Source: a bacterium
GTDB taxonomy: Bacteria > Patescibacteriota > Patescibacteriia > Patescibacteriales > JAKAJF01
Assembly (NCBI GenBank): GCA_021788015.1
Contig: JAJYLD010000001.1
Location: forward strand, 273,581-337,580
Length of the DNA: 64,000 nucleotides
Reading direction: 5' to 3'
The notes beneath the pieces are model-generated. The model was not told the DNA's origin and searched no databases. It saw only the letters and a list, made by a program, of their open reading frames with translations. Below, piece after piece: positions 1 to 64,000 of this stretch. Position 1 is the first letter of the stretch, and each line of letters begins with the position of its first letter. Both the position numbers and the translations under genes were made by a program.

Positions 1-2
1 CC

Positions 3-422
3 GCGGCCCATCTTATGTTGGCCGCTTTGCGAAAAGTTTTGGGCGATCATGTCGTTCAAAAGGGAAGTAATATCACCGCAGAAAGATTGCGTTTTGATTT
101 TTCTCATCCGGAGAAGATGACAAAAGAACAAATCGAAAAAGTGGAAAAAATCGTTAACGAAGCGATTTCCGAAGATTTGCTGGTCGCGTGCGACGAGATG
201 AGTCTTGAAGAAGCGAAAAAAATAAACGCCATGGGCGTATTTGAATCAAAATACGGGGAACGGGTAAAAGTCTACACGATAGGCGAAGGGCCTAAAATTG
301 CCAGCCGAGAGATTTGCGGCGGTCCCCATGTCGAGCGTACGGGCGAGCTCGGAAAGTTTAAAATTCTTAAAGAAGAGAGCTCTTCGGCGGGGGTAAGGAG
401 AATAAAAGCCATTCTGGAATAG
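3..422 (+). CDS. alaS: alanyl-tRNA synthetase, C-terminal part (5' end outside window)
   Basis: Frame is open to the window edge ([14 protein letters not shown]...). It has the editing/second-additional-domain motifs H-x3-H and CGGPHV. Confidence 0.8.
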
Positions 423-471
423 TTCTAATGTTAGAGAAAAATTTGTTAAAAATTTTGATTTATTTTTGCAC

Positions 472-500
472 TTGACACAATTTAAAAATAACTATATAAT
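472..500 (+). promoter_or_regulatory. sigma70-type promoter upstream of infA
   Basis: TTGACA (472-477), 17-nt spacer, TATAAT (495-500). Confidence 0.6.
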
Positions 501-551
501 CCAAAATAATAATGATAATTATTACAAGATTTTGGTTACCGAAGCAATCGG

Positions 552-578
552 ATGCCAAAATTTTTGTTGTTTAATTAA
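552..578 (+). promoter_or_regulatory. 8-codon uORF (MPKFLLFN) whose stop overlaps the infA start (TAATG)
   Basis: The reading frame is ATG CCA AAA TTT TTG TTG TTT AAT TAA. The last A of TAA (578) is the A of the infA ATG (578-580). Confidence 0.35.
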
Positions 579-814
579 TGTCAAAAGATCAGAAAGAAAT
601 TAACTCGAAAGACTTTATTGAAATACAAGGCGAAGTTCTCGAGTTAATGCCAGCCGCCACTTTTAAGGTCCGCCTGATAAACGGTCATGAAATTTTGGCG
701 CATTTGTCCGGAAAGATGAGAATGAACAAGATCAGATTATTGCCGGGCGACAGGGTAAGGGTGGAGATGAGCCCTTATGACTTAACAAAGGGCAGGATAA
801 CTTACAGACTGTAA
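578..814 (+). CDS. infA: translation initiation factor IF-1
   Basis: 78 aa with an S1-like fold sequence ([56 protein letters not shown]). Confidence 0.95.
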
Positions 815-825
815 TTTAATTTATG

Positions 826-946
826 AATCCCGTCTAGAAGCCGCGATCGCTTCAATGGGAATGAGATTGAGATCGCAAATTTAAAAAATTATGCAGGTCG
901 ATGCGAATCAAAAAAAATTTGATCGCGATCTGCTTCTAATGGGATG
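826..946. repeat. start-codon-docked palindromic element, copy 1 (121 nt, candidate non-autonomous mobile element)
   Basis: Arms are CCCGTCTAGAAGC-CGCGATC ... GATCGCG-ATCT-GCTTCTAATGGG. It is preceded by TATG (822-825) and ends with the ATG of rpmJ (944-946). Confidence 0.85.
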
Positions 947-1057
947 AAAGTAAGAGCTTCGGTAAAAAAACTTTGTAAAGATTGCAAAACGATTCGACGC
1001 AAAGGTCGAGTTCATGTTATTTGTAAAAATCCAAAACATAAACAAAGACAAGGGTAA
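944..1057 (+). CDS. rpmJ: 50S ribosomal protein L36 (below the ORF-track size cutoff)
   Basis: Translates to [37 protein letters not shown]. It sits in the classic position between infA and rpsM. Confidence 0.9.
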
Positions 1058-1062
1058 AAATA

Positions 1063-1292
1063 AAATTCTAAGCACTAATCTCTAAATCCTAAATTCACCC
1101 CGGCACCTTCAAGATTTTATTCCCGAATAAGTTATTTCCAAACCTTGAGTTTTAAAAAACCAAAATTTTGTTTTTAATACGAAAAGGCGCGGGGCAAGAA
1201 TCCAAAATTATAAATCCGAATGGCGAAACGTTTTGAATTTTAGTTTTTGTCATTGAGATGTTTAGAATTTAGAAGTTAGGATTTAGGATTTT
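1063..1292. repeat. long AT-rich hairpin element with TCTAAAT-type word arms (family 4, copy a)
   Basis: Left arm aaattctaagcactaatctctaaatcctaaattc pairs with right arm tttagaatttagaagttaggatttaggatttt. Related copies are at 2385, 40161 and 62943. Confidence 0.7.
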
Positions 1293-1300
1293 AAAAATAT

Positions 1301-1693
1301 ATGGCAGTAAGAATCGCGGGAGTGACAATTCCAAATGAAAAAAGGGTCGAGATCGCTTTGACTTATATTTTTGGAATTGGCATGGCAAAATCAAGCCAAG
1401 TTTTAAAACAAGCCAAAGTCAATCCAGACACTCGCGTTAAAGATTTAACCGAAGAAGAATCGAACAGGCTTAGAGAACTTATCGAAAAACATAACATGGT
1501 TGAGGGTGATCTGAAAAGAGAAATTTTAAGCAATGTAAAACGTTTGAAAGAAATCGGTTCTTATCGGGGCTCGAGACATGCGAAGGGTTTGCCGGTCAGA
1601 GGCCAAAGGACAAAGACCAATAATAGAACAGTGCGCGGAAACGTCAGAAAGACGGCCACGTCGGGAAAGAAACCGCCGGCGCAAAAAACATAA
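1301..1693 (+). CDS. rpsM: 30S ribosomal protein S13
   Basis: [27 protein letters not shown]... with a basic C-terminus; operon context supports the call. Confidence 0.95.
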
Positions 1694-1696
1694 AAA

Positions 1697-1831
1697 ACAC
1701 GAAAGAAACGGATAGGCACGCGAATAAAAACGAAAGATAGTGCGAACTTCGATTTCTGGACAGTGTTTTTAATAAATTTAAAGCTAGTTTTTAATTCGTT
1801 AAGTTTCGTGATCATATTCGTTTAATTCGTG
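1697..1831. repeat. ACGAA-word hairpin element (family 5, copy a)
   Basis: Ends cacgaaagaaacgg / cgtttaattcgtg are inverted. The 3' block ttttaattcgttaagtttcgtgatcatattcgtttaatt recurs at 9786-9824. Confidence 0.7.
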
Positions 1832-1841
1832 TTTAATTATT

Positions 1842-2378
1842 ATGACTGAAGAAAAAAATATTGAAAGAGAAACCAATGAAGTAATAAAAGCGGAAGAACC
1901 CGCCAAATTTGTTGATTCTGAAGCGGAAAGTACTCCAGAAGAATTGCCGGAAGAAGTAAAGAAGAAACTAGAAAAAGCGAAGACGGAAAAAACTCCGGTC
2001 AAAGGCAAGAGGAAGAAAAGGGGAGAGAAGAAAGTTTCAAGTGGCAAGGCATACATTAAAGCGACTTATAATAATACCATTGTTTCTTTGGCGGATATGA
2101 ACGGAAATACGGTTTCTTGGGCGAGCGCAGGGATGGCCGGCTTCAAGGGCGCGAAGAAATCAACTCCTTACGCCGCTTCGATCGTTACGAGAATCGCCGT
2201 TGAAAAAGCGAAAGAATACGGGCTTAAAGAAGTTATGGTTTTTGTTAAAGGAGTCGGAACCGGCCGAGAATCGGCAGTTCGCGCTTTAAACGCAAACGGC
2301 TTGATAGTCACGCAAATTAAGGATGTTACCTCGATGCCTCATAATGGTTGTCGTCCGAAAAAACCGAGAAGAGTATAA
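1842..2378 (+). CDS. rpsK: 30S ribosomal protein S11 with ~55-aa acidic/lysine-rich N-terminal extension
   Basis: The core is [45 protein letters not shown]. The N-terminal part is E/K-rich low complexity. Confidence 0.9.
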
Positions 2379-2384
2379 TTAAAA

Positions 2385-2482
2385 AAATTAGAAGCATAAA
2401 ATTCTAAATCCCAAACAATTCTAAAATTCAAATGGACAAAATAAAAATATTTTTAATTTAGATATTAGAATTTAGGAATTTT
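2385..2482. repeat. AT-rich word-arm hairpin (family 4, copy b)
   Basis: aaattagaagcataaaattctaaatcc ... ttagatattagaatttaggaatttt fills the rpsK-rpsD spacer. Confidence 0.65.
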
Positions 2483-2490
2483 AAATATTT

Positions 2491-3120
2491 ATGGCAAAAA
2501 ATTTGATACCACAATGCAAACAGTGCCGAAGAGCGGGACAAAAGTTATTTCTCAAAGGCGAGCGCTGTTACTCGCAAAAATGTGAAATAGTAAAAAGAAA
2601 TTATCCGCCCGGAATCCATGGCGTAAAAGGTAAAAAGAGACAAAGCGAATACGGCATGCAATTGCAGGAAAAGCAAAACGCGAAAAAGGAATACGGCCTT
2701 TTGGAAAAACAGTTCCGTTTAACTTTTGAAAAAGCGAAAAGGGAACAGGGTCAGGCCGGTGAAAATCTGCTTAAGTTGCTTGAAACGAGATTGGACAATG
2801 CCATTTACCGTTTGGGGATCGCCGCCAATCGCAATCAGGCCAGACAGATTATCGGCCACGGCCACATCGTGGTCAATGACAAAAAAGTAAACATTCCTTC
2901 ATTTCAACTTAAGTCGGGTGATGTTATAAAAATAAAACCGGCCAGCAAAAAATCGAAATTGTTTTCGGATTTGGAGACAAAACTTAAAAAAACGCAAATC
3001 CCGGGCTGGTTGAATTTTGACGTTAAGGAATCTACGGCTAAAATTTTGCACCGACCGAATATGGACGACATTAAAACCAATATCAATGTTCAGATGATCG
3101 TTGAATATTATTCAAAGTAA
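2491..3120 (+). CDS. rpsD: 30S ribosomal protein S4
   Basis: N-terminal CKQCRR...C..KC zinc-ribbon-like segment and an S4 domain (RLDNAIYRLGIAANRNQARQIIGHGHIVVN). Confidence 0.95.
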   Translation: MAKNLIPQCKQCRRAGQKLFLKGERCYSQKCEIVKRNYPPGIHGVKGKKRQSEYGMQLQEKQNAKKEYGLLEKQFRLTFEKAKREQGQAGENLLKLLETRLDNAIYRLGIAANRNQARQIIGHGHIVVNDKKVNIPSFQLKSGDVIKIKPASKKSKLFSDLETKLKKTQIPGWLNFDVKESTAKILHRPNMDDIKTNINVQMIVEYYSK

Positions 3121-3221
3121 AATAAAAATGAGCCCGCTGTCGTCTGCCTGTCCGGTAGGCGGGGCGTGGACAAGGAGTCCCATCAGATATTTTTTGTTCT
3201 TGCATCATATCTTTTTAAACG

Positions 3222-3278
3222 GAATCCGCATTTAGATAATTCTAGGCATATTTAACACGGAATATCTAATCGGGATTC
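3222..3278. repeat. imperfect hairpin in rpsD-rpoA spacer
   Basis: GAATCCGCATTTAGATA (3222-3238) pairs with TATCTAATCGGGATTC (3263-3278). Confidence 0.55.
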
Positions 3279-3292
3279 ATAATATTTAAAAT

Positions 3293-4111
3293 ATGCAAAC
3301 AATCGCTTTACCTAAGAAAATCGAATTTAAAAAAGGCGAGGAGCCGAATCGCGGTTCAATCATTATAGAGCCTTGCTATCCCGGTTACGGGACCACTTTG
3401 GGTAATTCATTGCGACGCGTTTTGATTTCGTCTTTGCCGGGAGCGGCCGTAGTCGGGGTAAAAATAAAAGGAGCCGACCACGAATTTACAGCCATCCCGC
3501 ATATCAAAGAAGATGTCTTGGAAATTATTTTAAATTTAAAGCAACTGCGCTTAAAGGTTTATAGTGAAGAGATCGTGAAATTAAACTTGGAAGTTCATGG
3601 CGAAAAAGAAGTGAAAGCGAGTGATATCGAAAAAAACAGCGAAGTTGAAATTATCAATAAAAATTTGGTTATCGCTCACATAACCGATATGGCCGGCAGT
3701 TTAAGCATGGAAGTTTACGTCTCGCAGGGCCGAGGCTACGAAACCATAGAGGCAAGAGAGACAAAAAAGCACGAAATCGGCTATATCGAGATGGATTCAA
3801 TTTTTTCTCCGGTATTTTCCGTCGGAGTTAATATTGAAAATGTTCGCGTCGGAAAAATGACCAACTGGGATAAATTAATCTTGGATATAACCACGGACGG
3901 CACTATCGCCCCGAAAGAAGCGTTTAATCAGGCCGTTGAAATTTTAATCAACCAATTCACCTCTTTAAAAACTATTGAGGAGGGCGAAGCGATTGAAGAA
4001 AAAAAAGAAGAAGTTGAAGAACCGGTTGAAGAAACGAAGGCGAAAGAGGAAGAAAAAGAAGAGATCGGAGTCGGGGAAAAGAAAAAAAGAGGCCGACCGA
4101 AAAAGGTTTAA
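3293..4111 (+). CDS. rpoA: RNA polymerase alpha subunit, N-terminal domain plus acidic linker and KRGRPKK tail (no recognisable alpha-CTD)
   Basis: The alpha-NTD sequence is present (GTTLGNSLRRVLISSLPGAAV..). The protein is only 272 aa and the last ~45 aa are E/K-rich, ending GEKKKRGRPKKV. Confidence 0.85.
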   Translation: MQTIALPKKIEFKKGEEPNRGSIIIEPCYPGYGTTLGNSLRRVLISSLPGAAVVGVKIKGADHEFTAIPHIKEDVLEIILNLKQLRLKVYSEEIVKLNLEVHGEKEVKASDIEKNSEVEIINKNLVIAHITDMAGSLSMEVYVSQGRGYETIEARETKKHEIGYIEMDSIFSPVFSVGVNIENVRVGKMTNWDKLILDITTDGTIAPKEAFNQAVEILINQFTSLKTIEEGEAIEEKKEEVEEPVEETKAKEEEKEEIGVGEKKKRGRPKKV

Positions 4112-4116
4112 ATCTG

Positions 4117-4226
4117 GTCATGCTGGAGGGAACCACGAGTCTTCGGGACGACCGATAGCATTTCGCACCACGAGATCCTATCCCCCGGATCAAGCCCGGG
4201 GCTAAAGGCAATCGCTCCAGGATGAC
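4117..4226. repeat. GTCAT-TIR hairpin element (family 2, copy A, MITE-like)
   Basis: Ends are GTCATGCTGGAG ... CTCCAGGATGAC. The nested hairpin GATAGCATTTCG/CGAGATCCTATC is shared with the copies at 4939 and 34948. Confidence 0.85.
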
Positions 4227-4234
4227 ATAACTAT

Positions 4235-4585
4235 ATGCGACACAGAGTAAAAGGAAAAATTTTAGACAGAAAAAAAGAACCGAGAGAAATGATGTTAAAA
4301 AATTTGGCATCAAGCGTTTTGATATACGAAAAAGTAAAGACGACCGAAGCGAAAGCGAAAGCGGTAAGAACTTTGGTTGAACGGGCGATTACGACTTCAA
4401 AGAAAGGCGATCTGAACGCGCGTAGAAAATTAATCGCAACTTTGCCGCAAAAAATGGCCGTAAAAAAAGCCATGGAAGTTTTGGGCAAGCGCTATGAAGA
4501 AAGAAATGGCGGCTACACGCGAATGGTTAAGTTGGGCGTAAGACCGGGAGACGGCGCCGAGATTGTTCAAATTGAATTAGTATAA
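4235..4585 (+). CDS. rplQ: 50S ribosomal protein L17
   Basis: MRHRVKGKILDRKKEPREMMLKNLASSVLIYEKVKTTEAKAKAVR...; operon position supports the call. Confidence 0.9.
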   Translation: MRHRVKGKILDRKKEPREMMLKNLASSVLIYEKVKTTEAKAKAVRTLVERAITTSKKGDLNARRKLIATLPQKMAVKKAMEVLGKRYEERNGGYTRMVKLGVRPGDGAEIVQIELV

Positions 4586-4595
4586 ATTATTTTGT

Positions 4596-4934
4596 ATGAC
4601 AAGAAAATTACATAAAATCGACGCGACAAACAAATCAGTGGGTCGATTGGCGACACAAATCGCCGTTCTTTTGCGCGGAAAAGACAAGCCGGAATTCGAA
4701 CCGCATAAAGACGATGGCGACATTGTCGAAGTTGCAAATATTAAAGATGTAAAATTTACGGGGAAAAAAATTGAGCAGAAAAAATATTTTAGCTATTCCG
4801 GCTATCCGGGCGGGTTGAAAGAAAAAAAGATAAAAAGTTTAAAACCGGAAGAAATTTTATTCCGAGCCGTCCGCGAAATGCTTCCCGATAACAGGTTGCG
4901 AAATGGAATGCTCAAGAGATTAATCATTAAATAG
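4596..4934 (+). CDS. rplM: 50S ribosomal protein L13 (short form, 112 aa)
   Basis: KIDATNKSVGRLATQIAVLLRGKDKPEFEPH..GD.V.V.N; followed by rpsI as in most bacteria. Confidence 0.85.
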   Translation: MTRKLHKIDATNKSVGRLATQIAVLLRGKDKPEFEPHKDDGDIVEVANIKDVKFTGKKIEQKKYFSYSGYPGGLKEKKIKSLKPEEILFRAVREMLPDNRLRNGMLKRLIIK

Positions 4935-4938
4935 AAGT

Positions 4939-5020
4939 GTCATACCGGAGGGAGTTCTGGACTCGGGACGACCTATAGCATCTCGCACCACGAGATCCTA
5001 TCGCTTCGCTCCAGGATGAC
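4939..5020. repeat. GTCAT-TIR hairpin element (family 2, copy B)
   Basis: GTCATACCGGAG ... CTCCAGGATGAC, 82 nt, same orientation as copy A. Confidence 0.85.
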
Positions 5021-5027
5021 TATTTAT

Positions 5028-5483
5028 ATGCCAACAGCAAAAAAGACAACTGAAGAGAAATTAAAAAAACCGGAGATCAAAGAAGAAGTAAAATTCAAAG
5101 GTAAATATACTGAAGCGGTCGGAAAAAGAAAAACCGCATCCGCCACGGTCAGACTGTATAAAAACGGAAACGGCAATATAATCGTGAACGGAATGAAAAT
5201 TAACCAATATTTTACGAATGAATTGGCGGCGGTCGCAACTCAGCCGATTAAATTGATCGGCGCCAAAGAGGCTAATTTTTCGGTTGTGGTTCGAGGCGGC
5301 GGAAAGAGCGGCCAGGCCGACGCGGTAAAGTTGGGCATCTCTCGAGTTTTGATAAAATCGGATAAAGATTTGAAAACGACTTTAAAAGCAAAAGATTTTT
5401 TAACTCGGGACTCAAGAAAGAAGGAAAGAAAGAAACCGGGCTTGAAACGAGCGAGAAGGGCCCCGCAATGGAGCAAACGTTAA
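5028..5483 (+). CDS. rpsI: 30S ribosomal protein S9 with ~25-aa K/E-rich N-terminal extension
   Basis: Core is GKRKTASATVRLY...GGGKSGQADAVKLGISRVL...RRAPQWSKR. The ORF-track start at 5016 lies inside the repeat, so ATG 5028 is preferred. Confidence 0.9.
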   Translation: MPTAKKTTEEKLKKPEIKEEVKFKGKYTEAVGKRKTASATVRLYKNGNGNIIVNGMKINQYFTNELAAVATQPIKLIGAKEANFSVVVRGGGKSGQADAVKLGISRVLIKSDKDLKTTLKAKDFLTRDSRKKERKKPGLKRARRAPQWSKR

Positions 5484-5491
5484 GAAAAATC

Positions 5492-5518
5492 GTCATTCCC
5501 GCGAAGGCGGGAATCCAG
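5492..5518. repeat. ATTCCC-N8-GGGAAT hairpin (family 3)
   Basis: gtcATTCCCgcgaaggcGGGAATccag; a related copy gtcATTCCCctacgaaagcGGGAATtcag lies at 19997-20025. Confidence 0.8.
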
Positions 5519-5564
5519 AAGAACGTCTATTCTGTTCAAATATCAAAAAATGTCAGCCAAAAGG

Positions 5565-5593
5565 TTGACATTTTTTGATACTTATGTTAAATA
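5565..5593 (+). promoter_or_regulatory. promoter embedded in a 14-bp perfect inverted repeat
   Basis: TTGACA (5565-5570), 17 nt, TAAATA (5588-5593). The inverted repeat is ATCAAAAAATGTCA (5542-5555) / TGACATTTTTTGAT (5566-5579). Confidence 0.45.
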
Positions 5594-5636
5594 AAATAAC
5601 TGGACTTTAAAATCAAAATGAGGAATAGCTCTATGG

Positions 5637-5849
5637 ATGCCAAATAAACTGCAATCTCTTCGCCTGGGCATCTAAATACAAAACCAACCAAGAGATGCTG
5701 TACGGGAAGTGGCCGTTTTTTGTATAAACAAAAAGCTCGGAGATGATAGTGTCATCTTTAAGCATGCGATCACGGGGAAATTGGTGACGGAGCAGTGCGG
5801 AGTCCTTGCCCGATTTGACATGGAGCTAATTGAGAAGGTTAGAAATTAG
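5637..5849 (+). pseudogene. degenerate 70-codon ORF with one in-frame TAA (5673-5675)
   Basis: Reads MPNKLQSLRLGI*IQNQPRDAVREVAVFCINKKLGDDSVIFKHAITGKLVTEQCGVLARFDMELIEKVRN*. Composition is protein-like and GC-richer than the flanks. Confidence 0.3.
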
Positions 5850-5887
5850 TCTTCTTTTTTTTGCCTTTTTATGTTAAAATTTCCTAT

Positions 5888-7348
5888 ATGTCGGAAAAAA
5901 TTACCAACATTGCCAAAAACACATCCTACTTCACCCTGGCCCTAATATTACAAAAAATAATCTCATTTGTATATTTTACCTTGCTGGCGCGGGCGCTCGG
6001 ACCGGATGATCTTGGCAAATATTATTTCGCCATATCTTTTACCACGATTTTTTCGATTTTTATCGATATCGGTTTCTCGAATGTTTTAACCCGCGAGGTC
6101 GCAAAAACCAAAGAAAAAACCGAATCTTATCTCGGAAGCATCCTGGCCTTAAAAGTTCCCTTGTCCGTTGTTTCATTGGCTGCGGTTTTTATTTTAATCA
6201 ACGTTTTGCACTACCCGAGCCTGACGCGCGATCTCGTTTATATCTCGTCCATTTCCATGGTTTTGGACTCGTTCACCCTGACTTTTTTTGCCGTCGCTCG
6301 CGGTTTCCATAATCTGCTTTACGAAAGCATTTCCTCGATTATTTTCCAGCTCATTGTTCTTGTTTTCGGTCTTTATGTTTTATATTCGGGATGGGGTTTG
6401 AAATGGCAAATGTTCGCGCTGGCCCTGGCCAGTATTTTTAATTTTACTTATTCTTTCACCTTGCTTGTCAAAAAATGGAAAATAAAAGTGAAATTGATTT
6501 TCAATCGCGAACTTTTAAAATACGTTTTTACTCTTACAATTCCGTTCGCTTTATACGGCATTTTCTCAAGACTGTTCACGTATCTCGACTCGGTTTTATT
6601 AGGAATTTTGGCCGGGGATACGTATGTCGGCCTTTATCAGGTCGCTTTTAAAATCATAAACGCTTTGCAATTTTTGCCCGCGGCCTTCGCGGCTTCTCTT
6701 TATCCGGCCCTAAGCGCGTATTGGGTTCGTAACCGCGAACAGTTGGCGATTACTTTCGAACGCGCCATGAATTATTTGATTATCATTTCATTGCCTATAG
6801 CCATCGGCATATTCGCGCTGGCGGATAAAATCGTTTTGGTATTCAAGGGCGGATACGGAGGCTCCGTTTTGCCCTTGCAAATAACCATCATTTCCGTACC
6901 GTTCGTATTTTTGGGATTCCCCCTGGGCGCGCTTTTAAACGCTTGCGACCGGCAAAAGGCGAACACGGTTATTATGGGCATTGTCATGGTTACGAGCACG
7001 ATCATGAACATAATTTTGATTCCGCATTATAAGGCGGTCGGCGCCAGTCTTACCAATTTAACGACAAATATTTTAATGTTCGTTTTGGCCATGGCCTTGG
7101 TTCCGAAAATCATAACTTATCATGCCGGAAAAAATATTATTTTATTTTCCAAGGCGTTTTTGGCCGTTTTTATTATGGGCGTTTTCGCTTGGTATTTTAA
7201 AACAAAAATGAATATTTTTATAGTCGTCATTCTCGGCGGAGTTTTGTATTTCTTTCTCCTTTATCTTTTTGGCGGATTTAAAAAAGAAGATATCGCAAGC
7301 ATATTTAAATCATTTTCCAGAAAAACAGTCGCGAACATGGACGAATAA
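5888..7348 (+). CDS. polysaccharide/lipid-linked oligosaccharide flippase (MOP/Wzx family)
   Basis: About 12-14 predicted TM segments with a typical Wzx-like N-terminus (NTSYFTLALILQKIISFVYFTLLARALGPDDLGKY). ATG 5888 is preferred over the TTG at 5861. Confidence 0.8.
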   Translation: MSEKITNIAKNTSYFTLALILQKIISFVYFTLLARALGPDDLGKYYFAISFTTIFSIFIDIGFSNVLTREVAKTKEKTESYLGSILALKVPLSVVSLAAVFILINVLHYPSLTRDLVYISSISMVLDSFTLTFFAVARGFHNLLYESISSIIFQLIVLVFGLYVLYSGWGLKWQMFALALASIFNFTYSFTLLVKKWKIKVKLIFNRELLKYVFTLTIPFALYGIFSRLFTYLDSVLLGILAGDTYVGLYQVAFKIINALQFLPAAFAASLYPALSAYWVRNREQLAITFERAMNYLIIISLPIAIGIFALADKIVLVFKGGYGGSVLPLQITIISVPFVFLGFPLGALLNACDRQKANTVIMGIVMVTSTIMNIILIPHYKAVGASLTNLTTNILMFVLAMALVPKIITYHAGKNIILFSKAFLAVFIMGVFAWYFKTKMNIFIVVILGGVLYFFLLYLFGGFKKEDIASIFKSFSRKTVANMDE

Positions 7349-7387
7349 AACACGAATTTCGCAAAGGCGATTAAATTAATTAGGCAA

Positions 7388-8491
7388 ATGACTAACAAAG
7401 AAAAAAATTCACCGAGAGTTCTCCTGGTGACGCTCGAATATCCTCCATTTTTCGGCGGAGTGGCTAATTATTACGACAATCTCATAAAGTACTGGCCGGA
7501 AAATGACCGAATTTTTGTTCTGAATAATAACGGCGGAGAATTGATAAATAAAAAACGGCCTTTCTTAAAATGGCTGCCTTCGATTCGAAAAATTAACAAC
7601 GAAATTAAAAAAAATAAAATTGACCATGTCATGGTCGGGCATCTTCTTCCTCTTGGTACGGCGATGTTTTTGATTTCAAAATTCACAAAAACGCCTTATT
7701 CCGTTTTTATCCATGGCATGGATTTCGATTTTGCTTTAAAAAATTTCCGAAAAAGAATTTTGGCAAAAATGATTTTACAAAATGCGAAACATATTTTTTG
7801 CGCAAATTCTTATGTCGCCGATAAAGTAAAAAAAATTTTGCAAGAAAGTGACAAAGTTTTCGTTGTAAATCCGGGAATCGACATGAACCATGAATTAAGA
7901 ATCATGAATCATGAGTTAAGAAAAAAATATAATCTGGGAGATAATTTTGTTCTTTTGACTGTGGGCAGACTGGTCAAAAGAAAAGGCGTTGATAAAGTTC
8001 TTGAAAGTTTGCCGGCGGTAATTAAAACCGTGCCGAATTTAAAATACATTATTTTGGGCAATGGCCCGGAAATAGAAAATTATAAATTACGAGTTGCAAA
8101 TTTCGGACTTGAAAAGCACGTTAATATAATCACCGACGCGAGCGATCAACGGAAATGGGCATGGTACGACGCTTGCGATATTTTTATCATGCCCTCGCGC
8201 GAAATCAAAGGAGACTATGAAGGTTTCGGCATAGTTTATCTTGAAGCGAATCTCGCCGAAAAGCCGGTCATCGCCGGCGATTCCGGCGGTGTTCGCGACG
8301 CGGTCATGGACGGAGTGAATGGAATTTTGGTAAATCCTGACGAAACGGGAGAAATCGCAAAGGCAATTTTAAGACTTGCCAATGATAAAGAATATAGGCT
8401 AAAACTAGGTAAAAATGGTTATGACCGCGCTATAAATAATTTTAGCTGGGAAGGCCAAGTAAAAAAAATATTTAATATAATTTCCTCATGA
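7388..8491 (+). CDS. glycosyltransferase family 1 (GT4-type)
   Basis: E-x7-E region EGFGIVYLEANLAEKPVIAGDSGGVRDAV; GT-B architecture length. Confidence 0.85.
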   Translation: MTNKEKNSPRVLLVTLEYPPFFGGVANYYDNLIKYWPENDRIFVLNNNGGELINKKRPFLKWLPSIRKINNEIKKNKIDHVMVGHLLPLGTAMFLISKFTKTPYSVFIHGMDFDFALKNFRKRILAKMILQNAKHIFCANSYVADKVKKILQESDKVFVVNPGIDMNHELRIMNHELRKKYNLGDNFVLLTVGRLVKRKGVDKVLESLPAVIKTVPNLKYIILGNGPEIENYKLRVANFGLEKHVNIITDASDQRKWAWYDACDIFIMPSREIKGDYEGFGIVYLEANLAEKPVIAGDSGGVRDAVMDGVNGILVNPDETGEIAKAILRLANDKEYRLKLGKNGYDRAINNFSWEGQVKKIFNIISS

Positions 8492-8916
8492 AAAATAAAA
8501 TTTTATTGCTTTTGTTTCCCGCGTTGTTGCTTTCCGGCTGCACTCAAAAAAATGTCGCGCAAAATGTGGTGCGGATTGATAACAAAGAAATAAAAGTCGT
8601 TTTAGCAAAGAATGAAGCGGAATGGGAGCGGGGCCTTTCGGGCAAGCCCGGCTTGGGCGAGAATGAAGGTATGCTTTTTATTTTCCCCGGCACCGCCGTT
8701 AGAAAGTTTTGGATGAAAGACATGAATTTTAATCTCGATATAATTTGGATAAGGGACAATCGAATTATAAAAATAAGCAAAAATTTGCCGCGCGAAGGCG
8801 ATCAACCGAAAAAAATTTACAGTTCCGACCGACCGGTCAATTACGTTATTGAAGTTAACGCCGGCTGGACAGATCGCAATAACATAAAAGTAGGCGATGA
8901 AGTAAAAATGAGATGA
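8488..8916 (+). CDS. DUF192-family lipoprotein
   Basis: Lipobox LLLSGC and the DUF192 signature GLSGK..L..NEGMLFIF......FWMKDMNFNLDIIW. Confidence 0.75.
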   Translation: MKNKILLLLFPALLLSGCTQKNVAQNVVRIDNKEIKVVLAKNEAEWERGLSGKPGLGENEGMLFIFPGTAVRKFWMKDMNFNLDIIWIRDNRIIKISKNLPREGDQPKKIYSSDRPVNYVIEVNAGWTDRNNIKVGDEVKMR

Positions 8917-9027
8917 CGCTAATTTACTAATAAATGCCAATCCGCGAATCGCTAATAAATAGCGTTGTTCAAAACATAATTCGCAATTCGTAAATTGACA
9001 TTTGTTCGCGGATTAGCATAATATTTT

Positions 9028-9711
9028 ATGATTTCCATAATTATTCCTGTTTACAATCAAGCAGACAAAATTTCCGAATGTCTAGACGGTATTTTAAATC
9101 AAAGTTATAAAAATTTTGAAATTATTGTTGTTAATGACGGGTCGAAAGACAATATTTTTGAGGTGCTAGATAAATACAAAGATAAAATCAAATCGGTCAA
9201 TCAGGAAAACGGGGGATCGAATCCGGCTCGCAACCGCGGAGCGAAAGAAGCGCGAGGGGATTATCTTATTTTTTGCGATGCGGATATTATTCTCGAACCG
9301 ACTGCGCTTGAGATTATGTTAAAAACTCTGGAAGAAAAACCGGAAGCCAGTTTCGCGTATTCTTCATTTTTTTGGGGAAAAAAACTTTTTAAACTTTGGC
9401 CATACGATTCGGAACGGCTTAAAAAAATGCCTTATATCCACACGACAGCCTTGATCAGACGGGAACACTTTCCCGGTTTCGATGAAAAAATCAAACGTTT
9501 CCAGGATTGGGATCTTTGGCTTACCATGCTTGAAAAGGGTCATACCGGAGTCTGGATCGATAGAATTTTGTACAAAGTAAAAACAGGGGGGACAATAAGT
9601 TCTTGGCTGCCCGCTTTCATTTATAAATTGATGCCATTTCTGCCGCGAGTAAAAAAATATAATGTTGCAATGGATATAATCAAAAATAAACACAAAATTT
9701 TAAACGAATAG
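9028..9711 (+). CDS. glycosyltransferase family 2
   Basis: ISIIIPVYNQ...NQSYKNFEIIVVNDGSKDN and a DxD-like FCDAD motif. Confidence 0.85.
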   Translation: MISIIIPVYNQADKISECLDGILNQSYKNFEIIVVNDGSKDNIFEVLDKYKDKIKSVNQENGGSNPARNRGAKEARGDYLIFCDADIILEPTALEIMLKTLEEKPEASFAYSSFFWGKKLFKLWPYDSERLKKMPYIHTTALIRREHFPGFDEKIKRFQDWDLWLTMLEKGHTGVWIDRILYKVKTGGTISSWLPAFIYKLMPFLPRVKKYNVAMDIIKNKHKILNE

Positions 9712-9712
9712 A

Positions 9713-9824
9713 CATACGAATAGAAACGAACTGGAATAACAACTTTTATTTTTTAATTTTGTGTTGATGAAAAATTGAGAACTTGATTTTTAATTTGTTA
9801 AGTTTCGCGTTCATATTCGTTTAG
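9713..9824. repeat. ACGAA-word hairpin element (family 5, copy b)
   Basis: catacgaatagaaacgaac ... ttaatttgttaagtttcgcgttcatattcgtttag. The 3' block is ~90% identical to 1788-1828, and both end a few nt before a start codon. Confidence 0.7.
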
Positions 9825-9830
9825 TTTTTT

Positions 9831-10622
9831 ATGAAAAAATACTGGACAGTTTTTAAAATGAGCTGGGCAAGGGAATTGGAATATCGTTTTAATTTTTTTC
9901 TTTGGAGATTGCGCAGTTTTATCGGCATGACCCTGCTTTACTTTGTCTGGTTTAGTTTGACTTTGAAAGGCAAATTTGCCGGTTTTACCGAGGCGGAATT
10001 ATTCACTTATGTTTTTGGCGCAAATATTTTAAGATCGATAATTTTCGGAAGTCAGACTAGAAATATTGCCGAAGAAATCAACAATGGCTGGTTTTCCAGG
10101 TACCTACTCATGCCTATCAATCATTTTTGGTTCGAATTTTTCCGCGAACTTGCGCAAAGGACCTTAAATTTTATTTCTTCAATTTTTGAAGTTGGGATAT
10201 TTATTTTAATAGCCAAGCCGAATTTCATTTTGGAAAAAAATTTTTCTTCGCTAACATTCTTTTTCTTCTCGATTATTCTGGCCCTGTTCCTGTATTACCT
10301 CTTGAGCTATCTAGTAAGTCTTGTTGCTTTCTGGTCGAGGGAAGCCATGGGACCGCGATTTCTTTTTGAATGGCTTTTAGAATTTTCAAGCGGAGCTTAT
10401 TTCCCGTTGAGCGTTTTTTCCGAATTTTTATTTTTTACCTTAATGTCTTTGCCTTTCGCTTATTTGCTTTATTTCCCGCTTTCAATTTATTTGGAGAAAA
10501 TGCATAATTCCGAATTGATTAATTTTTTTGCCTTGGAATTAATCTGGATTTTTGTCATCGCATTTATCACAAAATATATTTGGTCTAAGGGCTTGAAAAG
10601 ATTTACCGGGGAAGGAATATGA
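9831..10622 (+). CDS. ABC-2 family transporter permease (paralogue 1)
   Basis: Six-TM profile. Starts MKKYWTVFKMSWARELEYRFNF, like the paralogue at 11504 (MKKYFAIMKMAWIRAFEYKATV). Confidence 0.65.
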   Translation: MKKYWTVFKMSWARELEYRFNFFLWRLRSFIGMTLLYFVWFSLTLKGKFAGFTEAELFTYVFGANILRSIIFGSQTRNIAEEINNGWFSRYLLMPINHFWFEFFRELAQRTLNFISSIFEVGIFILIAKPNFILEKNFSSLTFFFFSIILALFLYYLLSYLVSLVAFWSREAMGPRFLFEWLLEFSSGAYFPLSVFSEFLFFTLMSLPFAYLLYFPLSIYLEKMHNSELINFFALELIWIFVIAFITKYIWSKGLKRFTGEGI

Positions 10623-11404
10623 TAAAAAAATATTTAAAACTTTGGAAACTTCTTGCAATTTTATCAGCCGGATCCATACTGTCAAACAGGATCGATTTTG
10701 TGAGTTATTTATTTGGAAAATTTATAAGATTCGGATTTTTCTTTGCGTTTATTCTTGCTATTTTCGCTCACTCGAATAGCCTGGCCGGCTACGGAAAATA
10801 CGAGGTGATTTTTTTCTTTTTGACCTTTAATATTGTCGATACTCTGGGTCAATTATTTTTTCGAGGCATTTACGATTTCCGCAACGAGGTGCGGTTGGGC
10901 AATTTTGATTACACGATTTCCAAACCGGTTAATGCATTGTTTTTTTCGCTATCGAGAGCCGTAGATTTAATTGATTTTATTTTTTTAATTCCGATTGTTC
11001 TTATCGCAATTTACGTCGGTTTTCAGATCGGACATGCGACAATTTATAATATATTCGCATATATCATTCTCTTATTCTTCGGTTTATTTGTAATTTTGGG
11101 AATCCATATTATTTCGGCGGCTTTGATCGTCTGGAAAACCGAAGCGGAAAATGCGATCTGGCTTTACCGCGAATCAATGACGATCGGCAGATTCCCGCCG
11201 GAGATTTTTTCGCCGAAGATTAAATTCTTGTTTACTTATTTTATGCCGATTATTATAATTATCAGCATTCCGGCCAAAGCTTTCTTAAATATGCTGAATC
11301 CGGTCTGGATCTTAATTTCATTCCTGTATGCTTCATTATTTCTCGGTTTTTCCGTTTTAATATGGAGAAGGGGATTGAGACATTACTCAAGCGCATCGAG
11401 TTAA
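10619..11404 (+). CDS. ABC-2 family transporter permease (paralogue 2)
   Basis: Multi-TM protein whose start overlaps the upstream stop (ATGA). Confidence 0.65.
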   Translation: MIKKYLKLWKLLAILSAGSILSNRIDFVSYLFGKFIRFGFFFAFILAIFAHSNSLAGYGKYEVIFFFLTFNIVDTLGQLFFRGIYDFRNEVRLGNFDYTISKPVNALFFSLSRAVDLIDFIFLIPIVLIAIYVGFQIGHATIYNIFAYIILLFFGLFVILGIHIISAALIVWKTEAENAIWLYRESMTIGRFPPEIFSPKIKFLFTYFMPIIIIISIPAKAFLNMLNPVWILISFLYASLFLGFSVLIWRRGLRHYSSASS

Positions 11405-11410
11405 AAATTG

Positions 11411-11494
11411 CCCTCCTTCCAAAGGAGGGTTGGGGAGGTAAAATTAACAGCAAGAATGGTTCAACCCCCTACATCCCCCTTTTGAGGGGGGGGG
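11411..11494. repeat. GC-rich mini-hairpins followed by G-tracts (family 6)
   Basis: CCCTCCTTccaAAGGAGGG + ttggggagg, then tccccctttt + a 9-G run. Relatives are at 41096-41177, 49884-49912 and 50537-50563. Confidence 0.7.
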
Positions 11495-11503
11495 ACAAAA
11501 CGT

Positions 11504-12301
11504 ATGAAAAAATATTTTGCAATCATGAAAATGGCCTGGATCAGGGCTTTTGAATATAAAGCCACCGTTTACGGTTTTAGGTTGGGCAATATTGTTGAAA
11601 TTTTATTTCAGGTTGTAATTTGGACGGCGATTTATAAAAGTACGGCCATGGTGAACGGCTATACCTATAATGATATGATGACTTATGTCATTATCGGCTG
11701 GCTGTTCATCTCGGTAACGCAAAATTACGGAATGGACGACGTGATCGGAAGAGACATTAGACAGGGCACGCTTTCCGCCTATCTTTTAAAACCGTTGAGT
11801 TATTTAAGATATTCGGTGCTTTATTCTTTGGGGCGGGTCAGTCTTGCCACTTTTTCAGGGGTAGTGATACAAGGATTTTTTATCTTGATTTTTTATAAGC
11901 ATGTTCTGCCGCCGTCGTCTGTCTTAAATATTTTTTTGATTTTAGTTATGGTATTTTTGGGCTATTTCATAAGATTATTCCTTTCCATCGCAATAGGCGC
12001 GATTGCGTTTTGGACAACGGAAACGGACGGTTTATTTTCCTTTGCAAGTACATTGATAAAATTCTTATCCGGCGGTTTTTTTCCTTTGAATTTATTGCCG
12101 AATTCATTGGTTAGTTTAAGCTCATTTTTTCCGTTCGCTTATATCATCTTTTTTCCGACGCAACTTTACCTTGGAAAAATATCGACTAACCAGGGACTGA
12201 TAGGAATAGGGGTTGAGGTGTTATGGTTGATCGGACTTTATGGTATAATTAAGTTTGTTTGGAAAAAGGGTATAAAAATTTACGAAGGCGTGGGGATTTA
12301 A
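11504..12301 (+). CDS. ABC-2 family transporter permease (paralogue 3)
   Basis: Multi-TM protein with the N-terminal motif shared with the 9831 ORF. Confidence 0.65.
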   Translation: MKKYFAIMKMAWIRAFEYKATVYGFRLGNIVEILFQVVIWTAIYKSTAMVNGYTYNDMMTYVIIGWLFISVTQNYGMDDVIGRDIRQGTLSAYLLKPLSYLRYSVLYSLGRVSLATFSGVVIQGFFILIFYKHVLPPSSVLNIFLILVMVFLGYFIRLFLSIAIGAIAFWTTETDGLFSFASTLIKFLSGGFFPLNLLPNSLVSLSSFFPFAYIIFFPTQLYLGKISTNQGLIGIGVEVLWLIGLYGIIKFVWKKGIKIYEGVGI

Positions 12302-12307
12302 TTCATT

Positions 12308-13306
12308 ATGTCTATCATTGAAGTAAAAAATTTGTCAAAAACATACGAGTATTACAAAAAGCAACCCGGGCTTTTGGCTTCGATCAAGGGTTTGTTCAAA
12401 CGCGAGAAACTTTTTACCGACGCGGTGAAAAATATCAATTTTACCATAGGAGAAGGGGAATTGGTCGGATTTTTGGGCCCGAACGGCGCCGGAAAAACGA
12501 CTACTTTGAAGATGCTTTCCGGGATTCTTTATTCTTCGGGCGGAGAAGCCCTCGTCTTGGGGCATGTCCCTTACAAACGAGAAAAAGAATATCAAAAACA
12601 ATTTGCATTGGTCATGGGCCAGAAAAACCAGCTTTGGTGGGACTTGCCGGCCATGGAAAGCTTTATTTTAAACAAAGAGATTTATGAGATTCCCGATGCC
12701 GAGTTTAAAGAAAACTTGGATGAGCTGGTCGAACTTTTGGAAATTAAGGATATTTTGGATATCCAGGTCAGAAAACTCTCCCTCGGCCAGAGAATGAAAT
12801 GCGAATTAGTGGCCGCTCTTTTGCACAAGCCGAAAGTTTTATTTTTGGACGAGCCGACAATCGGGCTCGATGTCATCGCCCAAAAAAATATCCGCGATTT
12901 TATCAAACATTACAACAAAGAGAAAAAAACAACGATCATTTTGACTTCACATTACATGGAAGATATAAAAGAATTATGCAAACGTGTGATCATAATCGAC
13001 CGCGGACAGATTCTTTACGACGGCCAGCTAGACGATCTGATTAAGAAATACGCTCCTTACAAAGTTTTGAATATTACCTTCAATGACAACGGAGTCAAGC
13101 GGGAAGAAATTGAGAAATTCGGTAATGTCCAAAAATACAATTCATACGCCGTCGCTCTTGAAGTCGATCGGGAAAAGGTGAAAGAAGCCGCCACGCGAAT
13201 TTTATCTTCCAATCTTCCGGTTGACGATATTTTAATCGATGAAGTCGACATCGACGAGGTTATCAGAAAAATTTTTAGGAACACTCATGCCAATCAACCC
13301 GTTTAG
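12308..13306 (+). CDS. ABC transporter ATP-binding protein with C-terminal extension
   Basis: Walker A GPNGAGKTT, signature LSLGQRM, Walker B VLFLDEPT, H-loop TSHYM. Confidence 0.9.
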   Translation: MSIIEVKNLSKTYEYYKKQPGLLASIKGLFKREKLFTDAVKNINFTIGEGELVGFLGPNGAGKTTTLKMLSGILYSSGGEALVLGHVPYKREKEYQKQFALVMGQKNQLWWDLPAMESFILNKEIYEIPDAEFKENLDELVELLEIKDILDIQVRKLSLGQRMKCELVAALLHKPKVLFLDEPTIGLDVIAQKNIRDFIKHYNKEKKTTIILTSHYMEDIKELCKRVIIIDRGQILYDGQLDDLIKKYAPYKVLNITFNDNGVKREEIEKFGNVQKYNSYAVALEVDREKVKEAATRILSSNLPVDDILIDEVDIDEVIRKIFRNTHANQPV

Positions 13307-14903
13307 TAAAACTTTCAAATACAGTCTTTTGTTTATTGTTATCGCCGAAATATTTTCATTGATCGGTTATTTTTATTCGTCCGTAAATTTAATTGGCTTT
13401 ATAATGATCGCGGTATTGGCCATAATCCTGTCTTTGTATAACTTGGAACACGGGCTTTTAATTTTGCTTGCGGAGTTGTTTATCGGCTCTATGGGCTACC
13501 TCTTTTCTTTCCGTTTCGGAAGCGTATCGATTTCCATTCGTATCGCTTTATGGATTATTGTCATGACAGCCTGGTTGGGAAAAGTGATCCTGGAATGGGC
13601 TCGCTCCGTTAGAAATTTCCACGGGGAAACAAATTCCGCGGAAGACCGATTAAATTCCGATTCAATCACGACAGACTTAAAAGAAAGAAGATTAAAGATA
13701 GATTTTTTCAAATCGAAATTTTTTCCTTATTATTTAATTCTCTTTGTTTTTATCGCCTGGGGTTTTGTTCGCGGCATTCTTGTCGGCAACGCTTTTCATA
13801 ATTTGTTTCCCGATTTCAAGCGTTGGATTTATTACGGACTGGCCTTTCCCGTCTATTATGTCATCTTTCATGACCGCGGAAAGATCCGAGAAAAAGTCTC
13901 CAATTTGGTTCAAGTGTTTGCGGCCGCGATTCTTTGGCTCGGAGTAAAAACCTTTATTTTGCTTTTTATTTTTTCTCACGGTATCAAAAGCTCGGAAATA
14001 TATCACTGGGTCAGAGATACGGGAGTGGGAGAAATTACGCATTTCTCAGGGGGGTTTTATCGAATTTTTTTCCAATCCCATATTTACGACCTTATTGGCG
14101 TTTTTATCTTTCTTCTGCTCTTTGCTTACGAATACAAGCTCCTTGAAAAAACTTTGCAATTTAACAAAAAAATTATTGTTTGCTTACTGATGATTCTTAT
14201 TTCGTTTTCCGCCGTGCTAATCAGTTTTTCGCGAAGTTTTTGGGTCGGATTGGCCGGCGATTTGATTTTATTTTACGCGTACTTGTTCCGGAAAAAATTC
14301 CCGGTTAAAAAAATTCTGACCGCGACTTTTATTTTGGCGGCGATCGGACTTTTAAGCGTCGGTTTGTTAACGGTTATCGTAAAATTCCCTTATCCGAAAC
14401 CTATCGGCGGTTTTGACACAACGGATTTGATTTCCGAAAGAGCGAGCGAAGTTACCGGAGAAGCCGCTGTTTCTTCGCGTTGGTCGCTTCTGCCGAAACT
14501 CATGGCGCAAATCGAAAAATCTCCGATTTTGGGCAGAGGTTACGGAGCTACGGTTACTTATAAATCAAGCGATCCGCGCGTCATAGCCTCGTATCCGAAC
14601 GGCGAATATACAACCTATGCGTTTGAATGGGGCTGGCTCGACATTTGGCTGAAGTTGGGATTTTTGGGATTACTGGCTTATTTTGCTTTATTTTATAAGA
14701 TGATCAAATTCGGATTAAAAAATTCCGACTCGACGAATGAATCAAGCGCCCTTAAAATAGGATTGCTTCTGGGCCTGGTCGCGGTTTTTGTCGTCAGCAC
14801 TTTTAGTCCGTACACCAACCATCCCTTGGGTATAGGCTATATCATATTGACCGGAGCGTTTCTTGAAGGCCTGAAAGAGGAAGAAACGCCCGCTCTTGCT
14901 TAA
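13287..14903 (+). CDS. O-antigen ligase/polymerase-like membrane protein (Wzy_C-like)
   Basis: More than 10 TM segments, an SRSFWVGL loop motif and an external loop with GRGYGAT. ATG 13287 (MPINPF) is preferred over 13239. Confidence 0.65.
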   Translation: MPINPFSKTFKYSLLFIVIAEIFSLIGYFYSSVNLIGFIMIAVLAIILSLYNLEHGLLILLAELFIGSMGYLFSFRFGSVSISIRIALWIIVMTAWLGKVILEWARSVRNFHGETNSAEDRLNSDSITTDLKERRLKIDFFKSKFFPYYLILFVFIAWGFVRGILVGNAFHNLFPDFKRWIYYGLAFPVYYVIFHDRGKIREKVSNLVQVFAAAILWLGVKTFILLFIFSHGIKSSEIYHWVRDTGVGEITHFSGGFYRIFFQSHIYDLIGVFIFLLLFAYEYKLLEKTLQFNKKIIVCLLMILISFSAVLISFSRSFWVGLAGDLILFYAYLFRKKFPVKKILTATFILAAIGLLSVGLLTVIVKFPYPKPIGGFDTTDLISERASEVTGEAAVSSRWSLLPKLMAQIEKSPILGRGYGATVTYKSSDPRVIASYPNGEYTTYAFEWGWLDIWLKLGFLGLLAYFALFYKMIKFGLKNSDSTNESSALKIGLLLGLVAVFVVSTFSPYTNHPLGIGYIILTGAFLEGLKEEETPALA

Positions 14904-15030
14904 ATTTGGGGGATAGTGTATATTTTTAGTTAATCAATTTTATAGGTAAATTAATTTCTAATTTACATTCATACAAGATACAAAAATTAAAAAGGGTATA
15001 GGGGTATAGCGTTTAGACTGTAAATTCTAC

Positions 15031-15051
15031 ATGCCAAATCCCATACGCTAA
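15031..15051 (+). promoter_or_regulatory. 6-codon uORF (MPNPIR) ending 4 nt before greA start
   Basis: ATG CCA AAT CCC ATA CGC TAA, then aatt, then ATG (15056). Confidence 0.3.
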
Positions 15052-15055
15052 AATT

Positions 15056-15517
15056 ATGTCTGACCAAATTATTTCAAAAGAAGGTTATGAAAAATTAAAA
15101 AAGGAGCTTGATTTTTTAATCAATGTCAAACGACGGGAAATCGCGGACAGAATCCAAAAAGCGAAAGACATGGGAGATTTGAGCGAAAACGCGGAATACG
15201 CGGAAGCGAAGGACGCCCAAGCTTTTAATGAAGGCCAGATTGCGGAACTGGCAAACTTGTTGAAAAATGTAACCGTTGTCGAAAACGGCGGCGGCAAAGA
15301 AAAGGTAAGTATGGGCTCGACCGTGGCTGTAAAAACAAAAGACGGAACGGAGAAAAAATTTACGATTGTCAGTTTTAACGAGGTTGATCCGTTGGCGGGT
15401 AAAATTTCAAATGAATCGCCGTTGGGGCTCGCTTTTTTGGGGAAAAAGAAAGGTGACAGGATAAAAGTGACAACGATGAGGGGAGAAATCGAGTATGAAA
15501 TAATGAAAATTCAATAA
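15056..15517 (+). CDS. greA: transcription elongation factor GreA
   Basis: GDLSENAEYAEAKDAQ coiled-coil tip and a C-terminal FKBP-like domain. Confidence 0.9.
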   Translation: MSDQIISKEGYEKLKKELDFLINVKRREIADRIQKAKDMGDLSENAEYAEAKDAQAFNEGQIAELANLLKNVTVVENGGGKEKVSMGSTVAVKTKDGTEKKFTIVSFNEVDPLAGKISNESPLGLAFLGKKKGDRIKVTTMRGEIEYEIMKIQ

Positions 15518-15665
15518 TTCCGATAAAAATCATGTCGTAAAGATCATGATTTTTTCTTGCCTAAAAAAATTAAAGCATGCTAAAAATCTTTACAAAAAGG
15601 AGATTTTTTTCAAATGGGCGAAAGAAGACATACTCCCATAGGAAACCAGAAAGTCGTTAAAAGAT

Positions 15666-15809
15666 ATGAATTTTGGGGTACTTGCTGCGGATAAAGGCGG
15701 AAAGAAAGGAAAAACGGTTGCCTATAATATGACCGCGGAGGAAAAAGGGATCTTTGAAAAATTGGTGCAAGAAGTGCGGGTTTGGCTAAAATCCAAAAGA
15801 GGCGAATAA
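15666..15809 (+). CDS. possible 47-aa protein in a self-contained unit (preceded by overlapping 25-codon ORF from 15614)
   Basis: Reads MNFGVLAADKGGKKGKTVAYNMTAEEKGIFEKLVQEVRVWLKSKRGE. A GGAG lies upstream of 15614 and an intrinsic terminator overlaps the stop. Confidence 0.3.
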   Translation: MNFGVLAADKGGKKGKTVAYNMTAEEKGIFEKLVQEVRVWLKSKRGE

Positions 15810-15823
15810 ACGCCTCTTTTTTC
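15798..15823 (+). terminator. rho-independent terminator
   Basis: AGAGGCG aataaa CGCCTCT followed by a T-run. Confidence 0.7.
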
Positions 15824-15881
15824 TTTGACTTTCTTTTAAAAATAGCGTAAAATAAAAACATATTTTTGTTCACAATTTATT

Positions 15882-17987
15882 ATGGAAAATACTAAAGTTA
15901 GCGAACGCGCAGAGCGTCTTCACAAACTCGAGGAACTGAAAAAAACAGGAGTAAATCCGTATTCGGCAAAAGCGCATAGATCAAAAACAATCGGCCAGAT
16001 TTTGGCTGATTTTGAAAATTTACAAAAAGAGCAAGCCGAATTTTTTATTGTCGGCAGATTAAGAAGCATTCGTTCGCACGGAAATTTAACTTTTGCCCAT
16101 TTTCAAGACGGTACCGGAAAAATTCAATTGGCGATTTCAAAAAAAGAAGTCGGTGATGAAAACTATAAAAAATTCATAAAGCTAATCGATACCGGCGATT
16201 TTATCGAAGTGGAAGGGACATGTTTTTTGACCCACAAGGGTGAAAAAAGCGTCATGGTAAAAAGTTGGAAACTTTTAACCAAATCTTTGCGTCCGCTTCC
16301 GGACAAATGGCATGGTCTTCAAGACGAAGAAGAAAGGCTTCGTAAAAGATATTTGGATATTTTATTTAATGACGAAGTCAGGGACATGATTGAAAAGCGG
16401 GCGAAATTTTGGGCGGCTGTTCGTGAATTTTTAAATAAGCGCGGATTTCTTGAAGTCGAAACTCCGGTTTTTGAAACGACAACCGGCGGAGCGGACGCTC
16501 GGCCGTTCATAACCCATCATAACGCTTTGGATATGGATGTTTATTTAAGAATTTCTTGCGGAGAACTTTGGCAAAAAAAATTGATGGTGGCCGGTTTCGA
16601 TAAAACTTTCGAGATCGGAAGAGTTTTTCGAAACGAAGGCATGAGCCAAGAACATTTGCAGGATTACACGCAAATGGAATTTTATTGGGCTTACGCCGAT
16701 TACGAGGACGGCATGAAGCTGGTTGAAGAAATGTATAAACATATCGCCGAAAAAACTTTCGGCACTCTGAAGTTCAAAATTAAAAATTTCGATATCGATC
16801 TGGGCAAGACATGGGAGAGATATGATTACAGAGAAGTAATTGAAAAATATACCGGCATCGACGTTTTAAACGCCGATATCGCCGAAATCGAAAAAAAATT
16901 AAAAGAATTAAAAGTCGAATACGACAAGAAAGGATTTAATATCACGCGCGCAATCGATAATCTTTGGAAATATTGCCGCAAAAATATCGGCGGTCCGGGT
17001 TTTCTCGTTAACGTTCCCGTTACCATGGAGCCGCTTGCCAAACGAATGGACGATAATCCGGAATTGGTGCAGCGCTTTCAGATAGTTTTAGCCGGATCGG
17101 AAATGGGTAAGGGTTATTCGGAGTTGAATGATCCGATCGACCAGGCGGAAAGATTCGGCAAGCAACAGGCTCTGCGCGAAGCCGGAGACGAAGAAGCGCA
17201 GATGTTTGACCATGAATTCGTCGAAGCTTTGGAATACGGCATGCCGCCGACTTGCGGATTCGGATTATCGGAAAGGTTGTTCAGTTTTTTTATGAACAAG
17301 CCCGTAAGAGAATGCCAAATTTTCCCGTTGATGCGGCCGAAAAATATTGAAAATTCCCGCGAAGAAAGGACATCTTCCAAGGAATCCGATATAAAATTTT
17401 CTGAAAATTTGGGCATAGACAAGAAAAAAGCCGATGGATTAATTAACGAATACATAACCGATCCGGTCACAAAACTTCATTGCTTTGAATCGGAAGCGAT
17501 CATGAAGAAATTAGCGAAACATTTCGGAGAGAATGAAGAAAGATGGGGAATTGTCGGCTTGCTCCACGATGTTGACTGGGATTTGACTAAAAAGGATCAA
17601 AAAAATCATTGCATTAAAAGCCAAGAAATCTTGAAACAGGCAGGTGGATCGGATTTTTTGATCAAAACCATAGTTTCACACGGTTATGGGAATGAGATGA
17701 TTCCCGAACTGCAAGACAAAAAACGGAGCACTAAAATTCAGCATGCCTTGGTCGCGTCCGAGACTTTGACAGGCCTTATAATTGCAACTACTTTAATGAC
17801 TCCCGATAAAAAATTGGCATCAGTTACCCACCAATCCTTAAAAAAGAAATTCAAAAATTTAAAATTCGCCGCCCGTTGCGACAGGGAGCTCATAAGGGAG
17901 TGCGAAGTAATCGGAATAAATATCGATGATTTCTTAAAGATGGGTCTTGAGGCGCTCCAAGAGATATCAGATAAACTTGGTTTTTGA
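15882..17987 (+). CDS. lysS: lysyl-tRNA synthetase (class II) fused to a C-terminal HD-domain hydrolase
   Basis: The LysRS core runs through ...ECQIFPLMRPK (~aa 1-495). A linker is followed by an HD module (GIVGLLHDVDWDL...VSHGYG...). Confidence 0.9.
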   Translation: MENTKVSERAERLHKLEELKKTGVNPYSAKAHRSKTIGQILADFENLQKEQAEFFIVGRLRSIRSHGNLTFAHFQDGTGKIQLAISKKEVGDENYKKFIKLIDTGDFIEVEGTCFLTHKGEKSVMVKSWKLLTKSLRPLPDKWHGLQDEEERLRKRYLDILFNDEVRDMIEKRAKFWAAVREFLNKRGFLEVETPVFETTTGGADARPFITHHNALDMDVYLRISCGELWQKKLMVAGFDKTFEIGRVFRNEGMSQEHLQDYTQMEFYWAYADYEDGMKLVEEMYKHIAEKTFGTLKFKIKNFDIDLGKTWERYDYREVIEKYTGIDVLNADIAEIEKKLKELKVEYDKKGFNITRAIDNLWKYCRKNIGGPGFLVNVPVTMEPLAKRMDDNPELVQRFQIVLAGSEMGKGYSELNDPIDQAERFGKQQALREAGDEEAQMFDHEFVEALEYGMPPTCGFGLSERLFSFFMNKPVRECQIFPLMRPKNIENSREERTSSKESDIKFSENLGIDKKKADGLINEYITDPVTKLHCFESEAIMKKLAKHFGENEERWGIVGLLHDVDWDLTKKDQKNHCIKSQEILKQAGGSDFLIKTIVSHGYGNEMIPELQDKKRSTKIQHALVASETLTGLIIATTLMTPDKKLASVTHQSLKKKFKNLKFAARCDRELIRECEVIGINIDDFLKMGLEALQEISDKLGF

Positions 17988-17993
17988 CATATT

Positions 17994-18362
17994 ATGGGTA
18001 TTAAAATCGAATTCAATCCCGAATTGGCTTTACGAAATATTCTCGAGTTCAAATCGGGAGAGAAAAAAATCGAAGAATGCATTCCGGAAAATTTGGAAGA
18101 AGGAAAAATTTACGATTTTTTAAAACGGGAACAAAGAAATTTTTGGCTTAAAGGCGAGATTCCTTTGATCGAAACGAAAGGAAACGGAAATTATTCCCGG
18201 CCGATCGCGAGCGTAATAATTCTCGAAGCGACGCATTTTGATAACGATAACAGCGAAACTTGCACAAAAGGAAAATATAAAATTGTCGAAATTTTTAAAG
18301 ACAAGGAAATCCATTTTGAAGCGACGGACAGGATTGGGAAAAGATATACAGTGGAATATTAA
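17994..18362 (+). CDS. hypothetical protein (122 aa)
   Basis: Clean ORF tightly packed after lysS; no motif recognised. Confidence 0.55.
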   Translation: MGIKIEFNPELALRNILEFKSGEKKIEECIPENLEEGKIYDFLKREQRNFWLKGEIPLIETKGNGNYSRPIASVIILEATHFDNDNSETCTKGKYKIVEIFKDKEIHFEATDRIGKRYTVEY

Positions 18363-18366
18363 AAAT

Positions 18367-18792
18367 ATGAGGATAACAATTTGCGGCAGTTCAAAATTTA
18401 GATTTGAGATGGTGGATTACAAAAAGAAATTGGAAAACATGGGGCACAAAGCTATTGTGCATGAGCATTATATAAAATCGGTTAACGGAGAAATGCCGGA
18501 ATTGATGGAAAGAGTCGAGAAGGAACACGCGAAATTAAAAAAAGAAAACGGTTATATCAGATGGTATCATAACGAGATAAATTCAAGCGACGCGATCTTG
18601 GTTTTAAATTTTGAAAAAAACGGAATTGAAAATTATATCGGCGGCAATACGCTTATGGAAATGGGGTTCGCTTATGTCGTCGGAAAAAAAATTTTCTTAA
18701 TCAACCCCATTCCGGATACCCTGAAATATAAAGACGAAATAGAAGCGATGGACCCGATAATTTTAAATGGTGATTTGAATTTGGTGGAATAA
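18367..18792 (+). CDS. nucleoside 2-deoxyribosyltransferase-like (Rossmann-like) protein
   Basis: MRITICGSSKF...SSDAILVLN....YIGGNTLMEMGFAYVVGKKIF pattern. Internal ATG 18367 is preferred over the track start 18238, which overlaps the upstream gene. Confidence 0.55.
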   Translation: MRITICGSSKFRFEMVDYKKKLENMGHKAIVHEHYIKSVNGEMPELMERVEKEHAKLKKENGYIRWYHNEINSSDAILVLNFEKNGIENYIGGNTLMEMGFAYVVGKKIFLINPIPDTLKYKDEIEAMDPIILNGDLNLVE

Positions 18793-18798
18793 GTGTGT

Positions 18799-19398
18799 AT
18801 GAAAATTCTACTTGGCACAAACAATAAAAATAAGATCGAACAGTTCAAAAGAATTTTTAAAAGTTTAAATTCGGATGTTGAATTAGTTTCCTTAAACGAA
18901 GCCGGAATAATCGATGACGTTGAAGAAGATGCGGACAATCTCTTGGATAATGCCAAGAAGAAAGCGAAATTTTACGGGGAAAAATCGAGAATGATTGCCT
19001 TGAGCGACGATACGGGATTATTTGTCGACGCGTTGGATGGAGAGCCGGGAATTCATGCGAAAAGATGGCATGAAGGAACCGAAATTGACAGGTGTAATAA
19101 ATTATTGGAAAAATTAAAAGGTATTCCGGAAAAAGAAAGAACATGCAGATACGGAGGTGTTTTAACTATCTACAATCCGCAAACTAAAGAATTTTGGACA
19201 TATACGAATGATCTTGAGGCGGTAATTTCGGATGAGTTCAGGGGAGGGTTTGGATTTGGCTATGATCCGATTTTTAAATTGCCGAACGGAAAGCATTACG
19301 CGGAATTAATTGATTCGGAACGAGATAAGATCAGTCATCGAGGATTGGGTATTAAAAAATTTTTAAACGACGGCACATGGAAAACTTGGAAAAAATAA
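18799..19398 (+). CDS. rdgB: non-canonical purine NTP pyrophosphatase (RdgB/HAM1)
   Basis: ILLGTNNKNKIEQF, ...SDDTGLFVDALDGEPGI..., GFGYDPIF, ...ISHRG. Confidence 0.85.
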   Translation: MKILLGTNNKNKIEQFKRIFKSLNSDVELVSLNEAGIIDDVEEDADNLLDNAKKKAKFYGEKSRMIALSDDTGLFVDALDGEPGIHAKRWHEGTEIDRCNKLLEKLKGIPEKERTCRYGGVLTIYNPQTKEFWTYTNDLEAVISDEFRGGFGFGYDPIFKLPNGKHYAELIDSERDKISHRGLGIKKFLNDGTWKTWKK

Positions 19399-19994
19399 TT
19401 GAATTTTTGCATGAAATCGGAAATTTGAAAAAGACCATGCGGTTTGGCGCGAATGACTTGATTAAGGGCGATTCGAGCGCCGACCATTCCTGGCGGTTGG
19501 CGTTGATGACGTTCGTCATGGCGGAAGAATTGAATCTTGAAATCGATGTTTTGCGCGCCATGAAAATAGCTTTAATACACGATCTGGCGGAAGCGATTAC
19601 GGGAGATATCGACATCAGGATTATCGCCGCGAAAAAAATGACAAAAGAGCAAAAAGAAAAGATGGAAATGGAGGCTTTTGAAAATCTGCGAAAATCGTTG
19701 CCGTACGATCTGGGAAAAGAAGTTTATGAGCTATGGAAAGAATACGAAAACGGATCGTCTTCGGAGGGAAAATATATAAAAGCTTTGGATAAGCTCGAAA
19801 CGCAACTGAAAATAATCGAGGAAGGTTACAAAGTCTACGATTCGCCGGAACTTATTGCGAACTATCCAAACAAAGCCGTCGAGAATTTTCCCGAATTGAC
19901 GCCGGTTCTAAAAATTATAAAGGAAAAATTGAAGGAAGAATTCAAAAAAGGCGATTTTGAATGGAAACCGGAGTACGATATGCAAATTAAGTAA
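19377..19994 (+). CDS. HD-domain 5'-deoxynucleotidase (YfbR/HDDC2-like)
   Basis: SSADHSWRLALM......ALIHDLAEAITGDI. Confidence 0.8.
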   Translation: MENLEKIIEFLHEIGNLKKTMRFGANDLIKGDSSADHSWRLALMTFVMAEELNLEIDVLRAMKIALIHDLAEAITGDIDIRIIAAKKMTKEQKEKMEMEAFENLRKSLPYDLGKEVYELWKEYENGSSSEGKYIKALDKLETQLKIIEEGYKVYDSPELIANYPNKAVENFPELTPVLKIIKEKLKEEFKKGDFEWKPEYDMQIK

Positions 19995-19996
19995 AA

Positions 19997-20025
19997 GTCA
20001 TTCCCCTACGAAAGCGGGAATTCAG
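19997..20025. repeat. ATTCCC-N-GGGAAT hairpin (family 3), start of a repeat-filled spacer (to ~20110)
   Basis: gtcattcccctacgaaagcgggaattcag. A second hairpin CCTGAATcaaATTCAGG lies at 20081-20098. Confidence 0.7.
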
Positions 20026-20115
20026 AATCAAAAATAAATTTTTGTAATTTGATAAAATCACGGTACGGGGGATCCCACATTCCTGAATCAAATTCAGGAC
20101 AGGCTGCGGACCGGG

Positions 20116-21405
20116 ATGGCAATACAATATATGCTGGATATAAAATTCATACGAGAAAATCCGGAGTTGGTAAAGAAAAACGCCAAAAACAGATTGGTCG
20201 ATGTTGATATTGATAAGCTTTTGGATTTGGATCAAAAACGGCGAGAGGTAAGTATAAAGATTGATGAATTGAGGGCGAAACGAAATTCCGTTTCGCAAGT
20301 TAAGCCGACTCCGGAAATAATCGAAGAAATGAAAAAAACCGGGGAAGAAATTAAAAAATTGGAGCGGGAAATTATTCCGATCGAAGCCGCATTCCGCGAA
20401 CTTTGGCTTGCCGTTCCCAATTTAACGCATCCCGACGTTGTGGTCAGTCAAAACGAAGATGATAACCCGGTGCTGGACACATTCGGTAAACCGACGAAAT
20501 TCGATTTCGAACCACTTGATCACGTCCAACTTGCGGAAAAAAACGACTTAATCGATTTTGACCGGGCGACAAAAGTGACCGGCGCGAAATTTTATTATTT
20601 AAAAAATGAACTGGCGTTGATGGAATTCGCGCTTGTCCAATACGCTTTGAGCGTCGTCATGAAGCACGGCTTCATTCCGTTTGTCACTCCCGATCTGGCG
20701 AAAAGAGAAGTTTTGGACGGCCTAGGCTTTAATCCGAGAGGGGAGTCAACCAATATTTACAATGTGGAAAATGCCGATTTAAGCCTGATAGGCACGGCCG
20801 AAATAACCATGGGCGGATACCACATGAACGAAATTTTGGATGAAAGCGAATTGCCAAAAAAATATGTTGCCGTATCGCATTGTTTCAGGACAGAAGCGGG
20901 ATCTTATTCGAAGTTTTCCAAAGGCACATTCCGCGTCCATCAATTTACAAAGGTGGAAATGTTTCAATATACTTTGCCGGAAGAATCGGAAAAAGCGCAC
21001 TTCGGAATGCTTGAAATTGAAAAAGAAATTTTTAAAGGATTAAAAATTCCGTTCCGCGTCATCGATCATTCTACGGCCGATTTGGGTTCGCCGTCTTACC
21101 GAACATACGATCTCGAGGCGTGGATGCCGGGCAAGCCGAATAAAGAGGGCGCGCAAGGCGACTGGGCGGAAATCACGTCGACTTCCAATACGACCGATTT
21201 TCAGGCGCGCGGCTTGAATATCAAATACAAAACCAAAGACGGAAAAAAGAAATATGTCCACATGTTAAACGGAACGGCCATAGCAAATAGCCGCGGCATA
21301 ATAGCGATTCTGGAAAACTATCAACAAAAAGACGGTTCGATTGTTATTCCGAAAGTTTTGCAAAATTACCTGGGAGGAAAAAAATTAATTAAAAATTTTA
21401 AATAA
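20116..21405 (+). CDS. serS: seryl-tRNA synthetase
   Basis: N-terminal coiled-coil arm and class II motifs (FRTEAGS..., GDWAEITSTSN..DFQARG). Confidence 0.95.
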   Translation: MAIQYMLDIKFIRENPELVKKNAKNRLVDVDIDKLLDLDQKRREVSIKIDELRAKRNSVSQVKPTPEIIEEMKKTGEEIKKLEREIIPIEAAFRELWLAVPNLTHPDVVVSQNEDDNPVLDTFGKPTKFDFEPLDHVQLAEKNDLIDFDRATKVTGAKFYYLKNELALMEFALVQYALSVVMKHGFIPFVTPDLAKREVLDGLGFNPRGESTNIYNVENADLSLIGTAEITMGGYHMNEILDESELPKKYVAVSHCFRTEAGSYSKFSKGTFRVHQFTKVEMFQYTLPEESEKAHFGMLEIEKEIFKGLKIPFRVIDHSTADLGSPSYRTYDLEAWMPGKPNKEGAQGDWAEITSTSNTTDFQARGLNIKYKTKDGKKKYVHMLNGTAIANSRGIIAILENYQQKDGSIVIPKVLQNYLGGKKLIKNFK

Positions 21406-21420
21406 AGCAAAAACTAAATT

Positions 21421-21639
21421 ATGCAACACTTTTTCCAAAACTATCCCTGGCTGATCGCCGTCATCGCCCTTTGGACGCTGCCATGGAAGGGTTACGCCCT
21501 CTGGCTTTCCGCGAGAAAAAGCCATAAAGTTTGGTTCATCGTTCTCTTGATTGTGAACACATTGGCGATTCTCGAAATCCTGTATATTTTTATTTTCAGC
21601 AAAATGGGCAAAGAAAAGACAGGGATGCCGAAAGAATAA
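21421..21639 (+). CDS. small two-TM membrane protein
   Basis: 72 aa, PWLIAVIALWTLPWKGYALWLSARK...WFIVLLIVNTLAILEILYIF. Confidence 0.6.
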   Translation: MQHFFQNYPWLIAVIALWTLPWKGYALWLSARKSHKVWFIVLLIVNTLAILEILYIFIFSKMGKEKTGMPKE

Positions 21640-21680
21640 TAAAAAAAGAAAACAAATTCATTATTTTTTTTCGAACCTCG

Positions 21681-22439
21681 ATGCGCGAAAGAAATTTTAT
21701 TATTGATAATTTAAAAATCAATTTTTACGAGAGCGATACCTTAAATAAAGAAAATGCTCTTGTTTTTTTGCATGGCTGGGGGAGCGAGTCTCTGCATTTG
21801 AAAAGTATTTTTGAGAAATGCAATGATTATATAGCGATTGATCTGCCCGGTTTTGGCAAAAGCGAATTGCCGAAGGAAATTTACGGAGTGAACGAATATG
21901 CCGTTTTTCTTGATTCATTTTTAAAGAAACTGGGGATTAAAAACCCAATTTTAATCGGTCATTCATTCGGCGGAAGCGTAATCATAAAGTATATCGCTGA
22001 TGGGGGCGAGGCTAAGAAAATGATTTTGATAGCAAGCGCGGGGATAAGAATAAAAACTTTCAAGAAAACGATTTACAAATATTTCGCCAAATTGGCAAGG
22101 GCATTTTTCCTGTTTCCGGGGCTTAAAGGTAAAAAAGAAAAATTTAAAAAAGATTTTTACGAAAAAATAGGTTCCGATTATTACAACGCCGGGCCTTTGG
22201 TCGAAAGTTTTAAAAAAATAGTTGCCACGGATCTAAGAAGCGAATTGAACAAAATAGAAACTGAAACGGTTTTGATTTGGGGCGAAGATGACAGATTGAC
22301 AACATTGGATCAGGCGCGCCTCATACATAATTTAATCAAAAATTCGAAATTATTTATAATAAAAAACGCCGGCCATTTTTCCTTCTTGGACAAGCCGGAT
22401 GAATTTAATAAAATATTTTTTAAAGAAGTGCGATGTTAG
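21681..22439 (+). CDS. alpha/beta-fold hydrolase
   Basis: HGWG oxyanion region, nucleophile elbow GHSFGG and a C-terminal GHF. ATG 21681 is preferred because the track start 21531 overlaps the previous gene. Confidence 0.8.
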   Translation: MRERNFIIDNLKINFYESDTLNKENALVFLHGWGSESLHLKSIFEKCNDYIAIDLPGFGKSELPKEIYGVNEYAVFLDSFLKKLGIKNPILIGHSFGGSVIIKYIADGGEAKKMILIASAGIRIKTFKKTIYKYFAKLARAFFLFPGLKGKKEKFKKDFYEKIGSDYYNAGPLVESFKKIVATDLRSELNKIETETVLIWGEDDRLTTLDQARLIHNLIKNSKLFIIKNAGHFSFLDKPDEFNKIFFKEVRC

Positions 22440-23806
22440 AAAAAAATCTTTTATATATTTTACAAATCGAAAATTATAGTCCCAAGTTCTTTTTGAGATA
22501 TGCCTACACACATTTCAACTGGTGGAATCTGGAAAAAAGAGGGAAGCTTGTTTGGACAACCAAGGCCAAGGCAATACATACCGTTTCGCTCGTTCTGATT
22601 TTTTTATTTTTTATAGGAAGTTTATTTTCATTCGGTTACAAAGGATTTTTTTCTTTAATTTTTATAATTTTATTTTTACCATTTTTTATTCTTCTTGCGT
22701 TATGTGTTCTTTCACCGCTGGATTATGCGCTCAAGAAAAAAAATACAAAATTGGCAAAAAAAATAATTGAAGAAAACAAAAGAAATTTAACCGTGATTGG
22801 CATAACCGGAAGTTACGGAAAAACGAGCACGCGGGAAATTTTAGCGAGCGTTTTGGGGGAAAAATTCAGAGTTTTAAAATTGCCGGATAATATAAACACC
22901 GATTTGGGCATTTCCGATTTTATAATAAAAAACAAAAACAATCTTAAAGATGCCGATATTTTTATCGTCGAGATGGGAGCGTTTAAAAAGGGCGAGATTA
23001 AAAAAATCTGCGATATCGTTCGTCCCGATTACGCGATTTTGACCGGCATAAACGAATCGCACCTGACCAAATTCGGCAATATGGAGAATATCATCAAAAC
23101 AAAGTTTGAACTTCCGGAAGCGGCAAAAGAAACGACCGTTCTTAATTTCAACGATAAAAATATCAGGGGAAATTATTCAAGGTTTAAAATAAAAGAGTCG
23201 ATCGGGGTTTCTTCCGGCGACGCGCAAAGATTGGAATTTAAAAATGATTTTTCCGGGATTTCGTTCGAAGTCGAAAATGTGCGATTTGAAACGAAACTTC
23301 TGGCTTTGCATAATGTCGTCTTGATTCTGCTTTGTCTTGAAATCGCCAAAAAATTAAACATGAATTTGGAAGAAATCAAAAGGGGAGTCGAAAAAATAAA
23401 AATAATTCCGCACAGGCTTGAGCCGATCTACAATGCCAGGACAAACATCCGGGTTATCGATGACAGTTACAATGGAAATTTAAACGGTTTTATAAGCGGC
23501 CTTGAAGTTTTAAGCAATGCTCGCGGGAGAAAAATAGTTCTTACCCCGGGATTGGTCGAATTGGGAGAAAAGACCGAGGAGATTCACAAGAAGATAGGCG
23601 AACTGTACGCTAAGAAAAAATTGGATCTCGTACTTTTGATCAAAAATAAAGTTAGCGATTATATTGTTTACGGCATGGAAAAAAACAATTTTAAAAGATA
23701 TAAAATTTATAATTCAACAAAAGAGGCGCATGCGGATCTTGGCAATATTTTAATGAATGGCGATACGATTATTTTTCAAAACGATTGGCCGGATAATTAT
23801 TTTTAA
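22433..23806 (+). CDS. murF: MurF-like Mur ligase with N-terminal membrane segment replacing the usual N-domain
   Basis: P-loop GITGSYGKTSTRE and a C-terminal Mur ligase domain (PHRLEP...DDSYN.N). Residues ~45-100 are strongly hydrophobic. Confidence 0.7.
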   Translation: MLEKNLLYILQIENYSPKFFLRYAYTHFNWWNLEKRGKLVWTTKAKAIHTVSLVLIFLFFIGSLFSFGYKGFFSLIFIILFLPFFILLALCVLSPLDYALKKKNTKLAKKIIEENKRNLTVIGITGSYGKTSTREILASVLGEKFRVLKLPDNINTDLGISDFIIKNKNNLKDADIFIVEMGAFKKGEIKKICDIVRPDYAILTGINESHLTKFGNMENIIKTKFELPEAAKETTVLNFNDKNIRGNYSRFKIKESIGVSSGDAQRLEFKNDFSGISFEVENVRFETKLLALHNVVLILLCLEIAKKLNMNLEEIKRGVEKIKIIPHRLEPIYNARTNIRVIDDSYNGNLNGFISGLEVLSNARGRKIVLTPGLVELGEKTEEIHKKIGELYAKKKLDLVLLIKNKVSDYIVYGMEKNNFKRYKIYNSTKEAHADLGNILMNGDTIIFQNDWPDNYF

Positions 23807-24115
23807 ATATATGGAAAAACTTAATGAACAATTTAAAATGCCGATGTAATCGGAAAAAAGAGGCGATGATTTGTATGTTTTTGGCGGTGAAACAAAACAA
23901 TTACTAGAACTGGCTCAAACTTTTTATAACCGAGCACAGCCAGATTGTTTGGATATTAAACAATATTTGTTAAACGGGGGAAGAAATAAGACCCATGGGA
24001 GTTTTCGCCATGTTTTTGCAAAGGGGACGGTTATGGACTCAAAACAGAAACGCACGTGGGCATAAAAAAACGCAAGAAAAATTGAAAGAATTATTAAACG
24101 ATTATATTTAAATAT

Positions 24116-25306
24116 ATGCATAAAAATATCGGTGTTTTTTTTGGAGGCAAAAGCCCGGAACATGACGTTTCCATAATTACGGCCCAGCTTATCATTTCCG
24201 AGCTCAAGAAAATGGGATATGTCGTTACGCCCGTTTATTTAAGCAAAGGAGGGGAGTGGCATATCGATGAAAAATTGGGCCGGTTAAAATTTTTTCATGA
24301 GGACGACAGGGAAGTTATGCTTAAAAATTTTCGGAAATACTACTTGGATTTGGAAAATTCAAACGGAAAAATCATTTTTAAAAAGAAAGGGTTGGGTTCA
24401 AAAAAAATCGAAATCGATTTGGCATTTCCCGCTTTCCACGGCATGAACGGAGAGGACGGAACCGTCCAGGGCCTTTTTGAAATTTTGAATATTCCCTACG
24501 TCGGTTGCGATGTCGCGTCATCCGCGATAACAATCGATAAAATTCTGACCAAGCTGTATTACCAAAGCCAAAATATCGCTACGACCAAGTTTGTTTATTT
24601 TACAAAAAAAGATTGGAACGGAAACAGAGACGAAACGCTCAAAAAAATAAAAACATTGCGATGGCCGTTGTTCGTTAAACCGCCTAAACTGGGTTCCTCA
24701 ATCGGAATTACGAAAGCGAAGAATGAAGAAGGATTGATTTTTGGCATCGAAGTCGCTTTGCATTACGGAGAAAGAGTTTTAGTTGAGGAAGGCGTCGAAA
24801 GTTTAATGGACGTGACATGTTCCGTCATGGGAAACGACGAGTTGACCGCTTCCTTGCTCCAAGAATCTGTTTTTCAAAGCGATTTGCTGGATTTCGAAGA
24901 AAAATATTTGAAAGAAGGTGGAACGCAATTCGGGGAATCGAAAAGAGGGGTCGTTATTCCGGCGCGACTTGACGAAAGAATCACTCGCGCAATTCGCGAA
25001 AAAGCGAAAGAAATTTATAAACTTTTCGGATGCAGCGGCATCGCGCGGGTGGATTTTCTTTTTGACGAGTCAATGAATATTTTCTATGCCAACGAGGTCA
25101 ACACTTTGCCGGGAACTCTCTATCATCATCTCTGGAAAGCGAGCGGGGTTGAACTTGACGAACTCATTGCAAAATTAATCGGTTACGCGGAAGAAAAATA
25201 CAAAATGAAAAATGAAATCCAATATACATTCGAATCCGGAATGTTAAAATATTCTAAATCAATAAAATTATCCCTTAAAGAAGAAAAGGATGGCCAATCG
25301 AACTAA
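24116..25306 (+). CDS. ddl: D-alanine--D-alanine ligase
   Basis: GVFFGGKSPEHDVS, HGMNGEDGTVQGLFEILNIPYVGC, ATP-grasp ...ARVDFL....ANEVNTLPG. Confidence 0.9.
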   Translation: MHKNIGVFFGGKSPEHDVSIITAQLIISELKKMGYVVTPVYLSKGGEWHIDEKLGRLKFFHEDDREVMLKNFRKYYLDLENSNGKIIFKKKGLGSKKIEIDLAFPAFHGMNGEDGTVQGLFEILNIPYVGCDVASSAITIDKILTKLYYQSQNIATTKFVYFTKKDWNGNRDETLKKIKTLRWPLFVKPPKLGSSIGITKAKNEEGLIFGIEVALHYGERVLVEEGVESLMDVTCSVMGNDELTASLLQESVFQSDLLDFEEKYLKEGGTQFGESKRGVVIPARLDERITRAIREKAKEIYKLFGCSGIARVDFLFDESMNIFYANEVNTLPGTLYHHLWKASGVELDELIAKLIGYAEEKYKMKNEIQYTFESGMLKYSKSIKLSLKEEKDGQSN

Positions 25307-26444
25307 AGATTTACAATTGTCCGTTATCAAACAAATCGAACTTAGGGCTTCGAGATATCCGGATGTCGTTTCTTTGGCGCAAGGAATCCCGAGTTTTGAC
25401 ACCCCGGAGAGCATAAAAAGACGGGTGGAAAACGCCTTAAAAAGGGGAGTGGTGGCAAAATACTCTTTAAGCCCGGGATTGCCGGAACTTAGAGAATTGA
25501 TTGAAATTTCTCTGGCTCGGGAAAACATGTTTTATGATTGGCAAAAAGAAATTATAGTTACCGCCGGTTCGATTGAGGCCATAACTGCCGCGATTTTGGC
25601 CGTTACCGATCCGGGCGACGAGGTCATAATTCCGGAACCCACTTATACGAGCTATCGCGAAGTTATTATTTTGGCAGGATGCAAACCGGTTTTTGTTCCC
25701 CTTGATGAAAATAACGGCTGGTCATTCGATTTGGACAAGTTTAAAAAAGCGATTACTCCGAAAACAAAAGCGATTTTTTATTGCAACCCTAATAATCCGA
25801 CTGGAACGATTTATTCGAAAGAGAACCTTTTGGGTTTGGCTAAAATCGCGGAAGAAAGCGATTTATATCTGATTTCCGACGAAGTTTATAAAGATTTTAT
25901 TTTTAACGGCGAAAAATTCTTCAGTTTGGCCGAAATTCCGAAATCGCGCAAACGAGTGATAAGAATTTTTTCTTTTTCAAAAGCTTTCGCCATGACGGGC
26001 TGGCGCATTGGTTATTTGCACGGCGACGAATCCGTTGTAAAAGAAATTTTAAAAGTTCACGATTGTCTCGTCACTTGCGCTCCGGTCGTATCTCAATACG
26101 GAGCCATGGGCGCTTTGGAAATGGGTGAAAAAGACGTAAAATTTTTTGTGGGTGAATTTAAAAAAAGAAGAAATTTGATCTGTGAACGGCTTGACAGTTT
26201 AAAAAATATTTTCAGCTATGTAAAACCGAACAGCGCCTACTACGTTTTTCCGAAAATTTTAAGGGAAAACGTTAAGTCTTGGGATTTTTCTTTGGCGCTC
26301 TTGGAAAAAGCGCGAGTGGCCGTTGTCCCCGGTATCGCTTTCGGACCGAACGGAGAAGGCCATATTCGCATGAGTTTCGGCAGAAGCGAGGACGACATAA
26401 ACAAAGCCTTCGATCGCATGGAAAAAATGTATGAACCCCGTTAG
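25290..26444 (+). CDS. class I/II PLP-dependent aminotransferase
   Basis: NPNNPTG and the PLP-lysine region SFSKAFAMTGWRIGY. The last two codons and the stop lie inside the repeat element. Confidence 0.85.
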   Translation: MANRTKDLQLSVIKQIELRASRYPDVVSLAQGIPSFDTPESIKRRVENALKRGVVAKYSLSPGLPELRELIEISLARENMFYDWQKEIIVTAGSIEAITAAILAVTDPGDEVIIPEPTYTSYREVIILAGCKPVFVPLDENNGWSFDLDKFKKAITPKTKAIFYCNPNNPTGTIYSKENLLGLAKIAEESDLYLISDEVYKDFIFNGEKFFSLAEIPKSRKRVIRIFSFSKAFAMTGWRIGYLHGDESVVKEILKVHDCLVTCAPVVSQYGAMGALEMGEKDVKFFVGEFKKRRNLICERLDSLKNIFSYVKPNSAYYVFPKILRENVKSWDFSLALLEKARVAVVPGIAFGPNGEGHIRMSFGRSEDDINKAFDRMEKMYEPR

Positions 26445-26554
26445 AAGCCGCGATCGCTTTAGCAAATAAAAAATACAAATAGGATTAAGATTTTAGTAAT
26501 TTTTAATATTTAATATGCGGATCGAAATGATCGCGACCTGCTTCTAACGGGATG
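26434..26554. repeat. start-codon-docked palindromic element, copy 2 (121 nt)
   Basis: CCCGTTAGAAGCCGCGATCGC ... GATCGCGACCTGCTTCTAACGGG. It is preceded by TATG (26430-26433) and ends with ATG 26552-26554. Confidence 0.85.
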
Positions 26555-27286
26555 AAATCTTTTTTAAAATTTTTTTTGAAACATTATCTTAAATTTTTAG
26601 CGAAGTTGAACTTACTTATCCATAGACCGAAAATAATAGCTATCGCCGGAAGCACGAATAAAACATTTGTCAAAGAAGAAATCGGAAAAGTTCTGGAAAA
26701 ACATAATTTGAGTTTTCGTTTAAACCCGAGAAATTTTAACACGGAAATAGGTTTGCCTTTGGCCGTCTTAAATTTAAAAAGCGGATATAATTTTTATTTG
26801 GACTGGATTCCGGCCGTCTTCAAAGCGCCGTTTTCGATTTTTTCGGCAAATTATCCGAAAATTTTAGTCTTGGAGCTTGGTATCGCCGAACCCGGAGATA
26901 TGAAATTTTTGCTTTCGATTATAAGACCGAACGTGCGCGTCATTACGGATATAACGCAAAGATACCGCGAATCCTTCGATGATATGGATGAATTGACCGG
27001 GGAATACGCTTTATTTTTAAAAACGGCGGAAAAAGGGGATTTGGTCATTTTAAATTCCGATAACGATAAAATCGCGGAAATTTCCAAAGAATCCAAAGCT
27101 CGAGTCATAATGTTCAGTCTGCACAACGTTTCTCCGTGGCAAGGAAAAATAACCGAAAAAACCGATATTTACCAAAAAATTTTTGTCCACGGCGAGGAAT
27201 ATAAAATTTTAAGACATGGCGATCACCACGCTTACGCCTTATTGATCGGACTTATAATTGAAAAATATGTCTGTGAAAAGAAATAA
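26552..27286 (+). CDS. Mur-ligase central-domain-only paralogue with degenerate P-loop
   Basis: IIAIAGSTNKTFVKE (GSTNKT instead of G-x-x-GKT/S). 244 aa with no C-terminal ligase domain. Confidence 0.6.
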   Translation: MKSFLKFFLKHYLKFLAKLNLLIHRPKIIAIAGSTNKTFVKEEIGKVLEKHNLSFRLNPRNFNTEIGLPLAVLNLKSGYNFYLDWIPAVFKAPFSIFSANYPKILVLELGIAEPGDMKFLLSIIRPNVRVITDITQRYRESFDDMDELTGEYALFLKTAEKGDLVILNSDNDKIAEISKESKARVIMFSLHNVSPWQGKITEKTDIYQKIFVHGEEYKILRHGDHHAYALLIGLIIEKYVCEKK

Positions 27287-28106
27287 ATTTACCTACTACA
27301 AACCAAAAAATTATTCCAATCCTTTTTTTTACGGAAAAAAACACAATTCCGGAAAGATTATAAATTGGAAATTTAGAATTGTTTTCCCGTCTTCGATTAT
27401 TTTTGTTGCCGCGTTGGTATGGTTTATCTTTTTCTCCGGCGTTTTTCGCATTAAAAATGTCATAGTCGAAGGAGCGAACCGCACACCGGTTGGCGAAATC
27501 GAAAATCTCGTCTGGCGGATGACGCAAAATAAAAGATTTATAATCGGAAGGCAAAGTAATATTTTTTTATTCAGCGATGCGCAATTAAAGAATTTAATGA
27601 ATGAAAATTATTCTTTTGACGGTATCGCGATAAAGAAAAAACTTTTTAACACGATAATAGTATCAATCAAGGAAAAACAGCCTGTGGCCGCATGGAAAGA
27701 GGGGAATAGTTATTATCTGATTGACGCCGAAGGTAATATAGTCGCGAACGCAGGCTCCTTGGATATAAATCAAAAAGAAACGCCCCTTATTGAAAATCAG
27801 GGCGCTCCCATGGTAAATTATAAAAAAGTCGATATCAATGGTAACGAAATCAATTACATTCTCAAGCTATTCGACATTTTTAAAAATAATTCCGATTTCC
27901 CTCTAAGTAAATTTGTCGTTGATTCCGATATCAATACTGTAAAAGTTTTTCTCGTCCGGGGTCCGGCCATTTATTTTAACGTCCAAGGCGATATAAACAA
28001 CCAGATGAACAAACTTTTGACTCTATACAAAGGAGAATTAAGGGATAATTTCAATAAGCAATCTTACTTGGATTTAAGATTTGGAGACAGAGTTTATTAT
28101 AAATAA
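27258..28106 (+). CDS. FtsQ/DivIB-like cell-division protein (TM + POTRA)
   Basis: Single TM (FPSSIIFVAALVWFIFF), then FRIKNVIVEGANRTPVGEI. Its position after the mur/ddl genes supports the call. Confidence 0.6.
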   Translation: MKNMSVKRNKFTYYKPKNYSNPFFYGKKHNSGKIINWKFRIVFPSSIIFVAALVWFIFFSGVFRIKNVIVEGANRTPVGEIENLVWRMTQNKRFIIGRQSNIFLFSDAQLKNLMNENYSFDGIAIKKKLFNTIIVSIKEKQPVAAWKEGNSYYLIDAEGNIVANAGSLDINQKETPLIENQGAPMVNYKKVDINGNEINYILKLFDIFKNNSDFPLSKFVVDSDINTVKVFLVRGPAIYFNVQGDINNQMNKLLTLYKGELRDNFNKQSYLDLRFGDRVYYK

Positions 28107-28126
28107 AAATTTTATAAATAAAAAAT

Positions 28127-28273
28127 ATGGAAAATGGATTCAAATTTGTATTTTTTTTGGCGGTTTTAACTTTTTGCTTCGCGGTGGTGGGAATTTTTTT
28201 GGTGATCATAAAAATTCTTCTTATTTTTTATCCGCAAATAAACTTTATGGGGGTAGTCTTTAGCGGAGGCTAA
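28127..28273 (+). CDS. possible 48-aa membrane peptide
   Basis: MENGFKFVFFLAVLTFCFAVVGIFLVIIKILLIFYPQINFMGVVFSGG*. Confidence 0.3.
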   Translation: MENGFKFVFFLAVLTFCFAVVGIFLVIIKILLIFYPQINFMGVVFSGG

Positions 28274-28342
28274 AATCACCGCATCTCCGGGATTCAGAGA
28301 TATGGCGTCGTATAAGTTACATTGTGCGACGCTATTATAATT

Positions 28343-28373
28343 AAAAAAGAAAGGGGTCTTTATTTCCCCTTTT
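28343..28373 (-). terminator. terminator of the 28360-28845 gene
   Basis: On the minus strand: AAAGGGG aaataaaga CCCCTTT cttttttaa. The stop codon lies in the loop. Confidence 0.6.
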
Positions 28374-28845
28374 TGCGCATTTTGCGTGCCTGAAGCTTTT
28401 CCGTAGCTTCTCTTCGAAGTCTTTTAAGCTCTTCTTGCTCATGAAAATATTTTTCCTCGATAACGAAAACCGTGCAGTTATGCACGACGGTCTTCATCAT
28501 CTCCATTGTAATACTCTGTGGCTTGAGCAGTTCTCTTTCTAATCTAGCGATTATTGCGAGTGTCGTTAGCGGTCCCCCGCCGACATAGCCGCATGTAGCC
28601 CCGTGAATCCACATCTCATTGCCTTTATAATCTCTTATGCGAAACGGGTATATGTCTTCTTCCCCTTCCTTATTGCGATCTCGGACATCGCATCTGCATT
28701 CGATTCTTACGATCTTGCCCAATTTCCTGCGGTGCTTTTTAAAAAATTTTGGAATTTGATCCTGGGGGCTGTAAAACAAATCCGTTTTATAAATCTTCTG
28801 TCCCGGATATTTACCCTGTTCGCGCACGACTTTTCCCTCTGCCAT
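28360..28845 (-). CDS. orphan hypothetical protein (161 aa) with strong SD
   Basis: AGGAGGAGG lies 5 nt upstream of the ATG and the gene has its own terminator. It is GC-richer than its neighbours and no motif was recognised. Confidence 0.6.
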   Translation of the reverse strand: MAEGKVVREQGKYPGQKIYKTDLFYSPQDQIPKFFKKHRRKLGKIVRIECRCDVRDRNKEGEEDIYPFRIRDYKGNEMWIHGATCGYVGGGPLTTLAIIARLERELLKPQSITMEMMKTVVHNCTVFVIEEKYFHEQEELKRLRREATEKLQARKMRKKGK

Positions 28846-28947
28846 GAATTCCTCCTCCTATAGAAATTTCATAGTTTTCCACTGGCTTCTTTACCGAGTT
28901 TCTTACCTTGATTAGTGTCAATGATCAATACTATTTTACTTAAATAC

Positions 28948-30186
28948 TTAGTACTGCAAATAGCCGTCCAACGGATTGACCGGTATGCCGTCCAAACGCA
29001 CTTCGAAATGCAAATGCGGTCCGGTCGTGTACGGCCCCGCTCCCGGCGAACCCGGCAATCCCCCGCTTAAGCCGATGATTTGACCTTGTACTACATATTC
29101 GTCTTCGGTAACCAAAATTTTCGAAACATGTCCGTACACGGTTGAAATTCCGTTCGCGTGTATCAACATTATATAACTGTAATTCATGCCGCCGTCATGC
29201 GCTCTGGCCACATATCCGGAAGCCGCCGCCCTAATCGGAGTCCCCTGCGCAGCCCTGATGTCGATTGCGGGATGTTCAAACAAATATCGAAAGGGATAAT
29301 TTGGATCGTGAAAATAAGTCGTAATCGTGTTTTTCGGCACCGGCCAAATCAAACCGCCAGGGTTCATCTCCAATTTTTCTCTTTGGGTGGTTGATAATTT
29401 GTCCCTAACCGTTTTTTCAAGGCCGGAAACGTCGTTTTCCGCTTGCAATTCTTGCTGAGCCGCTTCGTTTAAAAGACTTTGGAATCTTGCTTCGGAATAA
29501 TTCGTTTGCTCGAGCAGGTATGTTTTATTCGACTGATCGTTTTGCATGTTTTGCTGCTCTTGTTCCAAATTAGCCTGCAATTGCGTCAATTCGCCGTGTT
29601 TATTATTCAAATCGGTTTTTTCCGATTCCAAATCAGCCTCGGATTGTTTCAAGGAACCCAAGTTTTTCGCAAGTTGGCTATTGATATCTTCCAAATATTT
29701 TTCCTGATTTAAAAATTCGGACAAAGAATTATTCATGAGCATTATTTCCAAATCGCCGGTTTGATCTTGCTTATAAACCAACTCCAGGGCCACGGCTATC
29801 TGGCCTTTTTCTTTCGCGATTTCATCGTTTTTTTCGCCGATTTCAATGTTGGTTTTTTTAATTTCAAGATTTGTTTGATCGATTTCCGTTTGCGTACCGC
29901 TTATATCCAATTGCGATTGTGCCAAACGGTTGCCCAAAACGGCCAATTCGTTGCTTAAAGTCAGTTTTTGGTTTTGAGCTTCCTGAATGGCCTGGGAATA
30001 TCTCTGCTGTTTTTCTTTGTAAGTGTTAATCTGATCCTTTTTTGATTGGATTTGCTGATTTAGCTGGTCGATCTCCGGACCGTTCTGATTGTATTGACCG
30101 AAAACCGGACCGCGGAAAATAAAAAAACAGGATGCGCTTACGCCCACCAATATTAAAAAATAAATCGGGATTTTTTTTATTTTCAT
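28948..30186 (-). CDS. secreted coiled-coil + M23 (LytM) metallopeptidase, EnvC-like architecture
   Basis: Signal/TM, a Q/E/L-rich coiled coil of ~250 aa, then HPAIDI...GHVSKI...GPHLHFEV. Confidence 0.85.
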   Translation of the reverse strand: MKIKKIPIYFLILVGVSASCFFIFRGPVFGQYNQNGPEIDQLNQQIQSKKDQINTYKEKQQRYSQAIQEAQNQKLTLSNELAVLGNRLAQSQLDISGTQTEIDQTNLEIKKTNIEIGEKNDEIAKEKGQIAVALELVYKQDQTGDLEIMLMNNSLSEFLNQEKYLEDINSQLAKNLGSLKQSEADLESEKTDLNNKHGELTQLQANLEQEQQNMQNDQSNKTYLLEQTNYSEARFQSLLNEAAQQELQAENDVSGLEKTVRDKLSTTQREKLEMNPGGLIWPVPKNTITTYFHDPNYPFRYLFEHPAIDIRAAQGTPIRAAASGYVARAHDGGMNYSYIMLIHANGISTVYGHVSKILVTEDEYVVQGQIIGLSGGLPGSPGAGPYTTGPHLHFEVRLDGIPVNPLDGYLQY

Positions 30187-30250
30187 GTTCTTTTATTATT
30201 TTTATCCTTATTTTTATTATAATACATCTTTATTCTTTCCTGAAGCGGCT

Positions 30251-30841
30251 TTAGTATTCCGTTTTTTCGTAAATTTTTAACAACTCGGTCCATTTTTTGA
30301 CGAGTTTGTCCAATTTTTTATGCAACTCGGGGAAAGCTTTAATGTCTCTGGCGTCTCGTTTTATTTTCGCGTAAGCTCGAAAGTTCGTTTTTTCTTTTAA
30401 ATCTTGTTTTGCCATCTTGAAATACATAGAATCGGTTATGTGACTTGCCGAATCGGCGGCCGCTATTATCCTCGCCTCCAAGCTTTTCGGTTTAACGTCT
30501 TTTACTCTATGCGATCTTACGCAATGCAAAACTCCATTGATTAATTCTTCGCTGATTTTTAAATCATTGAGAAATCTCTTCGCGATTCTTCGGCTCTTGA
30601 TCGCGTGGTCTCCTCTTGTAACGGGATAATGGCCTATGTCATGGAGCCAGACGGATAACATTAAGATGTTCTTGTCGGCTTTGGTATATTTCTCCGCCAA
30701 AAACTTTACCCATTTCTCCATTTCGGGAACATGGGTTAATAAGCCGTAAGGATCGGAACCGAAATTGTGAACGGTTTTGTAAAAAAATTTTTTCGTTTTT
30801 TCTATTTCTTTTTTCATAATTTCAATCGGTCGCTTTTTCAA
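30251..30841 (-). CDS. HD-domain phosphohydrolase
   Basis: VWLHDIGHYP ... HCVRSHR. Confidence 0.75.
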   Translation of the reverse strand: MKKRPIEIMKKEIEKTKKFFYKTVHNFGSDPYGLLTHVPEMEKWVKFLAEKYTKADKNILMLSVWLHDIGHYPVTRGDHAIKSRRIAKRFLNDLKISEELINGVLHCVRSHRVKDVKPKSLEARIIAAADSASHITDSMYFKMAKQDLKEKTNFRAYAKIKRDARDIKAFPELHKKLDKLVKKWTELLKIYEKTEY

Positions 30842-32270
30842 TCCTCTTTAAACTTTCTTCTTTCCCTAAGACTTCCGCCACCTCGAACGGGCCAGGACTC
30901 GCCTTTTGCCCGGTTAACGCCACGCGCATCGGCCAGAGATAGTCCCCCACTTTCAATCCGCTCACATTCAAAAATTCCATTATGGTTTTCTCCAAAATTT
31001 CTTTTTTCCAGTCTTTTTCGGAAATGTTTTCCAATATTGATAAAAGTTTTTTTAAATTTTCTTTTACGTCATCAACTGTCAATTTTTTCCAAACAAGCAG
31101 ATTTTGATCGTATTGCAGATCATCTTCAAAGAAAAATTTTGTCAACTCCCCTATTTCGGACAATTTTTTAAGCCTTTCTTGCTCAAGCGCCACGACCTCT
31201 CTCAAAAATTCTGTTTTCTTCTTTCTGTTTTCCGTCATCTTCAGATTTTCCTTCAAATACGGCCAACACAATTCGACCAGTTCATCCAACGATTTCTGTC
31301 TGATGTAATAGCCGTTAAAATAATCAAGTTTTTCTGAATCGAATACGGCCGGACTTATTCTGATGTCTTCGATTTTAAATTTGGCTTTCATATCCTCGAA
31401 GGACAAGATTTCATTTTCTTCTTTCGGGTGCCAACCCAAAAGGATGCAAAAATTTAACAACGCTTCCGGCAAATAACCTTTTTCTTTATAATCTTCGACC
31501 GCGACGTCCCCTTGCCGCTTGCTTAATTTTCCGCCTTCTTTGTTTAAAATCAAGGGAATGTGAGCGAACACCGGCGGAGTCCAGCCGAATGACCGGTAAA
31601 GTAAGATGTTTTTTGGAAAAGAGGAAATCCATTCTTCGCCTCGAAAGACATGCGTAATTTCCATCGTATGGTCGTCGATTACGTTCGCGAATTGGTAAGT
31701 GGGCATGCCGTCCGATTTGATCAAAACATGATCTTCAAGCTCTTCGTTTTTAAAAACAATATCGCCGCGCAAAAGATCGCGCACGGTCGTTTCGCCTTCA
31801 AGCGGCATTTTTTGCCTGATTACGTATCTCTCCCCTCTTTTTATTTTTTCCTCGACTTCCGTTTTACTCAAACTCCGGCAAGTTCGGTCATAACGCGGCG
31901 GCAATTTCTTCGCAGTACGTTCGGCGCGCATTTTTTCCAGCCTTTCCGGCGCGCAAAAACAATGATAAACCTCGCCTCTCCCCAAGAGTTCATCCGCGTA
32001 TTTTTTGTAAATTTTCTTTCTTTGGCTCTGAATGTACGGTCCGTAATTTCCGCCCGCGTGCGGACCCTCGTCAAATTCAATGCCGATCCATTTTAGGATT
32101 TCGACAAGATTCTCGATCGCTCCCGGCACTTCACGTTTTTGATCAGTATCTTCGATGCGCAAAACAAAAGTGCCGTTTAAACTTTTAGCGGCCAAATACT
32201 CAAATAAGGCGGTTCTTAGACTGCCGATGTGCAAATATCCGGTTGGAGATGGCGCGAATCTTGTTCTCAT
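30822..32270 (-). CDS. gltX: glutamyl-tRNA synthetase
   Basis: RFAPSPTGYLHIGS (HIGH) and KLSKR (KMSKS). Met-16 of the track ORF is taken as the start. Confidence 0.9.
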   Translation of the reverse strand: MRTRFAPSPTGYLHIGSLRTALFEYLAAKSLNGTFVLRIEDTDQKREVPGAIENLVEILKWIGIEFDEGPHAGGNYGPYIQSQRKKIYKKYADELLGRGEVYHCFCAPERLEKMRAERTAKKLPPRYDRTCRSLSKTEVEEKIKRGERYVIRQKMPLEGETTVRDLLRGDIVFKNEELEDHVLIKSDGMPTYQFANVIDDHTMEITHVFRGEEWISSFPKNILLYRSFGWTPPVFAHIPLILNKEGGKLSKRQGDVAVEDYKEKGYLPEALLNFCILLGWHPKEENEILSFEDMKAKFKIEDIRISPAVFDSEKLDYFNGYYIRQKSLDELVELCWPYLKENLKMTENRKKKTEFLREVVALEQERLKKLSEIGELTKFFFEDDLQYDQNLLVWKKLTVDDVKENLKKLLSILENISEKDWKKEILEKTIMEFLNVSGLKVGDYLWPMRVALTGQKASPGPFEVAEVLGKEESLKRIEKATD

Positions 32271-32431
32271 ATGAATTTTTAAAAACAAGAAGAAAAATAA
32301 TAACAAGAAATACAAGAAAAGATTATTTTATTCTTATTTTTCTTCTTACCCTTCCTGTTTTTGGTAGCTTTATAAAAAGTAAATTTTGGCTTTTATTTTT
32401 AAATTCAAATTCCATATTAATGATACCATTT

Positions 32432-33697
32432 TTAACCATTTTTTTCTACCGATTCCCTGAATTTTTCCAAAAATATTTTGGCCGAGTGCCGCCTGACCGG
32501 ATGTACTTCCTCGACTAATTTTTCGCTGTCAATCCATTTCCATCCGGAATGATCCCAATAATTTATTTTTATATCCGAATCTGTTCCGGCGAATTCGGCG
32601 ATAAAGAGACCCTGCTTCTGCCCTTTGTAACCCAAAATTCTCATCGCCCGGCTTTCATACTTCCCCATTTCTTTTTTATCTCTGAATTTGTATTTATAAA
32701 CATTTTTTATGGCGCGAACGGGTTTGAATTTTGTCGTGCATAATTCTTCGCGCAATTCTCTTAAGCCGGCCTTTTCTATATTTTCATGATCCGTTCCGCC
32801 TTGAGGAACCTGCCAATGTTCCTCATACCCCGCGCGTTTCACCAATAAAATCTTAAATTTGCCATTTTCTTTTTTGTACAAGACACAGGCCACGTTCGGG
32901 CGGTAGAACAACGGATAAACAAAACGCCACATGATAAAACGATACGGAAAAATTACGGTTGCGTCCAAAATTCTTTTCCATCGCCATGGCTCTAAAATCA
33001 GTCTCCATGCCCATTCCATGCCGAAAAAACGAAAAATTTTCGGAGCGCGTTTCACTTTCCCGGCGATAAAATCGAAAGTTCCTCCGACTCCCATCCCTAT
33101 TTTTACCGACGGCGTTTTTCTTAAATCGTGGAAAATCCATTTATCCTGACGCGGATGCCCGAAAGCGGAAAAAATAATATCGGGGCGCGCGGAATCGATT
33201 CGTTTTATCAATTCTTCATCCTTGTCTTCTCCTTTTATCCATTCCCCCGCTTTAATTTTCCATTCGCCGTGTTTCAAACCTTCTTCCGCTCCGACAATTT
33301 TCAAATCGGGAAATTTCTTTTTTAAATTTTCCGCCGCTTTTTGCGCGATTCCTTTCTCTCCGCCGATAAGGTAAATCGATTTTCCCTTCCTTTCGGCTAT
33401 AGCGCAAATATCATAAACCAAATCGGCCCCGGCAATCCGATCCAATCTTTTGCCCATAAGCCGAGCCGCGAATTTCAAACCGATGCCGTCGGGGACGGCT
33501 AAGTCGGCGGCGTTCAGGATGTAAAAAAATTCTTCATCCTTTTCGGCCTCGATCAAGAATTCCGGATTGGGAGTCACGATTTGATGTTGTCTCCCGTCTT
33601 TTAAAAATAATTCTATTTTTTTCAAAATATCGACCTTGTTCAAGGCGGAGATATTGATTCCAAGTATATTAATTACGCTCATCGCTTTATATTTCAT
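32432..33697 (-). CDS. WecG/TagA/CpsF-family glycosyltransferase fused to a NUDIX hydrolase
   Basis: The N-terminal ~250 aa are TagA-like (VTPNPEF...ADLAVPDGIG...FGHPRQDKW). The C-terminus carries a Nudix box GGTDHENIEKAGLRELREEL. Confidence 0.8.
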   Translation of the reverse strand: MKYKAMSVINILGINISALNKVDILKKIELFLKDGRQHQIVTPNPEFLIEAEKDEEFFYILNAADLAVPDGIGLKFAARLMGKRLDRIAGADLVYDICAIAERKGKSIYLIGGEKGIAQKAAENLKKKFPDLKIVGAEEGLKHGEWKIKAGEWIKGEDKDEELIKRIDSARPDIIFSAFGHPRQDKWIFHDLRKTPSVKIGMGVGGTFDFIAGKVKRAPKIFRFFGMEWAWRLILEPWRWKRILDATVIFPYRFIMWRFVYPLFYRPNVACVLYKKENGKFKILLVKRAGYEEHWQVPQGGTDHENIEKAGLRELREELCTTKFKPVRAIKNVYKYKFRDKKEMGKYESRAMRILGYKGQKQGLFIAEFAGTDSDIKINYWDHSGWKWIDSEKLVEEVHPVRRHSAKIFLEKFRESVEKNG

Positions 33698-33701
33698 TAT
33701 T

Positions 33702-33731
33702 CCCGTCGAAGCGATCGCGACTTCTAACGAG
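33702..33731. repeat. collapsed 30-nt version of the start-codon-docked element
   Basis: The minus strand reads CTCGTTAGAAGTCGCGATCGCTTCGACGGG-aata-ATG (tagA-NUDIX start 33697). It begins 2 nt after the ligT stop. Confidence 0.7.
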
Positions 33732-33733
33732 AT

Positions 33734-34285
33734 TTATAAATTTTTTGTTTCAACAATGGTGTATTCCGGTCCGTTAGCGTTCAATTTCGATTCGATTAAA
33801 CTGAAAGTTTTAATTTCAAAAGTTTCATCCGCAAGTTCATATTCATCGCTTTTCAATTTATAAAAATTTTTCACCCGGCCCAAAGTGATATGCGGAGTCC
33901 ATGCGCGGTCATCAATTTTTATTCCCACTTCTTTCAAATCTTTTTCTATTTTTGCATACAGATCATGAATGGAAGTTCCGTTAATCTGCTCACATTTCAA
34001 AAATATTATCTTCGGCCTTTCCGGACCCGGAAAAGCGTTTAATCCGCCGAATTTCATCCGTGCCGTGCCTTTTGACTTCCAATCGGCCATGCTCTTTTTT
34101 AAAACCCCCAAAATCAAAGAATCTAAATCGGAAATAAAGTGTAAAGTTACATGTAAATTGGCCGAATCCACCCATTTTACACTATTATCATTTTTATTCA
34201 AGTCCAGAATTATATCTGAAATCCGGTCTTGAATATTTTTAGGCAAATCTAAGGCAAAAAATACTCGTTTTAGACTGTCTGACAT
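33734..34285 (-). CDS. 2'-5' RNA ligase / 2H phosphoesterase (LigT-like)
   Basis: Two H-x-T-x motifs: HVTLHF and HITLGR. Confidence 0.8.
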   Translation of the reverse strand: MSDSLKRVFFALDLPKNIQDRISDIILDLNKNDNSVKWVDSANLHVTLHFISDLDSLILGVLKKSMADWKSKGTARMKFGGLNAFPGPERPKIIFLKCEQINGTSIHDLYAKIEKDLKEVGIKIDDRAWTPHITLGRVKNFYKLKSDEYELADETFEIKTFSLIESKLNANGPEYTIVETKNL

Positions 34286-34306
34286 GTTCTAATTTTAACA
34301 CATTTG

Positions 34307-34352
34307 TTTGACTTTGACAAAATTTGACTTTGCCAAAATTGTTTGGTAAAGT
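34307..34352 (+). promoter_or_regulatory. promoter with tandem 16-bp direct repeat over the -35
   Basis: TTTGACTTTGACAAAA (34307-34322) and TTTGACTTTGCCAAAA (34323-34338). TTGACT (34324-34329), 17 nt, TAAAGT (34347-34352). Confidence 0.5.
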
Positions 34353-34383
34353 CGGGGTAAAATCCTTTTAAAGGAGGTGCACA

Positions 34384-43567: not shown

Positions 43568-44614
43568 ATGATGTATCGAGGACTTTTTCATGTCCATCAC
43601 CATATAATTCCTATTTTTGACAAAAATAACAAAAAGTTGAAAAAAAATATTAAAAAGTATTTTAATTTTTTAAAAGAAAAAAATATTCGCATTGTTGATT
43701 TCACCTGGCATAGCCATCTTTTTTGTTTAAATCCAAAATTAAAAGAAAGCGAAATATCTTATTTCAAATTAAACTTATCGCCGCTGGAAATTTTTAAAAT
43801 AATAAAGAAAGAGGCAAAAAACTTTGACATAATAGTAATACCGACACTGGAAGTTACCTGTCTTATTAAAACGGAAAAGGGGGGGAAAGAAGCACACATT
43901 TTGGTTATGCATGAAGATGAAAATTTGCTTTACGGAAGCGAATTGATGTATAAGCGCTATTTCCCTTTTGAAAATTTTTTTCATGAGGCGCCTCAAGGTT
44001 CATTGATTGTCTTAGCCCATCCCTGGAGATTTGGTTGTGGCATGACTTACTTTTTAGGAACAACAAAAACGAATGAAATAATCAAAAATTATCATCCGTT
44101 AATTGAAAATAATGGCTGGATTTATCCCTGGTATTATGCGCTCGAATCCATATTTGCACGACTGCCATTTCTCAAAAAGATCAAGAGTTTTAAAAATTTT
44201 TACGACCTAACCAAGAAAAATTTTGAACTTTCCGGTCTCGAAAATTATGTTCGTTTTTATGGAATGGATACTCACGCCCCGCACCTTCTACCGGGAAACA
44301 CTGGATTTATTGAAATGGAAATGGAAGAAAATTCTTCTATTGAAAAAATTTTAAATACTCTTAGGGAAGGAAAATTGACTCCGAGTATTCCTCAAAAAAT
44401 CGGCTTTTGGGAAAGTATGCTCTGGATGATTTATGATTTGCTAATATCGGTTAAGGACGAAATTATTCTCGAATACATGATAAAACATAAGTTCGGATTA
44501 AAACACGAATTTACTCGCCCAAACAGTAAAGATTCCGAGGAAAAAGAAAAGTTTACTGCAGTTTTAATAAATAAAGATATTGTCAAGGAAGATTTAAAAA
44601 CAAAAATAAAATAA
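43568..44614 (+). CDS. PHP-domain-like metal-dependent phosphoesterase (very AT-rich gene)
   Basis: GLFHVHHH, VLAHPWRFG and GMDTHAP resemble PHP motifs; the assignment is tentative. Confidence 0.5.
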   Translation: MMYRGLFHVHHHIIPIFDKNNKKLKKNIKKYFNFLKEKNIRIVDFTWHSHLFCLNPKLKESEISYFKLNLSPLEIFKIIKKEAKNFDIIVIPTLEVTCLIKTEKGGKEAHILVMHEDENLLYGSELMYKRYFPFENFFHEAPQGSLIVLAHPWRFGCGMTYFLGTTKTNEIIKNYHPLIENNGWIYPWYYALESIFARLPFLKKIKSFKNFYDLTKKNFELSGLENYVRFYGMDTHAPHLLPGNTGFIEMEMEENSSIEKILNTLREGKLTPSIPQKIGFWESMLWMIYDLLISVKDEIILEYMIKHKFGLKHEFTRPNSKDSEEKEKFTAVLINKDIVKEDLKTKIK

Positions 44615-44677
44615 AAACAAAAGACACGGTTTTTGTCTTTAGACTTAGAGAGAAGGTAAACTAAGTGAACAAAATAT

Positions 44678-45205
44678 ATGACTAATATTTATGATCTCTG
44701 GTCGCATAGGTGGCTGTCACCTAAAACGGAGATAAAACGATCTCCGATTTGTGCGGTTGGAGTTTTTGCAAAGGACCATATTAAGAAAGGTGAGATTATT
44801 AGAGTAACGGGAGGTCTCATAATTCCAAAAACCGATGCCGAAAAATATAACAAGATTATAAATTACGAGGTGGATAATATTTATCTTGATATCGGCGATG
44901 ATTTCTTGATGGCTCCGACACAAGACGATTTAAAACTGACCGCGACCATAAATCATTCCTGCGATCCGAACGCCGGTTTTCTTGACACGATAACTATTAT
45001 CGCAATCAAAGACATCGCTCCGGGAGAGGAGATAGCTTGGGATTACGCTTTTAGTCAAACTACATTTACACCCTTTCAATGCCGGTGCGGCAAAGATAAT
45101 TGTCGGAAGATAATTAAACCGGATGATTGGAAAAATAAGGATATTCAAGAAAGGTATGGACAATATTTTTCTCCTTATTTAAAGAGGCATTTTAAAATAA
45201 CCTAG
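44678..45205 (+). CDS. SET-domain protein lysine methyltransferase-like
   Basis: NHSCDPNA, GEEIAWDY and a post-SET cysteine cluster CRCGKDNCRK. Confidence 0.85.
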   Translation: MTNIYDLWSHRWLSPKTEIKRSPICAVGVFAKDHIKKGEIIRVTGGLIIPKTDAEKYNKIINYEVDNIYLDIGDDFLMAPTQDDLKLTATINHSCDPNAGFLDTITIIAIKDIAPGEEIAWDYAFSQTTFTPFQCRCGKDNCRKIIKPDDWKNKDIQERYGQYFSPYLKRHFKIT

Positions 45206-45273
45206 AAAATTTTCGGAAGTGATACGGATTGCCTATTTGACCCTCTTCATTTCGAGGCCTAAATATCAAGATT

Positions 45274-45300
45274 AAAAAAACCGGAAGGCCCGGTTTTTTT
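45274..45300. terminator. bidirectional terminator
   Basis: AAAAAAACCGG aaggc CCGGTTTTTTT between convergent genes. Confidence 0.8.
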
Positions 45301-45307
45301 ATTGTTT

Positions 45308-46627
45308 TTAACTTTGCATCGATCTTCTGAATCTTTCCCTGTCAGTCATTGTTTTATTTGCTTTTGAATTTTGGTGCTTAAAATTTCTTCTATTTTTCTG
45401 CTTAAATGAATTTCGTTTGCCATACCCGCCAGATTCTTTTTTAGATAAATGGTGACTGGAAAATATTTTGTCTTTTAGTGCTTTTGTTTTATTAAGATTC
45501 GTCACGGGATCTACCTTGCTAATTTGGATTTTTCTATTTATCAATCTCTCGATATTTCTTATTTCCCTGAATTGATTTGGCAGAGCAAAAGAAATGGCAT
45601 GACCCGACTTGCCGGCACGTCCCGTTCGTCCGATGCGATGAACGTAATCTTCCGAATTATCAGGCAAATCATAGTTTACAACAAGTTCGATACCGTTAAC
45701 GTCGATTCCGCGCGCGGCGATATCGGTCGCGACAAGAATTCGATAGCGGCCGCCCTTAAAGCCGCTTAAGGCTTCACGCCTTTGGGCGAGAGATCTGTTC
45801 GAATGGATTTCTTCCGCTTTGTATCCCAATTCTCTAATTTTTTGAGACAACCTTTTCGCATTATGCTTCGTCCGGGAAAAAATTAAAACGGAACCGGAAT
45901 ATTCTTTTAATATCTTTTCGAGTTGAAAAAATTTTTCCTCATTTTTTACGATAACCATTTCCTGATTAACTTTTTCGGCCGTCGTACCCTGGGGAGCGAC
46001 TTCTATTTGAACCGGCAAGGCCATATGTTTAGAAATTATTTTCATAATCGCCGGAGGCATTGTCGCCGAAAAAAGCATAGTCTGCCTTTCTTTCGGAACC
46101 GATTTTAAAATAATTTCTATTTGAGGCGCAAAACCCATATCAAACATCATATCAGCTTCATCAAGCACTAAAATTTTTATATCATCCAGTTTAACGAACT
46201 TTTGCTTAAGATGGTCATTCAATCTGCCCGGCGTGGCGATTATAATATGGGGGTTTCTTCGCAAAGCGTAAAGCTGCTTGCCGATCGGCTCTCCCCCGAT
46301 TAAAACCGCTGTTCGCAGCCCCAGCTTATGGCCGATGCTTTTTAAATTTTCATCAACTTGAATAGCTAATTCACGAGTAGGCAAGATTACCAAACCTCTG
46401 CCTTTATGTTTGGCTAAACGCTGAAGCATGGGGATGCCGAATGCCAATGTTTTGCCGGTTCCTGTTTGCGCAATTCCGACAATGTCCTTTCCCTCGATAG
46501 TAACCGGGATTGATTTGCTTTGGATCGGGGTTGGATTAGTAAATTTTAATTGGTCAAGAATTGCAAGTAGTTTTGGCGCAATACCAAGACCATAGAAATC
46601 CAATGATTCCTGTTTTGTATTAATCAT
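45308..46627 (-). CDS. DEAD-box ATP-dependent RNA helicase
   Basis: AQTGTGKT, DEAD, SAT, HRIGRTGR and a basic C-terminal tail. Confidence 0.95.
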   Translation of the reverse strand: MINTKQESLDFYGLGIAPKLLAILDQLKFTNPTPIQSKSIPVTIEGKDIVGIAQTGTGKTLAFGIPMLQRLAKHKGRGLVILPTRELAIQVDENLKSIGHKLGLRTAVLIGGEPIGKQLYALRRNPHIIIATPGRLNDHLKQKFVKLDDIKILVLDEADMMFDMGFAPQIEIILKSVPKERQTMLFSATMPPAIMKIISKHMALPVQIEVAPQGTTAEKVNQEMVIVKNEEKFFQLEKILKEYSGSVLIFSRTKHNAKRLSQKIRELGYKAEEIHSNRSLAQRREALSGFKGGRYRILVATDIAARGIDVNGIELVVNYDLPDNSEDYVHRIGRTGRAGKSGHAISFALPNQFREIRNIERLINRKIQISKVDPVTNLNKTKALKDKIFSSHHLSKKESGGYGKRNSFKQKNRRNFKHQNSKANKTMTDRERFRRSMQS

Positions 46628-46760
46628 AAATTGGTGACCCGAGTAATATGAGCCACCGGAAATGACAAAAATATTTTCGAGTCCATTTAAAACCTGGTCT
46701 AAATGCCCAAGTTTGTTTAGAAATTAAAATATAGCAGGAAAAAATTTAAATGTCAATGCT

Positions 46761-46792
46761 TTTATTTTTACTCGCCTTCCTTGCTCCGACCC
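46761..46792 (+). repeat. direct repeat, left copy (duplicate of the 3' end of the 49502-49876 gene)
   Basis: TTTTATTT-TT-ACTCGCCTTCCTTGCTCCGACC. The 22-mer is identical to 49513-49534. Confidence 0.85.
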
Positions 46793-47017
46793 TTTTGATT
46801 CTGGTGGTGATACGAAATAATTTGACTTATCAAATTATCAGTTGTATATTGTAGTTATAATAAAATATGTTGATTAAATTTAATTTTAAAACTTGGTCCG
46901 GATTTGTTAAGAACTTAATCTCTCCTACCTAAGAAGGCCGGTTTTTTAAATTCGTTTTAAATTAGCCCGTCTTCTTAGGCGGGTTTTTTGTATTTTAAAA
47001 TAATTAAATTTAAAAAT

Positions 47018-47701
47018 ATGAATTCTAAAAAACAATTAATATTTATAGGCATCTTTACTTTTTTGGGTTTTGCGGCTCTGCAATTTCCCTTAACACATTT
47101 GGCGGGTTCCAAAGCGCAATTTACTCTGTTTGACAGTTTCGCACCTATCGCCGGCGGTTTTTTAGGAAGCTTCCCCGGAGTTGTATCCGTTTTTTTAATG
47201 CAATTTTTTAATTTTTTGATTCACGGATCGAAAATTTTGGATGTGGGAATTATAATAAGATTTTTTCCCATGATGGCCGCCGCCGTTTATTTCGGAAAAC
47301 GAAATAAATTAAATTTAATTTTACCCATCCTGGCCATTGCCGCTTTTAATCTTAATCCAATCGGGCGCTCAGTATGGTATTTTTCTTTATATTGGCTAAT
47401 TCCCGTCGTTTGTTATTTTTTTCAGGAGCGCTTTCTATTCGCAAGAAGTTTGGGGTCAACTTTTGCGGCTCATTCTGTCGGCGGAGCGCTATGGATATAT
47501 TTTTTCCATCTATCGAGATCGGCTTGGATAGCTTTGATCCCCATTGTCGCAATTGAAAGATTTACTTTTGCATTGGGTATCGCTGTTTCTTATTTTATTT
47601 TTAATAATATCTTAAATTACATAAACAATAAAAAATTGGTTACTTGGAAATTTCCCGTGGATCATCGCTACGTTTGGAAATTTTCAGAACAACACTCCTA
47701 G
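47018..47701 (+). CDS. multi-pass membrane protein (possible substrate-capture/transport component)
   Basis: Six or so hydrophobic segments. It is the first gene of the module before the CofE-like gene; no motif was recognised. Confidence 0.55.
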   Translation: MNSKKQLIFIGIFTFLGFAALQFPLTHLAGSKAQFTLFDSFAPIAGGFLGSFPGVVSVFLMQFFNFLIHGSKILDVGIIIRFFPMMAAAVYFGKRNKLNLILPILAIAAFNLNPIGRSVWYFSLYWLIPVVCYFFQERFLFARSLGSTFAAHSVGGALWIYFFHLSRSAWIALIPIVAIERFTFALGIAVSYFIFNNILNYINNKKLVTWKFPVDHRYVWKFSEQHS

Positions 47702-47703
47702 TT

Positions 47704-48459
47704 ATGAAATTCATAAAAATAAAAATACGTCCGATTTTGCCGCCAAAGACGAATATCTATCCCCTGTTTGATGAATATTTATCAAAACTCAAAGACGGCG
47801 ATGTAATATTTATCACTTCAAAAATATTAGCCATACACCAAGGCAGATGCCTTAAAATAGAGCCGAGAATAAATAAACGAAAATTGATAAAACAAGAAGC
47901 CGAGAAATATATTATTGGCAGAAAACCGGCCGGAAAATTTATACTTTCCATAAAAGAACACACGTTGATTCCCACTTCCGGAATAGATGAGAGCAATGGC
48001 AATGGCTATTATATTCTTTGGCCCCAAAAACCTTCTCTTTTGGCAAGAGAAGTATGCGAATATTTACAAAAGAAATCTGGCGTAAAAAAACTGGCCGTAA
48101 TTATAACCGATAGCCATACCACGCCTCTCAGATATGGAGTGACCGGCATTTCCATAGGATTTTTTGGATTGGATCCCGTATATAATTATATAGGAAAAGA
48201 AGACATATTCGGCAGAAAATTAAAATCCACTAAAACCAATATTGTCGACGCTCTGGCGGCCATGGCGGTTTTATTAATGGGCGAAGGCAAAGAACAAACG
48301 CCCATAGTGATTTTAAGGAATGCAAAATTTATTAATTTTAGAAGAAAAAGTACTTACAAAAGATTGGTAATTCCGGCGAATCAAGATATTTATAGTCCCT
48401 TGCTTAAAATATTTAATAAGAAAAATGAAAATCATAGCAATCGTCGCAATCAGCATTGA
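47704..48459 (+). CDS. CofE-family (F420-0:gamma-glutamyl ligase-like) protein
   Basis: FITSKILAIHQGR, TSGIDESN, ITDSHTTPLRYGVTGISIG, VDALAAMAVLLMGEGKEQTPIVILR. Confidence 0.8.
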   Translation: MKFIKIKIRPILPPKTNIYPLFDEYLSKLKDGDVIFITSKILAIHQGRCLKIEPRINKRKLIKQEAEKYIIGRKPAGKFILSIKEHTLIPTSGIDESNGNGYYILWPQKPSLLAREVCEYLQKKSGVKKLAVIITDSHTTPLRYGVTGISIGFFGLDPVYNYIGKEDIFGRKLKSTKTNIVDALAAMAVLLMGEGKEQTPIVILRNAKFINFRRKSTYKRLVIPANQDIYSPLLKIFNKKNENHSNRRNQH

Positions 48460-48958
48460 TGGCAAAATAGCGATAAATTCCCATCATTCTTCGGACTGGA
48501 CCAGCCCGGAAGATAAAATTTTTTTGCATAACTTGCTAGACAATAGCAATGTTGTTATCGTGGGCAACAATACTTATAAAAATGCGATTAAGCCGCTATC
48601 AAAAAGAAAATGTATAGTTTTTACTAATTCGGTTGATACTATTTTAAAAAAATCCGATAATCTGGTTTACTGCAACCCGCAAAATATAAAATTATCGGAT
48701 TTAATAAGAGATTATGAAATAGTGGCGCTTTTGGGAGGAACACAAACCTATACCTATTTTTTAAAAAATAATCTCATTGACGAATTATTTATAACTATTG
48801 AGCCTTTAATCTTCGGGAAAGGACTGAGTATTTTTGATTGCGCGGATGAAAAACCAAACCGCTTTCAATTACTTTCCGTGAAAAAGTTAAATAATTCGGG
48901 AAGTCTCTTGTTACATTACAAAAATGAAAATCACTCGGCAAATTTTAAAAAATTATAA
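48425..48958 (+). CDS. RibD C-terminal / DHFR-like reductase domain protein
   Basis: MKIIAIVAISIDGKIA......VVIVGNNTY.....LLGGTQTYTYFLKNNLIDELFITIEP. Confidence 0.75.
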   Translation: MKIIAIVAISIDGKIAINSHHSSDWTSPEDKIFLHNLLDNSNVVIVGNNTYKNAIKPLSKRKCIVFTNSVDTILKKSDNLVYCNPQNIKLSDLIRDYEIVALLGGTQTYTYFLKNNLIDELFITIEPLIFGKGLSIFDCADEKPNRFQLLSVKKLNNSGSLLLHYKNENHSANFKKL

Positions 48959-49491
48959 AAAATTTCATCCCCGCAAGTTTTATCCACAAACATTTCGGGA
49001 TGAAATTGTACGGCATAAATAGGCCTTGTCTTATGTTTTATGGCTTCGATTCCATCTTTAGAACGAGCAAGCGCCAAAAGGTTCTCCGCGGCCTCTTTAA
49101 CCACCCAACGATGACTTTCAAAAACTTGAAAATTAGGTAAATTGGAAAATATTTTTTCTTGCTTGAGCACTTTAATTTCAAGAATACCTTTCTCTTTGCT
49201 GCGCATACGTTCGAGTTTAGCTCCGAATGCATTGGCTATGATCTCAAAGCCGAAACAGATCCCGAAAATTTTCGTTTTTGCATTTCTGATAAAATTTATT
49301 TCATTTTGAAGACGATTTTCATTTCCTTGTACCGAAAATTTGTGACCGCCTGAAAGAATTATGGCATCAAATTTGTTAGGATCTACCGAGTTAATCTTAG
49401 AGTATTTTATCGTCTCAAAAGGAATGTTGACCAACAGTTTTTTAAGTTGTGAAAAATATTTAGTGCCGTTGTTTATTATTAAAATTTTCAT
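48931..49491 (-). CDS. class I glutamine amidotransferase (GuaA/PabA-type stand-alone domain)
   Basis: IILSGG, the nucleophile region GICFGFEII, and YAVQFHPE. Confidence 0.8.
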   Translation of the reverse strand: MKILIINNGTKYFSQLKKLLVNIPFETIKYSKINSVDPNKFDAIILSGGHKFSVQGNENRLQNEINFIRNAKTKIFGICFGFEIIANAFGAKLERMRSKEKGILEIKVLKQEKIFSNLPNFQVFESHRWVVKEAAENLLALARSKDGIEAIKHKTRPIYAVQFHPEMFVDKTCGDEIFYNFLKFAE

Positions 49492-49498
49492 AATTTAT

Positions 49499-49534
49499 TT
49501 TTTATTTCTTCCCACTCGCCTTCCTTGCTCCGAC
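49499..49534 (+). repeat. direct repeat, right copy (overlaps stop and last codons of the 49502-49876 gene)
   Basis: TTTTATTT-CTTCCC-ACTCGCCTTCCTTGCTCCGACC. Confidence 0.85.
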
Positions 49535-49876
49535 CTCATCCGATCCGAAATGATGCGCGATTTCATGTTTTAGAGTGCTCGTTATTTGATTCTTTACTTC
49601 TTCTTCCGTTTGGCAGCGGCTTAAAATCGCTTTTCGAAATAGCGTAATCCGATCGGGAAGAATGGGACCGTAATTAATGCGCCTTGATTGTCCAACGCCT
49701 TCAAAAAGCCCGAAAAGCAAAACGCCCGGTTTGAGCTTCACTTTTTTTATTTGTTCAGGAGTGGGTTCGTCATCGACAAGAATGGCGACATTGTTCATCT
49801 TGCTCTTAATTTCTTCCGGAAGTACTGCAAAAGATTCTTCCACAAATTTATCGAATTGTCCATTGGAAATAATCAT
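49502..49876 (-). CDS. zincin-like metallopeptidase family protein (DUF1025-type)
   Basis: HEIAHHFG motif near the C-terminus and a typical ~120-aa length. Confidence 0.7.
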   Translation of the reverse strand: MIISNGQFDKFVEESFAVLPEEIKSKMNNVAILVDDEPTPEQIKKVKLKPGVLLFGLFEGVGQSRRINYGPILPDRITLFRKAILSRCQTEEEVKNQITSTLKHEIAHHFGSDEVGARKASGKK

Positions 49877-49915
49877 AAGTTTGTCCCCCTTCGAAAGGGG
49901 GATGAAGGGGGGTAA

Positions 49916-50527
49916 TTACGCAAATCTTCTTATTACACCTTTAACCACACCTTGAATCAATGGATCGGTCGCGTAAATCGGAGACATGGCCGAGTTTGCG
50001 GGCTGAAGGCGGATTCTTTTACTTTCGCGATAAAACTTTTTTAATGTCGCGTAGGCATTGTCGAGTAAAGCCACGACGATATCGCCGTTTTGCGGAGAGG
50101 GATTGCGCTCGACAATGACATAATCCCCGCTTAAAATTCCTTCCTCGATCATGGATTCGCCTTTCACTTTTAAAACATAGCTGTTTGCCGGATCGGTTAC
50201 GAAATCGGCGGGAACGGCTATCGTTTCATTGTCTTCGACCGCCTCGATAGGCTTCCCGGCGGTGATCAGACCGGCCATGGGCAGTTCGATCGCTCGCGCC
50301 CAATTTACAGCGGCGGTAACGATTTCAATCGAGCGCGCTTCGTTATGCGCCAATTTTAAAAATCCTTTCCGCTGCAGATTTCGCACATGGTCATGAATCG
50401 TGGCCGGACTGGAAAGCCTAAAATGCTCTCCGATTTCGCGATAGCTCGGGGCGTAACCGTGCCTTTTCGAGAACTCAGTTACGAAGTCCAAAATCTGTCT
50501 TTGGCGTTTTGTTAAATTGTCCCCCAT
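49916..50527 (-). CDS. lexA: LexA repressor
   Basis: wHTH LTKRQRQILDFV...YAPSYREIGE, Ala-Gly cleavage region LITAGKP, Ser in KGESM and Lys in TLKKF. Met-27 of the track ORF is taken as the start. Confidence 0.85.
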   Translation of the reverse strand: MGDNLTKRQRQILDFVTEFSKRHGYAPSYREIGEHFRLSSPATIHDHVRNLQRKGFLKLAHNEARSIEIVTAAVNWARAIELPMAGLITAGKPIEAVEDNETIAVPADFVTDPANSYVLKVKGESMIEEGILSGDYVIVERNPSPQNGDIVVALLDNAYATLKKFYRESKRIRLQPANSAMSPIYATDPLIQGVVKGVIRRFA

Positions 50528-50593
50528 ACATTTTGTACCCTCTTTATTAAAGAGGGTAGGGTGATTTTCCTTCCGCTCTTTAAGATGAGTTTT

Positions 50594-50604
50594 AGTTATC
50601 CACA
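50594..50604. promoter_or_regulatory. AGTTATCCACA 11-mer (contains perfect DnaA-box 9-mer), copy 1
   Basis: Identical to the 11-mer at 52196-52206; both lie upstream of minus-strand operons. Confidence 0.4.
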
Positions 50605-50620
50605 CTTATATAATTAGTAT

Positions 50621-50640
50621 AACCGAACAAAAAACGAAAG
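50621..50640. promoter_or_regulatory. candidate LexA operator, copy 1
   Basis: The plus strand reads AACCGAACAAAAAACGAAAG (GAAC-N7-GAAA). It is 17/20 identical to 52103-52122. Confidence 0.5.
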
Positions 50641-50649
50641 TCAAATTAA

Positions 50650-50678
50650 TTGACTTTCCTTTTTTAATTTCCTAAAAT
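50650..50678 (+). promoter_or_regulatory. promoter divergent from lexA
   Basis: TTGACT (50650-50655), 17 nt, TAAAAT (50673-50678). Confidence 0.6.
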
Positions 50679-50703
50679 TAAGAAAAAAGGAGGTGGTGTT
50701 TTT

Positions 50704-51047
50704 TTGAAAAAAATCGATTTTCTCGGTAAGATTTTTCCATTCTTTTAAGGACAAAAGGAAATTGCACGCTGGGGGATCTTAGGGGCGGTATCCAGTCTGC
50801 GGGGCACAATAAGAGCTTTATCCTTCTTAAGGACAAGGGCAAAGGAACTTTTTTAATTTATGTATTTTGGCTCGACAAGAGCAAGAACAGAATACAACGA
50901 AAGAAACTTAAGGAATTTAAATCCGAAAGAGTGATGATTTCTTCGCCATGGAAAACAAAAGGTTACTTGGGATTAAAGGCAACTCTGGTTTATCCTGAAG
51001 GGCCGTATGATATTTTTCTTAAGTGGCCGAAATCGATTTTGAAATAA
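50704..51047 (+). pseudogene. frameshifted ~114-codon gene of unknown function divergent from lexA
   Basis: TTG start behind AAGGAGGTGG. Frame A stops at 50746-48 after MKKIDFLGKIFPFF. The -1 frame continues LRTKGNCTLGDLRGG...FLKWPKSILK* to 51047. The shift lies in a T4 run (50743-50746). Confidence 0.4.
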
Positions 51048-51118
51048 GCTCTTCGCGAGCCTTTTTATTTTTTAAAAAAGAGAGCGATTTTATTCGCTCT
51101 TTAAGTTTTGCTTTGCGT

Positions 51119-51478
51119 TTATTTTTTTTCGGGAATGGCGGAGCCGGTCTTTATTACCACCCCCATATCCTGGTCGACGGATATGTAGGCGTTAGGATCG
51201 TTCACTTTAATCCCGATTTCTTTGAAAGTGATCTCCACCCCAGCCTTGTTGCCGCCGTCGCAGCAGGTTTTTGTCTCTTTAACTGCCTGCTGGGCAATCC
51301 GGCGGATTTTCACATCGCCGGCGTGGCCGCCGAGGATATTGATTTTGTCCAGGTCGGCGTTATAGATAACCCACCCTTTCGGGACCTTTCCTTCGTAAGC
51401 CCTACAAATTATTGTCTCTCCCGCCAGTAACTTCTCTGCGTCCGAACTCTTGATAATAATCTTCAGCTTGTCCGACAT
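51119..51478 (-). CDS. hypothetical protein C of three-gene operon (119 aa)
   Basis: GAAGGAGG lies 5 nt upstream of ATG 51478 (MSDKLKIIIKSS...). It follows gene B after an 11-nt gap. Confidence 0.55.
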   Translation of the reverse strand: MSDKLKIIIKSSDAEKLLAGETIICRAYEGKVPKGWVIYNADLDKINILGGHAGDVKIRRIAQQAVKETKTCCDGGNKAGVEITFKEIGIKVNDPNAYISVDQDMGVVIKTGSAIPEKK

Positions 51479-51489
51479 TTGTTCCTCCT

Positions 51490-51819
51490 TCAAAATAGAT
51501 TTTGCTGATTAGTATGATTTTTTTCTCTTTCCCTTTTCCTTCTGGCAATCGCCTTTTTTGTTTTTCCCGGATGCATGAGTTGATTACAATGGACAGAACC
51601 GGGCAGGATTCTAATCTCGCATCTTTCGCCGTAGCCCTTTCCGAAATGCTGGTCAAGTCTCGCTCTCATAAGTTCTTTAGCCTTGGCTATCTTCGCCGCC
51701 TCGATCACAGGCGTTGCTCCACTTACTGAGATCTGTATGAATCTAAATTTATCTCCCGTGAGGATTTGGCCAACCGGATTTTTTACTTCATATTTTGCGT
51801 TTAATTTATATTCTTCCAA
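51490..51819 (-). CDS. hypothetical protein B (109 aa, TTG start, basic C-terminal tail)
   Basis: AGGGGGA lies upstream of the TTG. The stop of gene A overlaps this SD. The tail is KTKKAIARRKREREK. Confidence 0.5.
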   Translation of the reverse strand: MEEYKLNAKYEVKNPVGQILTGDKFRFIQISVSGATPVIEAAKIAKAKELMRARLDQHFGKGYGERCEIRILPGSVHCNQLMHPGKTKKAIARRKREREKNHTNQQNLF

Positions 51820-51828
51820 AACATCCCC

Positions 51829-52080
51829 CTATTTTATCAATTTTAATCCGTGCCGCCGCTTTTCCAGTTCTTCAAGAACCCAATCCCTAAAAGGGGGATC
51901 GACGCATTTGCTTTCCTCTACCAGTTCGCGATAAGTGTATTTACTCTTGGCGCCATCCCAAAGTTCCCGCATTATTTTTATAAGAGCCCCACCTATTTGT
52001 TGCATGCGTTTTTCCTTTCTTGTGAAATGATCAATTTGATATTTAAAACTACCATAATTTTTTTTCTTAGTCAATGCCAT
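51829..52080 (-). CDS. hypothetical protein A (83 aa, possible HTH)
   Basis: The MALTKKKNYGSFKYQ... start is preferred because the 20-nt operator-like motif lies 23 nt upstream. YTYRELVEES resembles an HTH turn. Confidence 0.5.
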   Translation of the reverse strand: MALTKKKNYGSFKYQIDHFTRKEKRMQQIGGALIKIMRELWDGAKSKYTYRELVEESKCVDPPFRDWVLEELEKRRHGLKLIK

Positions 52081-52102
52081 AAAATAATTTTCCAAAATTG
52101 TA

Positions 52103-52122
52103 AACCGAACAAATTTCGAAAG
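52103..52122. promoter_or_regulatory. candidate LexA operator, copy 2
   Basis: The plus strand reads AACCGAACAAATTTCGAAAG. Confidence 0.5.
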
Positions 52123-52174
52123 ACTAAAATTAGAAAGAAATTCGCGCATTTTTCTTTACCGCCTTGCAAAAATT

Positions 52175-52183
52175 TGGTATAAT
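52175..52183 (+). promoter_or_regulatory. extended -10 promoter (TGGTATAAT)
   Basis: TGnTATAAT match. It drives the micro-ORF unit that ends at the 52315-52350 terminator. Confidence 0.5.
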
Positions 52184-52195
52184 TAAATTAGATAA

Positions 52196-52206
52196 AGTTA
52201 TCCACA
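52196..52206. promoter_or_regulatory. AGTTATCCACA 11-mer, copy 2
   Basis: Identical to 50594-50604. Confidence 0.4.
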
Positions 52207-52249
52207 GGTAAAAATTCCTCACCTTTAAGTAGGAATATAATGCAAAAAG

Positions 52250-52294
52250 ATGGCTGCAAAAAAAGCAAAAAAAGCAAAGAAAAAGAAGAAATAG
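52250..52294 (+). CDS. possible 14-aa polylysine micro-ORF (MAAKKAKKAKKKKK); alternative 21-codon frame from 52240
   Basis: It lies between the extended -10 promoter and a strong terminator. Coding status is unproven. Confidence 0.2.
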   Translation: MAAKKAKKAKKKKK

Positions 52295-52314
52295 TCTTTT
52301 TCTGATAAACTCAC

Positions 52315-52350
52315 AAAAAGAATAGTTGTTAATGCTATTCTTTTTGTTTT
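52315..52350 (+). terminator. rho-independent terminator
   Basis: AAAAAGAATAG ttgttaatg CTATTCTTTTT gtttt. Confidence 0.8.
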
Positions 52351-52529
52351 GACATAAAAATTATTTTTTAGTAAGATTACATTGTTGAAGTGCTGCCGCG
52401 AGGTAGTTTTTTATTTCAGACAAGATTATTTATTAGGAAAAATTTTCTAGTAAAATCGAAGCGCGTAATAGTGAACTATTTTTGAAATCGGGCATCGGCA
52501 GAGAAGAAAAACAAAATATTTTGATTCAT

Positions 52530-52600
52530 TCGGGGATCGTCTAATGGTAGGACAGCGGGTTTTGGTCCCGTCAATTGGGGTTCGAATCCCTATCCCCGAG
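52530..52600 (+). tRNA. tRNA-Gln (anticodon TTG)
   Basis: Acceptor TCGGGGA/TCCCCGA, anticodon arm GCGGG-TTTTGGT-CCCGT, T arm TGGGG-TTCGAAT-CCCTA. Confidence 0.9.
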
Positions 52601-52814
52601 CAAACAACGGAATCGTTCGAGAGACCGAACTGCGTCAAAAACGCCGCAAAAAAACACTTTTTTATAAAGTGTTTTTTTGTCTTAAAAACAAAGTTTTTAA
52701 TCATTAATATACCCTGCCCCAGGGAACGCAGGGTGTATTGATGATTAAAATTCCTATATTTTAAAACGGAAAATTATGTTATACTTAAATATATAACTTA
52801 AAACTTAAAAAATT

Positions 52815-53039
52815 ATGAAAAACAAAACACAAGTTATTTTAGGAGTAATTTTGGGAGTAGCCTTTTTTGTCATCGGCTATATTTACCTCTCGCATACGGC
52901 CGGCAATCTGCCGCATTTTTTCCCGGGTTATAAAGAAGGTTATGAGCATGTCCATGCCAAGCACGCCATCGCGTCTTTTATTGTGGGGATCGCATGTTTT
53001 ATTTACGCATGGTTTCAAAGCGGACCCAAACAGAAATAG
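52815..53039 (+). CDS. small two-TM membrane protein (74 aa)
   Basis: Hydrophobic segments VILGVILGVAFFVIGYIYL and AIASFIVGIACFIYAWF. Confidence 0.55.
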   Translation: MKNKTQVILGVILGVAFFVIGYIYLSHTAGNLPHFFPGYKEGYEHVHAKHAIASFIVGIACFIYAWFQSGPKQK

Positions 53040-53043
53040 ATAA

Positions 53044-53904
53044 TTATCTAAAATACAAAATTAAAAGAGAGATGACCCCTGCCGCCGCGCAATAAATGGC
53101 GAAGGGGGTCAATTTGTTTGTGTGAAAATATTTGACCAAAAATTTGATTGCCAGATAAGCGGTAAGACCGGCGCAAACAGCGCCTAAAATGGCGGGACCC
53201 ATTAAATTATGATTTCCGGCCATGAAAAATGCCGGCAATTCCAAAGCCGCCGCCGCTCCAATAATCGGGGTGGCCAAAAGGAAACTGAATCGAAGGGAAT
53301 CCTCGTGGGATAACCCGGTAAGCAAGCCGCCGGCCATGGTTGCGCCCGAACGCGAGAAGCCGGGAATAAGAGCGATAATTTGCGCCACACCGACTTTTAG
53401 AGCCTGGCTCCAAGTGAGCCGGGCGACTCTTTGGTCGGAAGTATTCTCATCATTATTTTCCGGCGCTTTTCCCCTTAATATTTCGGCGCCATATAACAGC
53501 AATCCGTTACCAATAAGAAAAATCGCGGCGATTGATGGCGAAGAAAATAAAATTTGCAATTTTTCTTTAAATATCAAGCCGAGCATGCCCGCCGGAATGG
53601 TCCCTACCACGAGAAGCCATCCTAGTTTTGCATAATAATCATCGGCGGCAATAGTGCGTGCGTACAACGATCGTCCCATACCTTTTGCAATGTTTACCCA
53701 ATCTTTCCAAAAGAAAAAAAATAAAACCAAGGCGGTGGCGAAGTGCGTAGCCACCAAAAAATTTAGAAAAAGCGGATCATTTCGCTGAATGTTCCAACCG
53801 ACCAATGTTGGAAAAATGACAGTATGCCCAAGGCTGGAAATCGGAAACAATTCCGAAATACCCTGGAGCAAGCCGATAATTATTGCTTGAAAATATGTAA
53901 TCAT
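53044..53904 (-). CDS. uppP: undecaprenyl-diphosphate phosphatase
   Basis: GLLQGISELFPISSLGH and PGFSRSGATMAGG. Met-15 of the track ORF is taken as the start. Confidence 0.85.
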   Translation of the reverse strand: MITYFQAIIIGLLQGISELFPISSLGHTVIFPTLVGWNIQRNDPLFLNFLVATHFATALVLFFFFWKDWVNIAKGMGRSLYARTIAADDYYAKLGWLLVVGTIPAGMLGLIFKEKLQILFSSPSIAAIFLIGNGLLLYGAEILRGKAPENNDENTSDQRVARLTWSQALKVGVAQIIALIPGFSRSGATMAGGLLTGLSHEDSLRFSFLLATPIIGAAAALELPAFFMAGNHNLMGPAILGAVCAGLTAYLAIKFLVKYFHTNKLTPFAIYCAAAGVISLLILYFR

Positions 53905-53973
53905 ATAACTTATCATATCTCCCTGAAAAAAATAAAGCAAACGCAAATAAAAAGGGTTCGTTTAAACGTTCCC

Positions 53974-55056
53974 TTATTTTCTCGAAGAGATTACCTTAAG
54001 GGCGGCAATGGTGGCCGGAGTTTTTAGAACTCTCGCGATCCCTTCATATTTGTTTTTTGCCGATGTCGGAGCAATCCTTAAGATTTTTCCAATTTCATCC
54101 CATCTTTTACCTTCGGATTTCAATCGCATAATCTTAAAGAGCAATTCCGCCCTTTTTTTACTTCGGGTCGGAAGCGCTTCCTCTATCGCCCTTTTGACCG
54201 TTTCCCAAAAAGGACCTGAAAGATTTTTGTCCTCCAACGCTTTAAAAGCTTCACCAGCATTCCCGCAGGCAATCTTTTCGTGAAGACAAGCCTCATCATC
54301 CTCTCCCATGAAACCATCGAGGCGCAAAAATTTTTTCCTTGCTTCGAGAGCGTCCCTGACCTCTTTTTCTTTAACTTCAATCAAGTCGGCAGTTTCTTTG
54401 TCAGTCGGCTCCCGGTTGTTCTGCGAGAATAGTTTCTCTCGTGCTCCATCGATTTTTCCAAGAAGTTCTTGGATATGCACAGGCAACCTGATGGTACGGG
54501 AATCATCCATAATTGATCTTGTTATTGCCTGCCGTATCCACCAGGTTGCGTAAGTGGAAAATTTGAAACCTTTTTCGTATTTGAATTTGTCCGCCGCCCT
54601 CATGAGTCCGATATTGCCTTCCTGAATAAGATCAAGCAAGGGTAAACCTCGACCGAGGTAAAACTTTGCGATATTTATTACCAGCCGAAGGTTTCTGTGA
54701 ACAAGCTCATGTCTGAGCGCGTTTATTTCTTCTTCGACCATTTGTATCGCTTTTAACAAACCGCTAGATCCGCCGTTTTTACAGGCGGATAAACAAAACG
54801 CCCCTAGCAGTTCGTTTAGAATTGATTCGGCTCCTTCAATCGCCTGGGCCAATTCAACTTCTTCTTTCCTGCTCATTAATTCGCCCGTTACCACGCCCAT
54901 GTCTAACATGTACCGCTTGATCATGTCTAATTCGCTTGGGTCAAATTCGCCGGGTTCATATATAATTGAATCGGCTTCGTCTCTTGAAGCCAATTCAATC
55001 TCTTCCGGGCATTCCTCTTTATTTGAAGCGCCTTCTTTAAGAAAACATTCGTCCAT
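53974..55056 (-). CDS. sigma-70 family RNA polymerase sigma factor (RpoD-like regions 1.2-4)
   Basis: NLRLVINIAKFY, DLIQEGNIGLMRAADKFKYEKGFKFSTYATWWIRQAI, IRLPVH, and a divergent region 4. Strong SD AGGAGG. Confidence 0.85.
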   Translation of the reverse strand: MDECFLKEGASNKEECPEEIELASRDEADSIIYEPGEFDPSELDMIKRYMLDMGVVTGELMSRKEEVELAQAIEGAESILNELLGAFCLSACKNGGSSGLLKAIQMVEEEINALRHELVHRNLRLVINIAKFYLGRGLPLLDLIQEGNIGLMRAADKFKYEKGFKFSTYATWWIRQAITRSIMDDSRTIRLPVHIQELLGKIDGAREKLFSQNNREPTDKETADLIEVKEKEVRDALEARKKFLRLDGFMGEDDEACLHEKIACGNAGEAFKALEDKNLSGPFWETVKRAIEEALPTRSKKRAELLFKIMRLKSEGKRWDEIGKILRIAPTSAKNKYEGIARVLKTPATIAALKVISSRK

Positions 55057-55159
55057 TTTGTCCTCCTATTACGTAATCTTTGTTTGAATTTGCTTATTTG
55101 CCAAAGAGCAAACTATGCCCTTGTTTTATGTAATATTTGGGTTTTGTCAATTATATGAT

Positions 55160-55909
55160 TTATTGCGCTACGATAAAGCGACCATACATCCCCTTACTCG
55201 CGTGATCATAATACTGGCAGAGATAATAATAAGTGCCGGAAGCGGGAACCCGGAAAGTAATCGAACCTTCATAATAAGACGACTCCTGCGCGTCCTCCAG
55301 CTGCCGAGGCGGAAGAACGGGTATGCCGACAAGCGAACCGGGCATCCCCATCATTGAGAGGACGGGATAAGGCGGAGCATCCGGCGTTATCACCACCCCG
55401 TGATTCATGCCGCCGCCGTAGTCCATATTAAAAAAATCGAGAGTGACGGCGGATCCGGCCGGAACAACGATAGTCGGATTGACAAGACCGGCCACTTCGA
55501 AAGTGGTATCGGGAAAATTCGGTTGCACGGCGGCCATGGCGATTTCTATTCGATCGCCCGTGAAAGTTACCTGATTCTTAGCTTTGTTTATACGAGCGGA
55601 ATCGGTCGTTTGTTTAAGGAGCCGCATTGCGTCGGAAAAGCTTGATTGGCGAACGTCTTGTCGGCCGTAATTTTCCATCATTCCGTTTGCCGTGCCACCC
55701 GTAATTCCGCCGGGTGTCGGCCCGTGTTGCCCTCGATTTGCCGTCGCTTGGTCGTTGCCGGACGAAGAGCCGCCGTTGTTTATTCTTAATGCTTGCGGAT
55801 TGTTGTTCAGGTAATACTGTCGTCCGTATCCATGGAACATTCCGGCCGCGACCAAAGCGCCAATCGCAACAATTCCCGCGATTCCCGCGATTATATATTC
55901 TTTCTTCAT
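55160..55909 (-). CDS. membrane-anchored cupredoxin (type-1 copper, sulfocyanin/plastocyanin-like)
   Basis: N-terminal TM, a G/N/T-rich linker, and ligand pattern H (MNHGVV) ... C-x4-H-x4-M (YYLCQYYDHASKGMYG). Confidence 0.7.
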   Translation of the reverse strand: MKKEYIIAGIAGIVAIGALVAAGMFHGYGRQYYLNNNPQALRINNGGSSSGNDQATANRGQHGPTPGGITGGTANGMMENYGRQDVRQSSFSDAMRLLKQTTDSARINKAKNQVTFTGDRIEIAMAAVQPNFPDTTFEVAGLVNPTIVVPAGSAVTLDFFNMDYGGGMNHGVVITPDAPPYPVLSMMGMPGSLVGIPVLPPRQLEDAQESSYYEGSITFRVPASGTYYYLCQYYDHASKGMYGRFIVAQ

Positions 55910-55997
55910 AAATTTATGATTGATAACAAATATTACACATCCTATTTCGTTTATAACTAATTGTCAAAACCCATGTTTCTTTGAAGATAGATAAGTT

Positions 55998-57269
55998 TTA
56001 ATAATTGATAACCACTTTTTCCATCGCCGCTATTTCCCCGATGTTGTAATGGGAGGCGAAGCTTATGTCTTTCCCGTTGGCGAGATACGGGTCGCGCATC
56101 GTGTAATGGCCATTATCGCCGCTCACCAAAACGACAAAATGCGTACCTCCATAAACCCTTAATTCGACGATTACCGGCGTACCATGCGCCAGAGTTTGGT
56201 CGAGGAGGGAAGAAATACGCGTAGCCGAAACGCCATCGACCGATATGGTTTTTAACAAATAGGCGGGAGCGTAGGGAGCGAAGTTATCCGGGTTGGCGTT
56301 AATTGTCAACGGAGTAACATTGCGATACCCGTAGTGGGTCATCACCATTGCCATCGATGTTACAAGACAGCCGTCGCTGGCGAGAGTGTAGCCGGTGCCG
56401 TCCAGCGCCTTTCCGCCCCAGGCTTCATCCCGCTGATTATAATAGCACCCCCAGGTATCGCAAACCGTCTCATTGCCGAGAATTTTCGCGCCCCCGGCAT
56501 TTTTAATAAAGGTGGCGTAACTGTTCAGTTCGGCTTCCGCTTTGGCGAGCAACTTTTGATAGTTCGATTCTTTGTTTTGTGTGACTGCCAAAAGCCGACC
56601 TTTCAACTTCGCCGTCGAATCAAGCGTCTGTTGTTGCGAAGCCAATTGCGCATTCTGATCCGCCAGCGCCTGCTGCTGTTGTTTTTCGGCGGCTTGGCGA
56701 TCGGACAGCGTCGCCTTTTCCGTTTTTAAGTTATCGACCTTCTTTCGGAAAGCGTTCGTAATATCAAGAATATCGTTGAGGTCTAGCCAGGCATCGGAAA
56801 AATTGTTCGCCGACAAGAATTTCATCAGCATCGTTTCATTGTCCAATTTATATAAAGCATTCAGCGAAACGGCTATTTGATTTTTGTAGTTATCGATATT
56901 TTTCTGCGCCTCCTCAATCTGGCTTCCCAACGCCTCGAGCCGCAGTTCGGATACGGACTGTTGGATATGAGTCTCCTCGATCTGTGTCGTTACCCGACCT
57001 TGTCGCAAATCTAAAATTCTTATCGCCGATTGCAGCGTTTTTTTATCCTTGCCCGCCTGTTTTAATTGTGTTTGATAATCGTCTATTTTTTTATTCAGTA
57101 TTATCATCTGCTGCGTGGCCGCATCGATTTGGCTTTGCCAATCATTCGCGTCGTTGGAAGCGCTAAAAACGGAAACAGAAGTAAAAAGAGTCGATAATAT
57201 CAATCCGGCGAAGGCGATTCCCGTTGTAATTCTTATTATTAAACGTTTGCCTTTTGGTAAAATTCCCAT
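55998..57269 (-). CDS. secreted coiled-coil protein with C-terminal papain-like (C39-like) cysteine peptidase domain
   Basis: TM/signal, a Q-rich coiled coil of ~230 aa, then YYNQRD..WGG....GCLVTSMAMVMTHYGY...GTHFVVLVSG. Confidence 0.7.
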   Translation of the reverse strand: MGILPKGKRLIIRITTGIAFAGLILSTLFTSVSVFSASNDANDWQSQIDAATQQMIILNKKIDDYQTQLKQAGKDKKTLQSAIRILDLRQGRVTTQIEETHIQQSVSELRLEALGSQIEEAQKNIDNYKNQIAVSLNALYKLDNETMLMKFLSANNFSDAWLDLNDILDITNAFRKKVDNLKTEKATLSDRQAAEKQQQQALADQNAQLASQQQTLDSTAKLKGRLLAVTQNKESNYQKLLAKAEAELNSYATFIKNAGGAKILGNETVCDTWGCYYNQRDEAWGGKALDGTGYTLASDGCLVTSMAMVMTHYGYRNVTPLTINANPDNFAPYAPAYLLKTISVDGVSATRISSLLDQTLAHGTPVIVELRVYGGTHFVVLVSGDNGHYTMRDPYLANGKDISFASHYNIGEIAAMEKVVINY

Positions 57270-57514
57270 ATACTAAATACTGTACCAAAAAACAGGCGGG
57301 ATAACAATTCAAAACCCAAATTCATTTTAATTGGAACCAAAATCGATAATTATCAAAGGAAGGTGTTTGCGCAAACGTTAAAAAACGCGATCCGATCCGA
57401 GTGTTTTAATTGTTACGATTTGGCGAGACGCATTATCCATAAATTTAATTTATTGTGAATTCATCTGATATTCATAATTTGTATGATATGCTTAAAATAT
57501 TATAAAATAAATTA

Positions 57515-57672
57515 GAACCTGTCTCAAAAATAGCTTTTAGTCTTTTCCAAGGATTTTTCGAGCGAAAAATCCAAAAATTGAGGAGGAATAGCAAGATATT
57601 TCGACGAGATTTTTGAATTTTGTAGCCGAAAAAAACTGAAAAAGAGCCAAAGAATATTTTTGAGATAAGTTC
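57515..57672. repeat. 158-nt inverted-repeat-bounded element with inner hairpin and orphan GAGGAGG
   Basis: GAACCTGTCTCAAAAATA (57515-57532) pairs with TATTTTTGAGATAAGTTC (57655-57672) at 16/18. The inner hairpin is GGATTTTTCG agc GAAAAATCC. Confidence 0.6.
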
Positions 57673-57701
57673 TAGTTACCCAATCAGAGACCCAAACAAT
57701 T

Positions 57702-58511
57702 ATGAATACCAATATAAATACCAACAAAACGGAATTAACCCCAAAAAACAAATCGGGAGTCTATTCGCCTTACGATTCATATGATTATTCCCAATTTTGG
57801 ACAGGCAGGGACTACGAACACAAGGCTGATGTTATGGCTTTGCTTGGATTGTTGCGACGCGCTCAAAATGCTCGACGACATATAATTGATGTGGGAGGAG
57901 GGATGGGGAGGCTGACAAGATATTATGCCGATCTTTACAGTAAGGCGACTATTGTCGATCCATCGTCCGATCAACTTAAAAAAGCTAAGGAGAACGTAGG
58001 AAGCGCATATAACGGTATTTCTTTCGTGAAAGGCATCGGTCAACAACTTCCATTCGCCGACGCTTATGCTGATTGTATTGTATGCATGCGTGTTTCTCAC
58101 CATATAAAAAATATTGAAGCCGTCATCGACGAAAGCAGACGAGTACTTGTTCCTGGAGGATATTTTATTCTAGAAATCGCGAATAAACTTCATTTCAAGG
58201 CGTATTGTAAATCAATATGCAGGCCGGGGACGCAAAAAGATATTTTTTCAGAAAAACCTCTTTGCGTAAACATCAACAATAAACATATAACGTTTGTGAA
58301 TCACAGTCCGCGCAGTGTTAAGCGAGCATTTACAAACGCCGGTTTTAAAATAGTCGCGATCCGGTCAGTATCAAATTTTCGATCTTCTCTTTTTAAAAAA
58401 TTGTTACCGCTATCGTTGTTGTTATTTTTAGAGCGCGCCACCCAACCGATACTCGCTCGTTGGTTCTTTGGGCCGAGTATATATTTTCTCGTTGAAAAAA
58501 TACAGAATTAA
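57702..58511 (+). CDS. class I SAM-dependent methyltransferase
   Basis: Motif I IIDVGGGMGRLT; acidic residue after beta-2 (VDPS). Confidence 0.8.
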   Translation: MNTNINTNKTELTPKNKSGVYSPYDSYDYSQFWTGRDYEHKADVMALLGLLRRAQNARRHIIDVGGGMGRLTRYYADLYSKATIVDPSSDQLKKAKENVGSAYNGISFVKGIGQQLPFADAYADCIVCMRVSHHIKNIEAVIDESRRVLVPGGYFILEIANKLHFKAYCKSICRPGTQKDIFSEKPLCVNINNKHITFVNHSPRSVKRAFTNAGFKIVAIRSVSNFRSSLFKKLLPLSLLLFLERATQPILARWFFGPSIYFLVEKIQN

Positions 58512-58657
58512 TTTATAATGAAAATTGTTTCTAAAAAATAAATCATTTCGCGGATTGTCCGTCTGTAATCATGCTGTAATAAAGTTAAAAAACTCTTTTT
58601 AATTTAAAAAGGTCAGCTTGATAATCTTTCACTCCATGTGCTATACTTCCATTATGT

Positions 58658-60121
58658 ATGCCAATACCAGTATTAAACGAAAAGCAAAAACCGGCATTTA
58701 ACCGGCATCCGATCCAAGAGGAACAAGAGTCAATAGTCCGGCGAAAACCATTACGAACAAAAACATTAAGAAAAATTTTCTTAATTTTTTTTGTACTTTT
58801 GTTAATTTTTACGGGTGGAGCGATTTGGAAGCTTAATGCCATTGGCGGCAAAATTTTTAATTCCCGATTTTCTTTTTTTCAACAAGCCGCTGATTTTATC
58901 ACGGGCAATCGAGCCGGGGCCATGGATGGCGAAAACCAAGACCAAATTAATATTTTGCTTTTAGGCTACGGCGGCGAAGGTCATGACGGTCCCTATCTGA
59001 CTGACAGCATGCTTTTGGCAAGCGTCAGGCCGGCTGATAAAAAAATTATACTGACTTCGATTCCCAGGGATTATTATTATCCGTCCGGACTCGGCGAAAA
59101 AATCAATGCCGCCTTCCCTTCCGGATTCGGCAACCAGTATAAAATAACCGGCCGAGATTTAGAGAACGGAGGCGCGGCGGCCGAGGCGGCGGTGGAAAAA
59201 TTAAGCGGCATGAATATACCCTATTTTGTTTCCATGGACTTTCAGGGTTTTGAGGATGCCGTTAACCGAGTCGGCGGCATTCGGGTTGATGTGCAAAATT
59301 CTTTTACCGATTATGCGTTTCCCAACGGGGATAATAATGCTTCGGGTCCTTGGTGCATGGCTCCTCCGGGCGATACGACCAGCGCTTGCCGATATATCGA
59401 AGTGCATTTTGACGCCGGTCCGCAAACCATGAACGGCCTGACCGCCTTGCAATTTGTCCGTTCCCGCCACGCCCAAGGCGTCGAAGGCACGGATTTCGCG
59501 CGGGGGAAGCGTCAACAACTGGTTTTAGAAGCTTTTAAAAATAAGATGGAACAACTCAATTTATTTAGCAACGCTTCGGATATTAATGACTTGATCAACA
59601 TTCTTGCCAATCACTTGCATACCAATCTGACCTTGGCGCAGGCCAATCATTTATTTCAAATTTTCAGGCAACCGGGCATGCAAGTAATCAGCCAGAGTTT
59701 GGACCCGGATACCGGTTTGGTTTGCAACGGGAAACTGCCGACCGACGGCGCGGACATAGTACAGCCCTGCGGCGGAATCAGCGACAGCCAAATAGCGCAG
59801 TTTTTCCAGAACGGCTTCGAGACCGCCCCTGTCAGAAACGAGCGAGCCGGAATTATTTTAGAAAACTACAACGCGTCCTATACGGAATACCAACAAATAA
59901 AAAAGGAAATAAAAGACGCCGGCATCGTCGTTTACGAAACGCCTTACCATTACCAACCCTTGAACCAAAGCGTTATCTATACCGTCGACAGCAAACCGAA
60001 TACGCAAGCGTTTTTGGAAAAACTTTTAAACGTAACCGCGGAGCCGTTGCCTTCCAATATGAGGGCGGAAGCGGACTTGGTAGTCGTTATTGCCGATAAT
60101 GGCAGTCAAGGAAGCAACTAA
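58658..60121 (+). CDS. LytR-CpsA-Psr (LCP) family cell-envelope phosphotransferase
   Basis: TM, then INILLLGYGGEGHDGPYLTDSMLLASV...TSIPRD...FVRSRH. Confidence 0.85.
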   Translation: MPIPVLNEKQKPAFNRHPIQEEQESIVRRKPLRTKTLRKIFLIFFVLLLIFTGGAIWKLNAIGGKIFNSRFSFFQQAADFITGNRAGAMDGENQDQINILLLGYGGEGHDGPYLTDSMLLASVRPADKKIILTSIPRDYYYPSGLGEKINAAFPSGFGNQYKITGRDLENGGAAAEAAVEKLSGMNIPYFVSMDFQGFEDAVNRVGGIRVDVQNSFTDYAFPNGDNNASGPWCMAPPGDTTSACRYIEVHFDAGPQTMNGLTALQFVRSRHAQGVEGTDFARGKRQQLVLEAFKNKMEQLNLFSNASDINDLINILANHLHTNLTLAQANHLFQIFRQPGMQVISQSLDPDTGLVCNGKLPTDGADIVQPCGGISDSQIAQFFQNGFETAPVRNERAGIILENYNASYTEYQQIKKEIKDAGIVVYETPYHYQPLNQSVIYTVDSKPNTQAFLEKLLNVTAEPLPSNMRAEADLVVVIADNGSQGSN

Positions 60122-60254
60122 AAACAAAATACGCATTGGCCAAAACAGGAAAGGCCATAATTTAAAACGTTAAAAATATTTCGCTTCGTCCCCGCAATGA
60201 GGGCAAAAATAAAACCGACTTTTTTGTCGGTTTTATTTTCAGAATTTTTTAAAA

Positions 60255-61052
60255 TTAGACATGAATACTGTTGTACACCTCTGTGGTTATCACTCGTATG
60301 CCATGACTGGCCGCGTAAGATGTTACTTTCGCCCTTACCGTCGGACGAACGAATGACGGCACTCTGTAAAGTTCGCTTAACGCTCCCGATGTCCAAACAA
60401 CCGAACCCGATCCTTGATAATATGATGCCGTTTTCGGTCTGTACGTCGACGATTCCGTTCTTGCGGAAACGTTTCCTTGCGCCAAAGCCGAATGAATTTG
60501 TCCGGTCGCTCCCGGGATGATAAGCGTTTGGCCGATTTTAAGATAACCGTCGGATGAAATATCGTTGGCTTCGCTTATTTTATCCGCCGAGACATTGAAT
60601 TCCGAAGCGATTCCGGAAAGAGTGTCACCGCTTCGCACTTCGTAAGCGACTCCGCTTATCGGCAAGATGGACAAATGTTCGCCGGGCCTTATCAAGCTCT
60701 GCGCTTTCAAATTATTTTGAACAAGAATCGTGTCGACGGATATCCCGAATTTTTGGGCGATCGAACCTACGGTATCGCCCTGCTGTACTGTATATTCGAT
60801 AATTTTTGTCCTCGCCGCGTTTGTTCCATTTGTTGCCGCCGTTGTCGCCGCGGCGCCTGACGTTTTATCCGTCGTCGTCGCTTCGGCGGCGACTTGCTGC
60901 GCGATGCCCGCCTTAGTTTCCGTTATTTGCGCGTCTTGATTCGACGCTATCGCCTGAGAAGAAACATTTTTATGAGTCAACAGTTTCACGCCTCCGAAAA
61001 TTAAACCGCCGGCAACCAACAGAGGAGCCAAAAAATGTATAATTGTTTTCAT
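60255..61052 (-). CDS. secreted protein with two LysM domains and unknown C-terminal domain
   Basis: YTVQQGDTVGSIAQKFGISVDTILVQNNL and YEVRSGDTLSGIASEFNVSADKISEAN. Confidence 0.8.
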   Translation of the reverse strand: MKTIIHFLAPLLVAGGLIFGGVKLLTHKNVSSQAIASNQDAQITETKAGIAQQVAAEATTTDKTSGAAATTAATNGTNAARTKIIEYTVQQGDTVGSIAQKFGISVDTILVQNNLKAQSLIRPGEHLSILPISGVAYEVRSGDTLSGIASEFNVSADKISEANDISSDGYLKIGQTLIIPGATGQIHSALAQGNVSARTESSTYRPKTASYYQGSGSVVWTSGALSELYRVPSFVRPTVRAKVTSYAASHGIRVITTEVYNSIHV

Positions 61053-61201
61053 AATATAATATTTATATACAATTTATACCTTACACCGAAAAAGAAAAAA
61101 ATGCAACCAATTTTATGGCAGAGTCGTCCGCGCTTGTTTTGACTTTTCAAAGTTTTTATTGTAAACTTAAACTACTTTTGGAGGTTAAATGGTTAAATTG
61201 C

Positions 61202-61220
61202 TTAATGTTAATAACATTAA
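61202..61220. promoter_or_regulatory. 19-bp perfect palindrome, Fur/Zur-box-like, upstream of ZIP transporter
   Basis: TTAATGTTA-A-TAACATTAA. Confidence 0.45.
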
Positions 61221-61260
61221 AACAACAATCTAGCAATATGGCAATTTAGCAATTTTTATT

Positions 61261-62031
61261 TTGCGGCATTCGCATGTATTTGCGATTTGCATTATGATGT
61301 TTTCGATTATGGCAATCCTTTTTTCATTGGCGACTTTTTTTTCCACCCTCTTCGGCGGACTGTTCGCCGAGAGATTTAAAAATAAGCTTTATTCGATCAT
61401 GGCGTTCGCGGCCGGAGTTTTGCTCGGTGTCGTCAGTTTCGATATTTTTCCGGAAATAATCGAACAAATAAAAATAAACGATTTCAATCCGACTGAAATC
61501 ATGATCGCTTTGGTCCTCGGCTTCATGCTTTTTCATTTTTTGGAAAAAGCGGTTCTTATTCATCATGCCCATGAATGCGATTATGTCGAACACAAACATC
61601 CGGAAGTCGGCGTTCTTTCCGCCTTGGCGTTGGCCGGCCACAGTTTTATGGACGGTGTCGGCATCGGGCTCGGTTTTCAGGTGAACGCGGCCATTGGCAT
61701 ATTGGTCGCCATCGCCGTCATCGCCCATGATTTTACCGACGGCATGAACACGTTCACTTTGATGTTCGTAAATAAAAACAGCGAGAAAAAATCGCTCGCG
61801 TTTTTGCTTCTTGATTCAATCACTCCCCTTCTTGGCGCGACCTCGACTTTATTTTTTAAAGTTTCACCGCATTTTCTCGTTTTATATCTCGGTTTCTTCG
61901 CCGGCTTTTTGCTTTATATCGGAGCGAGTGACATCTTGCCCGAAGCGCACAGCCAGCACAGTTCGTTCAAACTTATCGGTTTAACCGCTTTGGGACTTCT
62001 CTTTATTTTTGTTGTGACAAGGTTTGTTTAA
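61261..62031 (+). CDS. ZIP-family divalent metal (zinc) transporter
   Basis: Eight-TM profile with GHSFMDGVGIG and IAHDFTDGM motifs. The start is uncertain (TTG 61261 or ATG 61294). Confidence 0.75.
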   Translation: MRHSHVFAICIMMFSIMAILFSLATFFSTLFGGLFAERFKNKLYSIMAFAAGVLLGVVSFDIFPEIIEQIKINDFNPTEIMIALVLGFMLFHFLEKAVLIHHAHECDYVEHKHPEVGVLSALALAGHSFMDGVGIGLGFQVNAAIGILVAIAVIAHDFTDGMNTFTLMFVNKNSEKKSLAFLLLDSITPLLGATSTLFFKVSPHFLVLYLGFFAGFLLYIGASDILPEAHSQHSSFKLIGLTALGLLFIFVVTRFV

Positions 62032-62037
62032 AAAAAT

Positions 62038-62454
62038 ATGGAAGATCCAAAACTTCAAAAAAAGCTTTTACAATTCATTCAAGATTTTAATGACAGAAAA
62101 CTCGAGGTCACCGATATTGATGGCAAAACAGAAGGAATTGAACCATACAAAGAAGGAATTGGTCACAGAAATTATATTGGAATATGGATAGAATTGTGGA
62201 GCAAGAAAAAGAGAATTAATAAAGATGATCTTGAAGAAAATTTAAGATTACTGGACGAGGATGGAAAAATTAAAGCAAAACCAAAAGGATCATCATATTT
62301 AGACACTGACGCGCCAATTTTTCTTACTAGCAAAGGCTTTTCCGAATTATCTATATTTAAAAAATATCCTTTAGTAACAAGTCTTGGTGTCGCTGCAGCT
62401 ATAGCAACAATTATCCAGACAATTATTACGATATGGGATCATTTATTTTGTTGA
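62038..62454 (+). CDS. hypothetical protein with C-terminal TM anchor
   Basis: 138 aa with a tail-anchor LVTSLGVAAAIATIIQTIITIW. Confidence 0.5.
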   Translation: MEDPKLQKKLLQFIQDFNDRKLEVTDIDGKTEGIEPYKEGIGHRNYIGIWIELWSKKKRINKDDLEENLRLLDEDGKIKAKPKGSSYLDTDAPIFLTSKGFSELSIFKKYPLVTSLGVAAAIATIIQTIITIWDHLFC

Positions 62455-62556
62455 GTTAAAAGGTAAATTTGACATCAAAATAATCCCGTGTTAAGATTTT
62501 GCATTCGCACTTTTGTAATTTATCTAAAAACAAACCCCTAAAGGAGGAGCTGAACA

Positions 62557-62865
62557 ATGAAGGAAAAAATTGATTGCACTGTTAGGGATATGGAGGTCGA
62601 GATAAAAAGGCTCTTAAAACAGCCCATATCGGAAGCGGACAGCGAAGGAGAGCCCATAGAAATAATAGAGCTCAAAAATTTACTAAAGAAAAGGTTTGAA
62701 TTTTCAAATGAAGAGCTCTGCGAGGCTCTGAATAATTTAGGCTGGCATGATAATATTATTAGAATTTTCTTTAAAATTGAGGATGTTGGCGAAGAATTAA
62801 ATAGTGACCCAACAATCCTTCTGACTATTGATAAAATCGCTCTCGTTCATAAGCCAAAAGCGTAA
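62557..62865 (+). CDS. orphan hypothetical protein (102 aa) with strong SD
   Basis: TTGACA, 17 nt, TAAGAT promoter; AAAGGAGGAG 7 nt upstream of the ATG; own terminator. Confidence 0.55.
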   Translation: MKEKIDCTVRDMEVEIKRLLKQPISEADSEGEPIEIIELKNLLKKRFEFSNEELCEALNNLGWHDNIIRIFFKIEDVGEELNSDPTILLTIDKIALVHKPKA

Positions 62866-62897
62866 ATCGTCAAATGTAAAAATGACGATTTTTTTAT
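62865..62897 (+). terminator. rho-independent terminator
   Basis: AATCGTCA aatgtaaaaa TGACGATT TTTTT. Confidence 0.8.
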
Positions 62898-62942
62898 TTT
62901 TCGGCCTTAACAGAGTTTTCTGCTCAGGGACTCTAATGGAAC

Positions 62943-63084
62943 ATAAATAAATCTAAAAACTCAAATTTCAAATGTAAAAACTGAAACGCAAAACTTAAAA
63001 CTGAAGTTTGATATCGGACTCCGGGTTTTTAGTTTTAGGTTGTGGTTTTGAGTTTTGCGTTTTGAGATAACCGGATTTATTTAT
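62943..63084. repeat. AT-rich word-arm hairpin (family 4-like variant)
   Basis: ataaataaatctaaaaactcaaa...aaaactgaaacgcaaaac / gttttgagttttgcgttttgag...ggatttatttat. Confidence 0.6.
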
Positions 63085-63178
63085 CTGATTTTTTCCGAAT
63101 GAGCTTGTTAATTATGGGTTGTTTTACAAACCACCCCAAATATGCTATACTCTATGCACAAATTTTTAGAGTAAGTAT

Positions 63179-63628
63179 ATGCATTTTAATTCTAAAACCA
63201 AAAACCACAATAAACAAAAAGCGGTCTTTCGGGGCCGCTTTTTAAATTTAAAAAAGAAAATCTTATCCGCAACCGTTTTGATTCTCGTGTCATTTTTAGT
63301 TTATCAAAATGCTTTCGCTCTCACCAGTCAGGAACTATGGGGATACAGGCAGGGCGAATTCCAGGCCATCACCGGATTGGGCAACGCCGACCCGATTACG
63401 ATCGCCGCCGCCTTGATTCGAGTATTCTTGGGGTTTTTGGGAATAATCGCCGTTCTTATGTTTATTTTGGCCGGATTCAAATGGATGCTTTCCGGAGGCG
63501 ACGAGGATAAAGCCTCCGAGGCGAAAAAAATGCTCATAAGCGCGATCGTCGGCCTGATTATAATTTTAGCCTCATACGCCATAGTGCAGTTCATCATAAA
63601 CACTTTTTTGACCGCCACGGGAGGATAA
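63179..63628 (+). CDS. small membrane protein resembling TrbC/VirB2-type (type IV secretion) pilins
   Basis: Signal-like TM, then two TM helices around FKWMLSGGDEDKASEAKKMLISAIVGLIIILASY. The assignment is by pattern only. Confidence 0.5.
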   Translation: MHFNSKTKNHNKQKAVFRGRFLNLKKKILSATVLILVSFLVYQNAFALTSQELWGYRQGEFQAITGLGNADPITIAAALIRVFLGFLGIIAVLMFILAGFKWMLSGGDEDKASEAKKMLISAIVGLIIILASYAIVQFIINTFLTATGG

Positions 63629-63788
63629 GGTTCGTCGTAACGCCGCAAAGCACAGTTTTAAAAAAAACAAACACGCGAAGTCATAAAATTTTGTAACTTT
63701 TAATTTATAATTTTTAAATAATAACCAAATTTTTAATTTTAAAATATCATTTCTCCAAAGTTTAAAAATTGGAAATTAAATTATTTTA

Positions 63789-64000
63789 ATGTTAAACCAA
63801 ACATCAAACGAAGCGAATGAAATGCCGGCTATTATCCTGCAAAAAGCGATAATTTTTCCGACGGAAAAAGTGCCTTTGGTTTTGGAAGGAAAAGAAAATG
63901 TCGAAACACTCAATTCCGCCCTCGGTTTAAACCGGCAAATCCTGATCGCTTTCCAAAAAAATTCCGAAAGAAGCGATATCGGGGTCGTCGCGCGAATTCT
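63789..64000 (+). CDS. lon: Lon protease, N-terminal fragment (3' end outside window)
   Basis: MPAIILQKAIIFPTEKVPLVLEGKENVETL resembles the start of the LON substrate-binding domain. The ORF is open to the window end. Confidence 0.6.
   Translation, partial: MLNQTSNEANEMPAIILQKAIIFPTEKVPLVLEGKENVETLNSALGLNRQILIAFQKNSERSDIGVVARI

Follow-up and report, generated by a model that had tools for sequence, protein, structure and literature searches.

The locus lies in a 64-kb stretch of DNA from a Patescibacteria genome (the window, i.e. the whole stretch that was analysed). A scan of RNA families between 49.8 and 53.1 kb returned tRNA-Gln as the sole match at gathering threshold, and the region encodes a lexA gene and, upstream of it in tandem, an operon of three orphan genes. 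At lexA and between lexA and the operon the following features are found:

49916..50527, minus strand: lexA coding sequence, 203 aa (TIGR00498, PF01726, PF00717)
50536..50558, minus strand: hairpin with a perfect 10-bp stem in the 5' leader of lexA, read from the sequence
50596..50604, plus strand: DnaA box 1, perfect TTATCCACA, which reads TGTGGATAA on the lexA sense strand
50616..50644, minus strand: lexA promoter TTGACT-17-TATACT from the promoter scan, -35 at 50644-50639 and -10 at 50621-50616
50621..50640, minus strand: predicted LexA operator 1, CTTTCGTTTTTTGTTCGGTT, 30.9 bits, filling the spacer of the lexA promoter
50650..50678, plus strand: divergent promoter TTGACT-17-TAAAAT from the promoter scan, back to back with the lexA -35
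50706..51057, plus strand: 14-codon ORF behind a strong AGGAGG, then ~104 open codons that lack a start codon and lie in a different frame
51079..51102, no strand assigned: bidirectional terminator-like hairpin closing the orphan operon at its 3' end

The encoded LexA exceeds the curated equivalog cutoff of TIGR00498 (185.7 bits, cutoff 110.95, E = 7.5e-55) and combines an N-terminal wHTH DNA-binding domain (PF01726, 1.1e-19, residues 4-65) with a C-terminal S24 self-cleaving peptidase domain (PF00717, 2.8e-29, residues 84-188). It aligns with LexA from T. maritima (3K2Z) at 1.5e-35, and this alignment, together with reading of the sequence, places the self-cleavage site at Ala90-Gly91 (ITA90-G91KP) and the Ser/Lys dyad at Ser125 (GES125M) and Lys163 (TLK163K), which correspond to A84-G85, S119 and K156 in E. 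coli. The leader hairpin of the gene holds a Shine-Dalgarno-like GAGGG in its 3' arm. In the synteny comparison the zincin-like gene downstream of lexA is the only neighbour that recurs near lexA in relatives; bacA, a 74-aa gene, tRNA-Gln, GATase and DHFR do not recur there. No SOS gene such as recA, uvr or dinB is present among the 20 annotated large ORFs of the window, and no dnaA is found among its large ORFs. The plus-strand region 50706..51057 matches no family, has a codon usage that is not gene-like and is probably a frameshifted pseudogene.

Operator 1 is built from two arms in direct repeat at an 11-bp period, TTTCG (50639-50635) and GTTCG (50628-50624), i.e. it has the form TTTCG-N6-GTTCG, which is the same as TTTC-N7-GTTC; on the plus strand it reads AACCGAACAAAAAACGAAAG. 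It is identical to the consensus CTTTCGTTTTTTGTTCGGTT of 38 distinct orthologous sites. A second 20-mer of this kind precedes the orphan operon:

52103..52122, minus strand: predicted LexA operator 2, CTTTCGAAATTTGTTCGGTT, 23.0 bits, in the promoter of the orphan operon
52097..52126, minus strand: predicted operon promoter TAGTCT-18-TACAAT, identified in the sequence by aligning it with the promoter of lexA
51829..52080, minus strand: orphan gene 1, 83 aa, codon log-odds 0.18
51490..51819, minus strand: orphan gene 2, 109 aa, with a TTG start behind GGGGGA, codon log-odds 0.23
51119..51478, minus strand: orphan gene 3, 119 aa, with a strong ribosome-binding site, AAGGAGGA, codon log-odds 0.31

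On the plus strand operator 2 reads AACCGAACAAATTTCGAAAG. As the original prediction had stated, the two 20-mers, at 50621-50640 and 52103-52122, are the same at 17 of 20 positions; both arms are identical, and the three bases that differ lie centrally in the spacer, in the least conserved and least informative columns of the family motif. Operator 2 sits within the spacer of the operon promoter, and its distance to the ATG at 52080 is 22 nt, one nucleotide less than the 23 nt first given.

All operator scores are based on a matrix built solely on the promoters of lexA orthologues in other genomes, with the window excluded. The third-best site in the 64 kb reaches 13.7 bits and the best site of 30 shuffles 14.1 bits, and a site of 23.0 bits is expected by chance ~0.015 times per window. 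The spacer of the divergent promoter at 50650..50678 resembles a decayed LexA repeat and is missing from the top matrix matches. The form GAAC-N7-GAAA, which had been read from the plus strand and likened to direct-repeat SOS boxes, does correspond to a LexA operator of direct-repeat type, but as a loose pattern it is uninformative alone, since its 11 matches in the window against 5.9 expected are not significant. A chance origin of the shared 20-mer is unlikely. The objection that it might be part of a dispersed repeat is ruled out, as only two copies occur in 64 kb, even with 3 mismatches allowed, and their flanks share no extended similarity.

In line with the proposed comparison with relatives, the box is kept at their lexA promoters. 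It lies in the -35/-10 spacer of lexA at ~70 of 80 Patescibacteria loci (LexA 60-81% identical), and a box of at least 15 bits is found upstream of lexA in 74 of the 80, typically in the arrangement TTGAC-box-TATAAT. Moreover, it is present at SOS promoters where a LexA box would be expected, i.e. ahead of operons with a Y-family polymerase: at two related loci (L024, L029) it precedes a small gene followed by a dinB-like polymerase gene (PF00817, 1.8e-36), and it recurs at 26 distinct Y-family polymerase operons from metagenomes with 19.7-30.7 bits, a range that includes the 23.0 bits of operator 2. Altogether, 116 of 123 matches of at least 20 bits (874 kb, 160 loci) lie upstream of lexA or a dinB operon, although related loci are not independent and these counts thus overstate the number of evolutionary events. 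Many relatives read exactly GTTC-N7-GTTC, e.g. CGTTCGGTTTTTGTTCGGTA, and the conserved unit is (G/T)TTCG(G/T).

Based on the scores of the relatives-only matrix and on the positions at lexA and dinB operons we assign the 20-mer to the published direct-repeat kind of LexA operator, and the repeat in the spacer is predicted to be the LexA operator of this lineage. The counts of ~70 of 80 loci and 116 of 123 strong matches also lend support to the earlier idea that lexA and the operon of unknown function have a LexA operator in common. That all members other than lexA are of unknown function holds within the window, but the regulon of the relatives includes a translesion polymerase. One might ask whether the spacer repeat could be the operator of a regulator other than LexA, given that the assignment derives from sequence. 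The strong matches, however, are nearly all located at lexA and translesion polymerase operons. These are the two gene classes that are most widely regulated by LexA. In addition, GTTC-N7-GTTC is a known format of LexA boxes (PMC4951493), and a direct-repeat LexA motif is described for Patescibacteria in the literature (PMC7739468). We consider a different regulator highly improbable. The LexA part of the locus is in this respect ordinary, as it confirms the published direct-repeat SOS box, and the LexA box alone marks SOS promoters in uncultivated genomes with high specificity.

The three genes under operator 2 have a host-like codon usage, with log-odds of 0.18-0.31 compared to 0.17-0.45 in trusted genes, and are thus real genes. 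Public assemblies annotate gene 1 with 106 aa; this start lies upstream of the promoter and the 23-codon extension has a log-odds of -0.15, so that the 106-aa version is unlikely and the gene starts as the 83-aa version. Two word-index searches of 5.8 billion proteins recovered only the queries themselves for genes 3 and 1, as did an exhaustive phmmer search of 1.84 billion representatives for gene 2. None of the three proteins has a match in Pfam, NCBIfam, PHROGs, PADLOC or PDB sequences. AF2 models calculated without alignment are of low confidence (pLDDT 42 for gene 3 and 60 for gene 1, the latter all helical), and a Foldseek search of the gene 1 model against the PDB gave nothing below E = 4.8.

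As operator 2 is the same operator with identical arms at an equivalent promoter position, the orphan genes are predicted to be repressed by LexA and inducible by DNA damage. Alternatively, the second 20-mer might be a product of chance or a relic, e.g. the remnant of a duplicated lexA promoter, and the orphan genes would then not be controlled by LexA. The operon promoter is indeed weaker than that of lexA (8/12 consensus matches) and falls below the threshold of the promoter scan, and the operon is missing at 80 of 80 related lexA loci, i.e. it has no counterpart in relatives from which the site could draw comparative backing. Nevertheless, the 23.0 bits of the site far exceed the shuffle maximum, its arms are intact with all changes in uninformative columns, it occupies the -35/-10 spacer shortly before the first gene just as at lexA and the dinB operons, and the two regions lack the extended similarity of a recent duplication. 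We regard an accidental or relic site as improbable and the orphan genes as probably a lineage-specific, damage-inducible addition to the SOS regulon. Three genes without relatives under an intact LexA operator would suggest that SOS regulons keep recruiting lineage-specific genes, and the operator may offer a way to approach orphan gene function in organisms that resist cultivation.

Both regions also carry the 11-mer AGTTATCCACA, which contains a perfect DnaA 9-mer; it was correctly located at 50594-50604 and 52196-52206, and with one mismatch allowed these are exactly the two occurrences in the window. The perfect 9-mer TTATCCACA occurs three times, the third copy (48980) lying in a coding region. 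DnaA box 1 follows the -10 by 11 nt, which places it at roughly +5 to +13 of the predicted lexA transcript, and in Falkowbacteria-like relatives the box is conserved at offsets of +32/33 or +41 to +46. In total, 62 of 74 lexA promoters have a perfect TTATCCACA within 90 bp of the LexA box, compared to 0 of 26 dinB-operon promoters (Fisher p = 4e-15), and with at most one mismatch the 9-mer is found at 69 of the 74. Of all perfect DnaA boxes in 504 kb, 54 out of 72 are concentrated in the 9.4 kb around lexA boxes, which corresponds to a density ~160 times background. The window and its relatives have the extended form A(C/G)TTATCCACA(G) in common.

Site and orientation of the DnaA box vary between clades: in some the box closely follows the start site, in others it precedes the -35 by ~10 bp. 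The 9-mer itself remains perfect and its flanks are variable. A position that shifts between clades around a perfect 9-mer points to a protein site at the DNA level. The offsets fit a period of 11 bp best (R = 0.74, for related loci and with several periods tried), which is only a hint at helical phasing, and the box at the orphan operon, at -86, is off-phase. From the difference between lexA and dinB-operon promoters we conclude that the lexA promoter includes the DnaA box as a conserved element, a sign that the master repressor of the SOS response may also be under the control of the replication initiator. The original prediction had counted the DnaA motif, present in both regions, towards a candidate SOS-type regulon; the motif is conserved at lexA promoters but does not accompany the LexA box throughout the regulon.

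Several observations would fit a shared 11-mer that has no regulatory role and is due to chance, DnaA titration or an origin remnant. Each of the two regions contains a single box. Many DnaA-regulated promoters, by comparison, carry several boxes. With up to one mismatch, the 9-mer shows no enrichment in the window (17 matches versus 13 expected), perfect 9-mers arise by chance in coding sequence, e.g. at 48980 and in sigma-factor genes of relatives, dinB promoters have the same LexA box and no DnaA box, and the operon box is 86 bp away from the operator. At lexA, however, chance is excluded by the recurrence in orthologous promoters at fixed offsets and by the density of the box, and the unconserved flanks as well as the clade-wise switch in position and orientation likewise argue for a function. 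A replication origin at 50-52 kb was considered and rejected, as there is a single box per site with no cluster or enrichment of DnaA boxes and no GC-skew switch. The second site may still owe its box to chance or serve a different target; as an account of the shared 11-mer, the absence of any regulatory role appears unlikely to us.

The second box has a different setting, which includes a promoter on the opposite strand:

52155..52183, plus strand: promoter TTTACC-17-TATAAT with TG extension from the promoter scan
52198..52206, plus strand: DnaA box 2, perfect TTATCCACA, extended AGTTATCCACAG, a 9-mer match
52241..52347, plus strand: Lys-rich ORF of 21 codons (52241-52306) and terminator-like hairpin (52313-52347), read from the sequence

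DnaA box 2 has its start 86 bp upstream of the operator 2 TTCG, an offset outside every offset class of lexA promoters, and occupies roughly +9 to +17 relative to the plus-strand promoter, from which a short transcript with the ORF and the hairpin (RNA fold z = -3.5) would start. Box 2 may therefore regulate this promoter and its short transcript instead of the orphan operon, its proximity to operator 2 being incidental. The position at +9 to +17 is akin to +5 to +13 at lexA and to the promoters of two relatives (L015, L026), the short transcript ends in a terminator-like hairpin of its own, and a LexA box together with a DnaA box is seen at none of the 26 dinB-operon promoters. On the other hand, the short transcript belongs to no Rfam family and matches no recognised function, a DnaA box does lie near a small number of LexA-box promoters besides that of lexA (e.g. 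L039:54), and the only two intergenic perfect boxes of the window adjoin its two LexA boxes. Box 2 thus fits the opposite-strand promoter better than the orphan operon, its target is uncertain, and we give an exclusive role at the opposite strand an even chance.

The anatomy of the sequence, its conservation and how specifically the motif marks SOS promoters are observations; that LexA and DnaA bind, in which direction they regulate and that damage induces the genes is inferred. lexA would be transcribed from the sigma-70-type promoter TTGACT-17-TATACT, and LexA bound in the spacer would block RNA polymerase and thereby repress its own gene. Upon DNA damage, activated RecA would trigger self-cleavage of LexA and repression would be lifted; the orphan genes, repressed via operator 2, would be induced at the same time. 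DnaA bound to the box at lexA may modulate lexA transcription, most likely by repression given its position, which would couple the set-point of the SOS response to the state of the replication initiator, and box 2 would act on the promoter at 52155-52183 more probably than on the orphan operon. Taken together, we consider it likely that LexA operators are present at lexA and at the orphan operon, that DnaA acts on the box at lexA and that box 2 belongs more probably to the plus-strand promoter. Going one step further, the DnaA of Patescibacteria might directly control lexA transcription via a single consensus box embedded in the promoter, so that the LexA level, and with it the threshold of the entire SOS response, would be set jointly by damage (via RecA and LexA) and initiation status (via DnaA), and the same signals may reach the orphan operon; this wider proposal could in our view equally prove right or wrong. 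A consensus DnaA box is found in the lexA promoter of most members of a very large, genome-reduced group, and if DnaA binds there, regulator-poor bacteria would wire replication initiation into the master switch of their damage response. In the literature accessible to us, no paper was found that connects lexA promoters or Patescibacteria with a DnaA box.

Small, poorly conserved genes beside lexA that share its operator are known from the yneA operon type of B. subtilis. Such lexA-adjacent SOS genes are mostly membrane-anchored cell-division inhibitors that are divergent from lexA, whereas all three orphan proteins are free of hydrophobic segments and their genes are arranged in tandem upstream of lexA. 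For Patescibacteria, LexA autoregulation and a small regulon of lexA and a translesion polymerase operon have reportedly been described by Sanchez-Osuna, Barbe and Erill (Environ Microbiol 2017; 19:3465). This network is from the same superphylum, and its direct-repeat format is matched by the box of the window; the orphan genes exist only in the organism of the window and are hence outside any conserved regulon. Kilic et al. 2020 cite the Patescibacteria SOS study as one of the instances where LexA acquired a direct-repeat motif, and independent origins are spoken of in the literature (PMC7739468). The SOS box of Alphaproteobacteria, GTTC-N7-GTTC (PMC4951493), has the same tetranucleotide direct repeat and the same 11-bp period as the box of the window. 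It comes, however, from another phylum, the first arm in the window and its nearest relatives is TTTC instead of GTTC, and the conserved unit in Patescibacteria, (G/T)TTCG(G/T), is longer. With the Gram-positive Cheo box, GAAC-N4-GTTC, the box of the window shares, as the original prediction pointed out, the GTTCG half-site, and also the position over the promoter. In the Cheo box the arms are inverted around a 4-bp spacer, whereas in the window they have the same direction and are 11 bp apart with a gap of 7 bp between the tetranucleotides, and the complete palindrome CGAAC-N4-GTTCG is absent from both sites.

Joint control by DnaA and LexA has precedents (reviewed in PMC8203912), e.g. the co-repression of uvrB, recN and dinJ in E. 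coli (Wurihan et al. 2018, PMC6015884), where the DnaA box adjoins or overlaps the LexA operator in one promoter and both proteins are repressors (PMC6015884). In E. coli, DnaA and LexA target downstream SOS genes that carry several weak DnaA boxes, whereas in the window the target would be lexA with one perfect box, and across the Patescibacteria superphylum this box is conserved at lexA and absent from dinB promoters. Thus, if true, the link between DnaA and lexA would be simpler and more central than the overlap of DnaA and LexA sites at E. coli uvrB.

Two minus-strand promoters of the window, that of lexA and that of an operon of three tightly spaced orphan genes upstream of it in the same orientation, each carry a 20-mer in the spacer between their -35 and -10 elements:

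50644-50616, minus strand: lexA promoter, TTGACT-17-TATACT (promoter scan)
50621-50640, as read on the plus strand: 20-mer AACCGAACAAAAAACGAAAG of the lexA promoter (operator 1)
51119-51478, minus strand: third orphan gene
51490-51819, minus strand: second orphan gene
51829-52080, minus strand: first orphan gene
52126-52097, minus strand: orphan-operon promoter, TAGTCT-18-TACAAT, weaker than the lexA promoter
52103-52122, as read on the plus strand: 20-mer AACCGAACAAATTTCGAAAG of the orphan-operon promoter (operator 2)

The lexA 20-mer fills the spacer and also takes in the final two bases of the -35 and the first base of the -10 element. As originally predicted, the two 20-mers are 17/20 identical and read on the minus strand as proposed, the mismatches being confined to the three central bases; the distance from the end of the second 20-mer to the ATG at 52080, however, is 22 nt and not 23 nt. 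The loose pattern GAAC-N7-GAAA alone has no significance in the window (11 matches vs 5.9 expected), so any claim of significance needs the full motif. We compared 80 loci whose LexA is 60-80% identical to that of the window, each from a different species genome and all linked by shared ancestry. In about 70 of these 80 loci the lexA promoter reads TTGAC(T/G)TTCG(G/T)NTTTTGTTCG(G/T)NTATAAT, i.e. a (G/T)TTCG direct repeat with a period of 11 bp, which amounts to GTTC-N7-GTTC. As promoter spacers are not normally conserved, the repeat is a protein-binding site. The consensus of a weight matrix built from 38 distinct orthologous lexA sites, with the window left out, is exactly the window's lexA 20-mer, and the scores of 30.9 bits for lexA and 23.0 bits for the orphan operon, compared to 13.7 bits for the next best site in the 64 kb and 14.1 bits for the best site in 30 shuffles, support the proposal that both share a LexA operator; the three bases that distinguish the two sites are in the matrix columns with the least information. 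In Uhrbacteria-like lexA loci (L053, L056, L059, L070, L071, L082) a triple GTTCT repeat with an 11-bp period is found (e.g. GTTCTGCTTTTGTTCTAATTTTGTTCTATATG), directly followed by the lexA ATG, which suggests a leaderless mRNA and a variant half-site.

By sequence, the ORF at 49916-50527 (minus strand) is LexA: it matches TIGR00498 (7.5e-55, 185.7 bits; cutoff 110.95), contains the LexA DNA-binding domain and the S24 peptidase domain and, as read from the sequence and its alignment with T. maritima LexA, has an Ala90-Gly91 cleavage site and a Ser125/Lys163 dyad. Its closest relatives, from Falkowbacteria, Parcubacteria and other Patescibacteria, are 75-81% identical, and the regulatory regions are identical in independent ENA and Logan assemblies of the contig. 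The lexA leader contains a perfect 10-bp hairpin (50536-50558, minus strand; TACCCTCTTT-AAT-AAAGAGGGTA), which ends 8 nt from the ATG, holds the sole Shine-Dalgarno-like sequence and could mask translation initiation; the leaders of relatives are long and variable, with other palindromes. A second promoter, TTGACT-17-TAAAAT (to 50678, plus strand), lies back to back with that of lexA at the -35 boxes, which together form a palindrome (50636-50658); its spacer, TTCCTTTTTTAATTTCC, resembles a decayed LexA repeat. This promoter leads, at 50706-51057 (plus strand), to a strong AGGAGG and a 14-codon ORF and then to a different frame that stays open for about 104 codons without a start codon, probably what a frameshift left of a divergent gene once under LexA control. 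In the relatives L036, L044, L041 and L051, too, LexA-box promoters divergent from lexA adjoin it.

lexA and translesion polymerase genes are the gene classes most widely under LexA control. In two lexA loci (L024, L029) the box recurs at a further promoter, which drives an 81-aa gene and then a Y-family polymerase (PF00817, 1.8e-36). In a second set of 80 metagenome loci encoding relatives of this polymerase, 26 distinct polymerase loci have, ahead of the operon, a TTGAC-box-TATAAT promoter whose box scores 19.7-30.7 bits, a range that includes operator 2. The 160 loci together (874 kb) give 123 matrix matches of at least 20 bits: 82 are upstream of lexA, 34 precede the polymerase operon and, of the other 7, 4 face a metK divergent from lexA. 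This near restriction of strong matches ties the motif to LexA-controlled gene classes, and on such genomic evidence we identify LexA as the regulator of the 20-mer. The small gene (about 81 aa; MLEKLDDPIEVL...) is conserved and precedes the polymerase in a LexA-controlled operon at L024:884-1126, in L029 and in most dinB loci (L083-L160), and its product matches DUF6504 only weakly (E = 0.013). Where metK (S-adenosylmethionine synthetase; Pfam-confirmed in L073) is divergent from lexA (L073, L074, L075, L079), LexA-type repeats occur on both strands of the intergenic region, which makes metK a possible clade-specific SOS gene. Moreover, an inserted gene separates lexA from its LexA-box promoter in L024, L039, L046 and L054 (23S rRNA-intervening-sequence protein; PF05635, 4.6e-37, tested for L024) and in L009 (IS200-like transposase; PF01797, 1.5e-28); such genes would share the lexA transcript and with it SOS control.

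The codon log-odds of the first, second and third orphan gene are 0.18, 0.23 and 0.31, vs 0.17-0.45 for trusted genes of the window, and their other reading frames score strongly negative. Since the publicly annotated 23-codon N-terminal extension of the first gene scores -0.15, we place its start at 52080, downstream of the box. In line with the predicted lack of recognised function, searches for relatives (5.8 billion proteins; exhaustive search, 1.84 billion representatives) returned the queries alone, there was no family, defence-system or PDB match, and alignment-free structure models were of low confidence and gave no structural match. From the operator we conclude that the three genes are LexA-repressed, LexA binding and damage induction being inferred, and that their operon adds a new, organism-specific member to the regulon.

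The 11-mer AGTTATCCACA is present in both regions as predicted (50594-50604 and 52196-52206), and allowing one mismatch reveals no further copy in the window. The perfect DnaA 9-mer TTATCCACA within it occurs three times in the window, i.e. at these two sites and in a coding copy at 48980, and its one-mismatch matches (17 vs 13 expected) show no enrichment there. A replication origin was rejected, given the single box per site, the lack of one-mismatch enrichment and the absence of a skew switch. We saw no dnaA gene in the window. A LexA-type box scoring 15 bits or more is present in 74 lexA promoters, which belong to related loci of shared ancestry; of these promoters, 62 have a perfect TTATCCACA within 90 bp and 69 a DnaA box with at most one mismatch, counts that are not independent events. 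In a subset of 67 loci (504 kb) 54 of the 72 perfect boxes fall inside the 9.4 kb around lexA boxes, about 160 times background. As a control, polymerase-operon promoters with the same LexA box were scanned for a perfect DnaA box up to 90 bp away, and 0/26 had one (Fisher p = 4e-15). Thus, the DnaA box is specific to lexA promoters and separate from the LexA operator. Coding copies of TTATCCACA/TGTGGATAA, e.g. at 48980-48988 in the window (GATase gene, Val-Asp-Lys) and in sigma-factor genes of L043, L047, L060 and L064 (Ile-Val-Asp-Lys), are probably accidents of coding, and they inflate the background.

In the Falkowbacteria-like clade the box, which has the form TGTGGATAA on the sense strand of lexA, follows the first TTCG by 32-33 or 41-46 bp, about +5 to +23 in the transcript; the window's box (50596-50604) lies at +34 from the first TTCG, about +5 to +13 of the transcript. 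In the Komeilibacteria, Nomurabacteria and Uhrbacteria-like clade the box precedes the first TTCG by 21-25 bp, which puts it some 10 bp upstream of the -35 element, mostly in the opposite orientation. As the box is transcribed in the first clade, lies outside the transcript in the second and changes orientation between them, an RNA element was rejected and a DNA-level protein site is indicated. The sequence flanking the box is not conserved; the relatives' extended consensus, A(C/G)TTATCCACA(G), accounts for the 11 bases common to the window copies without duplication. Offsets from the LexA box (L003-L082) form classes at -24, -45, -56, -77, +33 and +43/44, in steps of about 11 bp, and their periodicity (R = 0.74 at period 11, the LexA-repeat period; related loci, several periods tried) hints at DnaA and LexA on the same helix face.

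The second DnaA box (52198-52206) starts 86 bp upstream of the operator 2 TTCG, an offset absent from lexA promoters, and with respect to a good promoter on the other strand it occupies about +9 to +17:

52155-52183, plus strand: TTTACC-17-TGnTATAAT promoter with extended -10 (promoter scan)

Boxes just past the -10 element are also found at a few other promoters of relatives (L015, L026), and on these grounds we consider it slightly more likely that the box acts on this promoter than on the orphan operon, even though the only two intergenic perfect DnaA boxes of the window adjoin its only two LexA boxes and a non-lexA LexA-box promoter of a relative (L039:54) adjoins a DnaA box, too. The short transcript predicted from this promoter (both within 52155-52347, plus strand) contains a 21-codon Lys-rich ORF, MQKDGCKKSKKSKEKEEIVFF (alternative frame MAAKKAKKAKKKKK), followed by a strong terminator-like hairpin with a T run (RNA fold z = -3.5), and matches no Rfam family; further along, at 52530-52601, is a tRNA-Gln that has a promoter of its own.

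With the anatomy, conservation and specificity of these sites established, we propose, following the established mode of LexA action, that its dimers would occupy the spacer repeat and keep RNA polymerase off until RecA-stimulated self-cleavage of LexA derepresses lexA and the orphan operon, and that DnaA may bind the leader-proximal box and modulate lexA transcription. Within the scope of our literature search, outside which many subscription papers lie, we found no paper linking a DnaA box to a lexA promoter or to Patescibacteria. The effect of DnaA at +5 to +13 would most likely be repression, a reading favoured by analogy to E. coli uvrB, recN and dinJ, which DnaA represses together with LexA (PMC6015884; PMC8203912); in the clade with the box centred near -49 the effect could be of the other sign. 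The predicted resemblance to the alphaproteobacterial SOS box holds, as the Patescibacteria motif matches its direct-repeat format, GTTC-N7-GTTC (PMC4951493; PMC8565304), with the same 11-bp period. In keeping with our assignment to LexA, Kilic et al. 2020 (PMC7739468) list the Patescibacteria SOS study among the cases where a direct-repeat motif of LexA evolved; the direct-repeat LexA box of Patescibacteria is already published and hence known.

Follow-up and report, generated by a model that had tools for sequence, protein, structure and literature searches.

A putative LexA-regulated operon of three species-specific orphan proteins beside lexA in a Falkowbacteria-like Patescibacteria bacterium

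The yneA-yneB-ynzC genes of Bacillus subtilis, sosA, chiZ, and divS are small, poorly conserved genes that carry LexA operators and are located right by lexA. The lexA-adjacent genes yneA, sosA, chiZ, and divS act as damage-induced cell-division brakes, and YneA, SosA, and ChiZ are membrane proteins.

The direct-repeat type of LexA recognition is relevant to the locus described here. PMC7739468 groups the LexA network of Patescibacteria (Sanchez-Osuna et al. 2017) with those that read direct repeats; the original study (Sanchez-Osuna, Barbe & Erill 2017, Environ Microbiol 19:3465) is considered here as cited in PMC7739468 and PMC8565304. The LexA box of Alphaproteobacteria is GTTC-N7-GTTC (PMC8565304).

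Here, we describe three small genes (A, B, and C; the trio) located beside lexA in a 64-kb window (i.e., the whole stretch of DNA that was analyzed) from a Patescibacteria bacterium. The locus shares with the LexA regulon of Patescibacteria the repressor domains (LexA_DNA_bind and S24 peptidase) and a direct-repeat operator between the -35 and -10 elements, which was re-derived here from ~90 promoters. Like yneA-yneB-ynzC of Bacillus, the trio is a three-gene operon of small genes beside lexA with a predicted LexA box. However, it exhibits no sequence similarity to yneA-yneB-ynzC, sosA, chiZ, or divS. Operons of the yneA type are divergent from lexA, whereas the trio lies upstream on the strand of lexA, and A, B, and C carry no hydrophobic or transmembrane segment, unlike the membrane proteins YneA, SosA, and ChiZ. 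The usual SOS regulons comprise repair and translesion genes, while the trio consists of orphan genes. On the basis of the sequence features presented below, the trio is probably a species-specific operon of orphan proteins that a Falkowbacteria-like Patescibacteria bacterium controls as part of its LexA (SOS) regulon.

Layout and coding evidence of the three ORFs

The ORFs, their start signals, the terminator, and lexA are as follows:

52080-51829, minus strand: gene A, ORF of 83 aa, ATG start, TAG stop, pI 9.7 (read from the sequence)
51824..51829, minus strand: weak SD-like G-tract of gene B, GGGGGA, the first base of which is the last base of the TAG of gene A
51819-51490, minus strand: gene B, ORF of 109 aa, TTG start, TGA stop, pI 10.0 (read from the sequence)
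51484..51490, minus strand: SD of gene C, AAGGAGG, overlapping the TGA of gene B and ending 5 nt 5' of the ATG
51478-51119, minus strand: gene C, ORF of 119 aa, ATG start, TAA stop, pI 8.7
51071..51100, minus strand: intrinsic terminator of the operon, with a 7-bp stem, a 6-nt loop, and a T-run
49916-50527, minus strand: lexA, 203 aa, with Pfam hits to LexA_DNA_bind and Peptidase_S24

Reading of the sequence reproduced the three minus-strand ORFs of the original prediction at the same coordinates. Both junctions are as it had written them, with 9 nt between A and B (AAA-TAG-GGGGATGTT-TTG) and 11 nt between B and C (TTT-TGA-AGGAGGAACAA-ATG). The 2.7-kb stretch that it had placed between lexA and a tRNA gene runs from the lexA stop to the end of tRNA-Gln (49916-52601). 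Its further claim, that the SD sites of the trio are unlike those of the core genes, held for C, as most neighboring genes lack an SD, but not for A and B: a strong SD is present at C only, and A, like most of the genes neighboring the trio, has none. The spacing suggests that A, B, and C are translationally coupled. The terminator (AGAGCGA-ATAAAA-TCGCTCT followed by CTTTTTT) is located 19 nt 3' of C, and the same hairpin constitutes a terminator on the plus strand (51079-51102). A neighboring orphan ORF on the plus strand (50705-51047) appears to be frameshifted. The tRNA was the only Rfam match over the region, and no paralogues of the trio were found within the window. Recoding of TAG was considered and rejected, as TAA, TAG, and TGA each terminate long ORFs.

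Coding potential was evaluated with a three-periodic Markov model of second order, for which 40 long ORFs from the window served as the training set. In their annotated frames, A, B, and C scored 4.3, 3.1, and 5.2 bits per 100 nt, respectively, and the five remaining frames of each gene all scored negative. Known small neighbors, which were not in the training set, scored 2.3 to 5.8 bits per 100 nt, and each of the antisense ORFs overlapping the trio had a negative score in its own frame. With a simple test of codon log-odds, the result for gene A was indecisive. The GC1 and GC2 values of the three genes are typical of genes. The composition of A and B is native-like, and the GC3 of C is 0.64 to 0.65 versus a genome mean of 0.44 +/- 0.06. 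Gene B ends in a very basic C-terminal tail (KTKKAIARRKREREK), and C is predicted to be beta-rich. On the basis of the native coding statistics, the 9- and 11-nt gaps, the SD at C, and the terminator, we regard A, B, and C as a real operon.

The LexA box of relatives and the promoter of gene A

The LexA of the window exhibits 60 to 82% identity to the LexA proteins of Falkowbacteria and other Patescibacteria. The genome encodes in it (49916-50527) a cognate repressor with an S24 self-cleavage domain, which is presumed to be the repressor of the trio. The pattern TTGAC(T/G)-TTCG-N6-GTTCG-(1-3 nt)-TATAAT stands ahead of 88 lexA genes among the 160 lexA loci of related genomes and metagenomes, and the core TTCG-N6-GTTCG lies between the -35 and -10 elements of lexA in ~90 related genomes. 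The box is GTTCG-N6-GTTCG in more distant relatives, and the window and its closest relatives have TTTCG as the first half-site and a T-tract spacer. The direct repeat with an 11-nt period is common to the Patescibacteria box and the Alphaproteobacterial box, while the TTTCG half-site and the T-tract spacer set the window and its closest relatives apart from the latter; the likeness may reflect convergence or shared ancestry.

In the relatives, the LexA box also drives small accessory genes near lexA, in which the ATG follows soon after the -10 element (e.g., an 82-aa DUF6504-like protein at five loci, GIY-YIG, NYN, and an IS200 transposase). Because the box of the relatives drives such genes, it is normal in this clade for SOS genes to have short leaders and for the periphery of the SOS response to vary. 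The DUF6504-like SOS gene of Falkowbacteria relatives (loci L024, L029, L085, L086, and L146) resembles the trio in being small, near lexA, almost leaderless, and equipped with a LexA-box promoter. However, it is kept in several species, is unrelated in sequence to A, B, and C, and is absent from the window. The region 5' of lexA shows no synteny among the relatives.

A separate feature was observed in the lexA promoters of the relatives, 74 of 89 of which contain a DnaA-box 9-mer (TTATCCACA) at a fixed position beside the LexA operator.

The elements of the gene A promoter and of the lexA promoter are listed below:

52121..52126, minus strand: weak -35-like hexamer of gene A, TAGTCT, with 3/6 matches to TTGACA and an 18-nt spacer
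52106..52120, minus strand: putative LexA operator ahead of the trio, TTCG-AAATTT-GTTCG, whose half-sites repeat directly with a period of 11 nt
52097..52102, minus strand: -10-like hexamer of gene A, TACAAT (read from the sequence), 3 nt past the operator, with its end 16 nt 5' of the ATG
50616..50644, minus strand: promoter of lexA, TTGACT-N17-TATACT, the spacer of which holds the reference LexA operator TTCGTTTTTTGTTCG (50624-50638)

Perfect copies of the 20-nt motif AACCGAACAAANNNCGAAAG occur exactly twice in the 64 kb, once 5' of lexA and once 5' of gene A. For the motif of 17 specified bases, which has 2 exact copies, only 0.76 matches are expected with up to 3 mismatches. The extended match at gene A spans 52103-52123 and carries the core TTCG-N6-GTTCG together with the flanks C-T...G-T-T, as in the lexA promoters of the relatives; the nine bases of the core and five of the flanks are all kept. 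The core has five copies in the window and is intergenic only at lexA and gene A, the remaining three copies being within long ORFs. In a position weight matrix (PWM) scan of the 64-kb window, the gene A site ranked second (16.7) after the lexA site (32.8), and the next site scored 11.3. In 30 mononucleotide shuffles of the window, the mean maximum was 10.3 and the largest was 18.1 (one shuffle). The spacer of the gene A operator starts with AAA versus (G/T)TT in 39 unique lexA sites, the consensus of which is T-rich.

The 18 nt that separate TAGTCT from TACAAT are taken up by the operator. A consensus promoter scan missed this promoter, the poor -35 element being below the threshold. The register of the operator to the -10 element matches that of lexA (GTTCG-GT-TATACT) and of the SOS promoters of the relatives (1 to 3 nt). 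The position of the -10 element implies that gene A would have a leader of ~10 nt that lacks an SD. A public gene call gives gene A as 106 aa with a start at 52149; we rejected this start, because the operator and the -10 element would fall within the gene.

What had been called an operator-like motif ahead of gene A is thus identified, from the lexA promoters of ~90 relatives and from its promoter register, as the LexA operator of the clade. Because the core and flanks of this operator overlap the gene A promoter, the trio is most likely an SOS-regulated transcription unit. We infer that LexA would bind at the gene A site and that the trio would be induced by DNA damage. The damage-inducible option, one of three proposed for the module, is the one that the operator in promoter register favors.

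Distribution of the trio and alternative explanations

A, B, and C are all singletons among ~15 billion public proteins. In a word-indexed search of 5.8 billion clusters, each matched only itself and formed a one-member cluster. Profiles from Pfam, NCBIfam, and PADLOC gave zero matches at E values up to 1 for the three proteins, and PHROGs yielded only subthreshold matches (E = 0.035 to 0.17) to families of unknown function. The PDB sequence search was empty, the single match of A being at chance level (E = 0.9). These profile, cluster, PDB, and phage searches revealed no credible relative, in agreement with the earlier statement that the sequences match no known family. The HTH-like label given to gene A found no counterpart in Pfam or NCBIfam at E values up to 1.

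Full scanning of 1.84 billion representatives by HMMER, with C as the query, retrieved C itself and four giant repeat proteins (E = 5e-10 to 1.5e-4), namely, an RTX protein with DUF5979 Ig-like repeats, an FecR/Big_9 protein, and two ankyrin proteins. Homology to these four was rejected, because the score sums ~30 bits per repeat and the alignment straddles a repeat boundary; the ankyrin matches were also rejected because ankyrin is alpha whereas C is predicted to be beta. AlphaFold2 was run on single sequences, and the models were judged too poor for fold assignment. The model of B (pLDDT, 55) contained two beta-hairpin-plus-helix units, and that of C had a pLDDT of 42. With these two models, Foldseek found nothing at an E value below 0.03 in PDB and BFVD, and the TM-scores (TMq; 0.45 or less and mostly ~0.3) were disregarded. 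The structure prediction proposed as a check therefore gave no usable fold for B or C.

The trio genes are absent from 160 lexA neighborhoods of relatives, and the other contigs that carry them are 100% identical. Across GTDB genomes and JGI metagenomes, the LexA most similar to that of the window is 80 to 82% identical, with no synteny 5' of lexA. The expectation of a conserved trio was not borne out, as the genes were found nowhere beyond their own genome. Because none of them has a detectable homologue, the trio cannot be called a recurrent module.

Several other explanations were weighed against LexA control of a genuine operon. The box might be a nonfunctional relic of duplicated promoter modules, with the trio being a constitutive or otherwise regulated orphan operon. 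Four lexA-type promoter modules lie in a 2-kb stretch, and two of them have clearly degenerate boxes, both on the plus strand (50650-50678, TTGACT-TTCCTTTTTTAATTTCC-TAAAAT; and 52155-52183, which resembles the intact-box promoter of loci L036 and L125); the spacer of the gene A box itself is atypical, and the -35 element there is weak. However, the relic modules have lost the core, whereas the gene A box retains the core and five flanks and is the sole intergenic core match in the window apart from that of lexA. Its register to the -10 element and to the ATG is also preserved, and we consider a relic possible but unlikely. A different objection concerns A and B, which are in one frame and parted by a single TAG plus three codons, and which might be the halves of one ~196-aa gene, decaying or read through, followed by C. 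B lacks an ATG or GTG start, TTG being the first start-like codon past the stop and the G-tract being weak, and the frameshifted appearance of the nearby ORF at 50705-51047 indicates that decay occurs in this stretch. A shared frame nevertheless has a one-in-three chance. Under the longest-ORF rule, TTG starts 10 of 54 long ORFs, and TAG ends 7 of the 54. Both parts carry a coding signal, and an artificial A-Q-B fusion found nothing in Pfam or PDB; a broken gene is quite improbable. The ORFs might also have stayed open by chance in a noncoding spacer, as suggested by the lack of homologues, the several antisense ORFs of similar length that overlap the region, and the indecisive log-odds test of A. 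Against this stand the Markov scores, which are positive in the annotated frames only and negative for the antisense ORFs, the gene-typical GC1 and GC2, the strong and well-placed SD of C, the tiling of the region by the ORFs, and the terminator 3' of them, all of which make chance frames exceedingly improbable.

The two other options proposed for the module, phage derivation and a toxin-antitoxin-like function, fared less well than damage inducibility. As a phage or mobile-element remnant between lexA and tRNA-Gln, the trio might constitute, e.g., an antirepressor or lysogeny-switch cassette under LexA control. Its absence from every relative examined, the deviant GC3 of C, the adjoining tRNA gene, and the fact that the weak profile matches of A, B, and C are all in PHROGs are in line with such an origin. 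However, neither tblastn against 50,697 phage records nor the scans of IMG/VR gave a match, and the surrounding +/-10 kb contains no integrase, recombinase, or phage gene. No direct or att-like repeats were found to flank the trio. Integrating elements usually insert on the 3' side of tRNA genes, whereas the trio is on the 5' side. A and B are also native-like in composition, and all three genes have native-like coding statistics; this origin, too, is quite improbable. Toxin-antitoxin modules are found among the SOS genes of E. coli, and the trio might likewise be a three-part toxin-antitoxin or abortive-infection-like module, possibly under LexA control, with A as the regulator, B as the antitoxin, and C as the toxin. 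Like the toxin-antitoxin operons among the systems compared (i.e., the three-component paaR-paaA-parE and omega-epsilon-zeta, and the SOS-linked dinJ-yafQ and yafNO), the trio comprises small and tightly linked genes (83, 109, and 119 aa), the first of which may encode a DNA-binding regulator, and may have a LexA box; it is also strain specific and beside a tRNA gene. Small size, close spacing, and cotranscription are not specific to such modules, however, and size and spacing are what stand behind this option. Unlike the known operons, the trio shows no homology to the toxin or antitoxin families of Pfam, NCBIfam, and PADLOC, and the PDB sequence search and the structure models offered nothing in its favor. 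Antitoxin tails such as that of MazE are acidic, whereas the tail of B is strongly basic. We regard a toxin-antitoxin module as very improbable.

Proposed regulation and significance

If the trio is an SOS operon, its regulation might proceed as follows. In the undamaged cell, LexA, whose gene is located 590 nt downstream on the strand of the trio, would bind TTCG-N6-GTTCG and block RNA polymerase; as the operator lies within the spacer of the weak promoter TAGTCT-N18-TACAAT, the promoter would be occluded. Upon DNA damage, RecA-stimulated self-cleavage of LexA would free the promoter. The transcript, of ~1 kb, would start roughly 10 nt 5' of the ATG of gene A and end at the hairpin past C. 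Gene A would be translated from a near-leaderless 5' end, as are apparently most genes of this genome, while B (TTG, 9 nt past the stop of A) and C (AAGGAGG over the stop of B) would be translated by reinitiation or SD-directed initiation.

As a guess at the functions of the products, A and B, which are small, soluble, and strongly basic, are most likely nucleic-acid binders, and A may be a regulator; C might be a soluble partner rich in beta structure. Taking the lineage-specific SOS genes beside lexA in other bacteria as a model, we suggest with low confidence that the trio acts as a damage-induced brake on growth or the cell cycle or as a nucleoid-associated protective factor. A bolder and rather unlikely proposal is that A-B-C represents a hitherto unseen kind of SOS effector (e.g., a damage-induced module for nucleoid binding or cell-cycle arrest) in a reduced-genome, probably symbiotic bacterium. 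Such a module would have arisen recently, perhaps de novo, and a copied LexA promoter module would have captured it.

The trio is new as a species-specific operon, while LexA-repressed accessory operons are already known. Its general importance is limited by its occurrence in a single genome and by the lack of an assignable biochemistry, and the pairing of the DnaA box with the LexA operator may matter more than the trio itself. The re-derived operator and this pairing have a wider use in reconstructing regulation in uncultured Patescibacteria. If LexA control of the trio is true, three small and tractable proteins would be gained for study, and even a streamlined Patescibacteria genome of ~1 Mb would keep a species-specific orphan arm of the SOS response beside lexA. 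This would fit an outer SOS regulon, comprising checkpoint proteins and accessory genes, that is reinvented lineage by lineage.

Layout and coding status of the trio

Three small genes (A, B, and C; together, the trio) tile positions 51119 to 52080 of the minus strand, between lexA and tRNA-Gln.

52080-51829, minus strand: gene A (83 aa; ATG start, TAG stop)
51819-51490, minus strand: gene B (109 aa; TTG start, TGA stop)
51478-51119, minus strand: gene C (119 aa; ATG start, TAA stop)
51100-51081 plus a T-run, minus strand: intrinsic terminator of the trio, 19 nt past C
50527-49916, minus strand: lexA, downstream of the trio on the same strand (590-nt spacer)
52530-52601, plus strand: tRNA-Gln, upstream of the trio

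Reading the sequence recovered the ORFs and junctions of the original prediction at the same coordinates (A/B, TAG-GGGGATGTT-TTG, 9 nt; B/C, TGA-AGGAGGAACAA-ATG, 11 nt). The proposed contrast in Shine-Dalgarno (SD) sites between the trio and its neighbors held for C (a canonical AAGGAGG, with 5 nt between its end and the ATG) but not for A, which lacks an SD, or for B, which has only a G-tract in its place; of the 23 genes called in the surrounding region, most are likewise without an SD. Several of the genes at 41119 to 61478, the majority of which are SD-less, carry a -10-like hexamer about 20 nt or less from the ATG. The two features together suggest that leaderless or short-leader translation is widespread in this genome.

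A simple codon log-odds test gave a weak signal for the trio and was indecisive for A. When 40 long ORFs from the window were used to train a three-periodic second-order Markov model, the annotated frames scored 4.3 (A), 3.1 (B), and 5.2 (C) bits per 100 nt, while their remaining five frames were negative. Small known neighbors outside the training set scored 2.3 to 5.8 bits per 100 nt, and the antisense ORFs overlapping the trio (83 to 135 aa) were negative in their own frames. GC1 and GC2 of the trio are gene-typical, and C is the sole outlier in GC3 (0.64 to 0.65 versus 0.44 +/- 0.06). The genetic code is standard, since each of the three stop codons serves to terminate long ORFs of the window. 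From these sequence signals, we conclude that A, B, and C are real coding genes within one transcription unit; that they are chance ORFs is hardly credible. A lies in the same reading frame as B, parted from it by a single TAG, and the first TTG past this stop is the sole possible start of B, so the two could be one broken or read-through gene, an arrangement that we consider improbable.

The predicted LexA operator upstream of gene A

The window contains exactly two copies of the 20-nt motif AACCGAACAAANNNCGAAAG, one before lexA (50621 to 50640) and one before A (52103 to 52122). We compared the motif with lexA neighborhoods from 80 species-level genomes and 80 metagenome contigs (1.79 Mb in total) of Falkowbacteria and other Patescibacteria (LexA identity, 60 to 82%). 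Nearly all lexA promoters of these relatives read TTGAC(T/G)-TTCG-N6-GTTCG-(1-3 nt)-TATAAT, a direct repeat of 11-nt period occupying the spacer; the box of more distant relatives is GTTCG-N6-GTTCG. Judged from these promoters, the TTCG-N6-GTTCG box is the expected LexA self-regulation site. It agrees with the direct-repeat-reading LexA cases listed in PMC7739468, among them Sanchez-Osuna et al. 2017 (Patescibacteria), and with the alphaproteobacterial box GTTC-N7-GTTC (PMC8565304).

Upstream of gene A, the minus strand reads TAGTCT-TTCGAAATTTGTTCG-GTT-TACAAT-N16-ATG. Nine core and five flanking bases of the box match, and its register to the -10 is the same as at lexA. Of the five copies of the core in the window, the three that do not belong to lexA or A fall within long ORFs. 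When scored with a weight matrix derived from 39 distinct lexA-promoter sites, the lexA site came out on top (32.8), ahead of the gene A site (16.7) and a third site (11.3); over thirty mononucleotide shuffles of the window, the maximum averaged 10.3 and reached 18.1 at most. The spacer of the predicted gene A operator starts with AAA in place of the usual T-tract, and the -35 is poor, which is why a promoter scan omitted this promoter. The implied leader of A is about 10 nt. LexA-box promoters of relatives drive accessory genes with an ATG a few bases past the -10, and because the short leader fits these SOS promoters, we favor the 83-aa start of A over the one in the public gene call, which would give 106 aa.

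Of 89 distinct lexA promoters from relatives (loci L003 to L164), 74 carry the exact DnaA-box consensus 9-mer TTATCCACA alongside the LexA operator, and 83 do so when one mismatch is allowed; the background is 0.022 per comparable window. The 9-mer adopts two layouts, i.e., TGTGGATAA at 30 to 49 nt after the box start, just beyond the -10, or TTATCCACA ahead of the box by about 30 nt, just before the -35; both copies are present in the window (50596 to 50604 and 52198 to 52206). The fixed layouts beside the operator suggest that DnaA or another reader of the 9-mer co-regulates lexA in this clade.

Other elements around the trio

Back-to-back with the trio promoter (within 52155 to 52350) lies a good plus-strand promoter (TTTACC-N17-TATAAT with a TG extension). 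It resembles the intact LexA-box promoter of two related lexA loci, L036 and L125 (35 nt, 86% identical), with a box that is degenerate in the window. Another plus-strand promoter (TTGACT-N17-TAAAAT; 50650 to 51047 region) diverges from lexA and forms a palindrome with the lexA -35; its spacer resembles a LexA box that has decayed.

52250-52294, plus strand: Lys-rich tiny ORF MAAKKAKKAKKKKK, past the first promoter and TTATCCACA
52240 (start), plus strand: 21-aa frame overlapping the MAAKKAKKAKKKKK ORF
52313-52347, plus strand: hairpin terminator 3' of the MAAKKAKKAKKKKK ORF
50705, plus strand: 14-codon ORF (TTG start behind AAGGAGGTG), downstream of the lexA-divergent promoter
51047 (end), plus strand: open frame of about 105 codons, in another phase than the 14-codon ORF; first start codon, GTG at 50931

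The unit at 52155 to 52350, for which Rfam gave no match, could encode a small RNA or micro-peptide. Positions 50705 to 51047 look like a frameshifted orphan gene, which matches no family and whose coding signal is weak (1.3 bits per 100 nt); yneA-type genes of Firmicutes occupy the same position relative to lexA. Past tRNA-Gln and its terminator, an inverted repeat (52695 to 52750; 23 nt, 91% complementary, 10-nt loop) precedes a gene for a 74-aa membrane protein.

Relatives, rival readings, and the lexA neighborhood

A, B, and C had no match in Pfam, NCBIfam, or PADLOC at E values up to 1, and PHROG gave only sub-threshold matches (E = 0.035 to 0.17) to families of unknown function. Each found only itself in a word-indexed search of 5.8 billion clusters and, in a set of about 15 billion sequences, is the sole member of its cluster. 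Searches of phage genomes, IMG/VR, and PDB sequences returned nothing, as did tblastn against 160 lexA loci of relatives; no paralogues occur within the window, and other public contigs with the trio are 100% identical to the window. A full HMMER scan of 1.84 billion representatives added four matches to C, all giant repeat proteins whose types are unrelated to one another (RTX with DUF5979, FecR/Big_9, and ankyrin), which we did not accept as homologues because their scores sum weak per-repeat matches. Single-sequence AlphaFold2 models were unreliable (C, pLDDT 42, all-beta; B, pLDDT 55, two hairpin-plus-helix units and a basic C-terminal helix), and Foldseek with the models yielded nothing usable. 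None of the proteins has a membrane segment; their pI values are 9.7 (A), 10.0 (B), and 8.7 (C), A and B being soluble and basic.

Of the three options originally proposed, the damage-inducible one gains evidence from the predicted LexA operator before A, while the toxin-antitoxin and phage-derived ones gain no evidence. The best-supported model is that the trio is probably a LexA-repressed, damage-inducible orphan operon: judging by its anatomy, LexA on the operator would repress the trio, and damage would lead to polycistronic translation. That the gene A box is a non-functional relic seems unlikely. A phage or mobile-element remnant is quite unlikely, as no integrase or phage gene lies within 10 kb on either side and the trio has no flanking repeats; we regard a three-part toxin-antitoxin module as very improbable. 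Lineage-specific SOS genes adjoin lexA elsewhere (yneA-yneB-ynzC, sosA, chiZ, and divS), and by analogy, our guess for the damage-inducible operon is that its products may be small nucleic-acid-binding proteins that serve as a brake induced by damage or as a protective factor. The trio itself fits none of those families under any test of membership.

Synteny in relatives is limited to lexA and the following Zincin_1 gene, and the gene content upstream of lexA changes from species to species. In relatives, the same LexA box drives various small lexA-near genes, among them those for GIY-YIG and NYN nucleases and an IS200 transposase, metK, and the two types of gene described next. In eight loci (L024, L039, L044, L046, L121, L123, L147, and L160), 23S-rRNA-IVS four-helix-bundle genes are inserted between the LexA-box promoter and lexA, so co-transcription with lexA is expected. 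A conserved 82-aa protein (MHEKINEPVEVLVKFNQAKVEP...; borderline DUF6504 match, E = 6e-5) is encoded, almost leaderless, under a LexA-box promoter in five loci (L024, L029, L085, L086, and L146); its gene is likely a core SOS gene of Falkowbacteria and is absent from the window.

The trio, a single-genome orphan without assignable biochemistry, belongs to a kind of system that is already known, within which it is apparently unique. Since the LexA box drives differing small genes in relatives, the outer SOS genes around lexA generally vary within this clade, and the trio would be the form that this variable set takes in the present genome.
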